A stretch of 64,000 bases of DNA from an uncultured Bacilli bacterium (GTDB lineage: Bacteria; Bacillota_I; Bacilli_A; RFN20; CAG-826): contig CALVNF010000002.1 in assembly GCA_944349595.1 (NCBI GenBank), forward strand, positions 175,468 through 239,467. The letters are read 5' to 3'. Of the stretch, positions 1-64,000 are shown in pieces; position 1 is the first letter of the stretch; each line of letters starts with the position of its first letter. The notes beneath the pieces are model-generated. The model saw only the letters and a list, made by a program, of their open reading frames with translations. It was not told where the DNA came from and searched no databases. Both the position numbers and the translations under genes were made by a program.

Positions 1-861
1 ATTCCTTTAGCACCACTACATAATAAAGCTCATTTAATTGGAATTAAAGCTTTTGAATCCTTATTGCCACATACTTTAGAAACATTGACATTTGATACTG
101 CTTTTCATCAAACAATGGAACCTCAAGATTACACATTCCCAATTCCATATCATTTAACAGAAACTTATGATATTAGAAGATATGGTGCTCATGGCACTTC
201 TCATCAATATGTTTCTGAAGTTGCAATTAAAAAATACTTAAATAATAAACCTAACAGCAAAATCATTTCTTGTCATTTGGGAAGTGGATCATCAATCACG
301 GCAATTTTAAATGGAAAATGTGTTGCAACATCAATGGGATTAACTCCTCTTGGTGGAATTATGATGGGTACTAGAACTGGAGATTTGGATCCATCTGTTA
401 TGAATTATATTTGCGGACAAACAAAATTAAGTGTTGAAGAAGTTTATCAAATTTTTAATAAACAATCTGGATTTTTAGGAGTTTCTGGTATTTCTAATGA
501 TACAAGAGATGTTGAAAATGCTTATTTTAAAGGCGATAAAAGAGCAAAATTAGCTATTGAATTATTTGCAAGAAGAGCAGCTGATTTTATTGGTCAATAT
601 TTTGTAAGATTAGGTGGTTGTGATTTATTAATTTTTACAGCTGGTATCGGTGAAAACGCTGCTTTATATAGAAAAGCAATTTTAGACAATATTAAAGAAG
701 CTTTAAATATTAAATATGATGAAATAATAAATAATGAAATAATTAAAGGAAAGGAAGGAATTATATCTACTGCTTCTAGTAAAGTTATGGTTGTTGTTAT
801 TCCAACTGATGAAGAGGTAGTTATTGCAAGAGATGCATATAATTTATATAAAAATCAATGA
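1..861 (+). CDS. ackA: Acetate kinase, C-terminal ~287 aa (5' end lies outside the window)
   Basis: Frame 1 is open from nt 1 (IPLAPLHNKAHLIG...), with acetate/propionate kinase motifs and the C-terminus ...VVIPTDEEVVIARDAYNLY. It ends at a TGA inside an ATGA overlap with the next gene. Confidence 0.85.
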   Translation: MPLAPLHNKAHLIGIKAFESLLPHTLETLTFDTAFHQTMEPQDYTFPIPYHLTETYDIRRYGAHGTSHQYVSEVAIKKYLNNKPNSKIISCHLGSGSSITAILNGKCVATSMGLTPLGGIMMGTRTGDLDPSVMNYICGQTKLSVEEVYQIFNKQSGFLGVSGISNDTRDVENAYFKGDKRAKLAIELFARRAADFIGQYFVRLGGCDLLIFTAGIGENAALYRKAILDNIKEALNIKYDEIINNEIIKGKEGIISTASSKVMVVVIPTDEEVVIARDAYNLYKNQ

Positions 862-1841
862 ATCAAGAAATTTTAAATTACTCAAATAAACAAAAAGAAA
901 ATTATGATAAAGTTTTAAAATTAATTAATAAATATAATAAGATTTGTGTTTTTAGACATAGAGTTCCAGATTTTGATGCTTTAGGTACTCAATTGGGTTT
1001 ATATTACTTTTTAAAAGATAATTTTCCTAATAAAGATATAATTTGTGTTGGAGATGATCATAATAAATTCACCCCAAAACTTTATGAAAAAATGCAAATA
1101 ATCCCAGATGAATGGTTTGATGATGAATTTTTAAGTATTGTTGTCGATGCTTCAGATAAATCAAGAGTTTCTGATGAAAGATTTATCAAAGCAAAAGAAA
1201 TTGTTGTTTTTGATCACCATCCATATGTTAAAGATTATAATTGTCTTGCAATTATTGATACTGAAATCGCAGCAGCTAGTGAATTAGTAGCCGATTTTAT
1301 GATATATTCTAATCTTAAAATATTAGAAAAATCTGCTTATTATTTATATTCAGGTCTAGTTGGAGATAGTGGAAGATTTTTATATTCTTCAACTAATCAA
1401 CATACATTTGCAATTGCCGAAGAATTAATTGACAAAAAAATTGATATTAATAAAATTTATAGTTTAATGTATGAACAAGAAATTAATGATTTAAATATTT
1501 TAAGATATATTTTAAATCATTATAAAGTGTCAAAAAACGGCGTTGCTTATTATGTTTTAAAAGAATCAAGAATGAAAAAACTTGGTTTAAATCAAATGAA
1601 TGCTAAAGCTTTTGTAAATACATTTGCAAACATCGAGGGAATTGAAATATGGTGTTCTATTGCTCAAGATGTTGTTTCTAATTGTTATAGAATTTCAATT
1701 AGATCTAAAAAAATAGCTATTAATGGCATTGCAAATAAATATGAAGGCGGAGGCCATGCCCAAGCAAGCGGATGTAAGATTAATTCTTTAAAAGATTTAA
1801 AGAAATTTATTTCAGATTTAGATAATTTAATTATTAAATAA
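858..1841 (+). CDS. nrnA: DHH/DHHA1 phosphoesterase, bifunctional oligoribonuclease / pAp phosphatase NrnA-like
   Basis: 327 aa. Contains the DHH motif (VFDHHP) and the DHHA1 C-terminal GGGHAQASG motif. Confidence 0.75.
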   Translation: MNQEILNYSNKQKENYDKVLKLINKYNKICVFRHRVPDFDALGTQLGLYYFLKDNFPNKDIICVGDDHNKFTPKLYEKMQIIPDEWFDDEFLSIVVDASDKSRVSDERFIKAKEIVVFDHHPYVKDYNCLAIIDTEIAAASELVADFMIYSNLKILEKSAYYLYSGLVGDSGRFLYSSTNQHTFAIAEELIDKKIDINKIYSLMYEQEINDLNILRYILNHYKVSKNGVAYYVLKESRMKKLGLNQMNAKAFVNTFANIEGIEIWCSIAQDVVSNCYRISIRSKKIAINGIANKYEGGGHAQASGCKINSLKDLKKFISDLDNLIIK

Positions 1842-4800
1842 TGAATTTTGTTCCATTACATGTAAATACTTCATATTCTATTTTATCTAGTTGCATAAAA
1901 TTAGATGATTTAATGATGAAATTAAAAAAAGAAAATATTTCATCATGCGCAATAACAGATCAAGATACATTATTAGGCTTTCCAAATTTTTATAATATTT
2001 GTAAAAAAAATAATATAAAACCACTTTTTGGTCTTGATTTAATAATTGATAATAATAAATTTACATTATTAATTAAAAACGAATTAGGATATAAAAACTT
2101 AATTAAATTATCTTATATTAAAAATATAAAATCGGAAAATTTAAATTTTGATGATGTAAAAAAATATCTAAATAATATTGTTTTAATTATTTCAACTCAA
2201 GAATCAGATATTTTTAATAACCCATATGATTCATGGCCATTTTTGTTAAAAAAATATAGTGAACTTTTAAAAGATGATTTTTATATCGGACTTGAATTTT
2301 ATTCTCCAAATGATAAAAATAATGAAGTTTTGCGGGGATTTTTAAAAAAATATCCTTTTAATTATCTTGCATTTCCTCATATTAAATACATTAATCCTCA
2401 AGATGCAATAACAATCGAAATTCAAAATTGCATTAAAGAAAAATTTACTTATTCATTAGATATAGATAAACAAGAAGACATAAAAAGAGTTGGAAAAAAT
2501 TATTTTATGTCCGAAGAAAAAATTAAAGAAATTTATAATAACGAAGAATTAATTAATACAATATTTTTGACAAGTAAATTAAATTTTAACTTTGATATTA
2601 AAAGAGGAAAAATATTAAGATTTTCTACTAATCAACAGCAATCTTCTCAATTAATAAAATCACTTTGTTATGAAAAATTAAAACAATTAAAATTAGATAA
2701 TAATCATAATTATATTGAAAGATTAAATTATGAATTAGATGTTATTGATCGAATGGGATATAACGACTACTTTTTAATTGTTCAAGATTATGTAAATTAT
2801 GCAAAAAATAATGATATTTTAGTCGCTCCTGGAAGAGGTTCTGCTGCTGGTTCTCTTGTTTCTTATCTTTTAAATATCACCGAAGTTGATCCATTAAAAT
2901 ATGATTTACTTTTTGAAAGATTTTTAAATATTGACCGTGTGTCAATGCCTGATATTGATATTGATTTTGAAAATACAAAAAGAGATTTAGTTGTTTCATA
3001 TTTAAAAAATAAGTATGGTCAAGATCGAGTTTGTCAAATCGTAACAATTCAAACTCTAAAAGCAAATCAATCTATTAGAGATATTGGAAGAGTATATAAA
3101 ATTCCACAAGAACATATTGACAATTTATGTAAGAATTTAGATGATAAATTAACATTAAAACAATCTTATGAAAAAAATCCTAAATTAAGAAATTTTGTTA
3201 ATCAAGGAGTAAATGACAAAAACGATTACTATTTAAGAATTTTTTACTTAGCTCAAAAAATTGAAGGATTACCAAGACAACTTGGAATTCATGCCGCAGG
3301 TGTTGTCTTAAACGATGAAAAAATAATTGATGATTTACCACTTATTTATTCAAAAGAATTTAATATAAATTTATCTCAATATGAAATGAATAACTTAGAG
3401 CAACAAGGTTTTTTAAAAATGGATTTATTGGCTCTTAAAAATTTATCAACAATTCATTTCATTTTAGATTTAATTAAAAAGAATAAAAATATTACACTTA
3501 AATTTGAAGATATACCAATTGATGAGCCTGAAATTTATTCAAAATTAATTAATAAAGGCCTAACGATGGGATTATTTCAACTTGAATCAGATGGAATAAA
3601 TAATGCAATTAGTATAATCCAGCCAAATTGTTTTAATGATATTGTTGCAACAATTGCTTTATTTAGACCTGGCCCAATGCAATCAATTCCATTATATGCA
3701 GAAAGAAAGCATAATCTTGAAAAAGATCCAAATTATAAAATTAATTATTATAGTAATGATTTATATGACATTTTAAAATCAACTTATGGAATAATTATTT
3801 ATCAAGAACAAATCCTTCAAATTTGTCAAAAAGTTGCTGGTTTTACTCTTTCAAAAGCTGACATTTTTAGAAGAGCAATTTCAAAAAAGAAAATTAGTGA
3901 AATTGAAAAACTGAAAAAGGATTTTATTGAAGGCTGTTTAAAAAATCATTATAGCTATGAAATTGCGGTTAACTTTTATAATTTAATTGAAAAATTTGCT
4001 GGATATGGTTTTAATAAATCTCATAGTGTATCTTATTCTATGATTACAACAAGACTGGCTTATTTAAAATTAAAATATCCGGAAGAATTTTATATAGCGC
4101 TTCTTCAAACAACAAATAATAGCAATGATGATAAATTTAAGAAATTTATTGACGAAATAACACTTAGAAATATTAAACTAGGTTTACCAGATATTAATTT
4201 AGCAGATAATATTTTTGTTTTAAATAATAATGAAATGATTATGCCACTTTCTTCAATAAAAGGGTTAAATATGGATACAAGAGAAAAAATTTTATTTGAA
4301 AGAAAAAACCATGGACAATTTAAATCATTTTTTGATTTTATCGAAAGAATGTATGAATATAAAGTGTCTCAATCTCAAATACAAAAATTAATTGAAGCGG
4401 GTTGCTTCGACTCATTAATTAAAAATAGAAATGCGCTTTTAGATAAAATCGAGTTGTGTTTTAAATATGCAAATGTAACCTCTAAAACAGGAAATTTATT
4501 TGATGAATCAAATGAAAATGAAATTCAATTTGATGAAAATATATATGAAAATAAGTTTCAAAAAATAATAAATGAAATTAAATTATTAGGCATTGCAATT
4601 TCTGACAATCCTCTTAAATACACAATTATTGATGCAAATAAAAGATTCAAAAATCATATTATTGATATAAAAGATTTAAAATTAAATGAAGTTTCTTATA
4701 TTCATGTCTATATTTCTAGAATTAAAAAATCAAACAAAGATCCAAATAAGATAACTACTTTTTTGAGCGTTTTTGATATAAATAATACTACTTTAGATTG

Positions 4801-4957
4801 CATCATTTTTAATGATACTAGACTTGCAATGAAAGATTACTCAAATCTTGCCGAGGATAAAATCGTTACATTAAAAGGCACACTCTCTCAAAGAAATGAT
4901 AAAAAATCATTTATTGTTGAACAAGGTGAAATTATGGAGATTAAAGAAAATGAATAA
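1841..4957 (+). CDS. dnaE: DNA polymerase III alpha subunit (DnaE-type)
   Basis: 1038 aa. N-terminal PHP domain (MNFVPLHVNTSYSILSS), then polymerase core and an OB-fold region. Confidence 0.9.
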   Translation: MNFVPLHVNTSYSILSSCIKLDDLMMKLKKENISSCAITDQDTLLGFPNFYNICKKNNIKPLFGLDLIIDNNKFTLLIKNELGYKNLIKLSYIKNIKSENLNFDDVKKYLNNIVLIISTQESDIFNNPYDSWPFLLKKYSELLKDDFYIGLEFYSPNDKNNEVLRGFLKKYPFNYLAFPHIKYINPQDAITIEIQNCIKEKFTYSLDIDKQEDIKRVGKNYFMSEEKIKEIYNNEELINTIFLTSKLNFNFDIKRGKILRFSTNQQQSSQLIKSLCYEKLKQLKLDNNHNYIERLNYELDVIDRMGYNDYFLIVQDYVNYAKNNDILVAPGRGSAAGSLVSYLLNITEVDPLKYDLLFERFLNIDRVSMPDIDIDFENTKRDLVVSYLKNKYGQDRVCQIVTIQTLKANQSIRDIGRVYKIPQEHIDNLCKNLDDKLTLKQSYEKNPKLRNFVNQGVNDKNDYYLRIFYLAQKIEGLPRQLGIHAAGVVLNDEKIIDDLPLIYSKEFNINLSQYEMNNLEQQGFLKMDLLALKNLSTIHFILDLIKKNKNITLKFEDIPIDEPEIYSKLINKGLTMGLFQLESDGINNAISIIQPNCFNDIVATIALFRPGPMQSIPLYAERKHNLEKDPNYKINYYSNDLYDILKSTYGIIIYQEQILQICQKVAGFTLSKADIFRRAISKKKISEIEKLKKDFIEGCLKNHYSYEIAVNFYNLIEKFAGYGFNKSHSVSYSMITTRLAYLKLKYPEEFYIALLQTTNNSNDDKFKKFIDEITLRNIKLGLPDINLADNIFVLNNNEMIMPLSSIKGLNMDTREKILFERKNHGQFKSFFDFIERMYEYKVSQSQIQKLIEAGCFDSLIKNRNALLDKIELCFKYANVTSKTGNLFDESNENEIQFDENIYENKFQKIINEIKLLGIAISDNPLKYTIIDANKRFKNHIIDIKDLKLNEVSYIHVYISRIKKSNKDPNKITTFLSVFDINNTTLDCIIFNDTRLAMKDYSNLAEDKIVTLKGTLSQRNDKKSFIVEQGEIMEIKENE

Positions 4958-7526
4958 AATAATAATTATAGATGGCTATTCGATACTATTTAGAGCATAT
5001 TATGCAACGGCATATAAAGGCGAAGATACAATTTTAAAAACTTCTACTGGAATTCCAATTAATGCCATTTTTACTTTTTCAAATATGGTACTTCCACTTT
5101 TATCTAATTTAAATAAAAACGATACTATTTTTGTTGCACTTGATAGTGGAAAAGAAACAAAAAGACATAAAGAATTTGCTGAATATAAGGCAAATAGACC
5201 TTCATGTCCTGAATCTTTAAAAATTCAAATGCCAATTTTAAGAGAACTTTTAGAAGCATTTAATATTCCTTTTTTTGAACAAGAAGGTGATGAAGCTGAT
5301 GATATTGCTGGTAGTGTTGCCAAAATGTCAAATGAACACAATTATAATGTTGAAATTTATACTAGTGATAAAGATTATCTACAATTAGTCAATAATAAAA
5401 CTTCAATATCTTTAATAAAAAAAGGCATGAAAGACATTCAAAAAGTAAATTTTGACAACTTTTATAACTTATACGACATGTTTCCAGAACAAATTAAAGA
5501 TTATAAAGGTTTAAGAGGGGATTCAAGTGATAATTTAAAAGGAATTCCTGGAATTGGAGAAAAAACTGCAATTACATTATTAAAAAAATATAATAATTTA
5601 GAAAATATCATTAATAATGCTCAAGAAATTGGCGGAAAATTATCACTTAAAATTATTGAAAATAAAGATAGTGGCATTTTATGTAAAAAATTAGCAACAA
5701 TTGATGTGGATTTGAATTTACCATTCAATTTTGAAGATATTTTATTTAAAGGAATTGATTTTAAAAAAGCAACGAACTTTTTAAATAAATATGAAATGAA
5801 AAGCTTAGTTAATAAAATTTCTAATATTGAAACAGAAATCACAAAACATGAAATAATAGAAAATTTTAATTTTGAAGAAGTAAATAATATTCCGGAGATT
5901 AATGACAAAGAAATTGGAATTTCTTTAAATTATGATTATACTTCAAATTACCACAACTGCGATATTTCAGGGTTTTTTATATCAACAAAAAACGCGAATT
6001 ATTATATTAAATATGATAATGCGATTTTAGATAAAAACTTTAAAAATATTTTACAAAATAGCGATATTAAAAAAGACTGTTTTAATTATAAAGCAATTGG
6101 ATATATATTAAAAAAGAATAATATAAATTTAAATGGAATAAATTGTGACTTATTATTATGTTCTTATTTATTAAATTCAAACAATTCTAGTGATGTTAAA
6201 ACAACCTTTTTATTTTTTGATAAGACTGATATAGATCCAAAAATTGATCAATTTAATTCATCGTTAAAAATTTCAATATATTCAAGACTTTTAAGCAATA
6301 AAATTCTTGATGATTTAAAAAATAAAGATGATTTTAATTTATATGAAAATATTGAGTTACCACTTTCTAAATGTTTATTAAATATGGAATATGAAGGATT
6401 TCCATTAAATAAACAAACATTATTAAATATTGCAAAAAATTATCAAGACAAACTAGATATATTAACTCACGATATTTATCAACTTGCTGGATGTGAATTT
6501 AATATCGATTCCCCAAAACAAGTTAGTAATTTATTATTTAATGTTTTACAATTAAAATCTAATAGAAAGTCGTCAACTTCTATTGATTATTTAAAATATT
6601 TAGTTGATGAACATCCTATAGTTGAAAAAATTTTGTCTTATCGAAAATATGCAAAATTATTAAACACTTATGTAAATGGTTTATTAAACTATATTGGAAA
6701 AGATAATAAAATTCATTGTATCTTTAACCAAGCTCAAACAACTACTGGAAGATTATCATCTAGTGAGCCAAATATGCAAAATATTGCCGTTAGAGATGAA
6801 GAATCAAAAGAAATTAGGAAAGCATTCTTCTATGATAATGATTTATATTACATATTATCTTATGATTATTCTCAAATTGAATTAAGAATTTTAGCTTCTC
6901 TGTCAAAATGTAAAAATTTAATAGATGCTTTTAATTCAAACATCGATATACATACCTTAACTGCTCAAAAAATATTTAATAAATTGGAAATTAACGAGCA
7001 AGAAAGAAGAAAGGCAAAAGCTGTCAATTTTGGAATAGTATATGGAATTTCTGATTACGGATTAAAAGAGCAAATTAATGTACCATTAAAAGAAGCAAAA
7101 GAAATAATAAATAAGTTTTATGAAACTTATCCAGAAATTAAAACATATATGCAAAATCAAATTGAATTTGCTACAAAAAATGGATATGTAAAAACAATAT
7201 TTAATAGAAAAAGATTTATTGAAGAAATAAATTCCCCTAATTATAGTAAAAGAGAATTTGCAAAAAGGGCCGCTTGTAATGCGCCAATTCAAGGCAGCGC
7301 TGCCGATATTATAAAAATTATAATGACTAAAATTGACAAATTACTTAAAAATTATGACTCAAAATTAGTTCTTCAAATTCATGATGAACTAATATTTAAA
7401 ATTAATAAAAATGAACTTGAAGAATTAAAAACAAAAATCAAAGACATCATGGAAAATACAATTAAATTAGATGTCAAATTAACAGTTGATGGAGGATATG
7501 CCAAAGATTGGTATAGTGTGAAATAA
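4950..7526 (+). CDS. polA: DNA polymerase I (5'-3' exonuclease + polymerase)
   Basis: Starts MNKIIIIDGYSILFRAYYA (5'-nuclease), with a Pol A-family polymerase C-terminus (RRKAKAVNFGIVYG, ...QIHDELIF). The ATG at 4950 is chosen over the upstream in-frame ATG at 4896, which would overlap the dnaE 3' end. Confidence 0.9.
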   Translation: MNKIIIIDGYSILFRAYYATAYKGEDTILKTSTGIPINAIFTFSNMVLPLLSNLNKNDTIFVALDSGKETKRHKEFAEYKANRPSCPESLKIQMPILRELLEAFNIPFFEQEGDEADDIAGSVAKMSNEHNYNVEIYTSDKDYLQLVNNKTSISLIKKGMKDIQKVNFDNFYNLYDMFPEQIKDYKGLRGDSSDNLKGIPGIGEKTAITLLKKYNNLENIINNAQEIGGKLSLKIIENKDSGILCKKLATIDVDLNLPFNFEDILFKGIDFKKATNFLNKYEMKSLVNKISNIETEITKHEIIENFNFEEVNNIPEINDKEIGISLNYDYTSNYHNCDISGFFISTKNANYYIKYDNAILDKNFKNILQNSDIKKDCFNYKAIGYILKKNNINLNGINCDLLLCSYLLNSNNSSDVKTTFLFFDKTDIDPKIDQFNSSLKISIYSRLLSNKILDDLKNKDDFNLYENIELPLSKCLLNMEYEGFPLNKQTLLNIAKNYQDKLDILTHDIYQLAGCEFNIDSPKQVSNLLFNVLQLKSNRKSSTSIDYLKYLVDEHPIVEKILSYRKYAKLLNTYVNGLLNYIGKDNKIHCIFNQAQTTTGRLSSSEPNMQNIAVRDEESKEIRKAFFYDNDLYYILSYDYSQIELRILASLSKCKNLIDAFNSNIDIHTLTAQKIFNKLEINEQERRKAKAVNFGIVYGISDYGLKEQINVPLKEAKEIINKFYETYPEIKTYMQNQIEFATKNGYVKTIFNRKRFIEEINSPNYSKREFAKRAACNAPIQGSAADIIKIIMTKIDKLLKNYDSKLVLQIHDELIFKINKNELEELKTKIKDIMENTIKLDVKLTVDGGYAKDWYSVK

Positions 7527-8929
7527 TGCCAGAATTACCAGAGGTTAGAACCGTTGTTGCCATATTAAATAATGAAGTTATTGGCAAAAAAATTAAAAAT
7601 GTAGAAATTATTTATGAGAGAATTGTCCAAAATGATTTAAATTTTTTTAAAGATGAATTAAAAGATCAAAGTATTATAAAAGTTGAAGCATTAGGAAAAT
7701 TTATCATATTTCATTTAACAAATAATCTTATTTTAATTTCACATTTAAGAATGGAAGGTAAATATTCTTTACTTAACAAAGATGAAAAAAATCCTCCTCA
7801 CTCTTGTGTAATTTTTTATTTTTATGATAATACAAAACTTGTTTATCACGATACAAGAAAATTTGGAATAATGGAATTAAAAACAACTTATAATTATTTA
7901 ACTTCAAAACCACTTTCTAATCTTGGACCAGAACCTTTTAAAATAGATGAAAATAATATTGAAAATATCTATAAAAAAATAACTAAAAATAAACCAATAA
8001 AAGAATTATTAATGGATCAAAGTATTATTTGTGGTATTGGCAATATTTATGCAGATGAAATATTATTTAAAGCAAAAATTAATCCTCTAACAAAAGGAAA
8101 AGATATTTCTTTTGAAAAATTTAAAGAAATTGTCTCAATATCAAAATCTACTCTAACAAAAGCAATAAATTTAGGTGGCTCAACTATTAAATCTTACCAT
8201 CCAAAAGATGGAATTGATGGAAAATTTCAAAACGAACTAGTTTGTTATGGACATTATGGAAAACCTTGTCCAAATTGTGGGACTTTATTTCATAAAATAT
8301 TTTTAAATGGTCGAGGAACTACTTTTTGCCCAAATTGTCAAATAAATTATGAACTAAAAAAAGCAGTTGGAATAACTGGAATTATAGGTTCAGGAAAAAG
8401 TGAATGCTTAGAAATATTTAATGAACTCGGTTTTAAAACGCTTTCTTGTGATAAAATTATAAAAAATTTATACGAAAATAATGATGAATTAAAACAAAAA
8501 ATTAATAAATTATTTTTTTATAAGGCACTAGATAAAAACAAAAATAAATTAAATTATTCAATTATGAGACAATTTATTTCTCAAGATGAAATTTTGCATG
8601 AAAATTTGGAAAATTTGGTATTTCCATTTGTTGAAGATGTTTTAATTAATGAAATTAAAAATTCAAATTATACTCTTATAATTGAAGTTCCACTCCTTTT
8701 TAAGGCGCATTTGCAGTATCTTTTTAAAAAGATAATATATGTAGAATCTAATAAAGAAACAATATTAGAAAGGTTAAAATTAAGAGGTTCAAAAAATCCA
8801 TTAGCAGACTATGAACTTTATTTAAAGAATAATAACTTTAAAATTTCTGATAATGTAATTATTTTAAAAAATAATTCAGATCTTAATAGCTTAAAAGAAC
8901 AAATAATAAAAATTAGTAAAGACCTTTAA
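7526..8929 (+). CDS. Formamidopyrimidine-DNA glycosylase (Fpg/MutM) fused in frame to dephospho-CoA kinase (CoaE)
   Basis: N-terminal MPELPEVRT and the zinc finger CPNCG...CPNCQ (~aa 1-275), then AVGITGIIGSGKSECLEIFNELGF..SCDKI, the CoaE P-loop and fold. This is one continuous 467-aa ORF. Confidence 0.8.
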   Translation: MPELPEVRTVVAILNNEVIGKKIKNVEIIYERIVQNDLNFFKDELKDQSIIKVEALGKFIIFHLTNNLILISHLRMEGKYSLLNKDEKNPPHSCVIFYFYDNTKLVYHDTRKFGIMELKTTYNYLTSKPLSNLGPEPFKIDENNIENIYKKITKNKPIKELLMDQSIICGIGNIYADEILFKAKINPLTKGKDISFEKFKEIVSISKSTLTKAINLGGSTIKSYHPKDGIDGKFQNELVCYGHYGKPCPNCGTLFHKIFLNGRGTTFCPNCQINYELKKAVGITGIIGSGKSECLEIFNELGFKTLSCDKIIKNLYENNDELKQKINKLFFYKALDKNKNKLNYSIMRQFISQDEILHENLENLVFPFVEDVLINEIKNSNYTLIIEVPLLFKAHLQYLFKKIIYVESNKETILERLKLRGSKNPLADYELYLKNNNFKISDNVIILKNNSDLNSLKEQIIKISKDL

Positions 8930-9836
8930 TTCCATCGATTTTCATCTCTTTAAATGTATTTTTAAATACATTTATGAGAGATTTATTTTTTAATGATTTA
9001 TAATCTTTGGTTGAAAAACTATTTATAGTATTTTCAATATCATAATCGCTGATAATAATTGTTAATAATCCATTTTTAATTCTTTCATTTAATATAGGAA
9101 TTAAGATTGTATCTCTTTTATAATCATTAAACGAACAATATGAAAAATTATCTAACACTAAAACTGAACAAGTTTTATATTCTTTTAATAAATCATTAAA
9201 TTTAATTTTGTCAATAAATGATAAGTCATTCAATTCTTGAATTCTTGATACACAATCTGCATATATACCATTAATTTTATTTTCCATTAAATATTCATTA
9301 AAAAATTTACTAACAAGAAAAGATTTACCACTTTTTTTGTCACCATATATAAAATAAAATTTATTTCCTTTTTTCTTTTTAACAACTTTAAAAAATTCTG
9401 TTATTACATTTAGTTTTGTACCTGAACAATCATCAAAAGTTGATTTTTTTAAATCGCTTAAATCAAATTGAATATCATTAATTAAAAATAAGGAATTTCT
9501 TAATGATATCTCTTTATAGAATTTACAAAAGTCATACTCTAAATAAATTGTTTTATTTTCATATTTTAAAATTGGGCAAAACCACATATTTTTTAATTTA
9601 CAACTATTAAAATCTCTGCAATTCTTACATATTTTTGTTTCATTATCATAATTGATAAACAAATTAATATTTTTTGCAACTTCAAAATTGGATATATTAT
9701 TTTCTTCTATAAAATTAATTATATCTTCATTTTTTAAAGCTTTATTAACAATATCTTGATTAGATTCTTGTTTATCGTTTAATTTAGATAAAAATTCATT
9801 ATCAATTAATTTAACAATTTCTTCACTCTTCATCAT
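8913..9836 (-). CDS. dnaI: Primosomal helicase-loader DnaI-like AAA+ protein
   Basis: 307 aa. N-terminal Cys-rich Zn-binding region (CKNCRDFNSC...CPIL), C-terminal Walker A GDKKSGKSF in an IstB/DnaC-like domain. It is co-oriented with and overlaps the upstream DnaB-like gene, as in the Bacillus dnaB-dnaI pair. Confidence 0.6.
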   Translation of the reverse strand: MMKSEEIVKLIDNEFLSKLNDKQESNQDIVNKALKNEDIINFIEENNISNFEVAKNINLFINYDNETKICKNCRDFNSCKLKNMWFCPILKYENKTIYLEYDFCKFYKEISLRNSLFLINDIQFDLSDLKKSTFDDCSGTKLNVITEFFKVVKKKKGNKFYFIYGDKKSGKSFLVSKFFNEYLMENKINGIYADCVSRIQELNDLSFIDKIKFNDLLKEYKTCSVLVLDNFSYCSFNDYKRDTILIPILNERIKNGLLTIIISDYDIENTINSFSTKDYKSLKNKSLINVFKNTFKEMKIDGIKGLY

Positions 9837-11082
9837 TTAATGCCTTCAATATTTCTTCAGTTGTATATATTTTTTTATCATCAATGTCTGTATCTTTTTT
9901 ATTTGTTTTATCAATAGATTTGTTTAAAATTTTTTTGTCAATATTTAACGTGTTATTTTTATTATTTTCAGAATTTAGTTTCTGTAAGAACATGATCGAA
10001 TCATATGCGCTATTTATATCATTTCTTAATAAAGTTGCGCCTATTTTTTCCATGAAATTTAAGTTAAGCAAGCCTTTATTTTTTTCTAAAGTATAGTCAA
10101 CAATTGCATTAATAACTCCATTTGCCAAACCTAAATCTAATTTCAATTTTTCCAATATTTTTAAATCAGAATGTATTGGATTAACATTATTCTGTTTTAT
10201 TTTTAAATAGTTATAAGGATCTAGTTTTTCCATATAATCAATTTTTTTAGATAAATCAGTTGAACTTGAAATCTTATATTTCTTTGTTTTTTGTTTTTTA
10301 ATATTTGCAAAAACAATTGAATCATAGCACTTACTTTTTACTAAATCTAAATCGATTTTTTTATCTTTTGAATAAAAATCAATGCAATTCATGACTATAT
10401 CAGCCATTAAAATTTCAGATAATCCATATAGATTAGCTAATTTTGCAAAATATTTAAGTTCTTCTTTTGTAAAGAAGTCATCTTTTAATTTATACTTTTC
10501 TTGAATTATTTTTTTAAAATAATCATAATCAAAATTCATTGGAGAATCTTTTGTTTTAACTTGCAAAAGAAACTCATTATTTTCTGGATTATAATCAAAA
10601 TCATTTGAATCTACATCAACATCAAATACTTCATCAAAGCGTGATGTTATTTCTTTAAAATTAGTTCTGTCAATTTTATTTGAAAATTCTTTTTTAATTT
10701 GTTCAACTTTATTTGAACCAATCGATCTTACTAATAATCCTTTTAATAAAACATCATCAAAAAAATTAATTGGGGATTTTGGAGAATAAACAACTTCTAA
10801 TAAAACATTGTCTTTAACATAACTTTTGATTAAACCTACTGCTTCTAATATTTTTCTTGCATTATTAAAATCATCTAAATTAAATTTTAAAGACATTAAT
10901 AAATTACTTAATTCATTTTCTTTTTCATTTAAATGAATTTTATATGTGTATAAAAAATATAAGCTTAAAGCATTACATCCAATTATTGGTAAATATAATT
11001 TTGCAATAATCATTTCGCCTATGTTAGATAAGATAGAATTTGTATCTAATTTTATTAAAAAATCTTCATTAATTTTTTCCAT
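9823..11082 (-). CDS. Replication initiation / membrane attachment protein (B. subtilis DnaB / DnaD-domain family)
   Basis: 419 aa. Gene position immediately 5' of dnaI. The DnaD-like C-terminal region is weakly recognisable only. Confidence 0.45.
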   Translation of the reverse strand: MEKINEDFLIKLDTNSILSNIGEMIIAKLYLPIIGCNALSLYFLYTYKIHLNEKENELSNLLMSLKFNLDDFNNARKILEAVGLIKSYVKDNVLLEVVYSPKSPINFFDDVLLKGLLVRSIGSNKVEQIKKEFSNKIDRTNFKEITSRFDEVFDVDVDSNDFDYNPENNEFLLQVKTKDSPMNFDYDYFKKIIQEKYKLKDDFFTKEELKYFAKLANLYGLSEILMADIVMNCIDFYSKDKKIDLDLVKSKCYDSIVFANIKKQKTKKYKISSSTDLSKKIDYMEKLDPYNYLKIKQNNVNPIHSDLKILEKLKLDLGLANGVINAIVDYTLEKNKGLLNLNFMEKIGATLLRNDINSAYDSIMFLQKLNSENNKNNTLNIDKKILNKSIDKTNKKDTDIDDKKIYTTEEILKALNDEE

Positions 11083-11193
11083 AACAATATATTAACATAA
11101 AATGATTTAAGAAATATAAAATGAATTGTTATATTTTTAAAAAAAATATAAAAAATATGTTAATATATTTAAGTAATTAGGAGAGACAAAATA

Positions 11194-12147
11194 ATGAAAA
11201 TAGGAATCTTAACTTCGGGTGGCGATGCCCCAGGAATGAATGCTGCAATTAGAGCGGTAACTTTTGCTGCAATTAACAAAGGTTTTGAAGTTTTTGCCAT
11301 ATATGATGGCTATAAAGGTATGGTGAATGGAAACATCAAAAAATTAACAAAAAATGATGTTGATGAAATAATTAATCGCGGCGGAACTATTATTAGATCT
11401 GCTAGATTACCAGAATTTAAAGAATTAGAAGTTAGAAAAAAAGCCGTTGAGCAACTTAAAAAACACGATATTGACGCAATTGTTGTTATCGGTGGTGATG
11501 GTTCATACATGGGAGCTAAAAAGCTTGAAGAACTTGGAATTAAGTGCGTCGGCTTACCAGGAACTATTGATAATGACATTTCTAGCACTGATTTTACAAT
11601 TGGTTTTGATACTTCATTAAATACAATTGTTGAAGAAATTGAAAAAATTAAAGATACTGGAAGAAGTCATTCACGTTGCATGCTAGTTGAAGTTATGGGT
11701 AATCATTGTGATGATTTGGCTTTATATAGTGCAATTGCAACTGGTGCTGATTTAGTAATTTCAAAAAATCATATGATATCTAATGAAGATACCGTAAAAA
11801 GATTAAACAAAATGAAAGAAAATGGTCAAATATTTTCTTTAGTTGTTGTTGCTGAAAAAACAATAGATACAAATAAATTATTACAAGATATTCAAGAAAA
11901 TACCGATTGGGACGCAAGATTAACAATTCTTGGTCATACTCAAAGAGGTGGCATTCCTTCTGCAATGGAAAAAGTTTTAGCAACAAAAATGGGATATTAT
12001 GCTGTTAAACTTTTATCTCAAAATATTACCGGAGTCTGCGTTGGAATAAAAGAAAACAAGATTGTTTATGAAGATATTCTTGATGCATTAAAAAAGGAAA
12101 CATTAGTTTCTAATGAATTAGTTGAAGTTATTGATAATTTAAATTAA
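11194..12147 (+). CDS. pfkA: ATP-dependent 6-phosphofructokinase
   Basis: MKIGILTSGGDAPGMNAAIRAV..., GGDGS and the TILGHTQRGG motifs. It is the first gene of the classical pfkA-pyk operon. Confidence 0.9.
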   Translation: MKIGILTSGGDAPGMNAAIRAVTFAAINKGFEVFAIYDGYKGMVNGNIKKLTKNDVDEIINRGGTIIRSARLPEFKELEVRKKAVEQLKKHDIDAIVVIGGDGSYMGAKKLEELGIKCVGLPGTIDNDISSTDFTIGFDTSLNTIVEEIEKIKDTGRSHSRCMLVEVMGNHCDDLALYSAIATGADLVISKNHMISNEDTVKRLNKMKENGQIFSLVVVAEKTIDTNKLLQDIQENTDWDARLTILGHTQRGGIPSAMEKVLATKMGYYAVKLLSQNITGVCVGIKENKIVYEDILDALKKETLVSNELVEVIDNLN

Positions 12148-12159
12148 GGGGATGATATT

Positions 12160-13614
12160 ATGTATAACATCACAAGAAATACTAAAATTGTTTGTACGAT
12201 CGGACCTGCAAGTGACAATAAAGAAACACTTAAAAAATTAATTAAAGCAGGCATGTCTGTTATGAGAATTAATTTTTCTCACGGTGATTATGCCGAACAC
12301 CAAAAGAAAATTGATTTAATTAGAGAAATTGAAAAAGAAGAAAATATTTGTGTCCCAATTATGTTAGATACAAAGGGACCAGAAATTAGAACCGGAAAAT
12401 TTGTAAATGGATTAGCCACAATTAAAGATAAATCAATTGTTAGAATTTTAATGAAAGAATGTTTAGGTGATGAAACTAAATTTTCTGTCACATTTACTGA
12501 TTTATATGATGATGTTGACATCGGAAATATAATTAAATTAGATGATGGAAAATTAGAGTTAAAAGTAATTGATAAAGATTCAGAAAAACGAGAATTAATT
12601 ACACAAGCTTTAAACACTCATACTATTAAAGATAAAAGAGGAGTTAATATCCCTGGAGTTCATTTATCTTTACCATTTATTTCTGAAAAAGATAAGAACG
12701 ATTTAATTTTTGGCTGTAAAAATAATGTCGATTATATTTCTGCAAGTTTCATTAGATCACCTGAAGATATTAAGGCAATTAGAAAAATTTTAAAAGATAA
12801 TGGCAAAGAAAACATTAAAATCATTTCAAAAATTGAAAACCAAGAAGCATTAACTTGCCTTGATGAAATTGTCAAAGAATCTGATGGAATTATGGTTGCA
12901 AGAGGTGATTTAGGTGTTGAAGTCCAAGCTGAAGATGTCCCAATTATTCAAATTGATTTAATAAAAAAATGTAGAAATTTAGGAAAACCAGTCATTACTG
13001 CTACTCAAATGCTTGATTCAATGATTTCAAATCCAAATCCAACTAGAGCTGAAGTTAGTGATGTTGCTACTGCTGTTTCTGAATCAAGCGATGCTGTTAT
13101 GTTATCCGGCGAATCTGCAAATGGTCTTTATCCTGTTGAAGCTTGTTCAATGCAAGCAAAAATTGCTCATAAGATGGAAAAATATCTTGATTATGAAAAA
13201 TTAGCTCAAGAAGCATATGATACTTCAAATAAGGATAATAACGATGCTATCGCAAATTCAATTGCAAATACAGCTTTATTAATTGGAGCAAAATTAATTG
13301 TATGTTTTACTGAAACTGGCCGTACTGCTTTTAGAATTTCAAAAGCAAGACCATGTTGTCCAATTATTGCTGTAACAAATAATAAAAATACTGCTGAAAA
13401 TTTGGGTGTTTATTGGGGTGTTTTTGCAAGCTATATCCCAACAAAAATTATGCCAGATTTTATTGAAGAGATGGAAGTTATCGCTCTTTCAAATGCAATG
13501 AAATATGGCCTAAAACCTGGTTCAACAATTATTGTTGCTGGTGGTACACCAACTGGAAGTGGAAATACCAATTTCATGAGAATTGTATATGTTCCTGAAT
13601 TAAAGGATATTTAA
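12160..13614 (+). CDS. pyk: Pyruvate kinase
   Basis: 484 aa. TKIVCTIGPAS, MVARGDLGVE, and the C-terminal regulatory domain. Confidence 0.9.
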   Translation: MYNITRNTKIVCTIGPASDNKETLKKLIKAGMSVMRINFSHGDYAEHQKKIDLIREIEKEENICVPIMLDTKGPEIRTGKFVNGLATIKDKSIVRILMKECLGDETKFSVTFTDLYDDVDIGNIIKLDDGKLELKVIDKDSEKRELITQALNTHTIKDKRGVNIPGVHLSLPFISEKDKNDLIFGCKNNVDYISASFIRSPEDIKAIRKILKDNGKENIKIISKIENQEALTCLDEIVKESDGIMVARGDLGVEVQAEDVPIIQIDLIKKCRNLGKPVITATQMLDSMISNPNPTRAEVSDVATAVSESSDAVMLSGESANGLYPVEACSMQAKIAHKMEKYLDYEKLAQEAYDTSNKDNNDAIANSIANTALLIGAKLIVCFTETGRTAFRISKARPCCPIIAVTNNKNTAENLGVYWGVFASYIPTKIMPDFIEEMEVIALSNAMKYGLKPGSTIIVAGGTPTGSGNTNFMRIVYVPELKDI

Positions 13615-13615
13615 T

Positions 13616-14452
13616 ATGAAAAATGCTATTTGTTTAGATATTGGAGGAACTAATCTTCGTTGTGCTTTAATTAACGAAAATTATGAAGTTGAAAAAGTTT
13701 TAATCAAACAAACTCAAGTTGGATCTCGTGATGTATTTTTAAGCGAAGTTGAAAACATTATTAAAGAAATATCACCAAATGAAAACACTGTTGGAATCGC
13801 AATGGGAGTTCCAGGTCCAGTTAATTTTAAAGGTTATGTAAGCGAACTTCCAAATGTTGGAATTAAAGATCTTCCACTTGCAGAATATATTAATTCTAAA
13901 CTCCACTTACCTACCATTGTTTTAAATGATGCTCAAGTTGCGGCTTTAGGAGAAGGTTGTATCGGTGCTGGAAAAGGTTATAAATCAACATTTTTTATAA
14001 CTATTTCAACTGGTGTTGGTGGTGCTTTAGTAAAAGATGGAAAAATTGTCATTCCTGATGATGAAATCGGCCATACTAATATTAAATACAAACATAAATA
14101 TTACGAATTTGAAAAATTAAATTCTGGAAATGGCTTATTGAATTTATGTAAATTAAATAAATTAAATGTTCAAAATGCTCAAGAATTTTTCTTACTTAAA
14201 TCTCAAAATGATAAAAATGCATTAAAGGTATATAAGTTATGGTTAAATAATTTAACTTATTTAATTCAATTTATTAAAAAATATTTTCAAGTTGATGTAA
14301 TTGTTATTTCAGGTGGAGTTATTAAATCTCAAGAGTACTTCTTTGAAGATTTAAAAAACATGAATAACAACGTTAAATTATTTTTAGCAAAATTCCGTCA
14401 ACAAGCTGGATTAATTGGAGCCGCTTACGCTTGCTTTAATTATATAAAATAA
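13616..14452 (+). CDS. ROK-family sugar kinase, probable glucokinase
   Basis: CLDIGGTNLRCAL and ROK glycine-rich motifs. It is operonic with pfkA-pyk. Confidence 0.7.
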   Translation: MKNAICLDIGGTNLRCALINENYEVEKVLIKQTQVGSRDVFLSEVENIIKEISPNENTVGIAMGVPGPVNFKGYVSELPNVGIKDLPLAEYINSKLHLPTIVLNDAQVAALGEGCIGAGKGYKSTFFITISTGVGGALVKDGKIVIPDDEIGHTNIKYKHKYYEFEKLNSGNGLLNLCKLNKLNVQNAQEFFLLKSQNDKNALKVYKLWLNNLTYLIQFIKKYFQVDVIVISGGVIKSQEYFFEDLKNMNNNVKLFLAKFRQQAGLIGAAYACFNYIK

Positions 14453-14465
14453 TATATTGATTATT

Positions 14466-14493
14466 TTTTATACTATATTATAATAATTGTGCG
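14466..14493 (+). promoter_or_regulatory. Sigma-A type promoter for thrS leader (TTGATT-N16-TATAAT)
   Basis: -35 TTGATT at 14466-14471 and -10 TATAAT at 14488-14493, upstream of the T-box leader. Confidence 0.45.
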
Positions 14494-14499
14494 TTGAAA

Positions 14500-14712
14500 A
14501 AGACATGATTATATATTGATTCAACACAGCGATTAAGAGTTTGGTGAAAGTCTTAAATGATAAATATATAATTACCACTTTGGAGCATCAAAAGTAATTT
14601 TGTCGTAACGCTTGCGTTAAAAGCATGATGAGAGCCAATAATTTTGTTGGAATTAAGGTGGTAACACGGAAAAAATTTCGCCCTTATGTAATATTACATA
14701 AGGGTTTTTATA
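14500..14712 (+). ncRNA. T-box riboswitch leader (threonine specifier ACC) with intrinsic terminator
   Basis: Conserved T-box sequence AATTAAGGTGGTAACACGG at 14651-14669. Terminator hairpin CCCTTATGTAAT/ATTACATAAGGG plus U-tract at 14681-14712. Candidate specifier ACC-A at 14574-14577. It lies immediately 5' of thrS. Confidence 0.7.
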
Positions 14713-14727
14713 TTTTGGAGGAAAATT

Positions 14728-16647
14728 ATGAAAGTATTTGTAAAAAATCAACCATTTGAATTTGAAAATCAAGTAAATGGTTTTCAAGTTGCAAAAAGCT
14801 TTGATCAAGAGCATCATAAAAACATAATTGCTTATAAGAAAAATAATCAATTATTTGATATGTCAACTTTATTGAATGATGGAGATGAAATTGAATTTAT
14901 TTATAAAGGCGATGATGATAAAGTTGCATTTGAAATATTAAATCACTCTACTTCTCATTTAATGGCTGAAGCAATTTTAAAATTATTCCCTGATGCAAAA
15001 TTAGGATTTGGTCCAGCAATTGATGAAGGATTTTATTATGATGTTGATTTTAATGACTATCAATTAAAAGAGGAAGATTTAGCTAAAATTGAATCTTTAA
15101 TGAAAAAATTAGCTAAAGAAAATAATAATTTCAAAAGACAAGTTGTTAGTAAGCAAGAAGCATTAGAAATATTTAAAAACGATCCATATAAAATTGAATT
15201 AATAAATGGAATCAATGATGAAATCACAATTTATACTCAAGGAAGTTTTACTGATTTATGTCATGGAATCCATTTACCAAACACATCTTATATTAGAAAC
15301 TTCAAACTTTTAAGTATCGCTGGTGCTTATTGGAGAGGCGATATCAAAAATAAACAATTAACAAGAATTTATGGTATTTCTTTTTATGAACAAGAAAATT
15401 TAAATAAATACTTATTAATGTTAGAAGAAAGAAAAAAGAGAGATCATCGTAAACTTGGAAAAGAATTAGGTTTATTTATGATTTCTGAATATGGACCAGG
15501 TTTTCCGTTCTGGCTTCCAAATGGCATGATTTTAAGAAGAGAATTGGAAAATTTCTGGTATGATTATCATCAAAAACACGGTTATGTTTTTTGTAAAACT
15601 CCAACAATGTTATCTAAAGAATTGTGGATAATTTCTGGCCACTGGGATAATTATAAAGATAATATGTACACTTCAACAATTGATGGAAAAGAATTTGCAA
15701 TTAAACCAATGAATTGTCCAGGTGGCATGTTAATTTATAAAAATTCTATCCACTCTTATAAAGATTTACCAATAAGACTTGGTGAATTAGGATTAGTTCA
15801 TAGACACGAAGCAAGCGGCGCTTTAAATGGTTTATTTAGAGTTCGTACATTTACTCAAGATGATGCTCATATTTTTATTAGAAAAGATCAATTGATTGAT
15901 GAAATTTCTAATTTATTAAAGATTTTTGATGATATTTATTCTGTTTTTGGTCTTGAATATCACATTGAATTATCAACAAGACCAGAAAAGAAATACATTG
16001 GAGATATTGAAATTTGGAATGAATCCGAAAAAATTCTTTCTGAAGCTTGTAAAAAATCAAATAAAAAATTCATTATTAATGAGGGTGATGGTGCTTTTTA
16101 TGGACCAAAACTTGACTTTAAATTAAAAGATTCAATGAATAGAATTTGGCAATGCGGTACAATTCAACTTGATATGAACTTACCAGAAAGATTTGATTTA
16201 ACTTATATTGATGAACATGGTGAAAAAGTAAGACCAATTATGCTCCATAGAGCCGTTTTAGGTTCAATTGAAAGATTTATTGGAATAATAACTGAAAACT
16301 TTGCTGGTGCATTCCCAACATGGTTAGCTCCAGTTCAAGTTAGTATCTTAACTGTTAATAACGAACACCACTTACAATATGCATTGAAGGTAAAAGAAGA
16401 ATTGGAAAAAGAAAATATTAGAGTTATACTAGATGATTCTAATGAAAAACTTGGATATAAATTAAGAAATTCACAAATTAAAAAAATACCTTACACTATT
16501 GTAATTGGCGACAATGAAAGAGATAATCAAAAAGTAACATATCGTGTTTATTCTCAAAAAGATGAAATTACAATTCCATTAAGCGAATTTGTAAATAAAG
16601 TTAAAGAAGATATTACATCAAAAAAATTACCAAAAGACAGAAAATAA
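14728..16647 (+). CDS. thrS: Threonyl-tRNA synthetase
   Basis: 639 aa. TGS, second-site editing domain and class II catalytic core, and anticodon-binding domain. A T-box leader lies upstream. Confidence 0.9.
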   Translation: MKVFVKNQPFEFENQVNGFQVAKSFDQEHHKNIIAYKKNNQLFDMSTLLNDGDEIEFIYKGDDDKVAFEILNHSTSHLMAEAILKLFPDAKLGFGPAIDEGFYYDVDFNDYQLKEEDLAKIESLMKKLAKENNNFKRQVVSKQEALEIFKNDPYKIELINGINDEITIYTQGSFTDLCHGIHLPNTSYIRNFKLLSIAGAYWRGDIKNKQLTRIYGISFYEQENLNKYLLMLEERKKRDHRKLGKELGLFMISEYGPGFPFWLPNGMILRRELENFWYDYHQKHGYVFCKTPTMLSKELWIISGHWDNYKDNMYTSTIDGKEFAIKPMNCPGGMLIYKNSIHSYKDLPIRLGELGLVHRHEASGALNGLFRVRTFTQDDAHIFIRKDQLIDEISNLLKIFDDIYSVFGLEYHIELSTRPEKKYIGDIEIWNESEKILSEACKKSNKKFIINEGDGAFYGPKLDFKLKDSMNRIWQCGTIQLDMNLPERFDLTYIDEHGEKVRPIMLHRAVLGSIERFIGIITENFAGAFPTWLAPVQVSILTVNNEHHLQYALKVKEELEKENIRVILDDSNEKLGYKLRNSQIKKIPYTIVIGDNERDNQKVTYRVYSQKDEITIPLSEFVNKVKEDITSKKLPKDRK

Positions 16648-16649
16648 TA

Positions 16650-16678
16650 TTGAATGTAAAAAATTTATCTATTATAAT
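16650..16678 (+). promoter_or_regulatory. Promoter for infC-rpmI-rplT (TTGAAT-N17-TATAAT)
   Basis: -35 TTGAAT at 16650-16655, a 17-nt spacer, and -10 TATAAT at 16673-16678, directly after the thrS stop. Confidence 0.5.
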
Positions 16679-16684
16679 ATTAAG

Positions 16685-16815
16685 CGTACATAAAGTAGAA
16701 AGTTTGAAGTACTCACTTCATCACCAGATTAATTAATATATTAATTGGTAGATAGCTACAAATTTATTCTTAATTTGTAATTTTTAGTGGGTATTAAAAA
16801 CACCCACTTTTTTAT
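16685..16815 (+). ncRNA. Candidate ribosomal protein L20 leader / attenuator upstream of infC
   Basis: Structured ~130-nt leader ending in the hairpin AGTGGGTATTAAAAACACCCAC plus TTTTTTA (16786-16814), just 5' of the infC SD. The Firmicutes infC operon is known to be attenuated by L20. Confidence 0.45.
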
Positions 16816-16828
16816 TAGGAGGAAAACG

Positions 16829-17386
16829 ATTATAGCCACGAATTTTAATAGCCAACAACGAAAACCAGATAAAAATAATGGTGATTTAGTCAATGAAGCA
16901 ATTAGATTTCCAGAAGTTCTTGTTATTGACTCAGATGGTACACAACTTGGTAAAATGACAAGAAGACAAGCTTTAGATAAAGCTTACGAGGAAGAATTAG
17001 ATTTATTATGTGTTGCACCAAAAGCAAACCCACCAGTTTGCAAAATAATTGATTATGGAAAATACAGATTCCAAAATCAAAAAAAAGCTAAAGAAGCAAA
17101 AAAGAAACAACATGTAATTGAAATTAAAGAAATTCAATTAACACCTCAAATCGGAATGCATGATTTAGAAATTAAAGCTAAAAAAGCAAAAGAATTTTTT
17201 GAGGAAGGTAATAAAGTTAGAGTTGTTGTAAGATTTCGTGGAAGACAACTTTCTCATACAGAAGTTGGCGAAGAAGTTCTTCAAAAATTTATTACTATCG
17301 TACAAGATTATTCACAAATTGAAAAACAACCAGTTTTAGAAGGTCGAAACCTAACTGTTGTTTTATCGGCTAAAAAATTAAAATAG
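16829..17386 (+). CDS. infC: Translation initiation factor IF-3, predicted AUU start codon
   Basis: SD AGGAGG at 16817-16822, a 6-nt spacer, then an in-frame ATT at 16829 (IIATNF...). IF-3 motifs follow (NEAIRFPEVLVIDSDG). No plausible in-frame ATG has an SD. The AUU start is the conserved autoregulatory feature of infC. Confidence 0.85.
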   Translation: MIATNFNSQQRKPDKNNGDLVNEAIRFPEVLVIDSDGTQLGKMTRRQALDKAYEEELDLLCVAPKANPPVCKIIDYGKYRFQNQKKAKEAKKKQHVIEIKEIQLTPQIGMHDLEIKAKKAKEFFEEGNKVRVVVRFRGRQLSHTEVGEEVLQKFITIVQDYSQIEKQPVLEGRNLTVVLSAKKLK

Positions 17387-17398
17387 GAGGAAGATTTT

Positions 17399-17590
17399 AT
17401 GCCAAAAATGAAAAGTAAAAGAGCTTTAATGAAAAGAATTAAAGTTACTGGAAGCGGTAAATTAAAAAGAGATTGTACAAAAAGAAGACATTTAGCTCCA
17501 AACAAAACTCATAAACAAAAAAGACATTTAAGAAAAGCTACTGTTGTATCAGCTAGCGATTACAAGAGAGTTAAATATCTTATTAAATAA
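17399..17590 (+). CDS. rpmI: 50S ribosomal protein L35
   Basis: [24 protein letters not shown]. Confidence 0.9.
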
Positions 17591-17604
17591 GGAGGAAAAT
17601 TGAA

Positions 17605-17961
17605 ATGAGAGTAAAAGGCGGTTCTGTTACAAGACAAAGAAGAAAAAAGATAATTAAAGCTGCTTCTGGTTATTTTGGAAGTAAACATATTTTATTTAAA
17701 ACTGCTAAAGAACAAGTTTTAAGATCATTAAGATATTCTTATATCAATAGAAAACAATTAAAAAATGATTATAGAAAATTATGGATCAAAAGAATTAATG
17801 CAGCTTGCAGATTAAATAATATTTCATATTCAACATTTATGCACGGTTTAAAATTAGCTGAAGTAAATGTTAATAGAAAAATGTTAAGTGAAATTGCAAT
17901 TTCTGATCCAAAAGCATTTACTGAATTAGTAAAAGTTGCTGCAAAAGCTTTAAATAAATAA
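17605..17961 (+). CDS. rplT: 50S ribosomal protein L20
   Basis: [25 protein letters not shown]... Confidence 0.9.
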
Positions 17962-17984
17962 TATTAATTTATCATAGATTTATT

Positions 17985-18012
17985 AAAAAAATCCGAAATT
18001 ATTCGGATTTTT
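17985..18012. terminator. Bidirectional intrinsic terminator between rplT(+) and thiI(-)
   Basis: AAAAAAATCCGAAATTATTCGGATTTTTTT, a 7-bp stem flanked by an A-tract and a T-tract. Confidence 0.7.
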
Positions 18013-18017
18013 TTCTT

Positions 18018-19205
18018 TTAAATATTCAATTCACTTTTTTTGATAATTATTGTATTAATATTCTCTACTGCTTCTTTTATTAAAGTTTCATAATCAGCTT
18101 TTGCTTCATATTTTAATACCTCTTCTAATTTAGGAGCAGTTTTAGGATTTTTAGGTTTAAAAATTGTACAACAATCTTCATAAGGTCTTATTGAAATTTC
18201 ATACGTTTTAATTTTTTTAGCAATTTCAATAATATCTTGTTTATCAACAACACTTAATGGTCTTAAAATTGTCAAATTAATTCCATCAGTAATTGTATTC
18301 ATAGATTCTAAAGTTTGGGAAGCAACTTGACCAATTGACTCTCCTGTGCAAATTGCTTTCGCATGAATTTTATCAGCAACAATTTTAGAAATTTTAAACA
18401 TCATTCTTCTTAAAATAGTTATTGCATAAGATACATCCGTATTTTTATAAATAGTTTCTTGAATTTTTGTAAATGGTACAATATGTAAATAAATTTTGTC
18501 TTGATATATATTTAAAATATCTAACAATTCTTTAATTTTGTCAATAACGCCTTCTTGAGTATATGGAGGAGAGGCGAAATGTATAAAATCAAGCTTTAAT
18601 CCTCTTTTCATTAATAAAAAAGATGCAACTGGAGAATCAATTCCGCCACTTAATAACATCAATGCATTTCCCAGGCTTCCTAAAGGGTAACCTCCGCTTC
18701 CTCGAATTGAATTAAAATAAACAACTATTCCATCCTGGTGAACTTCAATATTAATAAATAAACCTGGATTATGAACATCAACTTTAAATAAATCTTGTTT
18801 TAAAATTTTCGTTGCAATTATTTTAATAATATCAATTGAGTGCATTGGAAATCGTTTATCAGATCTTTTACAATTAACTTTAAAAGTTTTAACTTTATCT
18901 TTAACTTTTAAAATATAATCAAGACAAAAATCCGATAATTTGTCAATATCTGCATCTAACTTATATACTATTGAAAAAGAATGAATACCTGAAATATTTT
19001 TTAAAATTTCAATAATTTCATTGATATTGGAATTATCATCTAGATTAATGTAACTATGATCGTGAGTATGATATAAATCGTTAATATTAATTAAATTACC
19101 TAATGAATGTCGAATATTTTTTTCTAACATTCTAACAAAATCAATTTTATTTTTACCTTTAGTATTTAATTCACCATATCTAATCATTATTTGTTTTTTT
19201 ATCAT
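18018..19205 (-). CDS. thiI: tRNA 4-thiouridine(8) synthase ThiI
   Basis: THUMP domain plus the PP-loop SGGIDSPVA. 395 aa. Confidence 0.85.
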   Translation of the reverse strand: MIKKQIMIRYGELNTKGKNKIDFVRMLEKNIRHSLGNLININDLYHTHDHSYINLDDNSNINEIIEILKNISGIHSFSIVYKLDADIDKLSDFCLDYILKVKDKVKTFKVNCKRSDKRFPMHSIDIIKIIATKILKQDLFKVDVHNPGLFINIEVHQDGIVVYFNSIRGSGGYPLGSLGNALMLLSGGIDSPVASFLLMKRGLKLDFIHFASPPYTQEGVIDKIKELLDILNIYQDKIYLHIVPFTKIQETIYKNTDVSYAITILRRMMFKISKIVADKIHAKAICTGESIGQVASQTLESMNTITDGINLTILRPLSVVDKQDIIEIAKKIKTYEISIRPYEDCCTIFKPKNPKTAPKLEEVLKYEAKADYETLIKEAVENINTIIIKKSELNI

Positions 19206-19206
19206 A

Positions 19207-20346
19207 TTAAAAGCCTCTTTTTTCTAATTTTAATATTCCTTCAATTAAATTTTTAATAAATATATCAACTTCTTCTTTTGTATTTTCATAAGAGAAAGAA
19301 ACTCTAATTGTATTTTTTGCTAAATTCATATCATCATATTTATTTAATATAACATATGAAAATGATTCATTTTTTGAATTACAAGCCGATGTTGAAGAAA
19401 CATATATCTCTTTATTTGATAAATATTCTAAAACTACACTTGCTTTGACTGTTTTTAATGAAAAATTTAATATAAAATAATTGCAATTTTTAATATCTGT
19501 ATTAATTTGTATCAAATCTTTATAACTTTCTAATTGCTTTATTGTATAGTTAAATAAATTAATTATATCTTCAGAATTATTATTATATTTATCAATCGAA
19601 AGACACATTGCCTTATAAAATGACGCAATTAAAGGAATATCAACGGTCCCACTTCTAAGTCCGTATTCTTGTCCTCCACCTAAAAGAATTTCATTTAATG
19701 TAATATTATTTTTTATTATTAAAGCTGCAATTGATTTTAATCCGTGTATTTTATGACTTGAAATTGTAAACATATCACAATAATTTAGCAAATTTAAATC
19801 AGTTTTTAAAAAACTTTGAGCCATATCACAGTGAAACACAATTTTATATTTATTTAAAACTTCGTAGACTTCTTTTATATTTAAAATTTCTCCTGTTTCA
19901 TTGTTAACGCACATTAATGAACAAAAAATTGTATTAGATTTTATACTTGACAATAATTCATTTATGTCAATTTTCCCATCTATTTTATTTTTTAAATAAG
20001 TAACCTCAAACCCATTTTTTTCTAAATATTTAAAAACTTCAAGAACTGATTTATGTTCGTTTAAACTTGTGATTATATGATATTTATTTTTTTCTTTATT
20101 TTTTAAATATCCAAAAGTTGCTAAGTTGTTTGATTCTGTAGCTGAGCTTGTAAAAATAATTTTATAATTATTTAATTTTAATTTATTTAATATTTCTTTT
20201 TTAATTCTTTCTTCCAAAAATAAATTATTTTTTCCCGTTTTATAAATTGAAGATGGATTAAAAAAATTATTCTCAGCGTATTTGCAGTATGTTTCTAAAA
20301 CCTCTTTATAAGGTTTACATGTTGAGGCGTTATCTAAATAAATCAT
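19207..20346 (-). CDS. Cysteine desulfurase (NifS/NifZ-like class V aminotransferase)
   Basis: PLP-lysine motif SSHKIHG and active-site Cys in SSTSACNS. It sits next to thiI, as nifZ-thiI does in Bacillus. Confidence 0.8.
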   Translation of the reverse strand: MIYLDNASTCKPYKEVLETYCKYAENNFFNPSSIYKTGKNNLFLEERIKKEILNKLKLNNYKIIFTSSATESNNLATFGYLKNKEKNKYHIITSLNEHKSVLEVFKYLEKNGFEVTYLKNKIDGKIDINELLSSIKSNTIFCSLMCVNNETGEILNIKEVYEVLNKYKIVFHCDMAQSFLKTDLNLLNYCDMFTISSHKIHGLKSIAALIIKNNITLNEILLGGGQEYGLRSGTVDIPLIASFYKAMCLSIDKYNNNSEDIINLFNYTIKQLESYKDLIQINTDIKNCNYFILNFSLKTVKASVVLEYLSNKEIYVSSTSACNSKNESFSYVILNKYDDMNLAKNTIRVSFSYENTKEEVDIFIKNLIEGILKLEKRGF

Positions 20347-20348
20347 TT

Positions 20349-22055
20349 TTAAAATAAATCTTTTTTAGATGAATAAATACTTGAAAGAATTTTATAAGCG
20401 TCGCTATATAATGCTTTTTGATATAATTCTTCAGCGGTATTTAATTCAGCATTTACATCGCTAAAACCATCTCTAATTTTATTTAAAACTAACATCATTT
20501 TATCACATTCATTAATTAAGTTTTTAATATCATTAATTTCCTTAAATAGCGATTCTTCCAAGGTTTTAAATTCTAATAAATCTCTATTTAAATCAGTAAC
20601 ATTGATTGGTTCTTTTTTTAAAATCAAAGCCATATTATTTAATAATTCAAAACATCTATCAAACCTTGAAATATAATTTTCTCTGTTATTTACACTTAAT
20701 TTATAAAATTCTGATTTTTTTGCTTTTAAGTTAATGAATTCAACTTTTATTAATGCAAAAACTTTATCACAATCATTTTTTAGTGATAAAACATATTTTT
20801 CAAAAGAATTTATTAAATCATTTGTATCTTTTATAGCACTATCTAAAGTCTTTAACCTATCGCTTATTATAGAATATGGCTGTCTATTTGTTGATAGTGT
20901 GGATAAATCAAGAGAAGTTTTTGCACTAGAAAAAATTCTTTCTTTTTCTTGAAGTAATTCCAAAATATGTGCATATTCATCATTAAAGATGTATATTTTT
21001 TGATAATTTGGAATTCTATTATAAACAGAAATAATTTTATCTGATAAATCTTTGAAACTTTTAATAACTAAATTGAAGTTTTGATCACAATAATCTTTTG
21101 CTTCTTTTTCTTTAGAAAGAGAAACGTTTAAAGAATTAAAATCTTCCCTTAATGAATTTATTAAAGAAACGGCGGTATCAATTTTTAGTTGAGAAATATT
21201 TAATGAAATTTCATCAACTTTATCTTTTAAATTTTTGAGCTTTTTCTTTGGATTTATATTATATAAAGGAATTTTTAAGGCTTCCATTTCTGAAATTTCT
21301 TTTTTTAAGAATTCAACTTTATTTGGATATTCTTCATTTATAACTAAACATAAATCTGGAAGAATATCTACTGCTTTATCGAGCTCACTAATTACTTTTG
21401 ATAAACTTGGTAGTAATTTTAAAGCATCATCATATTGAGCACTATCAATAAAAGAATCAAATTTTTCAAACCTTTGATCAATTTTATCAAATAAAACATC
21501 TATAGTTTGGCTTGCAATATCAAATAAAGTTCTGTTTTGAATATATTTTTTTCTTACAATGCTTTCCTTTTCCTTAATTTTAAAAGCATCGTTTCTTGCA
21601 TCTTCTTCGGGTTTAATAATAGATAATAGTTTTTCTCTTAAAGCAGAAACTTTTGAAATATATTCTTCAACTACTTTGCTAGAATTTTGATAGACAAGTT
21701 TAAAACCTTTTTTTCTTTTATTAAGAATATAATCATCTAAATTTTCAACTGCTTTTTGAGCTTTTTTATCATCAGATTGATATATTTCTAAATAAGTTTT
21801 TAAATTTTCAGCATGTATTTGAGAATATAATAAATTTGAATGAGAAATGATTTCTAATCTTTGTAAAATTTGATTACATTCGCCAAGTAATAAACCATTA
21901 AAATATTCATAACGGGTATCCAAATCTTTAATTTTTTTTGCTTTAATTCTTTCTGCAAAAACAAAAACATACAGTAAAAGTCCACAAATTACCAAAAATG
22001 CTATAATTCCAATAACAATACCTATAATACCGCCAATACTTAACAAAAATTTCAT
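20349..22055 (-). CDS. ezrA: Septation ring formation regulator EzrA-like (N-terminal TM + long coiled-coil)
   Basis: 568 aa. Single N-terminal TM helix, then a coiled-coil-rich body. Its position relative to nifZ-thiI and rpsD matches the B. subtilis ezrA locus. Confidence 0.6.
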   Translation of the reverse strand: MKFLLSIGGIIGIVIGIIAFLVICGLLLYVFVFAERIKAKKIKDLDTRYEYFNGLLLGECNQILQRLEIISHSNLLYSQIHAENLKTYLEIYQSDDKKAQKAVENLDDYILNKRKKGFKLVYQNSSKVVEEYISKVSALREKLLSIIKPEEDARNDAFKIKEKESIVRKKYIQNRTLFDIASQTIDVLFDKIDQRFEKFDSFIDSAQYDDALKLLPSLSKVISELDKAVDILPDLCLVINEEYPNKVEFLKKEISEMEALKIPLYNINPKKKLKNLKDKVDEISLNISQLKIDTAVSLINSLREDFNSLNVSLSKEKEAKDYCDQNFNLVIKSFKDLSDKIISVYNRIPNYQKIYIFNDEYAHILELLQEKERIFSSAKTSLDLSTLSTNRQPYSIISDRLKTLDSAIKDTNDLINSFEKYVLSLKNDCDKVFALIKVEFINLKAKKSEFYKLSVNNRENYISRFDRCFELLNNMALILKKEPINVTDLNRDLLEFKTLEESLFKEINDIKNLINECDKMMLVLNKIRDGFSDVNAELNTAEELYQKALYSDAYKILSSIYSSKKDLF

Positions 22056-22394
22056 ATAATTATTTTATATTTATTTTAATATAAAATAAAGTTTTTAAAT
22101 TTGAAATGTATGAATATTTTAAAAAAATTATTAGATTTGTCTCATAAATTAATAAATTTTTTTAAAAAAAATTGAGGTTTTGTAGAGTTTTTTAAATATT
22201 TACAAAATAAATTTTGTTTTTTTATTAATTAGTAGTAAAATATTTAAGCGTGTTTAAGCATGTGAATATTTATTTGTCTGATGATTAATAAATAATAGTA
22301 TCTTATTTGCTTGATAAGGGAAATTAATTCATCCGAAATAAAGAATTCGCACCTATGCTTTATTCATGTAAAATAAAGAAAGGAGTTATAAATA

Positions 22395-23003
22395 ATGAGA
22401 GATACAGGTTCAACTTGGAAGAAAAGTAGATATTTAAATATGTCTCTTTCTGAAACTGGAAAAGAATTAAAGAAAAGACCTTATGTCCCTGGTCAACACG
22501 GATCACCATTAAGAAGAAAAAAATCTTCTGAATACGGAAAGCAATTAATCGAAAAACAAAAATTAAGAACTTTATATGGTGTAAACGAAAGACAATTTAG
22601 AAGATTATTCAATTTAGCTTCTAAATCAAAAGGAATTACTGGCTTAGAATTCTTTAGAATTCTTGAATCAAGATTAGACAATTTAGTATATCGTTTAGGA
22701 TTTGCTCCAACAAGAAAAGCTGCAAGACAATTAGTTAATCACGGTCACATTCTTGTAAATGGTAAAAAAGTTGATATTCCATCATATTTATGTAAAGTAA
22801 ATGATGTAATTTCAGTTAAAGAATCCTCAAGAACATTAAAAGTTATTAAAGAATCACTTGAAAGTGCTCCAGCTACTGTTGGATATGTTGAATTAGATAA
22901 GGAAAAACTCTCTGGTAAATTCATTAGAGTTCCAGAAAGAAACGAACTTTCTCAAGATATCAACGAAGCTGCAATTATTGAATACTACAATAGATTATTG
23001 TAA
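22395..23003 (+). CDS. rpsD: 30S ribosomal protein S4
   Basis: [36 protein letters not shown] aligns with the N-terminus of Bacillus S4. A 340-nt leader lies upstream. Confidence 0.9.
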
Positions 23004-23019
23004 TTTCAAAGATAAATTA

Positions 23020-23058
23020 AAAAAGATGACCTTTATTATAAGGTCATCTTTTTTTTAT
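23020..23058. terminator. Bidirectional intrinsic terminator between rpsD(+) and tyrS(-)
   Basis: AAAAAGATGACCTTTATTATAAGGTCATCTTTTTTTT. Confidence 0.75.
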
Positions 23059-23078
23059 TCTAACAATTTATATTTTAT

Positions 23079-24335
23079 TTATTTAGTTGATAATAAATAA
23101 AAATTCTTTTTTCCTTTTTTTAAGACAATAAATTGATCGTGAAGTAAATTAAGATCACTTAATTTATAATCTATATCAGTAATTTTATTTCCATTTAATG
23201 ATATAGAATTACCACTAATTAATTCTCTTGCTTCTCTTTTTGATTTACATGCTCCAACTTCAATTAGTGTATCCATAAAGTTATTGGATACATCAATTTT
23301 ACGAATTGAATTATTAAATAATTCTAATATGTTTTCTTTACTTAAACTTTCAAATTCATTTTTAAAGAAAGCTTCTGACATTTTTACAGCTTCATTTGCT
23401 TTTTCTTCACCATGAATTATTTTTGTAACTTCGTAAGCAAGCCTTTTTTGAGCAATTCTTTGACCAAGGTTTGCTAAATGTTCTTTTTCAATTTCATTAA
23501 TTTCTTCAACAGGTACAAAAGTAAATACTTTTAAATAATGTACAGCATCTTCATCAGTTGAATTTAAAAAGAATTGATACAATTTATAAGGTGAAGTTAA
23601 TTTTTCATCTAAATATAAAGCACCTTCTTCACTTTTTCCAAATTTTTTTCCATCACTTCTAGTGATTAAATGAAGGACCATACAACCAACTTTTTCTTCA
23701 TCACCTTTAATTTTTCTAATTAATTCTAATCCACTTGTTAAATTACCCCATTGGTCACTTCCACCAATTTGAATAGAAACTCCATACTTTTCATGTAATT
23801 TTAAAAAGTCGATTGATTGTAATAACATATAAGAAAATTCCGTATACGAAATACCATTTGCAAGTCTTGAAGCAACAACATCTTTTGAAAGCATATAATT
23901 AATATTTATAAATTTTCCATAGTCTCTTAAGTATTCAAGTAGTGAAATATCTTTTAACCAATCATAATTATTTAATAAAATTGCTTTAGAAGAATCTTTA
24001 AAATCTAAAAACTTAGATAATTGATTTTTGATACTATTTACATTTTCTTGAACTTTTTCAGCTGTTAAAAATGCTCTTTCTTTAGATTTTCCACTAGGAT
24101 CACCAATCATTCCGGTTCCGCCACCAACTAAAGCAATTACTCTATGACCATATTGAGTAAATCTCATAAGTGTTGCAATCATTATAAAATTACCAATATG
24201 TAAAGAATTTGCACTTGGATCAAAACCACAATAAATTGTTTGTGGAGTAGATAGTAATTCTCTAATTTGGGTTTCGTTTGAATAATCTTTAATTAAGCCA
24301 CGGGCATTTAATTCATCAATTACATTTTTAAACAT
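23079..24335 (-). CDS. tyrS: Tyrosyl-tRNA synthetase
   Basis: HIGN (LHIGNF) and KFGKS class I motifs, with a C-terminal S4-like domain. Confidence 0.9.
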   Translation of the reverse strand: MFKNVIDELNARGLIKDYSNETQIRELLSTPQTIYCGFDPSANSLHIGNFIMIATLMRFTQYGHRVIALVGGGTGMIGDPSGKSKERAFLTAEKVQENVNSIKNQLSKFLDFKDSSKAILLNNYDWLKDISLLEYLRDYGKFININYMLSKDVVASRLANGISYTEFSYMLLQSIDFLKLHEKYGVSIQIGGSDQWGNLTSGLELIRKIKGDEEKVGCMVLHLITRSDGKKFGKSEEGALYLDEKLTSPYKLYQFFLNSTDEDAVHYLKVFTFVPVEEINEIEKEHLANLGQRIAQKRLAYEVTKIIHGEEKANEAVKMSEAFFKNEFESLSKENILELFNNSIRKIDVSNNFMDTLIEVGACKSKREARELISGNSISLNGNKITDIDYKLSDLNLLHDQFIVLKKGKKNFYLLSTK

Positions 24336-24386
24336 ATCAAAACTCCTTTTTTAAATGCAATTAGTATTGTAAATTATATTAATAAT

Positions 24387-25391
24387 TTATTCAATTGTTG
24401 TATTGTACTTTACAATTTTGGCTTCAAATTTATTAACTTTTTTATATAAATTATTATTTGAGATATCAATTAACATTGAAGTTGCAATTTTTCCAACTTC
24501 ATTAAAATCTAAATATAAGTTAGTAATATTTGGTCGAATAATTTTAGAATATTTAGTTCCAATTATTGATAAAACTTGCACATCTTCTGGTATTCTTAAA
24601 TTATTGTCCATTGCAGCATTAAGTACTGCAGCTGCAATTGAGTCACGATATGCAATAAAATAGCCTTTTTTATTATATTTAAAATATTCTTTAAAATCTT
24701 CATAAGTTTGAGTATAAGAATCATCACAATTGATAATATTGTAATCTTTATTGCTATTTTCATGTACTTGAACAAATGCCTTTTCAACTTTATTCAACAA
24801 TCTACCACCATTATGGACATGAATAAATGTCATATCAATTCCATTATGTGATATATTATCTAAAACAACTTTTCTAATTAATTCATCGTGATTAAATAAA
24901 ATACATCCAGTTGTTTCACCAGATACATTATGATTGATAATAACCGCTGGAACACTATAAGAATTAATATTTCTAATATCATCACTTGTTAATTCATCAT
25001 CAAAAATAATTACTCCATCAACGTGGGATTTAATAACGTCTTCAATAACTTTAGTTGCATCTAATTTTGAATGAGATGTTGTTAATAATAAAATTTTAAA
25101 TCCCTTATTTTTTGCAACTTCTTGAATTCCATTTATAAAATTGGAAATATAAACATAATTCGCGCTTGGTACAACAACTGCAATAATAAAAGATTTTGAA
25201 GTTGCTAAACCTTGAGCCAAGGCGCTTGGTTTAAATCCTAATTTTTTTATAACATCATTTACTTTATTTTTTGCTTCTTGAGAAACATTGTTGGCATTAT
25301 TAATAACCCTAGAAACCGTTGCAAGAGAAACACCTGCTTTTTTTGCAACTTCATAAATTGTTACTCTTGGTTTTTTATTATCAGTTGACAT
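24387..25391 (-). CDS. LacI-family transcriptional regulator, CcpA-like
   Basis: HTH TIYEVAKKAGVSLATVSRVINN resembles the CcpA N-terminus. 334 aa, the same length as B. subtilis CcpA. It sits beside tyrS as in Bacillus, and a GH3 glucosidase is the next gene upstream. Confidence 0.65.
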   Translation of the reverse strand: MSTDNKKPRVTIYEVAKKAGVSLATVSRVINNANNVSQEAKNKVNDVIKKLGFKPSALAQGLATSKSFIIAVVVPSANYVYISNFINGIQEVAKNKGFKILLLTTSHSKLDATKVIEDVIKSHVDGVIIFDDELTSDDIRNINSYSVPAVIINHNVSGETTGCILFNHDELIRKVVLDNISHNGIDMTFIHVHNGGRLLNKVEKAFVQVHENSNKDYNIINCDDSYTQTYEDFKEYFKYNKKGYFIAYRDSIAAAVLNAAMDNNLRIPEDVQVLSIIGTKYSKIIRPNITNLYLDFNEVGKIATSMLIDISNNNLYKKVNKFEAKIVKYNTTIE

Positions 25392-25505
25392 TTTTTATAC
25401 CTCTGTTTTAAATATACCATATAAAAATGAAAAATTAAATGTAATTATGAAAAAATTTTCAGTAAATTTTCATTTTTCAAACTTTTAAGATGCTTTGAGG
25501 TTAAT

Positions 25506-27950
25506 TTATTTTTGTTTATTGAAAAATTTTTCAATTTTTTTCTTACTGCATTTATATAATTTAATGCCTTTAATTAAATGACTATTTAAAATTAAAATTA
25601 AAGCGTCTATATAATACTTATTTAAATTATTATTCATTTCATAACTTCTTATTGGAGTTTCAAATAACATTCTTTTAAATTCATTAAATTTCATTTTTTG
25701 TTTCTTTGCTTGAATAAAATAAATTAAATTTAATAATGGTATAAATAATTTATAAAATTTCTTTATTTCTAACACATCTTTAATTGTTGAATTTCTATTT
25801 ATCACTTTTGAAGTATTCGGATTTATTTTTCTATTTAATAAATTTTCAAAATTACTTTGAGAGATATTTTTTATATTTTTTGCATCATAATAAATTTCAT
25901 TATTTTTATGATAATCAAATATATTATTATTGACATTATAAATATATATTTTTTCAGTTAGTAATATATTTCTACTTGAAGAACCAACACTTATTATATA
26001 TTCTCCATTTTCTAAATCATAATCATTTAAAATCGTATTAAAAAATTTTAGATCTTCTATTTCTATTTTAATTTCAACTTTTTGTGTTTCGCCAGGTCTT
26101 AAATAAATTTTTTCAAACTGGCATAGTTCTTTTTCTGCTCGAAATATTTTAGAATTAGGTTTTGAAAAATAAACTTCAACAATTTCTTTTCCATCAAAAT
26201 TTCCAATATTTTTTAATTCAAAAGATAAAGTTATTTCTTTATCATTTTTATCAAATGTTTTTTTATCTAATTTTAAGTTTGAATATTCAAATTTCGTATA
26301 ACTCAAACCATAACCAAATTCAAATAAAACATCGATATTAGCGCTATTATAGTATCGGTAACCTGTATAAATTGATTCTCTGTATTGATAATTTCTATTA
26401 ATATCATTTTGATAATTATAACAAGGAACATCATTTAATTTTTTTGGCCATGTTTCACTAGTTTTACCACTTGGATTAATATTTCCAAATAAAACATTTG
26501 CAATGGAACTACCACTTGTGGTTCCATTTAATTGCATTAAAATTAAACCTCTTATATCATTTATAAATGGTAATTCTACCGGAGTTCCAACGTCTAAAAC
26601 AACAATTAAATCTTTTCTTAATTGAGTAATTTTGTTTATTAAATTAAGTTGATTTTTTGGAAGTTGAAAACTATTTCGATCATAGTTTTCTGTTTCTTGT
26701 CCATCTTCTAAGCCACAAAAGAATATTACTTTATCAAAATTATTGACAATTTTAAGAACTTCTTTTTCAAGTTTATTATTAACCTTATTATTTTTAATAT
26801 TAAAACCTTGTTTATAAATAAAATTATTCGATAAATTTTTAAATTCATCAAACGGAGAAATAACTTTTATTGGATTTACATGACTTGATCCTCCGCCTTG
26901 AATATGAGGATTTTTAAAATATGGTCCAATAATTAATGTTTTTTCTTCTTTTTTAATTGGTAATACGTTATTATCGTTTTTTAATAAAACAATTGTTTCA
27001 TCACTAATTTTTTTAATATTATTCAACATTTCATCATAGTTTAAGTTTATTTCTTTGTTATTAGATGATTTATTTACTTTATAAGCTAATTTAATATTTT
27101 CCTTAACTGAATTATTTATTTCTTCTTCATTAATCTTATTTTCTTTTAACAAATCATATAAATAAACATCCGTTGCTTGATTACATCCTGGCATTTCTAA
27201 ATTTAAACCATTTTTAAAGGAGTTTAAAACATCATTTAATGCACCCCAATCTGTAATAAAAGCACCTTCAAAACCAAATTTATTTCTAGCAACTTCGTTT
27301 AATAAATATTTATTTTCGCTGCAATAAATTCCATTTATTTTATTATATGCAGTCATTATTGAATATGGATGTGATTTTTCAATAATTCTTTTAAATTGTT
27401 TTAAATAAATTTCAAATAATGCTCTGTCATCAACAATTGAATCTGAAATAAATCTATCATTTTCTTGATTATTACATGCAAAATGTTTTAAACAACAACC
27501 AATATTATATTTTTGAATTGCATTTATTCTTTTAATTGCAAGTTCACTTGTAAGATATGGATCTTCACTATAATATTCAAAATTTCTACCACCCATTGGA
27601 TTTCTTTTATGATTAACGGCTGGCGCCAATAATAAATTAACTCCATTTTTAAGACACTCTTTTGCTAAAGAATCTCCTAAAATATCTTCCAATTCACGAT
27701 TAAAAGAACAAGAAATTGCAGATGGGCTAGGATAACAAATTGCTGCGATTGTACTTGTAAAACCAGCTTTTTCATCAAATTTCTGTGTTCTTAAACCATT
27801 TGGTCCATCTGACATTTTAATTACATTAATATTTTTAATTTTACTATTAGTAGTAAAAGCAGTTTCTCCATATAGTAAACTTAATTTTTGTTTTAATGTA
27901 AGTTTTTTTAATTCTTCATCAATTAATTTATTTAGCTCGTTATTATCCAT
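25506..27950 (-). CDS. Glycoside hydrolase family 3 beta-glucosidase (BglX-like) with unusual ~100-aa basic C-terminal tail
   Basis: GH3 N-terminal (GFEGAFITDWGA catalytic Asp region) and C-terminal domains, plus a fibronectin-like domain. 814 aa. Confidence 0.8.
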   Translation of the reverse strand: MDNNELNKLIDEELKKLTLKQKLSLLYGETAFTTNSKIKNINVIKMSDGPNGLRTQKFDEKAGFTSTIAAICYPSPSAISCSFNRELEDILGDSLAKECLKNGVNLLLAPAVNHKRNPMGGRNFEYYSEDPYLTSELAIKRINAIQKYNIGCCLKHFACNNQENDRFISDSIVDDRALFEIYLKQFKRIIEKSHPYSIMTAYNKINGIYCSENKYLLNEVARNKFGFEGAFITDWGALNDVLNSFKNGLNLEMPGCNQATDVYLYDLLKENKINEEEINNSVKENIKLAYKVNKSSNNKEINLNYDEMLNNIKKISDETIVLLKNDNNVLPIKKEEKTLIIGPYFKNPHIQGGGSSHVNPIKVISPFDEFKNLSNNFIYKQGFNIKNNKVNNKLEKEVLKIVNNFDKVIFFCGLEDGQETENYDRNSFQLPKNQLNLINKITQLRKDLIVVLDVGTPVELPFINDIRGLILMQLNGTTSGSSIANVLFGNINPSGKTSETWPKKLNDVPCYNYQNDINRNYQYRESIYTGYRYYNSANIDVLFEFGYGLSYTKFEYSNLKLDKKTFDKNDKEITLSFELKNIGNFDGKEIVEVYFSKPNSKIFRAEKELCQFEKIYLRPGETQKVEIKIEIEDLKFFNTILNDYDLENGEYIISVGSSSRNILLTEKIYIYNVNNNIFDYHKNNEIYYDAKNIKNISQSNFENLLNRKINPNTSKVINRNSTIKDVLEIKKFYKLFIPLLNLIYFIQAKKQKMKFNEFKRMLFETPIRSYEMNNNLNKYYIDALILILNSHLIKGIKLYKCSKKKIEKFFNKQK

Positions 27951-28005
27951 TAAAATTACCTTAAAATAAAAAAAGTTGATATAAACATCAACCTAACTTT
28001 TCAAA

Positions 28006-28081
28006 TGGTGGGCGCTAAGGGAATCGGACCCATGACCTTCTGTACGTCAAACAGATGCTCTCCCAACTGAGCTAAACGCCC
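28006..28081 (-). tRNA. tRNA-Val (anticodon GAC), with a non-canonical T-loop (C at position 55)
   Basis: Reverse complement folds as a cloverleaf. Acceptor stem GGGCGTT/AGCGCCC, D-arm GCTCAGTTGGGAGAGC, anticodon loop TTGACGT, and CCA encoded. The T-loop reads TCCGATT. Confidence 0.55.
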
Positions 28082-28270
28082 ACGTACAAAATATAATACT
28101 TTAATTAAGAAAAAATTTCAACAATAAAATTACTTATTGTAAAAATATCAATCAGTAAAAATAATATTGATGGGGGTAAAATTAAATTAACCAAAAAGGT
28201 GAAAATAACATTTACCATTTTATGGAATATTCTATAATTTTCCAAAAGGAGTAATTACGGAATTAAATTG

Positions 28271-28754
28271 AATATTCTAACGCTTCGGAGCCACCAGTTT
28301 AAAGCTTGTGAGCCATACCCTATTTAACTAATAATTTTGACCTTGAGAGCCATCTTTAAATTATATCCCCTAAAATATTTTTACTTGAGTTTTTATTGAC
28401 TAATTTCAACCATAATTCAGGAAAATATTTTATATAATATTTTTTAAGACGCACAATTGTTCAACTTTTAAAACTTTAAATTCATATAAAAAAACATTAT
28501 TTTTAGTATTATTTAAATAAGGTGGATATGATTTTAGCTAATGTACGTTTTATATTTAAATAAATACAATATTAGTAATAAGAAATATTAAAATAAATTT
28601 TTTTAATTAATTGACAAAATATAGAAAGAAATTTTTAACGATTTATTTTATGAATTTATTTAAAAATGTAGATGCTCCGAAACTCTAAATCGCTAATTAA
28701 AGTGGGTATGGCTCTCAAGCTCTAAACTGAGGCCTCCCAAGCACTAGAATATTC
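28271..28754. mobile_element. ~484-bp non-coding element bounded by 51-bp imperfect inverted repeats (MITE-like or structured RNA)
   Basis: The left repeat at 28271-28321 and the reverse complement of 28704-28754 match at ~43 of 51 positions. The interior is ~380 bp of AT-rich sequence with no ORF. It lies in a 0.9-kb ORF-free gap between tRNA-Val and tRNA-Leu. Confidence 0.4.
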
Positions 28755-28939
28755 ACTTATAAGAGCAACAAATATTAATACTATACATAATTTTTTTAAT
28801 ACTAATTCTTTAGAAGAATTTAAAACGAAATTCATTTCTTCTAAGAATTTAAAAAATAAGCTCATTTCTTTAGAATTTGATATAAATAAAATGTGGAATA
28901 CAAAATCTACCTTGCATTGTATTCAAAGTTCGCCTAAAG

Positions 28940-29069
28940 AAATTATTAAAAGTTGACAGTTTTTAAAGTCTAAATAAAGTTGACAACACTGTCAACATAA
29001 AAATTAAATAACCCCCAAATAACCCCCAAGCAACAAAAAAAGCCGATAAAATCGGCATTATTTATTAAT
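28940..29069. repeat. tRNA-trailing conserved element, copy A
   Basis: Compared with 44433-44561: TTGACA..N27..TTGACAnnnnTGTCAA palindrome, ATAAAAAT, (AAATAACCCCC)x2, and the hairpin AAAAAAAGCCGATAAAATCGGC. The hairpin is a rho-independent terminator for the minus-strand tRNA-Leu. Confidence 0.6.
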
Positions 29070-29156
29070 TGGTGCTCGAAGAGGGACTTGAACCCTCATG
29101 AGTTTAACCTCGATGGATTTTGAGTCCATTGCGTCTACCAGTTCCACCATTCGAGC
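29070..29156 (-). tRNA. tRNA-Leu (anticodon CAA), class II with long variable arm
   Basis: Reverse complement: acceptor GCTCGAA/TTCGAGC, anticodon loop CTCAAAA, T-arm GAGGGTTCAAGTCCCTC, and CCA encoded. Confidence 0.8.
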
Positions 29157-29165
29157 GCTCTAATA

Positions 29166-30308
29166 TTATAAATGTTTTAATATATTATTACAAACAATAT
29201 AACTAGAAGAGAAACAAAGCATTAAATTATACCCTCCACATAAACCATTAATATCTAATATTTCTCCAGCAAAATATACATTTTTTTCTATTTTACTTTC
29301 TAAAGTGTCTTTATTTATGTTTAAAAATGATACGCCGCCAATTGTAACTTGTGAATCACTAAAACTATATGATTCTGCATATGAAAATTCGAATTGATAA
29401 AAATTATTTTTATAATATTTTATTATATAATTAAACATTCTAGAATCAAAAAAACCATGCAAAACCTCAATATTTTTATATTTTGTATAGTAATTCTTTA
29501 TCATTTTTTCATTTTCTTCATCAAATACTTTTAATATTATTTTTGGACTCTGAATGTTTTTATTTTTAATTATACTTTCAATATTAAAAATACAAATTCC
29601 ACTTAATCCATCTTCTTTAAAAATAACTTCACCATCTTCTGAATAAATTAAGTTTGATGAATTATCATATAAACAGGCTTTGCATTTTATACGTTCATTT
29701 TTTAACTCTTTTGTTGATTCAAGTGTTTTAATAGGACATAAACCTGGTTGTAAATTAGATATTGTATAAAAATGTTCTTTTAAAATATTAAATAAATTGC
29801 CATCACTTCCAAGATTTGGAGTAGATTTTCCTCCACTTGTAAAAATAAGAAAGTCAAAATCATCAATATTTAAATAATTTTCAAATATTAAATTATATTT
29901 TTTTAATACATTTTGATTATATGATTTTAATTTATGATTCAAATATACTTTAATATTTAATTTTTTAACCCAAAATTCTAAATTTTCAATGTAGTTTTTT
30001 GCACTTAAAGAAAATGGATAAACATATCCTTGTATATTTCTTGTTGCAATATTTAATTCTTTTAAAATATGAATTTGTTTATTTATATCACAATTTTTGT
30101 AAATTCTATAAGCTTCAATTGAATTAAAAAATTTTAAATTATCATTAAAGTTTCCTAAATTACATCTACCATTTCCAGTTGCATAAATTTTTTTCATTAA
30201 TTTATTTTCTTTTTCAAATATATAAACATCAATATCATTATTTTGTTTTTTTAATAATATTGATAATATAACTCCAGAATATCCGCCACCAATAATTGCA
30301 ACTTTCAT
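29166..30308 (-). CDS. HI0933/BaiN-family FAD-dependent flavoprotein
   Basis: MKVAIIGGGYSGV Rossmann motif and the ATGNGRCNLGN family signature. Confidence 0.75.
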   Translation of the reverse strand: MKVAIIGGGYSGVILSILLKKQNNDIDVYIFEKENKLMKKIYATGNGRCNLGNFNDNLKFFNSIEAYRIYKNCDINKQIHILKELNIATRNIQGYVYPFSLSAKNYIENLEFWVKKLNIKVYLNHKLKSYNQNVLKKYNLIFENYLNIDDFDFLIFTSGGKSTPNLGSDGNLFNILKEHFYTISNLQPGLCPIKTLESTKELKNERIKCKACLYDNSSNLIYSEDGEVIFKEDGLSGICIFNIESIIKNKNIQSPKIILKVFDEENEKMIKNYYTKYKNIEVLHGFFDSRMFNYIIKYYKNNFYQFEFSYAESYSFSDSQVTIGGVSFLNINKDTLESKIEKNVYFAGEILDINGLCGGYNLMLCFSSSYIVCNNILKHL

Positions 30309-30345
30309 GAGAATATAATACCACTTTTCTTATAATTTCCATAAT

Positions 30346-30370
30346 AAAAAGCCCGTTTTTAGCGGGCTTA
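30346..30370 (-). terminator. Intrinsic terminator after enolase
   Basis: Minus strand: AAGCCCGCTAAAAACGGGCTTTTT. Confidence 0.7.
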
Positions 30371-30398
30371 GTCTGTTTATGAATGTATTAAACTTTAG

Positions 30399-31736
<1,338 letters not shown>

Positions 31737-31773
31737 TCAAATTAAATATTAAATAATTAAAATTATTTATAAT

Positions 31774-34455
31774 TTACATTAAAGCACCAGAACCATTATA
31801 ATTTTTGTCATATATCATAATTAAAAATTCTGGGTGATCAATAAATGGATTTCTATTATGTTGATAATATTGATCAACATTATTATTTCTATTAACTTCA
31901 TAATCACTAACTGGATCTTGACCACTTGTTGCCCATTTATATAAAGCAGCAAAATCTCCATGAAGTCCATTTGCTCCAGAGGTGAAATTATTATATAAAG
32001 TATTGTCAATATTACCACCCACTTCTAAATCTTTTTCACCACTATCTCCTTCATATCTAACAGCCATATAGAATATAGTTCTTGCAATATCACCTTTAAA
32101 TTCATCTTTTGGTTCAAAATATGATGAGTCTCGATAATTTCCAATCATAGTCGATCTAAATTGTGGTTTGCTATGATCAAGATTATCATTTTCTTCACCG
32201 ACAAATCCAAAATCTAAATTGCCTCTGCAACTATTTAGCCAGTTATCACATGGATGTAAATTATTTAAATCAGAACCTTCTGGAATTCTTGTATCAAAAT
32301 CACCATGACTTTTAGCCCAGACATGCTCCTTATTCATACCAGTAGATTTAGGATAACTTCCTTCATACATTATGATATAATTTTTTGAATTAAATGGATC
32401 TTCATCAATTAAATTAAAATCAGAAGAATCTAATTCTCCATATCCAAAAGTTGTGTGGTCATCAATTATATTATGTAATGCTTGTTTTAATTCAGCGCCT
32501 TTTAAACCTCTAACTGGTTCATAATAAGTATCAATACTTCCTTGATTTCCTCTTGATGGATAGATTGAATTATTTCCATATAAATAATCATAATTATCAT
32601 TATGAGATGTTTGTTCTTTAAATATAATGCTTAAAACATTATTTTCTTGAGTTAATCTGAATTTATAATTATTAGATGAAATAAATTCTCCACTATTACC
32701 ATTTAAAGTAATTGAAGAGACAAAATACCCATTATTTGGGGAAGTTTTAACATTTATGTAGTCTCCAACAAATAAATTGTTATTTGGAGTTACACTTACT
32801 TCACCTTCTCCAGTTTTATTTATAGTTAAATTAGCTTTAACTGGTTCTTTATTTAATAAATATGTGATATTAATTCCATATAAAATCGCTCTATTTTCAC
32901 CATTTGTTTTTAATTCAAGATTTGTAACATTATCAGTATTAAAAATATAGACATTATTACTTAAAACTTTTTGAGTAATAGATTTTAAGGAAGTTGTGAA
33001 ATTTTTTAAAGTTAATGTAATTTCCGGATCATCATCATTATATTGTTTAACAATTAATTCTACAGAAACAATGCTTATTGTACTAGCAAATTCAAATTCA
33101 ATAGTCGCACCTTTACTAGTTCCTGTTCTAAAACTATCTTCATTACTATCTTTATATAAGTTTGAAGAAGTAACTGAATTTATTTCAATATCTTTAAGTT
33201 CTAAATTATTTTCTTGTAAAGAAAAATAACCATTAGTATTTAAATTGACAAAATTAATACTTCCAGTAACTTCGTTTAATATAGGTTCATCTTTTATAAA
33301 ACTTGCAGTTATTAAATATTGTTTTTCTTCATTAACTACAAAACTTAAAGTTGATAAAATTGAAGCACCATTAACTTCAAGAGATGATAATTTGTAACCA
33401 TCATTTGGAGTAACAATTACTTCTATTTCACTTCCTAATAAAACACTTGAATTATTTTCATAATCTTTAAATTTTACACTACCATTTTCTATATTATTAG
33501 ATATAGAGATAGTTGCGTATTTATCAGTATTTCCAATATATTTAAATGTTGCATTAACAACATATTCAATATATTCTTCCACTATAAAAGATTTACTACT
33601 TTTAATTGAAATACCATTAACAGTTAAAGTATCTAATTCATAATCTTTATTGGGAATAACTTCAATTTCAACCTTTGTATTAAGACTAACTTTTGAATTA
33701 TTTTCATAATTTTTAAACTTTATGACACCATTTTTTATACTTTCGTCAATTTTAATAGTTGCATATTGTTCTACAGGTGGAACATATTTAAAACTTGCTG
33801 AAACTAAATATGTTATTTCTTCTTGTGCAATAAAACTTAAACTTGATTTTATTGAAACTCCATTAACTGTTAGTGTGTCTAGTTCATAATTGGTATCAGG
33901 AGTTATTTTTAAATCAACATTTGTATTTAATTTAACTTTATCGCCGTTATTAAAATTGATAAATTCGATTTTTCCATTTTGTATATTTTCATCGATTTTA
34001 ATAGTAGCAAATTTTTCTTCTTCACTTATTTTTTTAAATGTTGCATCTACATAATAATCTTTTTCTTCATTGACAATAAAACTTAAACTTGATTTTATTG
34101 AAAGTCCATTAACAGTCAATGTATCAAGTTCATAATTTACATCTGGATTTACAACAACATTAATTTTTGTATTAAATAATACTTTTGAATTATTTGAATA
34201 ATCTTCAAATCTAATTGAACCATTTATGGTATTTTCATTAAATATAATAGTTCCATATTTTTCATCTTGACTAGTTGTTGTAGTTGTTGAATTTGAATTA
34301 CTAGAGGTATTTTGACTTGTCGTATTAGTTGAAGTTGTTATATTAGTTGTAGTTTGATTTGAAGAACTACTTGAATTTGAAGTAGTTAAATTAGTTGTGC
34401 TACATGATGTTAAGAAAAGTGTTAACATCATTAATAAATTAAATTTTCTAAACAT
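31774..34455 (-). CDS. Surface lipoprotein with Ser/Thr-rich linker, four tandem ~85-aa repeats and C-terminal Endonuclease-I (EndA/NucM-type) nuclease domain
   Basis: Signal peptide plus lipobox LFLTSC. Linker TTSNSSSSSNQTTTN... Four repeats of YATIKIDExIxNGxIxF...DYELDTLTVNG(L/V/I)SIKSSLSF. The C-terminus carries the motifs NKEHVWAKSHG, NLHPCDNWLNSCRGN and GDIARTIFYM, which are characteristic of the Endonuclease_1 family. Confidence 0.6.
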   Translation of the reverse strand: MFRKFNLLMMLTLFLTSCSTTNLTTSNSSSSSNQTTTNITTSTNTTSQNTSSNSNSTTTTTSQDEKYGTIIFNENTINGSIRFEDYSNNSKVLFNTKINVVVNPDVNYELDTLTVNGLSIKSSLSFIVNEEKDYYVDATFKKISEEEKFATIKIDENIQNGKIEFINFNNGDKVKLNTNVDLKITPDTNYELDTLTVNGVSIKSSLSFIAQEEITYLVSASFKYVPPVEQYATIKIDESIKNGVIKFKNYENNSKVSLNTKVEIEVIPNKDYELDTLTVNGISIKSSKSFIVEEYIEYVVNATFKYIGNTDKYATISISNNIENGSVKFKDYENNSSVLLGSEIEVIVTPNDGYKLSSLEVNGASILSTLSFVVNEEKQYLITASFIKDEPILNEVTGSINFVNLNTNGYFSLQENNLELKDIEINSVTSSNLYKDSNEDSFRTGTSKGATIEFEFASTISIVSVELIVKQYNDDDPEITLTLKNFTTSLKSITQKVLSNNVYIFNTDNVTNLELKTNGENRAILYGINITYLLNKEPVKANLTINKTGEGEVSVTPNNNLFVGDYINVKTSPNNGYFVSSITLNGNSGEFISSNNYKFRLTQENNVLSIIFKEQTSHNDNYDYLYGNNSIYPSRGNQGSIDTYYEPVRGLKGAELKQALHNIIDDHTTFGYGELDSSDFNLIDEDPFNSKNYIIMYEGSYPKSTGMNKEHVWAKSHGDFDTRIPEGSDLNNLHPCDNWLNSCRGNLDFGFVGEENDNLDHSKPQFRSTMIGNYRDSSYFEPKDEFKGDIARTIFYMAVRYEGDSGEKDLEVGGNIDNTLYNNFTSGANGLHGDFAALYKWATSGQDPVSDYEVNRNNNVDQYYQHNRNPFIDHPEFLIMIYDKNYNGSGALM

Positions 34456-34478
34456 AATATAAATTTTTGTTCTATCTA

Positions 34479-35669
34479 TTATTGTTTATTAGATTTAAAA
34501 CATGACATTAAAATTTTATAAACATCATCATGATTTAAAATTTTATAGCTTGTTGGTGATAAATTTACACTATATGCAATTTCTTTAACTAAATCTGCAT
34601 CATGAACGCCAAGTTCTTCTAAACTTGTTGCAAGTTTAGAAGCTTTTATAAATTCTTCTAGACAATCAATTCCTTTTAAAGCGACTTCACCATCACTTTT
34701 TCCGTTTGGATTTACATTAAAAACATTTGTTGCAAATCTTTTAAATTTTTCAAGTCCATCTTTATATATGTATCTATAATAATTTGGAGAAATAACTGCT
34801 AATCCCATGCCGTGAGCGCAATCTGTATATGCTCCAATTTGGTGTTCAATATTATGAACATTCCAATCTTGAGTTTTTCCAACTCCTAAAATTGTATTTA
34901 ACGCCATAGAAGCAATCCACATTAAATTACTTCTTGCAATATAATTTTTAGGATTTTGATAAGACAAATATGAATTTTTTATTAATGATTTCATTAAAGC
35001 TTCTAATAAATCATCACTTACATTATCATCACTTCCGGAAAAATATTGTTCCATCATGTGAGAAAATGCATCAAAAATCCCACTTCTCATTTGATATTCA
35101 GAAACAGTATATGTTAATTTTGGGTTTAATATTGAAAATTTTGGTTCGCAACCAAAAAATACTCTTCCTTCTTTAATATTTAAATCATAATTAGTTATAA
35201 CAGATCCGCCATTCATTTCACTTCCGGTTCCAACCATTGTAAGAATTGATCCAACTGGAACAATTTTTTGATTTTTATCTAGTGGTTTTTTAGCTAAATA
35301 TAAATCTTTAAATACATCACCTTTTTCGTAATATGCACCAACCGATATTCCTTTTGCACAGTCAATAACACTACCGCCACCAACTGCTAATATTAAATCA
35401 ACATTATTTTCTTTTACCAATTTAATACCTTCTAAAACTTTTTCGTATGATGGATTTGGTCTAACATCACTTAATTCAAATACATTCTTTTTTGAATTAT
35501 TTAAAATTTTAATTAAATAATCATATAATCCAATTTTTTTAATTGATTCATGACCATAAACTAATAAAATATTATCACCATAATTTGTTAATTCATCTTT
35601 TAAATAATCAAGTGATTTTTCTCCAAAATATATCTTTGTTTTGTTTTGATAAATGAAATCTTGCAACAT
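34479..35669 (-). CDS. Iron-containing alcohol dehydrogenase
   Basis: GGGSVIDCAKG motif. The start is set at MLQDFIY (35669) because GGAGGGG sits 3-4 nt upstream. The ORF-track start at 35681 would include the SD. Confidence 0.8.
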   Translation of the reverse strand: MLQDFIYQNKTKIYFGEKSLDYLKDELTNYGDNILLVYGHESIKKIGLYDYLIKILNNSKKNVFELSDVRPNPSYEKVLEGIKLVKENNVDLILAVGGGSVIDCAKGISVGAYYEKGDVFKDLYLAKKPLDKNQKIVPVGSILTMVGTGSEMNGGSVITNYDLNIKEGRVFFGCEPKFSILNPKLTYTVSEYQMRSGIFDAFSHMMEQYFSGSDDNVSDDLLEALMKSLIKNSYLSYQNPKNYIARSNLMWIASMALNTILGVGKTQDWNVHNIEHQIGAYTDCAHGMGLAVISPNYYRYIYKDGLEKFKRFATNVFNVNPNGKSDGEVALKGIDCLEEFIKASKLATSLEELGVHDADLVKEIAYSVNLSPTSYKILNHDDVYKILMSCFKSNKQ

Positions 35670-35774
35670 AAACCCCTCCAAAAATAGTTGTCAAAACCTA
35701 ATTCTTTATTATTATATAATAATAAAAATTTTTTTCTACTTAGGTATTTACAATAAAAATTAATTATATTAAAA

Positions 35775-35792
35775 TAGTTCGGTGGCGAACTA
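35775..35792. promoter_or_regulatory. Perfect 18-bp palindrome TAGTTCG-GTGG-CGAACTA overlapping the marR SD; candidate MarR autoregulatory operator
   Basis: Seen directly in the sequence. It ends 3 nt before the marR ATG (35795), in the divergent region shared with the Fe-ADH gene. Confidence 0.4.
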
Positions 35793-35794
35793 AA

Positions 35795-36241
35795 ATGGTT
35801 AATTATCAATTATTAAAAGAATTGTTAGATACTAAAAAAAATATATCATCACTACTTGATGATTTTTTTAAAGATGAATTCGATTCTCATCTATTTGCAA
35901 TGATTTTAATCTATATTTCTGAAAACAATCAAATAGTTCATCAAAAAGATATTGAAGATGAATTTAAATTTAAAAAATCAACAACTAGTGATTTTTTAAA
36001 TTTTTTAGAAAAAGAAGGATATATTGTAAAACTAACAAGTCCAAATGATTCTAGATACAAAGAAATTCTATTAACTAATAAAGCTAAAGAAAGAATTCCT
36101 AAGTATAAAGAATTGATTAAAAATGTAAATAAAGCATTAACTGATAATTTAGGTGATGCTGAAATTGAAAAATTTAAAACCATTATTGAAAAATTAAATG
36201 AAAATATAAGGAGGTATTCACATGACAAACTCAAAAAGTGA
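35795..36241 (+). CDS. MarR-family transcriptional regulator
   Basis: 148 aa. Winged-HTH region (..IVHQKDIEDEFKFKKSTTSDFLNFLEKEGYIV). First gene of an operon with two ABC exporter genes. Confidence 0.75.
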   Translation: MVNYQLLKELLDTKKNISSLLDDFFKDEFDSHLFAMILIYISENNQIVHQKDIEDEFKFKKSTTSDFLNFLEKEGYIVKLTSPNDSRYKEILLTNKAKERIPKYKELIKNVNKALTDNLGDAEIEKFKTIIEKLNENIRRYSHDKLKK

Positions 36242-38048
36242 GAAAAAAGTTCCATTTATGCTTTATGTTAAAACACTATTAAAATCGGTAAGACAGTATA
36301 AAAAAGAAACTTTTTTAACAATGTTATTTGTTGGTCTTGAAACGATTTTAGAATGTGTAATTCCATTTATTATGATGTTTCTTATTAATGATATTGAAGC
36401 ATATGATCCAGCAAACGGTATGCAAACTCTTTATAAAATACTGATTTGGGCAGCTGTTTTGTTAGTTTTAGCTGGATTTTCACTAACTTGTGGTATTTTG
36501 TCAGGTAGATTTTGTGCATTCGCGTCAGTTGGATTTTCAAAAAATTTAAGGCAAGATATTTATTATAAAATTCAAACTTTTTCATTTACTAATATTGACA
36601 AATTTTCTGTATCAAGTTTAGTTACGAGACAAACAACTGATATTATGAATATTCAACTTGCATATTTCTTAGTAATTAGAATTGCAGTTCGTAGTATTTT
36701 AATGTTAATTTTCTCAATTGTTATGGCATTTATTGCGGCTCCTAGTATTGCTTGGATTTATTTAATTTTAGTTCCAGTTTTATTTGGTGTCTTATTAGTA
36801 ATTGTTTTAATCTGTTATCCAATTTATAGTGCTGGATTTAAAAAATATGATAAATTAAACGAATCAATTCAAGAAAACGTTAAAGGAATGAGAACGGTTA
36901 AAACTTATGTTAGAGAAGATTATGAAAAAGAAAAATTTCACAAACAAGCATATAGTTTACAAAAATTCTTTAAAAAAGCTGATAGATTAGCGGCTTTGAG
37001 TTCACCAATTCTTCAATTCTTTATGTGGGCTTCAATGTTATGCATTATATCAATTGGATCATTTTTAATTATTCAAAATAATATTGATGGTATTGAAAAC
37101 GGAATGACTGTTGGCGCTTTGACTTCTTTAATTACTTATGGTGCTCAATGTTTATCATCAATTATGATGGTAACTATGATTTTAACAATGATTATTATGT
37201 CATTAGAATCAATCCATAGAGTCTATGAAGTATTAACAGAAGAAAATAAATTATTATTAGAAGAAAATGTAGAAGGTGCTAAACTTACTAATTTAGATGA
37301 TGGTAGCATCGAATATAAAGATGTTTATTTTAGATATGATAATACAAGTGAAAAATATGCTCTTGAAGATATTAATTTGAAAGTTAAATCTGGTCAAACG
37401 CTTGGAATTATTGGTGCTACTGGTTCTTCTAAGTCGACTTTAGTTAATTTATTGCCTCGATTTTTTGAAGTAACAAAAGGTTCTTTAACAATCGGAGGAC
37501 ATGATATTAAAGAATATGATATTAGAAGTTTAAGAGAACAAATTGGTATGGTTTTACAAAAAAATATTTTGTTCTCTGGAACAATTAAAGATAATCTTTT
37601 ATGGGGAAATAAAGACGCGAGCGACGAACAAATTGTTCAAGCTTGTAAAGTTGCCCAAGCCGATGAATTTATAAGAAATTTTAAAGATGGTTATAATTCA
37701 AGAGTTGAACAAGGAGGAACTAATCTCTCTGGTGGACAAAAACAAAGATTGTGTATTGCTCGAGCAATAATTAAAAATCCAAAAATATTAATCTTAGATG
37801 ACTCTACTAGTGCTGTTGATACAAAAACTGATGCCTTTATTAGAGATGGTTTAAAAAGAGTATGTCCTAACACAACAAAAATTATCATTGCTCAAAGAAT
37901 TTCTTCTGTTCAAGATTGCGATCAAATTATTGTCATGAAAGATGGTAAAATTGATGGAATTGGAAATCATGATTATTTAGTTAAAAATAATGATATTTAT
38001 AAAGATATTTACAATATCCAAAATAAAATTGGAGGTAATCAAGAATGA
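36222..38048 (+). CDS. ABC transporter, fused permease/ATP-binding subunit (type I exporter, heterodimer half A)
   Basis: Six N-terminal TM helices. Walker A GATGSSKST, signature LSGGQKQR and Walker B ILILDD. SD AAGGAGG lies 7 nt upstream. It ends in TGA within an ATGA overlap. Confidence 0.85.
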   Translation: MTNSKSEKKVPFMLYVKTLLKSVRQYKKETFLTMLFVGLETILECVIPFIMMFLINDIEAYDPANGMQTLYKILIWAAVLLVLAGFSLTCGILSGRFCAFASVGFSKNLRQDIYYKIQTFSFTNIDKFSVSSLVTRQTTDIMNIQLAYFLVIRIAVRSILMLIFSIVMAFIAAPSIAWIYLILVPVLFGVLLVIVLICYPIYSAGFKKYDKLNESIQENVKGMRTVKTYVREDYEKEKFHKQAYSLQKFFKKADRLAALSSPILQFFMWASMLCIISIGSFLIIQNNIDGIENGMTVGALTSLITYGAQCLSSIMMVTMILTMIIMSLESIHRVYEVLTEENKLLLEENVEGAKLTNLDDGSIEYKDVYFRYDNTSEKYALEDINLKVKSGQTLGIIGATGSSKSTLVNLLPRFFEVTKGSLTIGGHDIKEYDIRSLREQIGMVLQKNILFSGTIKDNLLWGNKDASDEQIVQACKVAQADEFIRNFKDGYNSRVEQGGTNLSGGQKQRLCIARAIIKNPKILILDDSTSAVDTKTDAFIRDGLKRVCPNTTKIIIAQRISSVQDCDQIIVMKDGKIDGIGNHDYLVKNNDIYKDIYNIQNKIGGNQE

Positions 38049-39952
38049 AAAATAAAACAAATATTTTAGCGAGACTTGTCAAAGATATTTTTCTTTCAAA
38101 TCCACTTGTATTTATATTATCAATTATTTGCGTATTATTATCTTCAGTTGGAATTATAATAGCTCCAATTATGTTACAAGAAATTGTAAATAATGTTGTA
38201 GAACCAGCTTTAAAAGGCAATTTAGTTAATTGGCAAGAACCACTTATTAACAACATTATTATTCTTGCGACTTGTTATTGTGTTGCATTAATTGGTACAT
38301 TTTCTTATACACAATTAACTCAAAATTTAGGTAATAACTTCATGCAAAAAACAAGAGAAAGATGTTTCTCTCATATGCAAGATTTACCAATCAAATTTTT
38401 TGACCAACACAATCATGGTGACATTATGTCTGTTTACACAAACGATATTGACTCAATTAGACAATTTGCCGCAAACTCACTTCCAGTAATGTTTAACTCA
38501 AGTTTTATTGTTTTGGTTAACTTTATATTAATGATTACTATTTATTCAGTGTGGCTTGCAATTGTTGTTTTAATTGGTGTTATTGTGATGCTTTTTGTGA
38601 CAAAAATTGTTGGTTCAAGAAGCTCTAGAAATTATGTTACACAACAAAAAATGATCGGTAAAATCGAAGGTTTTATTGAAGAAAATATGAATGGTTTAAA
38701 AGTTATTAAATCGTTCTGTCATGAAGAAGAAAGTAAAAAAGATTTTGATAAAGTTAATTCAGATTTATTTATTGCTGCAACCAATGCAAATAAATTTGGT
38801 AATATTTTAATGCCAATTCTTGGAAATATAGGAAATATTGTTTATATTGCAATCGCAATTGTTTCTGGTATTTTCTTAGTTTTACAAGGACAAAATTATA
38901 ATATTGTAAGTGGTTTACAAAAAACTTTAGAAATTGGAACAATTGTTGCATTTTTAACCGTAACAAGACAAGTAACTTATAATTTCTCTGAAGTAGCAAA
39001 CCAAGTTAACTCTATTGCTTTAGCAATTGGAGGAAGTAAGAGAGTTTATGCTTTAATTGACGAAAAACCCGAAGAAGATAATGGTTATGTAAAATTAGTT
39101 AAAGCTAAATATGATGAAAAAGGAAATATTGTAGAATGTCCAAAAGATTCCAAAGATTTTACAATTTGGGCATGGAAGCATCCTCATACTGCCGATAATT
39201 CCGTTACTTATCAAAAACTAGAAGGCGATATTAGAATGTTTAATGTTGATTTTAGTTATGATAATAAAAATATTGTCTTACACGATATTACATTATATGC
39301 AGAACCAGGTCAAAAAGTTGCTTTTGTTGGAGCAACTGGTGCTGGAAAGACGACTATTACTAACTTATTAAATAGATTCTATGATATTGCAGATGGAAAA
39401 ATAAGATATGATGGAATAAATATAAATAAAATATGTAAAAAAGATTTAAGAAGATCAATTGGTATGGTCTTACAAGATACATCACTATTTTCTGGAACAG
39501 TCATGGATAATATTAGATATGGACAACTCGATGCAACTGATGAACAATGTATTGAAGCTGCTAAACTTGCAAATGCTCATGATTTTATTGAAAGACTACC
39601 TCATGGTTATCAAACAATGTTAACCGGTGATGGAACAAATCTTTCTCAAGGTCAAAGACAATTATTATCTATCGCTAGATGTGCTTTACATAATGCTCCT
39701 GTTATGATTTTAGATGAGGCTACTTCTTCAATTGATACAAGAACAGAAGCTTTAGTAACAAAAGGTATGGATAATTTAATGAAGGGAAGAACTGTATTTG
39801 TTATCGCTCATAGATTGTCAACGATTCAAAATTCTGATGTTATTATGGTTTTAGATCATGGTAGAATTATCGAAAGAGGCGATCATGATTCATTAATTGC
39901 TGAACAAGGAGTATATTATCAACTTTATACTGGTGCTTTTGAACTTGAATAG
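38045..39952 (+). CDS. ABC transporter, fused permease/ATP-binding subunit (heterodimer half B)
   Basis: Walker A GATGAGKTT, signature LSQGQRQL, Walker B MILDEATS and H-loop AHRL. Confidence 0.85.
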   Translation: MKNKTNILARLVKDIFLSNPLVFILSIICVLLSSVGIIIAPIMLQEIVNNVVEPALKGNLVNWQEPLINNIIILATCYCVALIGTFSYTQLTQNLGNNFMQKTRERCFSHMQDLPIKFFDQHNHGDIMSVYTNDIDSIRQFAANSLPVMFNSSFIVLVNFILMITIYSVWLAIVVLIGVIVMLFVTKIVGSRSSRNYVTQQKMIGKIEGFIEENMNGLKVIKSFCHEEESKKDFDKVNSDLFIAATNANKFGNILMPILGNIGNIVYIAIAIVSGIFLVLQGQNYNIVSGLQKTLEIGTIVAFLTVTRQVTYNFSEVANQVNSIALAIGGSKRVYALIDEKPEEDNGYVKLVKAKYDEKGNIVECPKDSKDFTIWAWKHPHTADNSVTYQKLEGDIRMFNVDFSYDNKNIVLHDITLYAEPGQKVAFVGATGAGKTTITNLLNRFYDIADGKIRYDGININKICKKDLRRSIGMVLQDTSLFSGTVMDNIRYGQLDATDEQCIEAAKLANAHDFIERLPHGYQTMLTGDGTNLSQGQRQLLSIARCALHNAPVMILDEATSSIDTRTEALVTKGMDNLMKGRTVFVIAHRLSTIQNSDVIMVLDHGRIIERGDHDSLIAEQGVYYQLYTGAFELE

Positions 39953-39976
39953 TTAAAATATAAAGGGCTATAAATT

Positions 39977-40948
39977 ATGGTTAATGTCTATAAAGCAGAA
40001 AATAACGAATTAGTTAAAAAAAGTTTAACTAATTCTAATATCAAAGATTTAAATCCAATTGAAACTAGAACTTGGATTGATTTAAATAAGCCTACTTTAG
40101 AAATTTTACAATCATTATCAAAACTTACTAATATTCCAATGAGTTTATTAAATTCTGCTCTTGATGAAGAAGAATCAGCTCATATTGATAATGAGGATGA
40201 TAATGTTTTAATTGTTTTAGACGTTCCATATATTGATAAAGAAACAAATAATATCAGTACAAAACCATTTATTATTGCCTATAATTCAGATTATTTTTTA
40301 ACAATTTCAAAGTATAATAATACTTTAATTCCAAATTTATTAAATAAAGTTAAAAATTTAAAGCCTCAAAAACAATTACGTTTTACTTTATTAATTATTT
40401 ATAATCTTGCCAAAGAATTTATTTCTACTTTAAAACATATTGATAGTCAAACAAAAGACGTTGAAAAAAGACTACATACATCCATGAAAAATAAGGAAAT
40501 ATTTGAACTTATGGATATTAATAAAACTTTTGTTTATATATCAAACGCTATCAGTGCTAATAAAGTTGTCTTAAATAAATTATTGAAATCATCATTATAT
40601 AAAAAATATGATGAAGATATTGATTTAATTGAAGATACAGAAGTTGAATTAAACCAAGCTGCTGAAATGTGTAATCTTTATCGAGACATTTTGGCTGGTA
40701 CTATGGATGCTTTTGCTAGTATTATTTCAAATAATTTAAATATCGTTATGAAAACATTAACAATTATAACAATTGTTATTTCAATTCCAACATTAATTGC
40801 ATCTATTTTTGGAATGAATGTTGATTTGCCATTTGTAGATGAAAATAAATATGGATTTTATATAATTATTGCAATATCAGTAGTTCTTGCAATATTAGGA
40901 GCAATTTTATTAATTTATTTTACCAGAAACAAAAAACCAAAAAAGTAA
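39977..40948 (+). CDS. corA: CorA-family Mg2+/Co2+ transporter
   Basis: C-terminal two TM helices with the GMN motif (IFGMNVDLPF). Confidence 0.8.
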   Translation: MVNVYKAENNELVKKSLTNSNIKDLNPIETRTWIDLNKPTLEILQSLSKLTNIPMSLLNSALDEEESAHIDNEDDNVLIVLDVPYIDKETNNISTKPFIIAYNSDYFLTISKYNNTLIPNLLNKVKNLKPQKQLRFTLLIIYNLAKEFISTLKHIDSQTKDVEKRLHTSMKNKEIFELMDINKTFVYISNAISANKVVLNKLLKSSLYKKYDEDIDLIEDTEVELNQAAEMCNLYRDILAGTMDAFASIISNNLNIVMKTLTIITIVISIPTLIASIFGMNVDLPFVDENKYGFYIIIAISVVLAILGAILLIYFTRNKKPKK

Positions 40949-41000
40949 AAAAACTCTGCAAAACCTTAATATTTTTTAAAAATTAGTTATTTTTTAGTAC

Positions 41001-41906
41001 TTATTCAGTAATTTCTATTTCAAATTTATAAATAATTTTTTCACTTGGTTTTAATGTTTTATAAACAATTTCATTATCCATTTTAGAAGTTGAAGGCTCA
41101 AGACCTAATGCGTAATCACCACTTTTATATGATTTCCATTCAGCGATTATTGGTAATAAACTACTATCATATTTTAATTTAAATTTTAATTTTGATTTTT
41201 TGTTAAAAACTTCAACTAATCCATTATTATTTAAACAATAAAATACTTCTTCTATTGAATTATCGCATGGTGTTTCAAACATTTTTTGTCTTGATATGTT
41301 TTTGTTTGCAATTTCTGTTTTTGCTACAATATTTTCATTTCCAAATTTAATCTCACAATTTTCATCTAAAAATGGATATCCAAGATTAAAGTGATATAAA
41401 AGACAATATTTTGCTTCTTCATAACCAATATTTGAAACTTCATCTTCAATATGGAATTTACTAGATAAATAATTAAATTTTATTGTTCTTTTAAGTTTTA
41501 AATTTTGTTCAAAAAACTTATTGTCAAATACTTCACCTTCAATAATAATTTCGTTTTCATTAACAATTTTTTTAGTTAATATTGCTTTTTTTAAATGATA
41601 CATTCCGTGTTTAAATTTACCATTCATTGTCCCAATATTATCTAAACCACAAGTATAAAGTAATCCTCCTTCAAATCTATAAGGAAAATCATCTAATTTT
41701 GAATTAATACCCATTTTTGATAAATATGAAATATTAACTCCTTTATATTTTAAACTTGTAATATCTAAACCATTATCAACAGAAATTAAGCATTCAAAAA
41801 CTCCGTTATATACATCAATTAAATTTTTTCCTTTAGCTTCACCTTCGTTTAAAATAATTGATCTAGCATACATTATTTGTTCTAAATTTGAAATTCTTTT
41901 ATTCAT
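41001..41906 (-). CDS. Aldose-1-epimerase (mutarotase)-like fold protein, function uncertain
   Basis: 301 aa. Weak resemblance to galactose-mutarotase-like family proteins. Last gene of the kinase-aldolase operon. Confidence 0.35.
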   Translation of the reverse strand: MNKRISNLEQIMYARSIILNEGEAKGKNLIDVYNGVFECLISVDNGLDITSLKYKGVNISYLSKMGINSKLDDFPYRFEGGLLYTCGLDNIGTMNGKFKHGMYHLKKAILTKKIVNENEIIIEGEVFDNKFFEQNLKLKRTIKFNYLSSKFHIEDEVSNIGYEEAKYCLLYHFNLGYPFLDENCEIKFGNENIVAKTEIANKNISRQKMFETPCDNSIEEVFYCLNNNGLVEVFNKKSKLKFKLKYDSSLLPIIAEWKSYKSGDYALGLEPSTSKMDNEIVYKTLKPSEKIIYKFEIEITE

Positions 41907-41910
41907 AATA

Positions 41911-42762
41911 TTAATCCTTCATAGAAAATATTTTTATTGCTTCTTCAACATTTTTTTCCATAGCTTTCATTGCTTCAAATTCCACATCGTGTAAATAACT
42001 AGTTTTATTTGATTCAATTAATTTTTTCGCAGCTTCATAACCTGCTTTTGACATATATGAATAATAATTTATTTTTCTAATTCCAGCTTTAATACAATCT
42101 TGGAATTGTTCTTTGCTTAAACCACTTCCTCCATGCATAACTAATGGAACATTTACAACTTTTTTAACTTCTTTAATTACATTTACATCTAATACTGGTT
42201 TTTCTTTATAAAAACCATGAGCTGTCCCAAAAGCAATTGCTAAGGCATCAACATTTGTTTTTTCTACAAATTCTTTTGCTTCATTTGGTTTTGTATAATA
42301 ATATTCTTTTGATTTTGTTTTATTACTAACACCATCTTCAGATGTAATTAATTGTCCAATTTCCCCTTCAACACTTATATTTTTAGGATGACACATATCA
42401 ACAACTTGTTTTGTAAATTTAATATTTTCTTCAAATGGTAAACTTGAAGCATCAATCATAATTGAAGTAAAACCTAAATTTATTGCTCTTTTTATCATTT
42501 CTAAAGTTGTTCCGTGATCTAAATGAACACAAACTGGAACTTTACAATTTTTTGCTAAACTTAACATAACAGGTGCAACTAATGAAATATCATTATAAAC
42601 ATTATGAACTTCAGCATGAGCTAAAATTACAGGTTGATTTAATTTTTCTGCAGCTTTTATAATTGCTTGTAATGAATCAAATCCAGTTGCATTAAACATT
42701 CCTACTGCGCATTTATTATCTTCTGCATATTTTAATATTTCTTTTAAATTAACTAGCATCAT
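41911..42762 (-). CDS. Class II ketose-bisphosphate aldolase (tagatose/fructose-1,6-bisphosphate aldolase family)
   Basis: ...HLDHGTTLE... and MHGGSG motifs of the FbaA/GatY/KbaY family. 283 aa. Confidence 0.8.
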   Translation of the reverse strand: MMLVNLKEILKYAEDNKCAVGMFNATGFDSLQAIIKAAEKLNQPVILAHAEVHNVYNDISLVAPVMLSLAKNCKVPVCVHLDHGTTLEMIKRAINLGFTSIMIDASSLPFEENIKFTKQVVDMCHPKNISVEGEIGQLITSEDGVSNKTKSKEYYYTKPNEAKEFVEKTNVDALAIAFGTAHGFYKEKPVLDVNVIKEVKKVVNVPLVMHGGSGLSKEQFQDCIKAGIRKINYYSYMSKAGYEAAKKLIESNKTSYLHDVEFEAMKAMEKNVEEAIKIFSMKD

Positions 42763-42790
42763 TTTACTCCATTTTATTTAGATTATTTTT

Positions 42791-43804
42791 TTAAAATTTT
42801 CGTCTATTAAATTTATTTAATTTCATTACTTCATTTATATTTTTTGCATTACCTATCGAATCATAGCTAGCTAAATTATTAGCCGCCGAACAAGATGCTA
42901 TTTCTAAAATTTCTTTGTCATTCAAGTTATGTAAAATACCGTAAAGGCATCCTGCACAAAATGCATCACCAGCTCCAACACTTCCTTTAATATATCCATT
43001 AGGTAATAATAAAGATCCAAGGACTGTAAATAAATTATTACTAAAAATTATTCCTAGTTCTGGACAATGTATAATTATTTTTTTAAAATTGCCTAATTGT
43101 GATATTTTTTTACAAATATTTTTTAAATTATTTACAATTAGATTTTCATTATCATCTCTTACTTTAATATCTGTGATTAAACTTGCTTCAATTTCATTGA
43201 TAATTAAATAATCACAATATTTTAAAGATGGCATAACTACTTCTTTAAATCTTGGAGAGTCCTCGCTTACTAAATCTAGTGATATTACATAGTCTTTGCT
43301 TTTTAAATAATTTAGAAATTTTGCCATAACTGTCCCATATTCATCTTCTTTAGCATCAAAAGCGTCTAGCAACATTAAATATCCTAAATGAACATGACAT
43401 GGTTTTAATAAAAAATTACTTAAATCTATATCATTTGGAGAAAAAGTTTTATTAGTTCCTTTAAAGTGAAAAAATGTTCTATTTCCATTTTTATTTGTCA
43501 TAACATTTGTGAAACCAGTATTATTAGATTTATCTTTATTAATATTATTTATATTTATATTATATTTTTTTAATTTATCTAATATAAATTTTCCTTCATT
43601 ATCATCCCCAATTTTTCCAAAAGCATAAACTTCTATACTTTCATCTAAACATTTTAAATCGATGGCTGTATTACACAAACATCCTCCAATTGAATTTTCA
43701 ATACTATTAATATTAACTAACATTCCTTCTTTAGGATAAGAATTAATGGTCATTATTTTATCTACAATAGCATTTCCAATAATATAAATTCTATTATTTT
43801 TCAT
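42791..43804 (-). CDS. PfkB-family carbohydrate kinase (ketose / ketose-phosphate kinase)
   Basis: The GAGDAFCAG motif near the C-terminus is the PfkB signature 2. 337 aa. Confidence 0.75.
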   Translation of the reverse strand: MKNNRIYIIGNAIVDKIMTINSYPKEGMLVNINSIENSIGGCLCNTAIDLKCLDESIEVYAFGKIGDDNEGKFILDKLKKYNININNINKDKSNNTGFTNVMTNKNGNRTFFHFKGTNKTFSPNDIDLSNFLLKPCHVHLGYLMLLDAFDAKEDEYGTVMAKFLNYLKSKDYVISLDLVSEDSPRFKEVVMPSLKYCDYLIINEIEASLITDIKVRDDNENLIVNNLKNICKKISQLGNFKKIIIHCPELGIIFSNNLFTVLGSLLLPNGYIKGSVGAGDAFCAGCLYGILHNLNDKEILEIASCSAANNLASYDSIGNAKNINEVMKLNKFNRRKF

Positions 43805-44072
43805 GTTAAATTCCTTTTACTCAACTATTATACCTTATTACTTTTGACTATTCTTTAAAATTTAATAACTAAAAAATTATCAAACCATTTTTTAATTAAT
43901 AAAAATTTATTATCTAATATCAATAAAATGAAAGGGCATTCTTAAATATGATTAAAATATTTCTCTTTTCTATTTTTATTTTTCAAGTTATATATATTCA
44001 TGTAAATTTCTTTTAACAACTGTATCTTCCTATTTACAATAATATAGCCTTATGTAATACTATAAATAAGAA

Positions 44073-44141
44073 AAGCACAGCCTGATGGGTGTAGGTCTGC
44101 AATTGTAAGACTGCCATTGACAGGAGTGCTTTTTTTGTTAA
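44073..44141. terminator. Extended nested hairpin followed by T7 (bidirectional terminator-like structured element) in an ORF-free 630-bp region
   Basis: AAAAGCAC-AG-CCTG-[ATGG..GGTCT-loop-AGACT..CCAT]-CAGG-AG-GTGC-TTTTTTT, with an A-tract on the 5' side. Confidence 0.35.
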
Positions 44142-44432
44142 TAAATAGTTGTAATAATAAGATTATTTAAAATAATGCTCATAAATCCAACACTTGATAG
44201 TAATTTTTTTAATATTTATAAATTCTATTATTTTTGAGAGTAAAATTTACCATCTTAAATTAATTATTTAATATAAGAGATCGTTCCACAGACTATTATA
44301 TGAATTTTTAATTTATAATTTCTTCTAAACTTGATTAAAATAGCAAACGCTTGAACATTTAATTGTTCACGTCCAAATATTAACAATGATATAGATTATA
44401 CTTTAATATTAAAGTTATTAAAAATGATTAAT

Positions 44433-44561
44433 ATTGACACTTTGTAATCATTAAAGAACTTTGACACCTGTGTCACCATAAAAATCAAATAACCCCAAAA
44501 TAACCCCCAAATAACACCCAAATAACAAAAAAAGCCGATAAAATCGGCGTTTTATATCATT
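44433..44561. repeat. tRNA-trailing conserved element, copy B (three tandem AAATAACCCC-type units)
   Basis: Homologous to 28940-29069. Contains TTGACAcctgTGTCA, ATAAAAAT, (AAATAACCCC / AAATAACCCCC / AAATAACACCC), and the AAAAAAAGCCGATAAAATCGGC hairpin that terminates tRNA-Gly. Confidence 0.6.
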
Positions 44562-44635
44562 TGGAGCACCATGCGAGAATCGAACTCGTATCATTGGCTT
44601 GGGAAGCCAAGGTTCTACCATTGAACTAATGATGC
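44562..44635 (-). tRNA. tRNA-Gly (anticodon CCC), 4-nt variable loop
   Basis: Reverse complement: acceptor GCATCAT/ATGGTGC (one G.U wobble), D-arm GTTCAATGGTAGAAC, anticodon stem TTGGC/GCCAA with loop TTCCCAA, T-loop TTCGATT, discriminator T, and CCA encoded. Confidence 0.6.
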
Positions 44636-44715
44636 GCAAAATTATTTTACTATATTACTTTAATTCATAAAAGTTTTTATTTATAAGATAACAATTTTAA
44701 ACTATAATTTTACAT

Positions 44716-45348
44716 ATGGAAGAAAATAATAAAGAAAAAATTTTACAAGAAGCAGAAAACAGCGATAAAGAAATTGATGATAGAATAGAATTAACAAGAA
44801 AACAACGTTTCGCAAATAAAGTTCATCCTAATGGTTCTCTTATTTTAATGTTTGTAATTATAATTTTATTAGGTGTTGCTATTGGTACAATTTATTTGGA
44901 TAATTTTGTAAAAGTCAGTATGTGTTTGTTTATTGTTTCTTGTTTGCTTGTTATATTATCTTATAATTTTTTAAAATTTTATAATATTTCATATTTGTTA
45001 CTTATTTTTATATTATCTATTTATTCTTTAATAGCTACTTATGCATTTAATAATAATGATTTATTATACCAGGCTCCAATATTATGTTTCTTATTTAATA
45101 TTATATTAGTAAGTGGAAAATTTCTTGATTTAAAAAAGGTTTCAAATAAAAAGTTTAATATTGCTTCATTTATCATATTACTATTATTATTAATTTCAAA
45201 TATTGTATTAATTAGTTTATTTTCATTAATCAATTATAAATTATTAACACTCGTTTTAATGTGTTTAAACTTAGTTTTTATAATATATAATTTAGTTTAT
45301 TTAATAATTTTTAGTAATAAAATTGTAAGTTTAACTTCAAAAAACTAA
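44716..45348 (+). CDS. Hypothetical polytopic membrane protein
   Basis: Acidic N-terminal cytoplasmic segment followed by ~5 hydrophobic helices. No recognisable motif. Confidence 0.35.
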   Translation: MEENNKEKILQEAENSDKEIDDRIELTRKQRFANKVHPNGSLILMFVIIILLGVAIGTIYLDNFVKVSMCLFIVSCLLVILSYNFLKFYNISYLLLIFILSIYSLIATYAFNNNDLLYQAPILCFLFNIILVSGKFLDLKKVSNKKFNIASFIILLLLLISNIVLISLFSLINYKLLTLVLMCLNLVFIIYNLVYLIIFSNKIVSLTSKN

Positions 45349-45370
45349 GCAAAACCCCAATATTTTAAAA

Positions 45371-46129
45371 TTAAACATTCTTTTTTGAATCTTTATAATA
45401 GTCAGTTCTTTTTATTTTTTTAATGAAATTTTCGATTTCTTTATCCCATAATCTCCATTCATGATCATAATTTTTATACCACTTATAATCAAAATGAATA
45501 TATTTCTTTTTTAAAAATAAAATAAAATCTGCGACTTCATCTTTTACAATATTATCTTTTTCACCACATGATATATAAATTCTAGGTAAATTGTTTTTAT
45601 TTTTAACTACTAAGGATTTTAAGGTAGAATCTTTATTTTTATTTATTCTTCTCATAGTAATTCCGGGAGAAAAAGCACCAATTTCTGCATATGCATCTGG
45701 ATTTGAAAGTCCATGATATAATGCTCCAAATCCTCCCATTGATAAACCAGCAATAAAATTATCTTCTTTCTTTGGTGATATATTAAAATTACCATATAAA
45801 TAATCTTTTAATTCGGTTTCAATAAAATCAGAAAAGTTATCACTACTTCCTTTATTTAAATATGATTTATTCTCTCCAGATATCATACATACAGCAATAT
45901 TATTTTCTTCAGCGTACATATCTATTTTACTAAATCTTTCATATGCCATATAATTACCACCATATCCATGAAATAATAACAATAAAGGAAATTTATTTTC
46001 TTTATTATCTTGATAAAAATTTTTCCTATAATCACCAGCATTACCACATGCAAGACTTGGATAAATAAGGATAAAGTTTACATCTCTTTTTAATATACAG
46101 CTATAAAAACAAATATCTAATCGTGCCAT
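45371..46129 (-). CDS. Esterase / alpha-beta hydrolase (putative esterase family)
   Basis: LLLFHGYGGN and the nucleophile elbow GLSMGG. Confidence 0.65.
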   Translation of the reverse strand: MARLDICFYSCILKRDVNFILIYPSLACGNAGDYRKNFYQDNKENKFPLLLLFHGYGGNYMAYERFSKIDMYAEENNIAVCMISGENKSYLNKGSSDNFSDFIETELKDYLYGNFNISPKKEDNFIAGLSMGGFGALYHGLSNPDAYAEIGAFSPGITMRRINKNKDSTLKSLVVKNKNNLPRIYISCGEKDNIVKDEVADFILFLKKKYIHFDYKWYKNYDHEWRLWDKEIENFIKKIKRTDYYKDSKKNV

Positions 46130-46212
46130 ATTGTTTCTTCCTTCTTAAGTTTTTCACATAGAATATTTTAAATTAAAAAATATCGATTTTAAACCGATAT
46201 TGATATATTTTA

Positions 46213-46288
46213 TGGTGCCTACTAACGGTTTCGAACCATTGACCTACTCATTACGAATGAGTTGCTCTACCAGCTGAGCTAAGTAGGC
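46213..46288 (-). tRNA. tRNA-Thr (anticodon CGT)
   Basis: Reverse complement: GCCTACTTAGCTCAGCTGGTAGAGC...anticodon loop TTCGTAA...GGTTCGAAACC...AGTAGGCACCA. Confidence 0.8.
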
Positions 46289-46353
46289 ATTTTGTTATGT
46301 TAATAAACATAAAACGCCATTATTTTGCAATAATGGCGTTGTAATTTTTAAAT

Positions 46354-46430
46354 TGGTGACCCGTACGGGATTCAAACCCATGAATGCATGCGTGAAAGGC
46401 ATGTGAGTTAAGTCACTTCTCCAACGGGCC
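46354..46430 (-). tRNA. tRNA-Glu (anticodon TTC)
   Basis: Reverse complement: GGCCCGTTGG...CTTTCAC...GGGTTTGAATCCCGTACGGGTCACCA, which closely resembles Bacillus tRNA-Glu. Confidence 0.85.
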
Positions 46431-46438
46431 GCAAAGAA

Positions 46439-46514
46439 TGGCGCCTACTGAGGGACTCGAACCCACGACCGATCGGTTAACAGCCGATTGCTCTACCGAC
46501 TGAGCTAAGTAGGC
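46439..46514 (-). tRNA. tRNA-Asn (anticodon GTT)
   Basis: Reverse complement: GCCTACTTAGCTCAGTCGGTAGAGC, anticodon loop CTGTTAA, GTGGGTTCGAGTCCCTC, and AGTAGGCGCCA. Confidence 0.85.
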
Positions 46515-46532
46515 ATCCAAACGTGCTTAATT

Positions 46533-46561
46533 ATTATATTTTACAAGCACATTAATTGCAA
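46533..46561 (-). promoter_or_regulatory. Promoter for the tRNA Asn-Glu-Thr cluster (TTGCAA-N17-TATAAT)
   Basis: Minus strand: -35 TTGCAA at 46556-46561, a 17-nt spacer, and -10 TATAAT at 46533-46538, about 19 nt upstream of the tRNA-Asn 5' end. Confidence 0.5.
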
Positions 46562-46564
46562 GAA

Positions 46565-46795
46565 TTATTTAATTTTTTCTTTAATTAAATTAATTAAATC
46601 TCCTGCCGTTTTGAGATTATTCATTTCTTCAGAAGAAAGATCTAAATTAATATTATATTTTTCTTCTAATCCTAATAAAAATTCTACAACATCTAATGAA
46701 TCAATTTGTAAATCAGTTAAAGATGCATTTAAATTTAAATCTTTAATTTCGAATTTTTCTTCCATTTCGTTAACTATTTGATCAATTTTTTCCAT
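46565..46795 (-). CDS. acpP: Acyl carrier protein
   Basis: Phosphopantetheine attachment motif LQIDSLDVVEF. The start is set at MEKIDQ (46795) because GGGAG sits 7 nt upstream. The longer ORF-track start is unlikely. Confidence 0.7.
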   Translation of the reverse strand: MEKIDQIVNEMEEKFEIKDLNLNASLTDLQIDSLDVVEFLLGLEEKYNINLDLSSEEMNNLKTAGDLINLIKEKIK

Positions 46796-46883
46796 AAATT
46801 TTCTCCCTAAAAACAAATTAAACGCATAAATTTAATCTTAAATATATTAACATTTTTTTAATAAGAAATGAAAAGTTTTATTT

Positions 46884-46910
46884 TTAGCACTCTTTATTGA
46901 CAAGTGCTAA
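46884..46910 (+). promoter_or_regulatory. CIRCE element (HrcA operator) overlapping htpG promoter
   Basis: TTAGCACTC-N9-AAGTGCTAA (consensus TTAGCACTC-N9-GAGTGCTAA, one mismatch). Promoter -35 TTGACA at 46897-46902, a 16-nt spacer, and -10 TATAAT at 46919-46924. Confidence 0.7.
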
Positions 46911-46955
46911 AAAGGGACTATAATAATTATGTGATTTATAGAGGAGGAAATTTTT

Positions 46956-48872
46956 ATGGAAAAAATGAAATTCCAAGCAGAATCAAAACAATTATTAAAT
47001 TTAATGATAAACTCAATTTATAGTAATAAAGATATATTTCTAAGAGAAATTATCTCTAATGCATCCGATGCAATAGATAAATATCACTATGATGTCTTAA
47101 TGAGTGATTCAAAACTTAAAGACAGAAATTATGAAATCTATATTTCAGTTGATAAAAAGAATAGAGTCTTAACAATTTCTGATAATGGAATTGGCATGAC
47201 TAAAAATGAATTAATTGAAAATTTAGGTACTATTGCTAAATCAGGTTCTAAAGAATTTTTAGAAAAATTAGCTCAATTAAAAGATTCAAATAATATTGAT
47301 ATTATTGGTCAATTTGGTGTTGGTTTTTATAGTGCTTTTATGGTTGCTAAAAAGATTCAAGTTATAACTAGATCATATAAAGATGAGAAAGGTTATATTT
47401 TTGAGTCAGATGGTGAAGATTCATACACTATTGATGAATTTGAAACAGAAAACTTTGGAACTAAAGTAAACATTTATTTAAAAGATGATTCAAAAGAAGA
47501 AAATTATTCAAAATATTTAGAACAATACGAACTCGAAGACTTGGTTAAGAAATATTCTGATTACATCAGATATCCAATTAAAATGGAAGTCACTGTATCT
47601 AAACAAGATTTAGATAAAGATGGAAAACCAATTGAAAATAAATATCACGATGAAAAAGAAATCAAAACATTAAATTCAATGATACCTCTTTGGAAGAAAA
47701 ACAAAAAAGAAGTCACTGAACAAGAATTAAATGAATTTTATAAGAATAAATTTTATGATTTTGAAGATCCACTTTTAGCACTTAACATAAATGTTGAAGG
47801 TATGATGTCTTATAAATCGTTGATTTTTATTCCATCACACGCTCCTTATGATTTATACAGCGAAAATTATGAAAAAGGATTAACTTTATATGTAAAAGGT
47901 GTATTTATTAAAGATAAAGTTAAAGAATTGGTTCCTGATTATTTAAAATTTATCAAAGGTTTAGTAGATTCAGATGATCTTTCTTTAAATATCTCAAGAG
48001 AAATTTTACAACAAACTGCTCAATTAAGAAGAATTAAAGATAGCATTGAATCAAAAGTTATTACTGAATTAAAAAAATTAAAAGATAATGATTTTGATAA
48101 ATATAATAAATTCTTCGATCTTTATGGAAGCCACTTAAAATATGGTATTTACACAAGTTATGGCTCTAAGAAAGATGAATTACAAGATTTGTTAATTTAT
48201 AAATCATTAAATAACCAAGAAAAATCAATATCTTTAAAAGAATATGTCGATAAAATGCAAAAAGATCAAAAATATATCTACTATGCAGCTGGTTCAACAA
48301 ATGAAGCAATAAATTTAATGCCACAAATCGATATATTTAAGAAAAAAGGTTATGATGTATTATTTTTAACTCAACCAGTAGATGAATTCTGTTTCATGAT
48401 GATGAAAGATTATAATGGTAAAGAATTTAAATCTATTACAAATGAAGAAATTGACATTTTAAATGATGAAGAAAAAAAGAAAATCGAAGATTTAAACAAT
48501 CAAAACAAAGAATTGTTAGATAAAATTAAAAATTCTTTAAAAGATAAAGTTGATGATGTCATTATTTCTTCAAAATTAACTACTGCTCCTGTTTGTCTTT
48601 CAAATAAAGAAGGTTTAACTCTTGAAATGGAAAACACTTTAAATAATATGCCAGGAAATGATGAAAAACATAAAGCAATTAAAGTATTAGAAATTAATCC
48701 AAATCATGAATTATTTAAAAATTTATCAACATTATCAAGCGATGAAGACATTAATTTCTATTCTAATTTGTTATATGATCAAGCAATGTTAATTCAAGGT
48801 TTCCAAATTAAAGATCCAGAAAATTTTTCAAAATTATTAACTGAATTAATGTTAAAATCATTAAATAAATAA
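46956..48872 (+). CDS. htpG: Molecular chaperone HtpG (Hsp90)
   Basis: N-terminal GHKL ATPase (LRELISNASDAIDK, GQFGVGFYSAFMVA). 638 aa. Confidence 0.9.
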   Translation: MEKMKFQAESKQLLNLMINSIYSNKDIFLREIISNASDAIDKYHYDVLMSDSKLKDRNYEIYISVDKKNRVLTISDNGIGMTKNELIENLGTIAKSGSKEFLEKLAQLKDSNNIDIIGQFGVGFYSAFMVAKKIQVITRSYKDEKGYIFESDGEDSYTIDEFETENFGTKVNIYLKDDSKEENYSKYLEQYELEDLVKKYSDYIRYPIKMEVTVSKQDLDKDGKPIENKYHDEKEIKTLNSMIPLWKKNKKEVTEQELNEFYKNKFYDFEDPLLALNINVEGMMSYKSLIFIPSHAPYDLYSENYEKGLTLYVKGVFIKDKVKELVPDYLKFIKGLVDSDDLSLNISREILQQTAQLRRIKDSIESKVITELKKLKDNDFDKYNKFFDLYGSHLKYGIYTSYGSKKDELQDLLIYKSLNNQEKSISLKEYVDKMQKDQKYIYYAAGSTNEAINLMPQIDIFKKKGYDVLFLTQPVDEFCFMMMKDYNGKEFKSITNEEIDILNDEEKKKIEDLNNQNKELLDKIKNSLKDKVDDVIISSKLTTAPVCLSNKEGLTLEMENTLNNMPGNDEKHKAIKVLEINPNHELFKNLSTLSSDEDINFYSNLLYDQAMLIQGFQIKDPENFSKLLTELMLKSLNK

Positions 48873-48931
48873 GCATATTATTGAAGAATAAAAAATAATT
48901 ATGTAATAATAAATATATCGGGAGGTTTCTT

Positions 48932-49285
48932 ATGAAATTTTATAAAACAAAAGATAACAAAATTGTATTAAGTTTTGTCGAACAAAATTTAGATTGCTTG
49001 AAAGAAGTTACAGCAAACACGACAGATGGCGCTTTAGAAAAACATGTTCCATTTGTTAAAAAAGAAGGAAATAAGATTCTTGTTGATGTTGGGGAAGTAT
49101 TACACCCAATGTTAGATAATCATTATATTGAATTTATTTTATTAAAAACAAATAAAGAAATTCATATAAAAGAATTAAATCCTGGCGATGAACCAAAAGC
49201 TGTTTTTGAACTTTCAGAAAATGAAGTTGCTATTGAAGTCTATGAATATTGTAATTTACATGGACTTTGGAAAACAGTTTTATAA
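48932..49285 (+). CDS. Superoxide reductase (1Fe-SOR / neelaredoxin-type desulfoferrodoxin)
   Basis: Active-site ligand motifs EKHVP, HPMLDNHYIEF and CNLHGLW. Confidence 0.75.
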   Translation: MKFYKTKDNKIVLSFVEQNLDCLKEVTANTTDGALEKHVPFVKKEGNKILVDVGEVLHPMLDNHYIEFILLKTNKEIHIKELNPGDEPKAVFELSENEVAIEVYEYCNLHGLWKTVL

Positions 49286-49327
49286 TAACTAAAAAATTAA
49301 ATTAAAAAACTTTACTATTTCGGAGGA

Positions 49328-49753
49328 TTGATTATGCTAATCGATGAAATTAAAAGAGAAAATGTAAATGCTATAAAACAAAGAGATCATGTAAAAAAGG
49401 GTATTATGAGTATTATCATAAACAAATACATGATTTTATCCTCTGATAAAAATCATGTAGAAAATAAACCTACTGATAATGAAGTTATATCAATAATTCA
49501 AAAAACAATTAAAGAATTAGAAGAAGAAAAACAAGGTTATTTATCTGTTAACAATACTCAAAAAGTTGATGACATTCAATATCAAATTAATATTATTTCA
49601 ACTTTTTTACCAAAAATGTTAACAGATGGTGAAATTTTAAAAATTATTGATTCTTTAGAAGATAAATCACTACCTTCTGTAATGAAATATTTCAAAATTC
49701 ATTACACTGGAAGAGTTGATATGAAAAAAGTTTCTGAATTAATCAAAAAATAA
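49328..49753 (+). CDS. GatB/YqeY-domain protein
   Basis: 141 aa, with a YqeY-like helical-domain pattern. Confidence 0.55.
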   Translation: MIMLIDEIKRENVNAIKQRDHVKKGIMSIIINKYMILSSDKNHVENKPTDNEVISIIQKTIKELEEEKQGYLSVNNTQKVDDIQYQINIISTFLPKMLTDGEILKIIDSLEDKSLPSVMKYFKIHYTGRVDMKKVSELIKK

Positions 49754-49807
49754 ATTTTTTAATTAAAAAAGCCTAATATTGTAGTATAATTATTAGGCTT
49801 GTTTTTT

Positions 49808-49881
49808 GGGGAATTAGTTTAATGGTAGAGCAGCGGTCTCCAAAACCGTTGATATGGGTTCGATTCCTATATTCCCCGCCA
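49808..49881 (+). tRNA. tRNA-Trp (anticodon CCA)
   Basis: GGGGAATTAGTTTAATGGTAGAGC, anticodon loop CTCCAAA, GGGTTCGATTCC, and ATTCCCCGCCA. The anticodon is CCA rather than UCA. Confidence 0.85.
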
Positions 49882-49896
49882 TTGATTTTGACTTAA

Positions 49897-49925
49897 TAAG
49901 TGCGTTAATTACGCACTTTTTTTAT
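49897..49925. terminator. Bidirectional intrinsic terminator (tRNA-Trp + strand / pilin gene - strand)
   Basis: AAGTGCGTTAATTACGCACTTTTTTT. Confidence 0.7.
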
Positions 49926-50143
49926 TAAAATACTAATTCGCCAAAACCTTGTGCTTGAGTAGTGTTTTCATTGAAACTACTAATCTCTTCACTTAATTTA
50001 TTTTCAATTTCATTTGTTGTGTTATTAAACATTGAAATCATAACACCTGCTACTGAACCAAAAATAGCTAATACTAATAAAACTCCTAAAATTTGACCTT
50101 TAATTTCTGACATTTTTTTCTCCTTTTTATCTAAATTCTCCAT
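49925..50143 (-). CDS. Flp/class-III-signal-peptide pilin-like protein (72 aa)
   Basis: MENLDKKEKKMSEIKG|QILGVLLVLAIFGSVAGVMISMF: a charged leader ending in KG, then a ~22-residue hydrophobic segment and a short polar tail. It is the last gene of the TadA-containing cluster. Confidence 0.45.
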   Translation of the reverse strand: MENLDKKEKKMSEIKGQILGVLLVLAIFGSVAGVMISMFNNTTNEIENKLSEEISSFNENTTQAQGFGELVF

Positions 50144-50486
50144 TATAAAGACCTACAATTACTGATCTTTTTATTGACAATGAGTTCAAATTATTTAAGA
50201 AAAATAATGGTTTAATTTCGCTGACCAATTCAAACTCAAGTCTTTCACCTACGATTGATGTATCATTAATTATATTTATATGAATTAATGAACTTTGTTT
50301 TTCAATGTATTGATTTACTTCATCTAGTGCTCTTGTCCCTCCTCTCATTGAAAATATATTACAAATCGTTGACGAAATTGCATCTAAATTAACATAGTCG
50401 GCTTGTATAACAATTAAATCTATAAAAAATAATGCGCAAATAAAGAAAATAAATAATGAAAGTAAACTACCTAATTTAGAACCCAC
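50127..50486 (-). CDS. TadE-like / pseudopilin-like membrane-anchored protein
   Basis: 119 aa. N-terminal hydrophobic helix (LLSLFIFFICALFFIDLIV) then a small extracellular domain. Overlaps its neighbours, consistent with an operon. Confidence 0.35.
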   Translation of the reverse strand: MGSKLGSLLSLFIFFICALFFIDLIVIQADYVNLDAISSTICNIFSMRGGTRALDEVNQYIEKQSSLIHINIINDTSIVGERLEFELVSEIKPLFFLNNLNSLSIKRSVIVGLYNGEFR

Positions 50487-51147
50487 TTATAACACTCCCC
50501 ATTAAATTAATAACACCGACTATAATTGCTAATATAAAAATAGCTCCGCCAACCAAAGAATAATTTGCCTTTGATAAAAGATTTTGTTTTTTTCTTTCTT
50601 CTTGTTCTTTTTGATTATTTTCTAAAATTTTGTCAAATAAATAGATAAAAGAATTAATATGTTTTGTATCCGATAATGAATCATTCATTTCATAAATCGA
50701 TAACATTAATTGATCAATAATTTCTCTATTAAAATTTTTTGCAAAATTTAAATACGGAACAACCGATTTATCATTATCAATTTGTGATAACATTATTTTT
50801 ATTTTTTCAGATAATTCATTTGATGAATATTTTAATATCTCGTTAAAAGCTTGATATATATTAAATCCTGCTTCTAAATAAATTCTAAAATATATCAGAG
50901 AATTGATAAAATCATTAAATAATCGATTCTCTTTTGCTTTTTTTGAGGATTCATATAAGAAATACATTATAACTGGGGTAATTAATAATAAAACTGAACT
51001 AACAATTATATATATTATATTTTTATATAGAAAAGATAATCCTACTCCAGCTGTTAAAAGAATTAATTCAATAATTAATATTTTTAATATTTCTTTTTTG
51101 TAATTTTTACCAATTGCTTCAAAATAATCTTTAATTTTTTCCATCAT
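50476..51147 (-). CDS. TadC/TadB-like (T2SS-F-type) inner-membrane platform protein
   Basis: 223 aa. N-terminal TM pair, a ~120-aa cytoplasmic helical domain, and a C-terminal TM segment (GspF-like topology). Confidence 0.4.
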   Translation of the reverse strand: MMEKIKDYFEAIGKNYKKEILKILIIELILLTAGVGLSFLYKNIIYIIVSSVLLLITPVIMYFLYESSKKAKENRLFNDFINSLIYFRIYLEAGFNIYQAFNEILKYSSNELSEKIKIMLSQIDNDKSVVPYLNFAKNFNREIIDQLMLSIYEMNDSLSDTKHINSFIYLFDKILENNQKEQEERKKQNLLSKANYSLVGGAIFILAIIVGVINLMGSVISGF

Positions 51148-51842
51148 AATTTGTACTCCATGATATAATCTGTTTTATAAAGTCTTTTCATATATAAATA
51201 TAAACTGACAATATAGAATAAAAACCCACAAAAACTAATTATTTTAAAATACAAGCTTTCAATAATCTCACTTGTAAAATTTCCTAATGATAATTTAGCA
51301 ACGAGTAAAATTAAAAACGCAAATAACCACATTGATATAAACGAAAATAAATAACTCACAGATTCTTTTTCAGTTTTTATATTTAAATATGAGAGTCTTT
51401 TTGTTTCATTTAATAAATTTTTTGAAATATTTAAGAAATTTCCACCAACATCTTCAAATATTTTTAAACATTGTTTAAAAATATTAAATATATTAAAAGT
51501 GTAATGTTTATCTAAAAAATATAGCAGATCTTCACTATTTTTATTGTTTTCATCAAAATTTTCTAATGTCTTTTTATTTAATTTTTTCTTTGCATTATTC
51601 AGTGCCGCTGTTGTTGAATCAACAAAATTAAAGCTAATTATTGTATTTTCAATAAAATTACAGCATTCAGAAAATCTACTTATTTTATATGTGTATTTTT
51701 TGTCAATAAAGTAAATAAATATTAAATAGGATAAACTAATTCCACAAAATAAAATAACAAAAATAAGATCTGGAATTATATAACATATTATTAATGTCGA
51801 TATTAAAATTGACATTATGTTTAGTATAAAATTTTTGCTCAT
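51144..51842 (-). CDS. TadB/TadC-like (T2SS-F-type) inner-membrane platform protein
   Basis: 232 aa. N-terminal TM helices, a cytoplasmic domain, and C-terminal TM helices. Sits immediately 3' of the ATPase. Confidence 0.4.
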   Translation of the reverse strand: MSKNFILNIMSILISTLIICYIIPDLIFVILFCGISLSYLIFIYFIDKKYTYKISRFSECCNFIENTIISFNFVDSTTAALNNAKKKLNKKTLENFDENNKNSEDLLYFLDKHYTFNIFNIFKQCLKIFEDVGGNFLNISKNLLNETKRLSYLNIKTEKESVSYLFSFISMWLFAFLILLVAKLSLGNFTSEIIESLYFKIISFCGFLFYIVSLYLYMKRLYKTDYIMEYKL

Positions 51843-51850
51843 ATTAACTC

Positions 51851-52861
51851 CTAATTAACCTGTAATTGAAATCCTTTAAACGCAGAATATGCTTCTGGGA
51901 GTTTAAAAAATTTTCTTACACCTTTTTCTTCTTTGTATATTTTTTTATAATCTTTCCCATCTGATATTAAAATTTCATTTATATATCTTTTAACTCGACC
52001 ATTTGTGAATTCTTTTTTTACACCAATTAAAACATTTATATTTTCGTAAATATCTTGTTCAAAAATATTCATGTTAATATCATTTTTTTGAAGTAAAAAT
52101 TTGATTCTTGATACTAAACTTAAACCAGTTTTTGCATGCATGGTTGTTATTGTAGAGATACCCGTTAAAAGAGAATTATAAACATCTAAAAATTCATCAC
52201 CTCTTGCTTCTGCTAAAATTAAATAATCTGGATTAAGTCTTAAGCTTGTTTTAATTAAGTTATTAACATTACAAAATCGTGATTTTTCTGGAATCATTAT
52301 TGATATATCAGAATTCTTATAATCAAGATCCAGTTCATTAATAGTATCAATAATTACAAGCCTCTCATTATTTTCAAACATTTTTAATAAATATTTTTGA
52401 AATTCAGTTTTTCCGCTTGATGGTTCTCCATAAATAATAATTGAAAGTTTATTTTTTAAGATAAATTTAAAAAATTCATACAATTTTTCGTCAAAGAAGT
52501 CATTATTATTGGTGATTCTAATTTCTTTTGAAAATTTACGGATTGAGAAAATCAGTCTTTTATTTCCATATTTTTTAGAAATCGATTCATGAACAACGTT
52601 TAATCTAATATTTAAAAAAGAAACATCAACAATTGGATTTGAAATTGAAAAATTAATATCTAAAAAATTTGTTATATCTTTAATTAAATTTCTTATTTCA
52701 TCGTACTCGACTTTTTTATCATATAATTGTCTGCCTTTAAAGTTATCTAAATAATAAATTTTTTCACCATTATAAGATATATCAGTTATTGAATCAATAT
52801 TTAAAAGCTCTGCAAAACAGCTATTATTTAATCTATCAATTACTTTTTCAATCATTTCCAT
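51851..52861 (-). CDS. TadA/CpaF/VirB11-family secretion ATPase
   Basis: Walker A GEPSSGKTE, VIIDTINEL, Asp/Arg box LRLNPDYLILAEARGDEF, and His box TITTMHAKTG. These are co-linear with CpaF motifs (GGTGSGKTT / VTIEDAAEL / RMRPDRIILGEVRGPEA / TLHANTP). 336 aa. Confidence 0.7.
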   Translation of the reverse strand: MEMIEKVIDRLNNSCFAELLNIDSITDISYNGEKIYYLDNFKGRQLYDKKVEYDEIRNLIKDITNFLDINFSISNPIVDVSFLNIRLNVVHESISKKYGNKRLIFSIRKFSKEIRITNNNDFFDEKLYEFFKFILKNKLSIIIYGEPSSGKTEFQKYLLKMFENNERLVIIDTINELDLDYKNSDISIMIPEKSRFCNVNNLIKTSLRLNPDYLILAEARGDEFLDVYNSLLTGISTITTMHAKTGLSLVSRIKFLLQKNDINMNIFEQDIYENINVLIGVKKEFTNGRVKRYINEILISDGKDYKKIYKEEKGVRKFFKLPEAYSAFKGFQLQVN

Positions 52862-53222
52862 CTTCTATAAAATAAGTTATTCCTTTCTTGAATTTTCCAT
52901 AAACAAAATCTGATGTAACAACAATTGTTACTCCTTTTGGTTTATCATCAAATGTCATTACTTTATTTTCGTTGTAGTATTCTAAATATATCTTAATTGT
53001 TTTAACAAGACTATTAACATTGCTTTGAAAATGATTTTTTAAATTTTCTTTTAATAAATCTTTATCAATATAAACATCTTTCATCGAATAATGACAAGAA
53101 TTAGTAATAAAATTACTTGTTATTTCGTTAAATGCGTTATTTAACGAAGTAAAAGATACAGAAGTAATAGAAAAATTAATTCCAAGAATTAATGATAAAC
53201 CACCAAGTAAAACGCCCCACAT
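52848..53222 (-). CDS. Small membrane-anchored protein (possible minor pilin/TadG-like)
   Basis: 124 aa with a single N-terminal hydrophobic helix. Overlaps the ATPase gene. Confidence 0.3.
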   Translation of the reverse strand: MWGVLLGGLSLILGINFSITSVSFTSLNNAFNEITSNFITNSCHYSMKDVYIDKDLLKENLKNHFQSNVNSLVKTIKIYLEYYNENKVMTFDDKPKGVTIVVTSDFVYGKFKKGITYFIEDGND

Positions 53223-53224
53223 AA

Positions 53225-54433
53225 TTAAACAATAAACACCTCATTGTACTTATTATCACCAGTATTAAATTGTCCATTTAAATAATATTCATTTTTGTGA
53301 TTAAAATATAATTCTTTTCTAAATCCTATTTTTTCATTTGAACAAGATATATAGAATTTATCTAAAGAAATGCTAGGTCTACAATACATCCATCTATATC
53401 CTTTGTAAGAATTTAAATTATTTGCAAAATATATTGCATCTGAAATTTTATACCCGGTTTTTAAATATCTATTTACATCTTTTTCTAATACATTAACCAT
53501 ATAAGATGGATTGTCACTATAATGCATTTTTACTTTACCATCAGTGACTATATCTTCTAAAACCATGTATCCGTCTTTATAAATATAGCTATAATCGTAA
53601 TGTCCACCTATATCACTGCTACCGCATTGAGCATCATAACCAGTAAAACGACAACTAATTGTATCTTCGTTAAATTTAATATTTAGACACATTTTTAAAG
53701 ATGTTTTAACATCTCTATAATGCGAACTTCTCACACATTTTGAATTGAGTTTTGAATCTAATATTGGATTTTCTGGATCATTATCCGTATATCGATACTT
53801 ATAACAACTATAATCAACTTTACCATAATATAAATCGTGTATGTCATTATATCGTAATGTTGAAAAATCATACACTTGAATTAAATTTGTAAATCTTCCA
53901 TTTAAAATTACTGGAACTCCCCGCTCATATTCAAATATTTTTTGTGTTAATAAATCATCTTGATTAATATGTAATGTTGTTGAATCTTTAAATTCAGAAT
54001 TATATAAGCTTATAAATCCATCATTAACACCATCATTAAATCTAAAATCAATGAAATCTTCACTTTTATCAAAATAAAATTCGCAAGTTGCTTGATATTT
54101 TCGACTTATAGAAGACATTCGTGAAGGTAAATCAACTTTAAAAATTCCGCCTTTTGTTTCGACTTCAAAAGATACTTTAATAGCATTTCTAACTAAAGGT
54201 GTATAACTAAATTTTATTTTATAATAATAATGAGGTTGATAACTTGATGGTTGTCCATACTGATGATAAACAATTTCGGTTCTATCAAATTCCATAACAA
54301 AATCTTCTATTTTGTATTCGTCTTGATAAATATAAGTTCCATCTTCTATTTTATTATTATTTATACCAGCGCTTGTTAAAAATAAAAATGATAAAACTGA
54401 AAATAAAACTAAACTACCCTTTGATACTTTCAT
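53225..54433 (-). CDS. Secreted Tyr/Asp/Cys-rich protein of unknown function
   Basis: 402 aa. N-terminal signal peptide (MKVSKGSLVLFSVLSFLFLTSAG). No known motif. Lies in the same operon as the Tad-like genes. Confidence 0.35.
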   Translation of the reverse strand: MKVSKGSLVLFSVLSFLFLTSAGINNNKIEDGTYIYQDEYKIEDFVMEFDRTEIVYHQYGQPSSYQPHYYYKIKFSYTPLVRNAIKVSFEVETKGGIFKVDLPSRMSSISRKYQATCEFYFDKSEDFIDFRFNDGVNDGFISLYNSEFKDSTTLHINQDDLLTQKIFEYERGVPVILNGRFTNLIQVYDFSTLRYNDIHDLYYGKVDYSCYKYRYTDNDPENPILDSKLNSKCVRSSHYRDVKTSLKMCLNIKFNEDTISCRFTGYDAQCGSSDIGGHYDYSYIYKDGYMVLEDIVTDGKVKMHYSDNPSYMVNVLEKDVNRYLKTGYKISDAIYFANNLNSYKGYRWMYCRPSISLDKFYISCSNEKIGFRKELYFNHKNEYYLNGQFNTGDNKYNEVFIV

Positions 54434-54719
54434 GTTTACTCCCTATTGAATAAAAATAATAAAATTTATTTAATGTAATATTTTTAAAATTTCCATATTG
54501 TTTATTCGTGTAATATTTTTTCCACCAAGTATTATCTAAAGTAAAATAAATACTATTAAATAATTTTTTCTCTTCCGTATTTAATTTATTTAATGCCAAT
54601 TCAAATTTAATAATTTTCCTATGATCTTGTTGAGTATCAATTCTTTTTATTATTTTATATTGACATATAAGATATTCGTTTTTTAAATTTTCAATTTCTT
54701 TTAATTTTTGTTTTTCCAT
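54414..54719 (-). CDS. Small hypothetical cytoplasmic protein
   Basis: 101 aa, basic and coiled-coil-like. It is the first gene of the cluster and overlaps the next gene by 20 nt. Confidence 0.3.
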   Translation of the reverse strand: MEKQKLKEIENLKNEYLICQYKIIKRIDTQQDHRKIIKFELALNKLNTEEKKLFNSIYFTLDNTWWKKYYTNKQYGNFKNITLNKFYYFYSIGSKHESIKG

Positions 54720-54810
54720 TTTTTTATCTCCCTACTTAATAAGTCGTAGTAAAAAATAATTTTTTCCAAAAATTTTAAAATTTTTTTGAAAATTTTTTTA
54801 TTAATTAATG

Positions 54811-54819
54811 TGATATAAT
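54811..54819 (+). promoter_or_regulatory. Extended -10 promoter (TGnTATAAT) placing the TSS at or next to the gmk-like ATG (leaderless mRNA candidate)
   Basis: TGATATAAT at 54811-54819, with only 7 nt between the -10 element and the ATG at 54827. No SD is present. Confidence 0.4.
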
Positions 54820-54826
54820 ATTTTAC

Positions 54827-55363
54827 ATGATTATTTTAGTTGGGGCGTCTGCTTCAGGGAAAACTGAAGTTGCTAAAAAATTAATAAAAAATTACGGTTT
54901 TGTTAAAGTTGTAACTTATACAACAAGAAAAAAACGTGAAAGCGAAGTTAATAATATTGATTATCACTTTATTACTGAAAACAAATTCTTAAAACTAAAA
55001 GAAGAAAATTTCTTTTTAGAAACAACTTTATATAATGGTAATTATTATGGAACCCCATTAAATGAAATAGATGTAAATAAAGTTTTAATTGTTGATCCAA
55101 AAGGTTTAAAAATATTTAAAAAATTAAAAAATCCTTCAATTATTACATTTTATATAACTGGTAGTGAAGAAAATCGAAGAAAAAGAATGGAACAACGTGG
55201 AGATTCTAAAGAAGAAATAGAAAAAAGAATTCAAAACGATAAAAAAGACTTTGCATATAAAAATATTGGTAAGACTGATTTTGTTATTGATGGCGATAAC
55301 AAAACAATTACCGAAATGGCACAAGAAATTTATTATAAATATTCTAGTAAAGTGAAGTTCTAA
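54827..55363 (+). CDS. gmk: Guanylate kinase family protein with atypical P-loop
   Basis: TYTTRKKRESEVNNIDYHFI and YNGNYYGT match Gmk. The P-loop reads GASASGKT instead of GPSGVGK. 178 aa. Confidence 0.6.
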   Translation: MIILVGASASGKTEVAKKLIKNYGFVKVVTYTTRKKRESEVNNIDYHFITENKFLKLKEENFFLETTLYNGNYYGTPLNEIDVNKVLIVDPKGLKIFKKLKNPSIITFYITGSEENRRKRMEQRGDSKEEIEKRIQNDKKDFAYKNIGKTDFVIDGDNKTITEMAQEIYYKYSSKVKF

Positions 55364-56658
55364 TCTTCACTTTTATTTTCTTCTTCGTCTTGTTTTTTAT
55401 TAATTGTAACTTGAATACGCTCAACAGTATATTCATCTACACTTAAAACTTTAATATGTAAATTTTCAAAATCAAATTCATCATTTTCTTTTGCAAATCT
55501 TTCGAGATTATCAATAACCCAACCAGAAACAGTATTAAAACTTGGGTCATCAAATTCTGGCTCAATTTCAACAAGTTCAAAGAAATCATCAATATTCATG
55601 CTACCAGAAACAATATAACCGTCTTTTGTTTCTGAATAATCTTTTTCAATTTTATCTGTTTCATCAAAAATTGGACCAACTAATTCTTCTATAATATCTT
55701 CAATCGTTACAATACCTTCAACACCGCCATATTCATCTAAAACAACAACCATATGGTGACCATTCTTTTTAAATAAAGATAAAATATCTGTTATTTTAAT
55801 GCTTCTTGGAACAAATGTTGGTTTATAAATTAATTCCTTTAAATTAATTTCAGAATTAGTTAATATTTTTCTTTGTAATAATTTTATTGGTAAAATTCCA
55901 ACTATATTATCCTTATCTTCTTCATAAATTGGAATTCTTGAATATCTAAAATATTCACTATCATTAATTAAATTTTCGATATCATCATTAACATCAAACA
56001 TTAAAACATCGACTCTTGGAGTCATTATTTCATAAGCTTCTGTTGAGTTAAATTCGATAGCACTTCTAATTAAATCGGCTTTATCTTCATTTATAATTCC
56101 TTCATCTTCAATTGTTTGAACCATCTCTTGAAGTTCATCACCAACTTCTGTTTGAATATTTTCTTCAACTTTTTTAGTACCTTTAAGGAATAATTTTGAA
56201 AAGAAATAAGCAATTTTTGTAAATATAAATGTAAATGGATAAAAAATGTATTTACAAGTTACAACAAAATAAGAAAAGAATAAACTAAGTCTATAATTGT
56301 AAATTTTTGCAATTTGCTTTGGAATAACTTCTCCACATAAAAGTAAAATAAAGGTAGAAATTAAAATTGAAATTACATTTTCAATTGTCTCGTTTGTACC
56401 AGCTAAATTTTGAACAACAAAAACCATTATTGAAGATATACCAATATTTGTTAAATTGTTACAAAATAAAATTGTAGAAATTGTATCTTCATAATTAGTT
56501 ATTAATTTATAAGCAATTTTGGCACTTCTTTTATTATTTTCGGCGTCTTTTTTAATTCTTAAAATATTAACACTTGAAAGTGCCATATCTGACATTGAAA
56601 ACATTGTTGATAAAACAATTAAAATGGCAATTATTGGAAGTGATATGTAGTAAGGCAT
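55360..56658 (-). CDS. CNNM/HlyC-CorC family transporter (DUF21 + CBS pair + CorC_HlyC)
   Basis: 432 aa. N-terminal 4-TM DUF21, tandem CBS domains, and a C-terminal transporter-associated domain. Confidence 0.8.
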   Translation of the reverse strand: MPYYISLPIIAILIVLSTMFSMSDMALSSVNILRIKKDAENNKRSAKIAYKLITNYEDTISTILFCNNLTNIGISSIMVFVVQNLAGTNETIENVISILISTFILLLCGEVIPKQIAKIYNYRLSLFFSYFVVTCKYIFYPFTFIFTKIAYFFSKLFLKGTKKVEENIQTEVGDELQEMVQTIEDEGIINEDKADLIRSAIEFNSTEAYEIMTPRVDVLMFDVNDDIENLINDSEYFRYSRIPIYEEDKDNIVGILPIKLLQRKILTNSEINLKELIYKPTFVPRSIKITDILSLFKKNGHHMVVVLDEYGGVEGIVTIEDIIEELVGPIFDETDKIEKDYSETKDGYIVSGSMNIDDFFELVEIEPEFDDPSFNTVSGWVIDNLERFAKENDEFDFENLHIKVLSVDEYTVERIQVTINKKQDEEENKSED

Positions 56659-56660
56659 AA

Positions 56661-57725
56661 TTAAATAACCTCCTTATTTTCAACATTTGAAACATTTTCA
56701 TTTTGACCAACAAGTTCTTCTAATAAATCATCCATTGTGACCATGCCAACAACAATATTTTTATTTTTAACAATTGCAATATGGGTATGAAATTTATTAA
56801 AACCTTCAAATAAATCATCTAATTTTGTGTTTGGATCAACAAAATAAGGTTTTGATAAAATTGAAGAAATATTAACATGTTTGTCTTCCATATATTCATT
56901 GAAATATTTTTTAACTGTTAAAATTCCAACAATATTATTTTTATCCTTTTTATAGACTGGAATTCTTGAAAAGTTTGAATTTAAAAGCTTTTCATTTAAC
57001 ATTTCATTTGTAATGTTATCGATATCTATCATTTCCATTTTATTTGCAGGTGTAAAACATTGTTTGACATCTGTTTCAAGAAAATCTAGTGAATTTAAAA
57101 TAATATCAGTTTCATCTTCATCTAATTTTCCATCTTCTTCAACTTCATCAACAAAATTTGAAAAATCTTCTTCTGTTAAGGTTACATCCTTTTTAATTTT
57201 GAATAATTTTTTTACACCTAATGATAAGAAATAAAATAATTTATTTATTACATAAAATACATAATAAAAGAACATTAATGGATAAGCAAATAATGTTAAA
57301 TATGTATCTGGAGCACGTTTTGCAACAATTTTTGGTAAAGTATCACCAAAAATATAAATTAATATTGTTATTACAATTGTTGAAACTAAGTTAACTATCC
57401 ATTCAGCTTTTAAATACGCTGAAAAAACAATTGTTGCAACTGTTGAAATAATGGTTGTAACAATATTATAACCAACTAAAACAGAAATTATCTGTTCATC
57501 AAATTTATTAATTATCTTTATTACTAATTTAGCAGTACGACTTCCCTCACCAGCTTTAACTTTAAACTTAAATTGATTACAAGATTCAATAGCAGTTTCA
57601 GCACCACTAAAGAATGCAGTTAAAATTGTTAGAACAAGAATCAATATCCACCATAGATTAATCAACCCATAGGGATCAGCATTAGAACTTGTCCCAGTAG
57701 CATCAGTAAGAAAACTCGGTCCCAT
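56661..57725 (-). CDS. CNNM-family paralog (DUF21 + CBS pair, no CorC C-terminal domain)
   Basis: 354 aa, in tandem with the previous gene. Confidence 0.7.
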   Translation of the reverse strand: MGPSFLTDATGTSSNADPYGLINLWWILILVLTILTAFFSGAETAIESCNQFKFKVKAGEGSRTAKLVIKIINKFDEQIISVLVGYNIVTTIISTVATIVFSAYLKAEWIVNLVSTIVITILIYIFGDTLPKIVAKRAPDTYLTLFAYPLMFFYYVFYVINKLFYFLSLGVKKLFKIKKDVTLTEEDFSNFVDEVEEDGKLDEDETDIILNSLDFLETDVKQCFTPANKMEMIDIDNITNEMLNEKLLNSNFSRIPVYKKDKNNIVGILTVKKYFNEYMEDKHVNISSILSKPYFVDPNTKLDDLFEGFNKFHTHIAIVKNKNIVVGMVTMDDLLEELVGQNENVSNVENKEVI

Positions 57726-57794
57726 TAAAAAACTCCTTTAAATAAACTAGAAGCATTATAACATAAAACTTTTAATAATCAACACTTCTAATCT

Positions 57795-58313
57795 TTATTC
57801 AAAATTCGCTTCAATAACTTTATTTTCAATAAAAGTCTTCCTTAAATCAATGATTCTTTGATTTTTTGATCCCCTAAAAAGAAGAGTTAAATCCCTTAAA
57901 GAATCAATGTATGGACCGTCAATTAAATAATCAGATAACTTTAAAAGTTCTAAAAGTTCCGGTTCATTTGAAAATCTTTTTTCTAAGTCCTCAAAAACAA
58001 AACCTGTATAAATAATTATGTTTAAATTATTATCAAATTCTTTTATTTTTTTTACTAATTCAAGACAAGGTTTAATCTGATATAAAGGATCTCCACCTGA
58101 TAAAGTAACTCCTTGTAATAATGGATTTTTTTTAATTTTTTCAATTAATATATCAATATCAACTAAAGATCCTTTATCCATTGGCCAAGTTTCAGGATTA
58201 TGACATTTAAAACAATGATGTAAACATCCTTGAGTAAAAATTGTAAATCTTATTCCTGGACCATCAACAATAGAATCATCAATATATCCAGCAATTCTAA
58301 TCTTGTTTTCCAT
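57795..58313 (-). CDS. nrdG: Anaerobic ribonucleoside-triphosphate reductase activating protein
   Basis: GPGIRFTIFTQGCLHHCFKCHNPETW radical-SAM cluster motif. 172 aa. Overlaps the nrdD 3' end. Confidence 0.85.
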   Translation of the reverse strand: MENKIRIAGYIDDSIVDGPGIRFTIFTQGCLHHCFKCHNPETWPMDKGSLVDIDILIEKIKKNPLLQGVTLSGGDPLYQIKPCLELVKKIKEFDNNLNIIIYTGFVFEDLEKRFSNEPELLELLKLSDYLIDGPYIDSLRDLTLLFRGSKNQRIIDLRKTFIENKVIEANFE

Positions 58314-60624
58314 CTTCTACTTTATAAGAATGTTTTACTCTTGCAGCTTCTTCGGCTCTTTTTCCATCATTAAATCTATCAAGAGTACCAACCAAATAAC
58401 CAGTGATTCTTCTAATTCTTTCAAATTTAACATCTTCTTCATGTCTACCACATTTTGGACAGACATTATCAATAATTCCATTATATCCACAAACTGGATC
58501 TCTATCTACTGGATGGTTTACACTACCATATCCAATACCTTCGTCATGCATACAACGAATTATTCTTTCAAAAGCATCGACATTTTTTGCAACATCACCA
58601 TCAACTTCAACATATGTTATATGTCCACCATTTGTCAAAGCATTATATGGAGCTTCTAATCTAATTTTGTCAAAAATACTTATATTATAATAAACTGGAA
58701 TGTGGAATGAATTTGTATAGAATGCACGATCGGTAATTCCTTCAATAATTCCAAATTTTTCTTTATCAAGTTTTGTAAATCTTCCACTTAATCCTTCTGC
58801 TGGAGTTGCAATTAATGAAAAATTAAGATTATATTTTTTAGTGCATTCATCAGTTTTATCTCTCATATGACCGATAATTTTTAAACCTAATTTTTGAGCT
58901 TCTTCACTTTCACCGTGATGTTTTCCAATTAAAGCCTTTAAACATTCAGCTAATCCAATAAAACCAACTGTTAATGTACCATGAACTAAAACTGGTTTTA
59001 CTTCATCATCTCTTTTTAATTTTTCACTATCAAGCCAGACATGTTGTCCCATTAAGAATGGGAAATTATAAACTCTTCTATGTCCTTGAATTTCATATCT
59101 TTCAAGTAATTGATCTTTTACTAATTCAATTTTTTCATCTAACATCTTGAAAAATTTATCAATATCATGATTTGCAAGCAAACCTAATCTTGGCAAATTA
59201 ATTGATGTAAATGAGAGGTTACCTCTACCGGTTGTAATTTCTTTATCTTTTATAACATTTGAAATAACTCTAGTTCTGCAACCCATGTAAGCAACTTCTG
59301 TACGATAATCACCTTTTTTATAGTATTGTAAATTAAATGGAGCATCTAAAAATGAGAAGTTAGGGAATAATCTTTTACCACTAACTTTACAAGCTTTTCT
59401 AAATAAATCGTAGTTTTTATCTTCTTTATTATAAGATACACCTTCTTTTAACTTAAAGATTTGAATTGGGAAAATTGGTGTTTCTCCATTTCCTAAACCT
59501 GCTTCAGTTGCATCTAGTAAACAATCCATTACCATTCTTCCTTCATCGCTTGTATCAGTACCATAATTTAAAGAAGAAAATGGAACTTGAGCACCAGCTC
59601 TAGAATGCATTGTATTTAAGTTATGAATTAATGCTTCCATTGCTTGATAAGTATCATCTCGAGTTTGATTGTAAGCATCAGTTAAAACATTATTTACAAC
59701 CTTATTAATATTAATGTCAGTATATTTTTTAGCTAAATATTTTTCAAGTGCGGTTTTAAATTCTTCGCTATTCATTTGGCATTTTACACCACTATCTTCT
59801 ATATCTTGAACAATTTGTTTACAATCTTCTCTTTTTAAGTTTTCATCTAAAAAGTTTAATAACGTTAAAAGATAAGAAACGACATTTTTTCTATATGATT
59901 TTCTAACGCCTGGTGCCATAAAATAATCAAAATTAGGAATTGATTGACCACCATGTTGATCGTTTTGGTTAGCTTGAATAGCAATACAAGCTAAAGACGC
60001 ATATGATCTAATACTTCCTGGTTCTCTAATAAAACCATTACCAGTTGAAAATCCACCATCAAATAATTTTAATAAATCAATTTGACAACAAGTCATTGTT
60101 AAAGTGTAAAAATCCATATCATGAATATGAATATCACCATTAATATGAGCTTGAGCAAATTTAGGATTGATAACTTGATTTACATAAAATGCTTTAGCTG
60201 ATTCAGAACCATACTTTAACATTGTACCCATAGCAGTGTCGCCATCTATGTTTGCATTTTCTCTTTTAACATCTTCATCAGTTGCTTTTTTAAATGTTAA
60301 ATTTTTCATTAATTTCATTAAATCAGAATTGCCAGTTCTGATTTTTGTTCTTTTATATCTATATAAAATATATGCTTTAGCAACTTCTGCTTCATTATTT
60401 TTAATCAAAACATCTTCAACAACATCTTGAACATCTTCAACATTTGGAATATCTGAATCTTTAAATCTTTTATTTAAGATTGAAACAACTTCATTAGTTA
60501 ATTTATCGACTAATTCATCACAATTTTCAATTTCACATGCATTAAATGCATCAAAAATAGCATTATAAATTTTTTGTTTTTTAAAACCTTCTTTACGTCC
60601 ATCACGTTTTATTATTTTGTTCAT
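58297..60624 (-). CDS. nrdD: Anaerobic ribonucleoside-triphosphate reductase
   Basis: N-terminal ATP-cone, Zn ribbon CPKCG, and C-terminal glycyl-radical motif RITGYLVG. Confidence 0.9.
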   Translation of the reverse strand: MNKIIKRDGRKEGFKKQKIYNAIFDAFNACEIENCDELVDKLTNEVVSILNKRFKDSDIPNVEDVQDVVEDVLIKNNEAEVAKAYILYRYKRTKIRTGNSDLMKLMKNLTFKKATDEDVKRENANIDGDTAMGTMLKYGSESAKAFYVNQVINPKFAQAHINGDIHIHDMDFYTLTMTCCQIDLLKLFDGGFSTGNGFIREPGSIRSYASLACIAIQANQNDQHGGQSIPNFDYFMAPGVRKSYRKNVVSYLLTLLNFLDENLKREDCKQIVQDIEDSGVKCQMNSEEFKTALEKYLAKKYTDININKVVNNVLTDAYNQTRDDTYQAMEALIHNLNTMHSRAGAQVPFSSLNYGTDTSDEGRMVMDCLLDATEAGLGNGETPIFPIQIFKLKEGVSYNKEDKNYDLFRKACKVSGKRLFPNFSFLDAPFNLQYYKKGDYRTEVAYMGCRTRVISNVIKDKEITTGRGNLSFTSINLPRLGLLANHDIDKFFKMLDEKIELVKDQLLERYEIQGHRRVYNFPFLMGQHVWLDSEKLKRDDEVKPVLVHGTLTVGFIGLAECLKALIGKHHGESEEAQKLGLKIIGHMRDKTDECTKKYNLNFSLIATPAEGLSGRFTKLDKEKFGIIEGITDRAFYTNSFHIPVYYNISIFDKIRLEAPYNALTNGGHITYVEVDGDVAKNVDAFERIIRCMHDEGIGYGSVNHPVDRDPVCGYNGIIDNVCPKCGRHEEDVKFERIRRITGYLVGTLDRFNDGKRAEEAARVKHSYKVEDGKQD

Positions 60625-60770
60625 ATTTTCTCCTTCTTTTTTATTCCTTAAATATGATATTTATTAATTAATTAATAAACAACAAAATAATAAAATAAAA
60701 AAAATTAGTAGCTTTCATTTTGTGAAAACTACTAGTTTTAGTAATTTTTTAGTAATAAACTAGTAGATAT

Positions 60771-62060
60771 TTACTTGAGACCTTGTTTTTTTACTTCTTC
60801 AATTAATTCTCTTGCGTAATCTACATTACCGGCTTCTTTTTTCTTAGAAACTCCTTCGTTTTCCATCATTTCTTGAATTAAAGCTTTAGCTCTTCTAATT
60901 GAAAGACCGGATTTTACTTTAAAGACAAATGGAATATCTTTATAAATATTTTTATCACTTGCATCATCAAATGGAATAGTGCTATCAGCAAATTTTGCAG
61001 GATCAAGTTTCATATATAATTTAACTTTCTTCCCTGAAAATACCATTTTCATGTAAGTAACTCTGTGTAATCTAAATGTATCACCAGAACTTGAAACTCT
61101 TGATTTTACTCCATAAGCTAAAATTTCATTTTTGATTTCATTGTAAATATCTAATTGTTCATCATCAACCATTAATATTCTTTCAAAGAATGAAATTCTA
61201 TTAGAATCTTTATTTGCTAATGCGCCTTCATCGCTAACTGGAGCAACAACAGGTTTTTCTTCTTCATTTGGCTTTTCTTCAACTGGAGTTTCTTCTTTAA
61301 CCTCTTCTACTTTTTCTTCGACAGGTTCTTCTGTTTTTTCTTCAACAGTTTCTTCAGGTTTTTCTTCTGCTGGAGTTTCTTCAGTTGGTTTTTCTTCTGC
61401 TGGAGTTTCTTCTTCCTTATTTTCATAGAAAGCAGCGAGTTCTTCTCTTATTGCTTTTCTAATATCTTCTTCAGTTAATTGTGATAAATCTTCTTTTTCC
61501 TCTTCTTCACTTTCAACTAATTTTAAAGTTTTTGTAAATGCCATCATTTCTAAAACTAAGTAAGCAATGAAAGCAACACTCATTAATAAAACTACAACAA
61601 ATGTTGAATAATTAGCTGAACTTTGTTGAGCAGGGTTTCCTAGACTTGTAAAGGCATCTAAGAAAACTCTATCGGCTCTATTACCGCTTGATTTAATATC
61701 ACCATAATAAGTAAAGAAATATAAACTTACTATGACAAAAAATAAAACTAATCCAGTAACACCAACTGCTAAATAATTAGTTTTTTTCTTCTGAATTGCT
61801 CTTACAATTAATGTTACTAATGCAGCTAAGAAAGCTAACAAAATAACAATATAAACAACTGCCCAGACCATTTTAATAACAAATGAGTCTCCTAAACTAG
61901 CAGAATCTAACCATCCACCAGTAAAGAAATTAGCAATTGAATCGCCTAAAAAAGGAGATGTAAAAACAGGTAAATTACAACATCCTAAGGCAATAAAAAG
62001 TAAAGAGCAAACAATGATGCAAAGATAAGCAACTACGTGTAATCTTTTGACTTCTTTCAT
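60771..62060 (-). CDS. Membrane protein with acidic Pro/Glu-rich tandem repeats (EETPAEEKP) and conserved C-terminal domain; unknown function
   Basis: 429 aa. Four or five N-terminal TM helices. Repeat region EEKEDLSQ...EETPAEEKPTEETPAEEKPEETVEEK..., encoded by a 27-28-nt tandem repeat at ~61360-61420. Confidence 0.4.
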   Translation of the reverse strand: MKEVKRLHVVAYLCIIVCSLLFIALGCCNLPVFTSPFLGDSIANFFTGGWLDSASLGDSFVIKMVWAVVYIVILLAFLAALVTLIVRAIQKKKTNYLAVGVTGLVLFFVIVSLYFFTYYGDIKSSGNRADRVFLDAFTSLGNPAQQSSANYSTFVVVLLMSVAFIAYLVLEMMAFTKTLKLVESEEEEKEDLSQLTEEDIRKAIREELAAFYENKEEETPAEEKPTEETPAEEKPEETVEEKTEEPVEEKVEEVKEETPVEEKPNEEEKPVVAPVSDEGALANKDSNRISFFERILMVDDEQLDIYNEIKNEILAYGVKSRVSSSGDTFRLHRVTYMKMVFSGKKVKLYMKLDPAKFADSTIPFDDASDKNIYKDIPFVFKVKSGLSIRRAKALIQEMMENEGVSKKKEAGNVDYARELIEEVKKQGLK

Positions 62061-62182
62061 ATTATCTACCTCTCTTTAATTGTTAATTTTATTATATATT
62101 AAAAATAATCAAGAATTAAAGAGTTTTTTTAAAAAAAGTTAATTTTTGCATTACTTTTTTTATTAATTTATAAAATCATATT

Positions 62183-63010
62183 TTATTTAGTTAATTTTAT
62201 TATAGAAATATCATCAATTTTTTTAAGTCTTGGATATTTAATTATTTGAGCATCATCTTCTGCTAAATTTTTTATTTTTTCATACACTTCATTAATATTT
62301 TTTGAAAATAATTCATCATAATTTTTATATACATGATAAACATCAAAAGCTTGCATAAATCCATCAGTTGCAAGACAAACCATTTCTACTTCATCTAATT
62401 TAAACTTTTTAGATCTAAGATTAAAATTAATCCCATTTTTATATATAGAAAAAACATCATATCCCATGAATTTATTCATCTTATTGCGATTTATTTTTAA
62501 TAAATTTAATACATCTAAACGAGTTTCATTCATAGATTTATTTTCTTTTTTTGAAAAATAAATCATTCTCTTAACAACTTTATTATCTAATTTTGAAAGT
62601 CTGCTATCTTTAAAAATCTCACTTCCTTTTTTTGTTTTTATATAGACAATTGGATCACCTAATGTATAAATTCTTAATTCGTTATTTTCTTTTGAAATAT
62701 CTACAAATGATAAACCAATAGATGGGAAATGTTCTCTAGTTAAATTTGTATCTTTTATATTTGCTTTATTAATAAATAAATCATAAAGTTTTGCAGAAAT
62801 ATTTTTTAATTCTTTATTATAATTATTAGATTTTTTAAATAGTTTTTTAAATTCATTAACTAAAAATGATGCATCGCTTGGCTTAATATAAGAATCAACC
62901 AAACCAGTTGCTCCATCTAAAGCAGTATAAAAATCATCATTCATAATTAATGCATCTTCATTAAAATCTCTATAACCAATACTTAAACTTTCCACTTTAA
63001 AAAATGACAT
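62183..63010 (-). CDS. PP2C-like protein (phosphatase fold with degenerate metal-binding motif)
   Basis: NEDALIMNDDFYTALDGATG resembles PP2C motifs 1-2 (ED...DGHGG) but reads DGATG. A late LATDGF motif is also present. Confidence 0.35.
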   Translation of the reverse strand: MSFFKVESLSIGYRDFNEDALIMNDDFYTALDGATGLVDSYIKPSDASFLVNEFKKLFKKSNNYNKELKNISAKLYDLFINKANIKDTNLTREHFPSIGLSFVDISKENNELRIYTLGDPIVYIKTKKGSEIFKDSRLSKLDNKVVKRMIYFSKKENKSMNETRLDVLNLLKINRNKMNKFMGYDVFSIYKNGINFNLRSKKFKLDEVEMVCLATDGFMQAFDVYHVYKNYDELFSKNINEVYEKIKNLAEDDAQIIKYPRLKKIDDISIIKLTK

Positions 63011-63011
63011 T

Positions 63012-63932
63012 TTATAAAACCAAAATTAATATAAATCCAATAAATGAACCAAGTAATAAAACAAATACTAATAAATATGATAAATAATTTATTTTAAATT
63101 TTTTATTAGTGGTAAGTAACATAAATAATAAGATAATAGATATAATGAATGTATAACTAAGAGCTAATAAACTTAATGTTAAAGCTAATGCTTTATAATT
63201 AGAAAGTTCTGAAAATGAAGTAATTGAAGCGGTAAAAAAGCTAACAATCGCACTAAAAATTGAAATATAACAAATATTTGTTACTTTTTCATTTCTAATT
63301 GATTCTTCAGTTACTTTAACATTCCATAGTTCAACTTTTGTATCATAATATGCTTTAATTAAAGCAATTTCACTTAAATAATCTTTATAAACAGCAACTC
63401 GTGATTTTCTATCATCTCCGTCTGGTGCTTTTGAAATTGCTTTATTAATTAATTCTCTTGAAACATCATAATCAGAAGTTAAAGCTTTTAATCTTCCTAG
63501 AGTTGCATAAAATTTATCATAATCGCTACTTTTTACAACATCTTCCATTAATTTAGTAGCAACTTGTAATTGTTCGCAAAATTCAATATCGTATTTTTTG
63601 TTATCATTTTTTAATTTAACATATGTTTCATTATCATCCTTTTTAAAGAAAATTCTTCTTCTTTTTTTAATTTTAAATGCTGCCATTGCATCATCTAAAT
63701 GATATGAATAATATTCAGCGACTAAACCAGCAAAGTGATTTACAAAACCAGTTTGTTTTGGATTATTTTCTGCTAATACTTGACACTTATTGATTAAATC
63801 TAATGATAGAGGTTTAGTAAATCCTTCACACATATACTCCATATGTTTAAATAAAGATTGATTAGTAAATTTTGATTGTAATTCGTTTCTATATAAGTCT
63901 CTATTAATTAACGTTGATAATTTTTCATACAT
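63012..63932 (-). CDS. Hypothetical membrane protein (soluble N-terminal domain + 3 C-terminal TM helices)
   Basis: 306 aa. Overlaps and is co-oriented with the PP2C-like gene. Confidence 0.35.
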   Translation of the reverse strand: MYEKLSTLINRDLYRNELQSKFTNQSLFKHMEYMCEGFTKPLSLDLINKCQVLAENNPKQTGFVNHFAGLVAEYYSYHLDDAMAAFKIKKRRRIFFKKDDNETYVKLKNDNKKYDIEFCEQLQVATKLMEDVVKSSDYDKFYATLGRLKALTSDYDVSRELINKAISKAPDGDDRKSRVAVYKDYLSEIALIKAYYDTKVELWNVKVTEESIRNEKVTNICYISIFSAIVSFFTASITSFSELSNYKALALTLSLLALSYTFIISIILLFMLLTTNKKFKINYLSYLLVFVLLLGSFIGFILILVL

Positions 63933-64000
63933 TCCATCTCTTCTTAATCTTGTATAAAGAATAAAAACATAACAGAATAAAATTAAGTAATCAGGATTTT

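Follow-up and report, generated by a model that had tools for sequence, protein, structure and literature searches.

The window, by which we mean the whole 64-kb stretch of DNA analyzed here, has a G+C content of ~24% and is read with the standard genetic code. Eight tightly packed, co-directional genes run along its minus strand from 54719 to 49925, and the last of them encodes a small pilin-like protein (Table 1). Beyond this gene is a hairpin that resembles a terminator on the plus strand; on the minus strand, it is 6 nt beyond the stop codon of the pilin gene. A promoter scan was uninformative at 24% G+C, with 43 sites observed and 50 expected. An alternative genetic code was considered and rejected; TGA is not a sense codon, and the pilin gene has no CGG codon.

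Table 1. Features of the pilin-like gene and of its operon, in the direction of transcription
Feature	Position	Strand	Remarks
101-aa protein, first gene of the operon	54414..54719	minus	resembles MG284/MPN403 C-terminal domain
402-aa secreted protein	53225..54433	minus	ordinary Sec-type signal peptide; hypervariable; lipobox in some orthologs
124-aa bitopic protein	52848..53222	minus	N-terminal TM helix, then Q-x-N-G-[IV]-N-R in most orthologs
Secretion/assembly ATPase, VirB11 / TadA / archaeal GspE-FlaI group	51851..52861	minus	336 aa; public calls start at Met3 (334 aa)
TadB-like half-size platform protein, 232 aa	51144..51842	minus	paralog of the 223-aa protein
TadC-like half-size inner-membrane platform protein, 223 aa	50476..51147	minus	
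TadE/TadF-like minor pilin candidate, 119 aa	50127..50486	minus	MGSKLG/SLLSLFIFF...
Shine-Dalgarno sequence AAGGAG	50120..50125	minus	6 nt upstream of the true ATG, 50111-50113
Major pilin-like CDS	49925..50113	minus	62 aa, MSEIKGQILGV...ELVF; stop 49925-49927
Six-codon leader M-S-E-I-K-G	50096..50113	minus	putative class III site, Gly6 (50096-50098) / Gln7 (50093-50095)
Hydrophobic alpha1-type helix Q7-F29, QILGVLLVLAIFGSVAGVMISMF	50027..50095	minus	no charged residues
G+C-rich hairpin	49898..49918		between convergent tRNA-Trp gene (49808-49881, plus) and pilin stop codon

The protein encoded by the first gene, found at this position in 67 loci, matches NCBIfam NF045770 with an E value of 8.5e-7 and 28.8 bits, below the cutoff of 37.3, and is a possible regulator of the operon. 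Counterparts of the 402-aa secreted protein were recovered in 9 loci by iterated search, and a gene for 300 to 400 aa always fills that position; the product is a candidate adhesin or surface partner. Its MKVSKG start was tried as a third class III signal and dismissed as coincidence, the orthologs having ordinary Sec or lipoprotein signals without the Gly. The bitopic protein encoded by the third gene was found in 91 loci and has no significant family match in Pfam or NCBIfam.

The same operon, with the same gene order, is present in related contigs, usually beside gmk and CNNM-family genes in loci with gene tables, and its genes were recovered in about 90 loci of species-representative genomes. 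This synteny indicates that the operon is chromosomal and vertically inherited and is not a mobile element. By record title, the carriers are uncultured Bacilli, "Erysipelotrichaceae," and Bacillales MAGs from rumen and from chicken, pig, horse, and human gut. Host genomes are small, and the best-matching locus sits on an 879-kb contig. ATPases of the relatives are only 36 to 50% identical; the nearest named relative, with an ATPase identity of 52%, is Ca. Alectryobacillus merdavium, a member of GTDB order RFN20, family CAG-826 (PMC8035907). We found nothing in the literature on pili in RFN20, and no name for any member of the family in public sources.

The first-pass annotation took the product of the pilin gene to be 72 aa long, with a 15-residue charged leader, by reading from the first ATG of a 72-codon ORF (49925..50143, minus strand; translation MENLDKKEKKMSEIKGQILGVLLVLAIFGSVAGVMISMFNN...ELVF). 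That ATG (50141-50143) falls within the preceding gene, which runs to a stop codon at 50127-50129, and it has no Shine-Dalgarno sequence. The second Met, which has one, is the start in 218 of 219 distinct family sequences; the extension is present only in 3 nearly identical homologs among 14 database homologs, all others beginning MSEIKGQ, and profile matches begin at protein residue 1 in nearly all of those listed. Among 75 distinct orthologous loci, the start codon is ATG in all and an AGGAG-type site lies upstream in 73. With translation beginning at the second Met behind its Shine-Dalgarno sequence, the leader is therefore six residues (MSEIKG) and the product 62 aa, and the Shine-Dalgarno position, the homolog starts, and the profile matches together rule out the longer reading. 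To judge from the sequence, the 30 nt at 50114-50143 most likely lie outside the translated region. The first-pass annotation had itself named a downstream start as grounds for abandoning its account, and as regards the start site, that is what we find. The result also corrects a 30-nt overextension that recurs in public gene calls for this species.

Comparison across the family shows how unusual this short N-terminus is. Motif statistics were compiled from 218 distinct orthologs pooled from genome loci and a representative-protein search, and a profile run against 1.84 billion representative proteins gave at least 316 family clusters at 50% identity. The N-terminal consensus is M-S-E-[ILV]-K-G-Q-[LI]-L-G. 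Met1, Glu3, and Lys5 are each present in 100% of members; position 2 is Ser in 94%, with Gly, Ala, or Thr and one Phe otherwise, and position 4 is Ile, Leu, or Val apart from one Phe. Gly6 (99%, with Ala twice), Gln7 (98%, otherwise Ser or Ala), Leu9 (98%), and Gly10 (95%) complete the motif, and Phe18 (99.5%) and Phe29 (94%) follow within the helix. Synonymous codon variation occurs among orthologous loci at Ser2 (TCN and AGY), Gly6, Leu9, and Gly10, and the constraint on the first 10 codons therefore lies at the protein level. Invariance of the leader extends to every residue, including the acidic Glu at -4 and the small residue after Met; it exceeds what a discarded leader usually needs and speaks against a cut.

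All 218 members have the class III layout, MSEIKG followed by a 23-residue uncharged helix, at the level of the motif. None has Asp or Glu anywhere from +1 to +20; +3 is Leu, +5 is I/V/M/L in all 218 (Val in the window pilin), and +6 is I/V/L in nearly all. The earlier description of KG/Q followed by a hydrophobic stretch within the ORF is accurate, with an uncharged run of 23 residues from Q7 to F29, and so is the statement that the protein has no Glu at +5, no Flp G/XXXXEY motif, and no Com or type IVa G/F(T/S)xxE motif. As 218/218 members are alike in this, "KG/Q, no Glu5, no Flp EY" is valid family-wide. A loose class III pattern, applied at all start codons of either strand of the window, matched four ORFs, three within the pilin operon and one that is an internal false start inside CorA. 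With the leader length put right, the KG/Q motif without Glu5 is thus genuine and not a product of chance.

The conserved part of the pilin consists of the first 10 residues and the hydrophobic helix, together the N-terminal 29; after residue 30, sequence and length vary freely (46 to 135 aa, median 61), the C-terminal tail of ~30 aa being variable. This distribution bears on whether the N-terminus might instead be a Sec signal, with MSEIK as the n-region, residues 6 to 19 as the h-region, and an SPase I site at 20/22 whose cleavage would free a peptide of ~40 aa. A small residue (Ala, Ser, or Gly) occupies position 22 in 197/218 members, and position 20 is usually A/V/T/I/S/G, which fits the -3/-1 rule. 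A Sec signal would mean, however, that the conserved segment is the part discarded, while the peptide left over would show little conservation and come from precursors of such variable length. Moreover, the uncharged stretch, at 23 residues, continues 7 past the supposed site to F29, as expected for the helix of a membrane protein or pilin and not for an h-region, and the context is an ATPase-plus-platform operon. We regard a Sec signal as highly improbable.

The first-pass annotation called for a comparison with Flp and archaeal pilin families, which turned up no Flp_Fap or N_methyl match and a weak but recurring one to Pilin_N. Specifically, Flp_Fap (PF04964) was not matched by the pilin at E ≤ 1 or by 55 members at E ≤ 10; N_methyl (PF07963) and Class_IIIsignal (PF04021) had no match among the 55 members; and the motif G/F(T/S)L(I/L)E was absent from every ORF in the window and related loci. 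Archaeal Pilin_N (PF07790) was the only recurring pilin family, matched below threshold in 6/55 members (best E, 0.01), and these weak sequence matches may be taken as a hint, not as a finding. A profile of the pilin family run against all PDB chains hit no solved pilin and gave chance TM matches only. Overall, the window protein and 55 relatives have no significant match in Pfam or NCBIfam, only weak or chance ones. That no pilin family is matched significantly is an observation against pilin identity.

At the level of motifs, the N-terminus conforms to the archaeal class III rule of Lys or Arg at -2, Gly or Ala at -1, and a hydrophobic stretch, with Lys5 in 100% of members and Gly6 in 99%, Ala otherwise. 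The EppA-substrate motif QxSxExxxL (DUF361), with Glu at +5, is not present: Gln at +1 is found in 98%, with Leu at +3 and I/V/M/L at +5. Substrates of EppA in M. maripaludis have leaders of 5 to 13 aa that end in Gly, with Gln at +1 (PMC3875500). The pilin is Flp-like in size and setting, with a median precursor of 61 aa, a putative mature length within the 40 to 60 aa expected, no globular domain, and tadA-tadB-tadC-like neighbors. With the Flp features (profile, Glu5, and Tyr6) and QxSxE all wanting, the protein should therefore be classed neither as a Flp pilin nor as an archaeal DUF361 pilin. The proposal that the signal is archaeal-like is borne out by Lys at -2, Gly at -1, and Gln at +1, which match archaeal class III signals, but the signal is not specifically archaeal and the leader has 6 residues, not 15. 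The contrast that it drew between archaeal and bacterial signals is fair at the motif level but not exclusive: Epd pilins have Glu5 (PMC3875500), and Flp-like pilins without Tyr6 and tad loci without recognizable prepilins are already known from Gram-positive bacteria (PMC3244431). The more general claim, that this is a pilin-like protein with a class III-type N-terminus, is supported.

The products encoded upstream place the pilin in a recognizable machine. The ATPase passes Pfam T2SSE (PF00437) with 51.2 bits (cutoff, 24.9); in NCBIfam it scores 124 bits against VirB11, 88 against the TadA type, and 59 against FlaI, each below its cutoff. A profile of the ATPase family run against the PDB matches archaeal GspE 2oap at 6.6e-30, VirB11 at 2e-25, FlaI at 2e-24, and CpaF at 6e-24, with PilB/GspE/PilT far worse at about 1e-8. 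Family alignments of the 232-aa and 223-aa proteins match each other in hhalign with a probability of 99.5% (E, 4e-22; 210 columns), and both are predicted to have the GspF/PilC fold of T2SSF-type platform proteins; the search with the 223-aa protein gave only 6 homologs, so the alignment behind its model is shallow.

Orthologs of the 119-aa protein begin M-[S/G]-[Y/S/N]-[K/N]-[I/L]-[G/A/S] and continue into a hydrophobic segment with an invariant Asp. Position 6 in this family is Gly in 65%, Ala in 15%, and Ser in 10%, and the leader is of length 6, the same as in the pilin. Its Lys is at -3 rather than -2, which counts against the reading preferred below. TadF is its top Pfam family, matched below threshold by 5/40 members (best E, 2.7e-4; window protein, 0.019). 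The equal leader length, the small residue at position 6, and the TadF match therefore make the protein resemble a TadE/F-type minor pilin. A single-sequence AF2 model of this protein (pLDDT, 44) was too poor for use.

An ATPase that scores best against VirB11 in NCBIfam and is VirB11-sized could also point elsewhere, with the pilin-like protein as a small bitopic component that does not polymerize but assists or anchors an apparatus of the VirB11 type, for secretion or for DNA transfer. Consistent with this, no TadZ, RcpC/CpaB, or TadV homolog was detected in the operon with Pfam and NCBIfam, and the pilin matches no pilin family significantly. Genes for VirB4, VirD4, VirB6, and relaxase are absent, however, and there is no other T4SS gene; the operon is a syntenic chromosomal core operon and not a mobile element; and platforms with the GspF/PilC fold are found only in type IV filament machines and SpoIIIA-like relatives. 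A TadF-like partner and a pilin-like N-terminus likewise suit a filament, and we judge the accessory role improbable. Four components define a type IV filament: an ATPase, a platform, pilins of class III, and a prepilin peptidase. Of these, the operon encodes the first three, with the ATPase, platform, and class III-type subunits that generically mark such systems, and the pilin is very probably a type IV filament subunit.

Among known systems, Tad/Flp pili and archaeal Epd pili are functionally closest to this one. With Tad (type IVc; Aggregatibacter Flp1 and Caulobacter PilA), it shares a short, all-helical pilin without a globular domain, here of a putative ~56 aa when mature, the order of an ATPase followed by two half-size platform genes, a TadE/F-like minor pilin adjoining the major pilin, and no retraction ATPase; Tad pilins are 40 to 60 aa, have no globular domain, and in packing resemble archaeal pili (PMC10710030). 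Unlike Tad pilins, those of the present family have no Glu5/Tyr6, no Flp motif (218/218), and no Flp_Fap match, and their leader is fixed at six invariant residues; the locus, moreover, is without TadV, TadZ, and RcpC/CpaB, and the ATPase, at only 336 aa, resembles CpaF no more than it does archaeal and VirB11 ATPases. The Epd pili of M. maripaludis differ in that the host of the present system is a bacterium, of the Bacilli, in that Epd pilins keep Glu at +5 and QxSxExxxL (DUF361), and in that no EppA/FlaK-type peptidase or FlaH-like second ATPase was found near the operon. They are alike in the short leader with Lys at -2, Gly at -1, and Gln at +1 of class III signals, in pilins of ~60 aa, and in two half-size platform genes (PMC3875500, PMC6668835), two platform genes being a feature of Tad and Epd systems in common (PMC6668835). 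Sulfolobus and Haloferax pilins also have no Glu5, and the weak Pilin_N matches are a further likeness to archaeal pilins.

A further comparison is with the Gram-positive Flp-like and "no-Flp" tad loci described by Imam et al. in 2011 (PMC3244431), which are likewise monoderm and encode small pilins that depart from the Flp motif in having no Tyr6. In the "no-Flp" loci, the prepilin motif is not recognized, and processing is putative in both groups, as it is here (PMC3244431). The Flp-like pilins of that set, in contrast to ours, keep Glu or Asp at +5, and most of those loci carry tadV (PMC3244431). ComGC and type IVa pilins have a similarly short leader of ~6 residues that ends in Lys-Gly, but the pilin studied here has no G/F(T/S)LxE motif, N_methyl match, or globular domain, and its ATPase and platform are of the Tad/archaeal and not the PilB/PilC type.

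The fourth defining part, a prepilin peptidase, was looked for in the window, beyond its ends, and in related loci. A GxGD multi-TM screen of the window ORFs and about 1 Mb of related loci gave no A24 prepilin peptidase, and the precomputed Pfam lists for related loci with gene tables contain no Peptidase_A24. The 10 kb beyond each window end yielded none either, for a total of about 84 kb surveyed with the window, and none was seen at the operon or next to it across about 90 related loci; a nearby 210-aa polytopic protein has no Pfam match. As no A24 peptidase was found, the G6/Q7 cut is one that we infer, and the pilin may be left whole. Arguing for the cut, Gly at position 6 in 99% of pilins and Gly, Ala, or Ser at the same position of the minor pilin, after a leader of the same length, have the signature of a shared cleavage site.

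Taking the whole statement together, G6/Q7 cut included, we lean toward the pilin being the major subunit of a highly diverged Tad/Epd-like (T4c-like) machine. The prepilin would insert N-in/C-out via its 23-residue helix, and an A24-type peptidase encoded elsewhere in the genome would cut after Gly6, at an archaeal or EppA-like site, leaving a 56-aa all-helical pilin that begins with Gln. This N-terminal Gln may cyclize to pyroglutamate, for which the major pilin of M. maripaludis is a precedent, and so remove the N-terminal charge and make Glu5 dispensable. Mature 56-aa subunits would then polymerize as Tad pilins do, with the ATPase and platform extruding them, along with the 119-aa minor pilin, as a thin Tad-like fiber, which may serve adhesion or DNA uptake.

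The same filament system might alternatively operate on a leaderless pilin, with no prepilin peptidase involved and at most Met1 removed by methionine aminopeptidase. S-E-I-K-G would then stay in the mature subunit, where Glu3 and Lys5 would supply the charge pairing of the classical Glu5 and N-terminal amine. Leader positions are indeed invariant or near-invariant among relatives as divergent in their ATPases as those above. A small residue at position 2 permits Met excision, and this position is Ser, Gly, Ala, or Thr in 217/218 members. That no peptidase gene was found at or around the operon, either over about 84 kb here or in about 90 related loci, points the same way, as do the small genomes (the 879-kb contig), and some Gram-positive tad loci have been reported to have no recognizable prepilin motifs (PMC3244431). 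Gly6 at 99%, matched by Gly, Ala, or Ser in the minor pilin after an equally long leader, argues against a leaderless subunit. We know of no type IV filament that assembles from uncleaved subunits, and short leaders are well conserved in type IVa and Com pilins too. Prepilin peptidases are also often encoded apart from pilus loci (PMC6668835), and a peptidase gene need not be linked to this one. We consider a leaderless pilin possible but doubtful, and the fuller proposition, that small-genome Mollicutes-like gut Bacilli have a streamlined type IV filament system that needs no prepilin peptidase and retains (M)SEIKG, unlikely.

These results describe a previously unannotated, widespread family of pilins and their machine in Mollicutes-like gut Bacilli, diverged to the point where standard profiles pick up neither the pilin nor the two platform proteins. 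What sets the family apart is pilins without Glu5, an invariant six-residue N-terminus, and an operon without a linked peptidase. Glu5 has been described as absolutely conserved in bacterial T4P (PMC10710030), and the family indicates that a bacterial lineage can dispense with it. Mollicutes, moreover, served as the pilus-free negative set in an earlier survey of tad loci (PMC3244431), a choice to be set against the presence of a pilus-like operon in Mollicutes-like, small-genome Bacilli.

The invariant N-terminus and the missing peptidase gene pose a testable question, whether or not the pilin is cut. In practical terms, the family can serve as a marker for an abundant uncultured clade of the animal gut, to which it also gives a candidate organelle of adhesion or DNA uptake.

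Public gene calls for the species of the window give the same pilin gene two lengths, 72 aa (database homologues P0001-P0003) versus 62 aa (P0004-P0006). The 72-aa form was rejected as an over-extension into the upstream gene. A distant family member of 116 aa, P0242, carries a 63-residue N-terminal extension ahead of MSEIKGQ, which is probably a miscall. At the other end of the protein, a motif of the form hydrophobic-hydrophobic-x-[F/Y] lies at the very C-terminus or close to it in 73 of the 218 pilin family members, about one-third, with variants such as ELLTF, DLLHY, NLTF and LLSY (related loci L006, L008, L010, L011 and others). Outside this motif the tail is unconserved, and the motif itself may help subunits to pack or serve in recognition.

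Elsewhere in the operon, the second gene encodes an exported protein of 300 to 400 aa that always lies upstream of the 124-aa bitopic protein gene, both in the window and in the related loci. Its sequence is hypervariable, such that iterated search recovers 9 loci only, and some orthologues have a lipobox (LTSC), as would be expected if diversifying pressure acted on a surface protein. Across the 124-aa family, for which no match to a known family was found, Q-x-N-G-[IV]-N-R is conserved immediately after the transmembrane (TM) helix; in the window copy this motif has diverged.

Features of the pilus operon and its surroundings (window coordinates unless a related locus is named)
Feature	Position	Strand	Remark
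CGG codon sites	1841-4957, codon 165; 53225-54433, codon 171		
210-aa polytopic membrane protein	44716-45348	+	5 kb from operon
tRNA-Trp(CCA) gene and hairpin, facing pilin gene	49808-49918		tRNA convergent with pilin
Pilin C-terminus, ...GELVF	49925-49945		
124-aa bitopic protein	52848-53222	-	N-terminal TM helix; Q-x-N-G-[IV]-N-R motif of the family diverged
Exported protein gene, upstream of 124-aa protein gene	53225-54433	-	equivalents in L005-L091
Operon gene 1	54414-54719	-	resembles C-terminal domain of Mycoplasma MG284/MPN403 family
Integrase/Rep_trans region in relative GCA_036654355.1	L006 11494-14291; L007 9012-11421		

Only one G+C-rich hairpin (49898-49918) separates the pilin and tRNA-Trp(CCA) genes, and it may terminate the transcripts of both. 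The 210-aa polytopic protein was considered as a candidate prepilin peptidase, a role for which no support was found; it has neither a Pfam match nor the GxGD motif. One relative, the NCBI metagenome-assembled genome GCA_036654355.1 ('Bacilli bacterium'), carries a Rep_trans replication gene together with a phage-type integrase immediately downstream of acpP and the pilus operon, and their presence there suggests an integrated element at this site.

In 46 genes of the window there are only 2 CGG codons versus 421 AGA, and no tRNA with a CCG anticodon was found within the window. Reassignment of CGG to Trp has been reported in the related genus Onthovivens (2026; PMC13092985).

Homologues of the 101-aa product of the first operon gene occupy the same operon position in 67 related loci, and this protein may be an operon-specific regulator. 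Its match to NCBIfam NF045770 (E 8.5e-7) falls below the cutoff. Through operon gene 1, the clade is linked to Mycoplasma proteins whose function is unknown.
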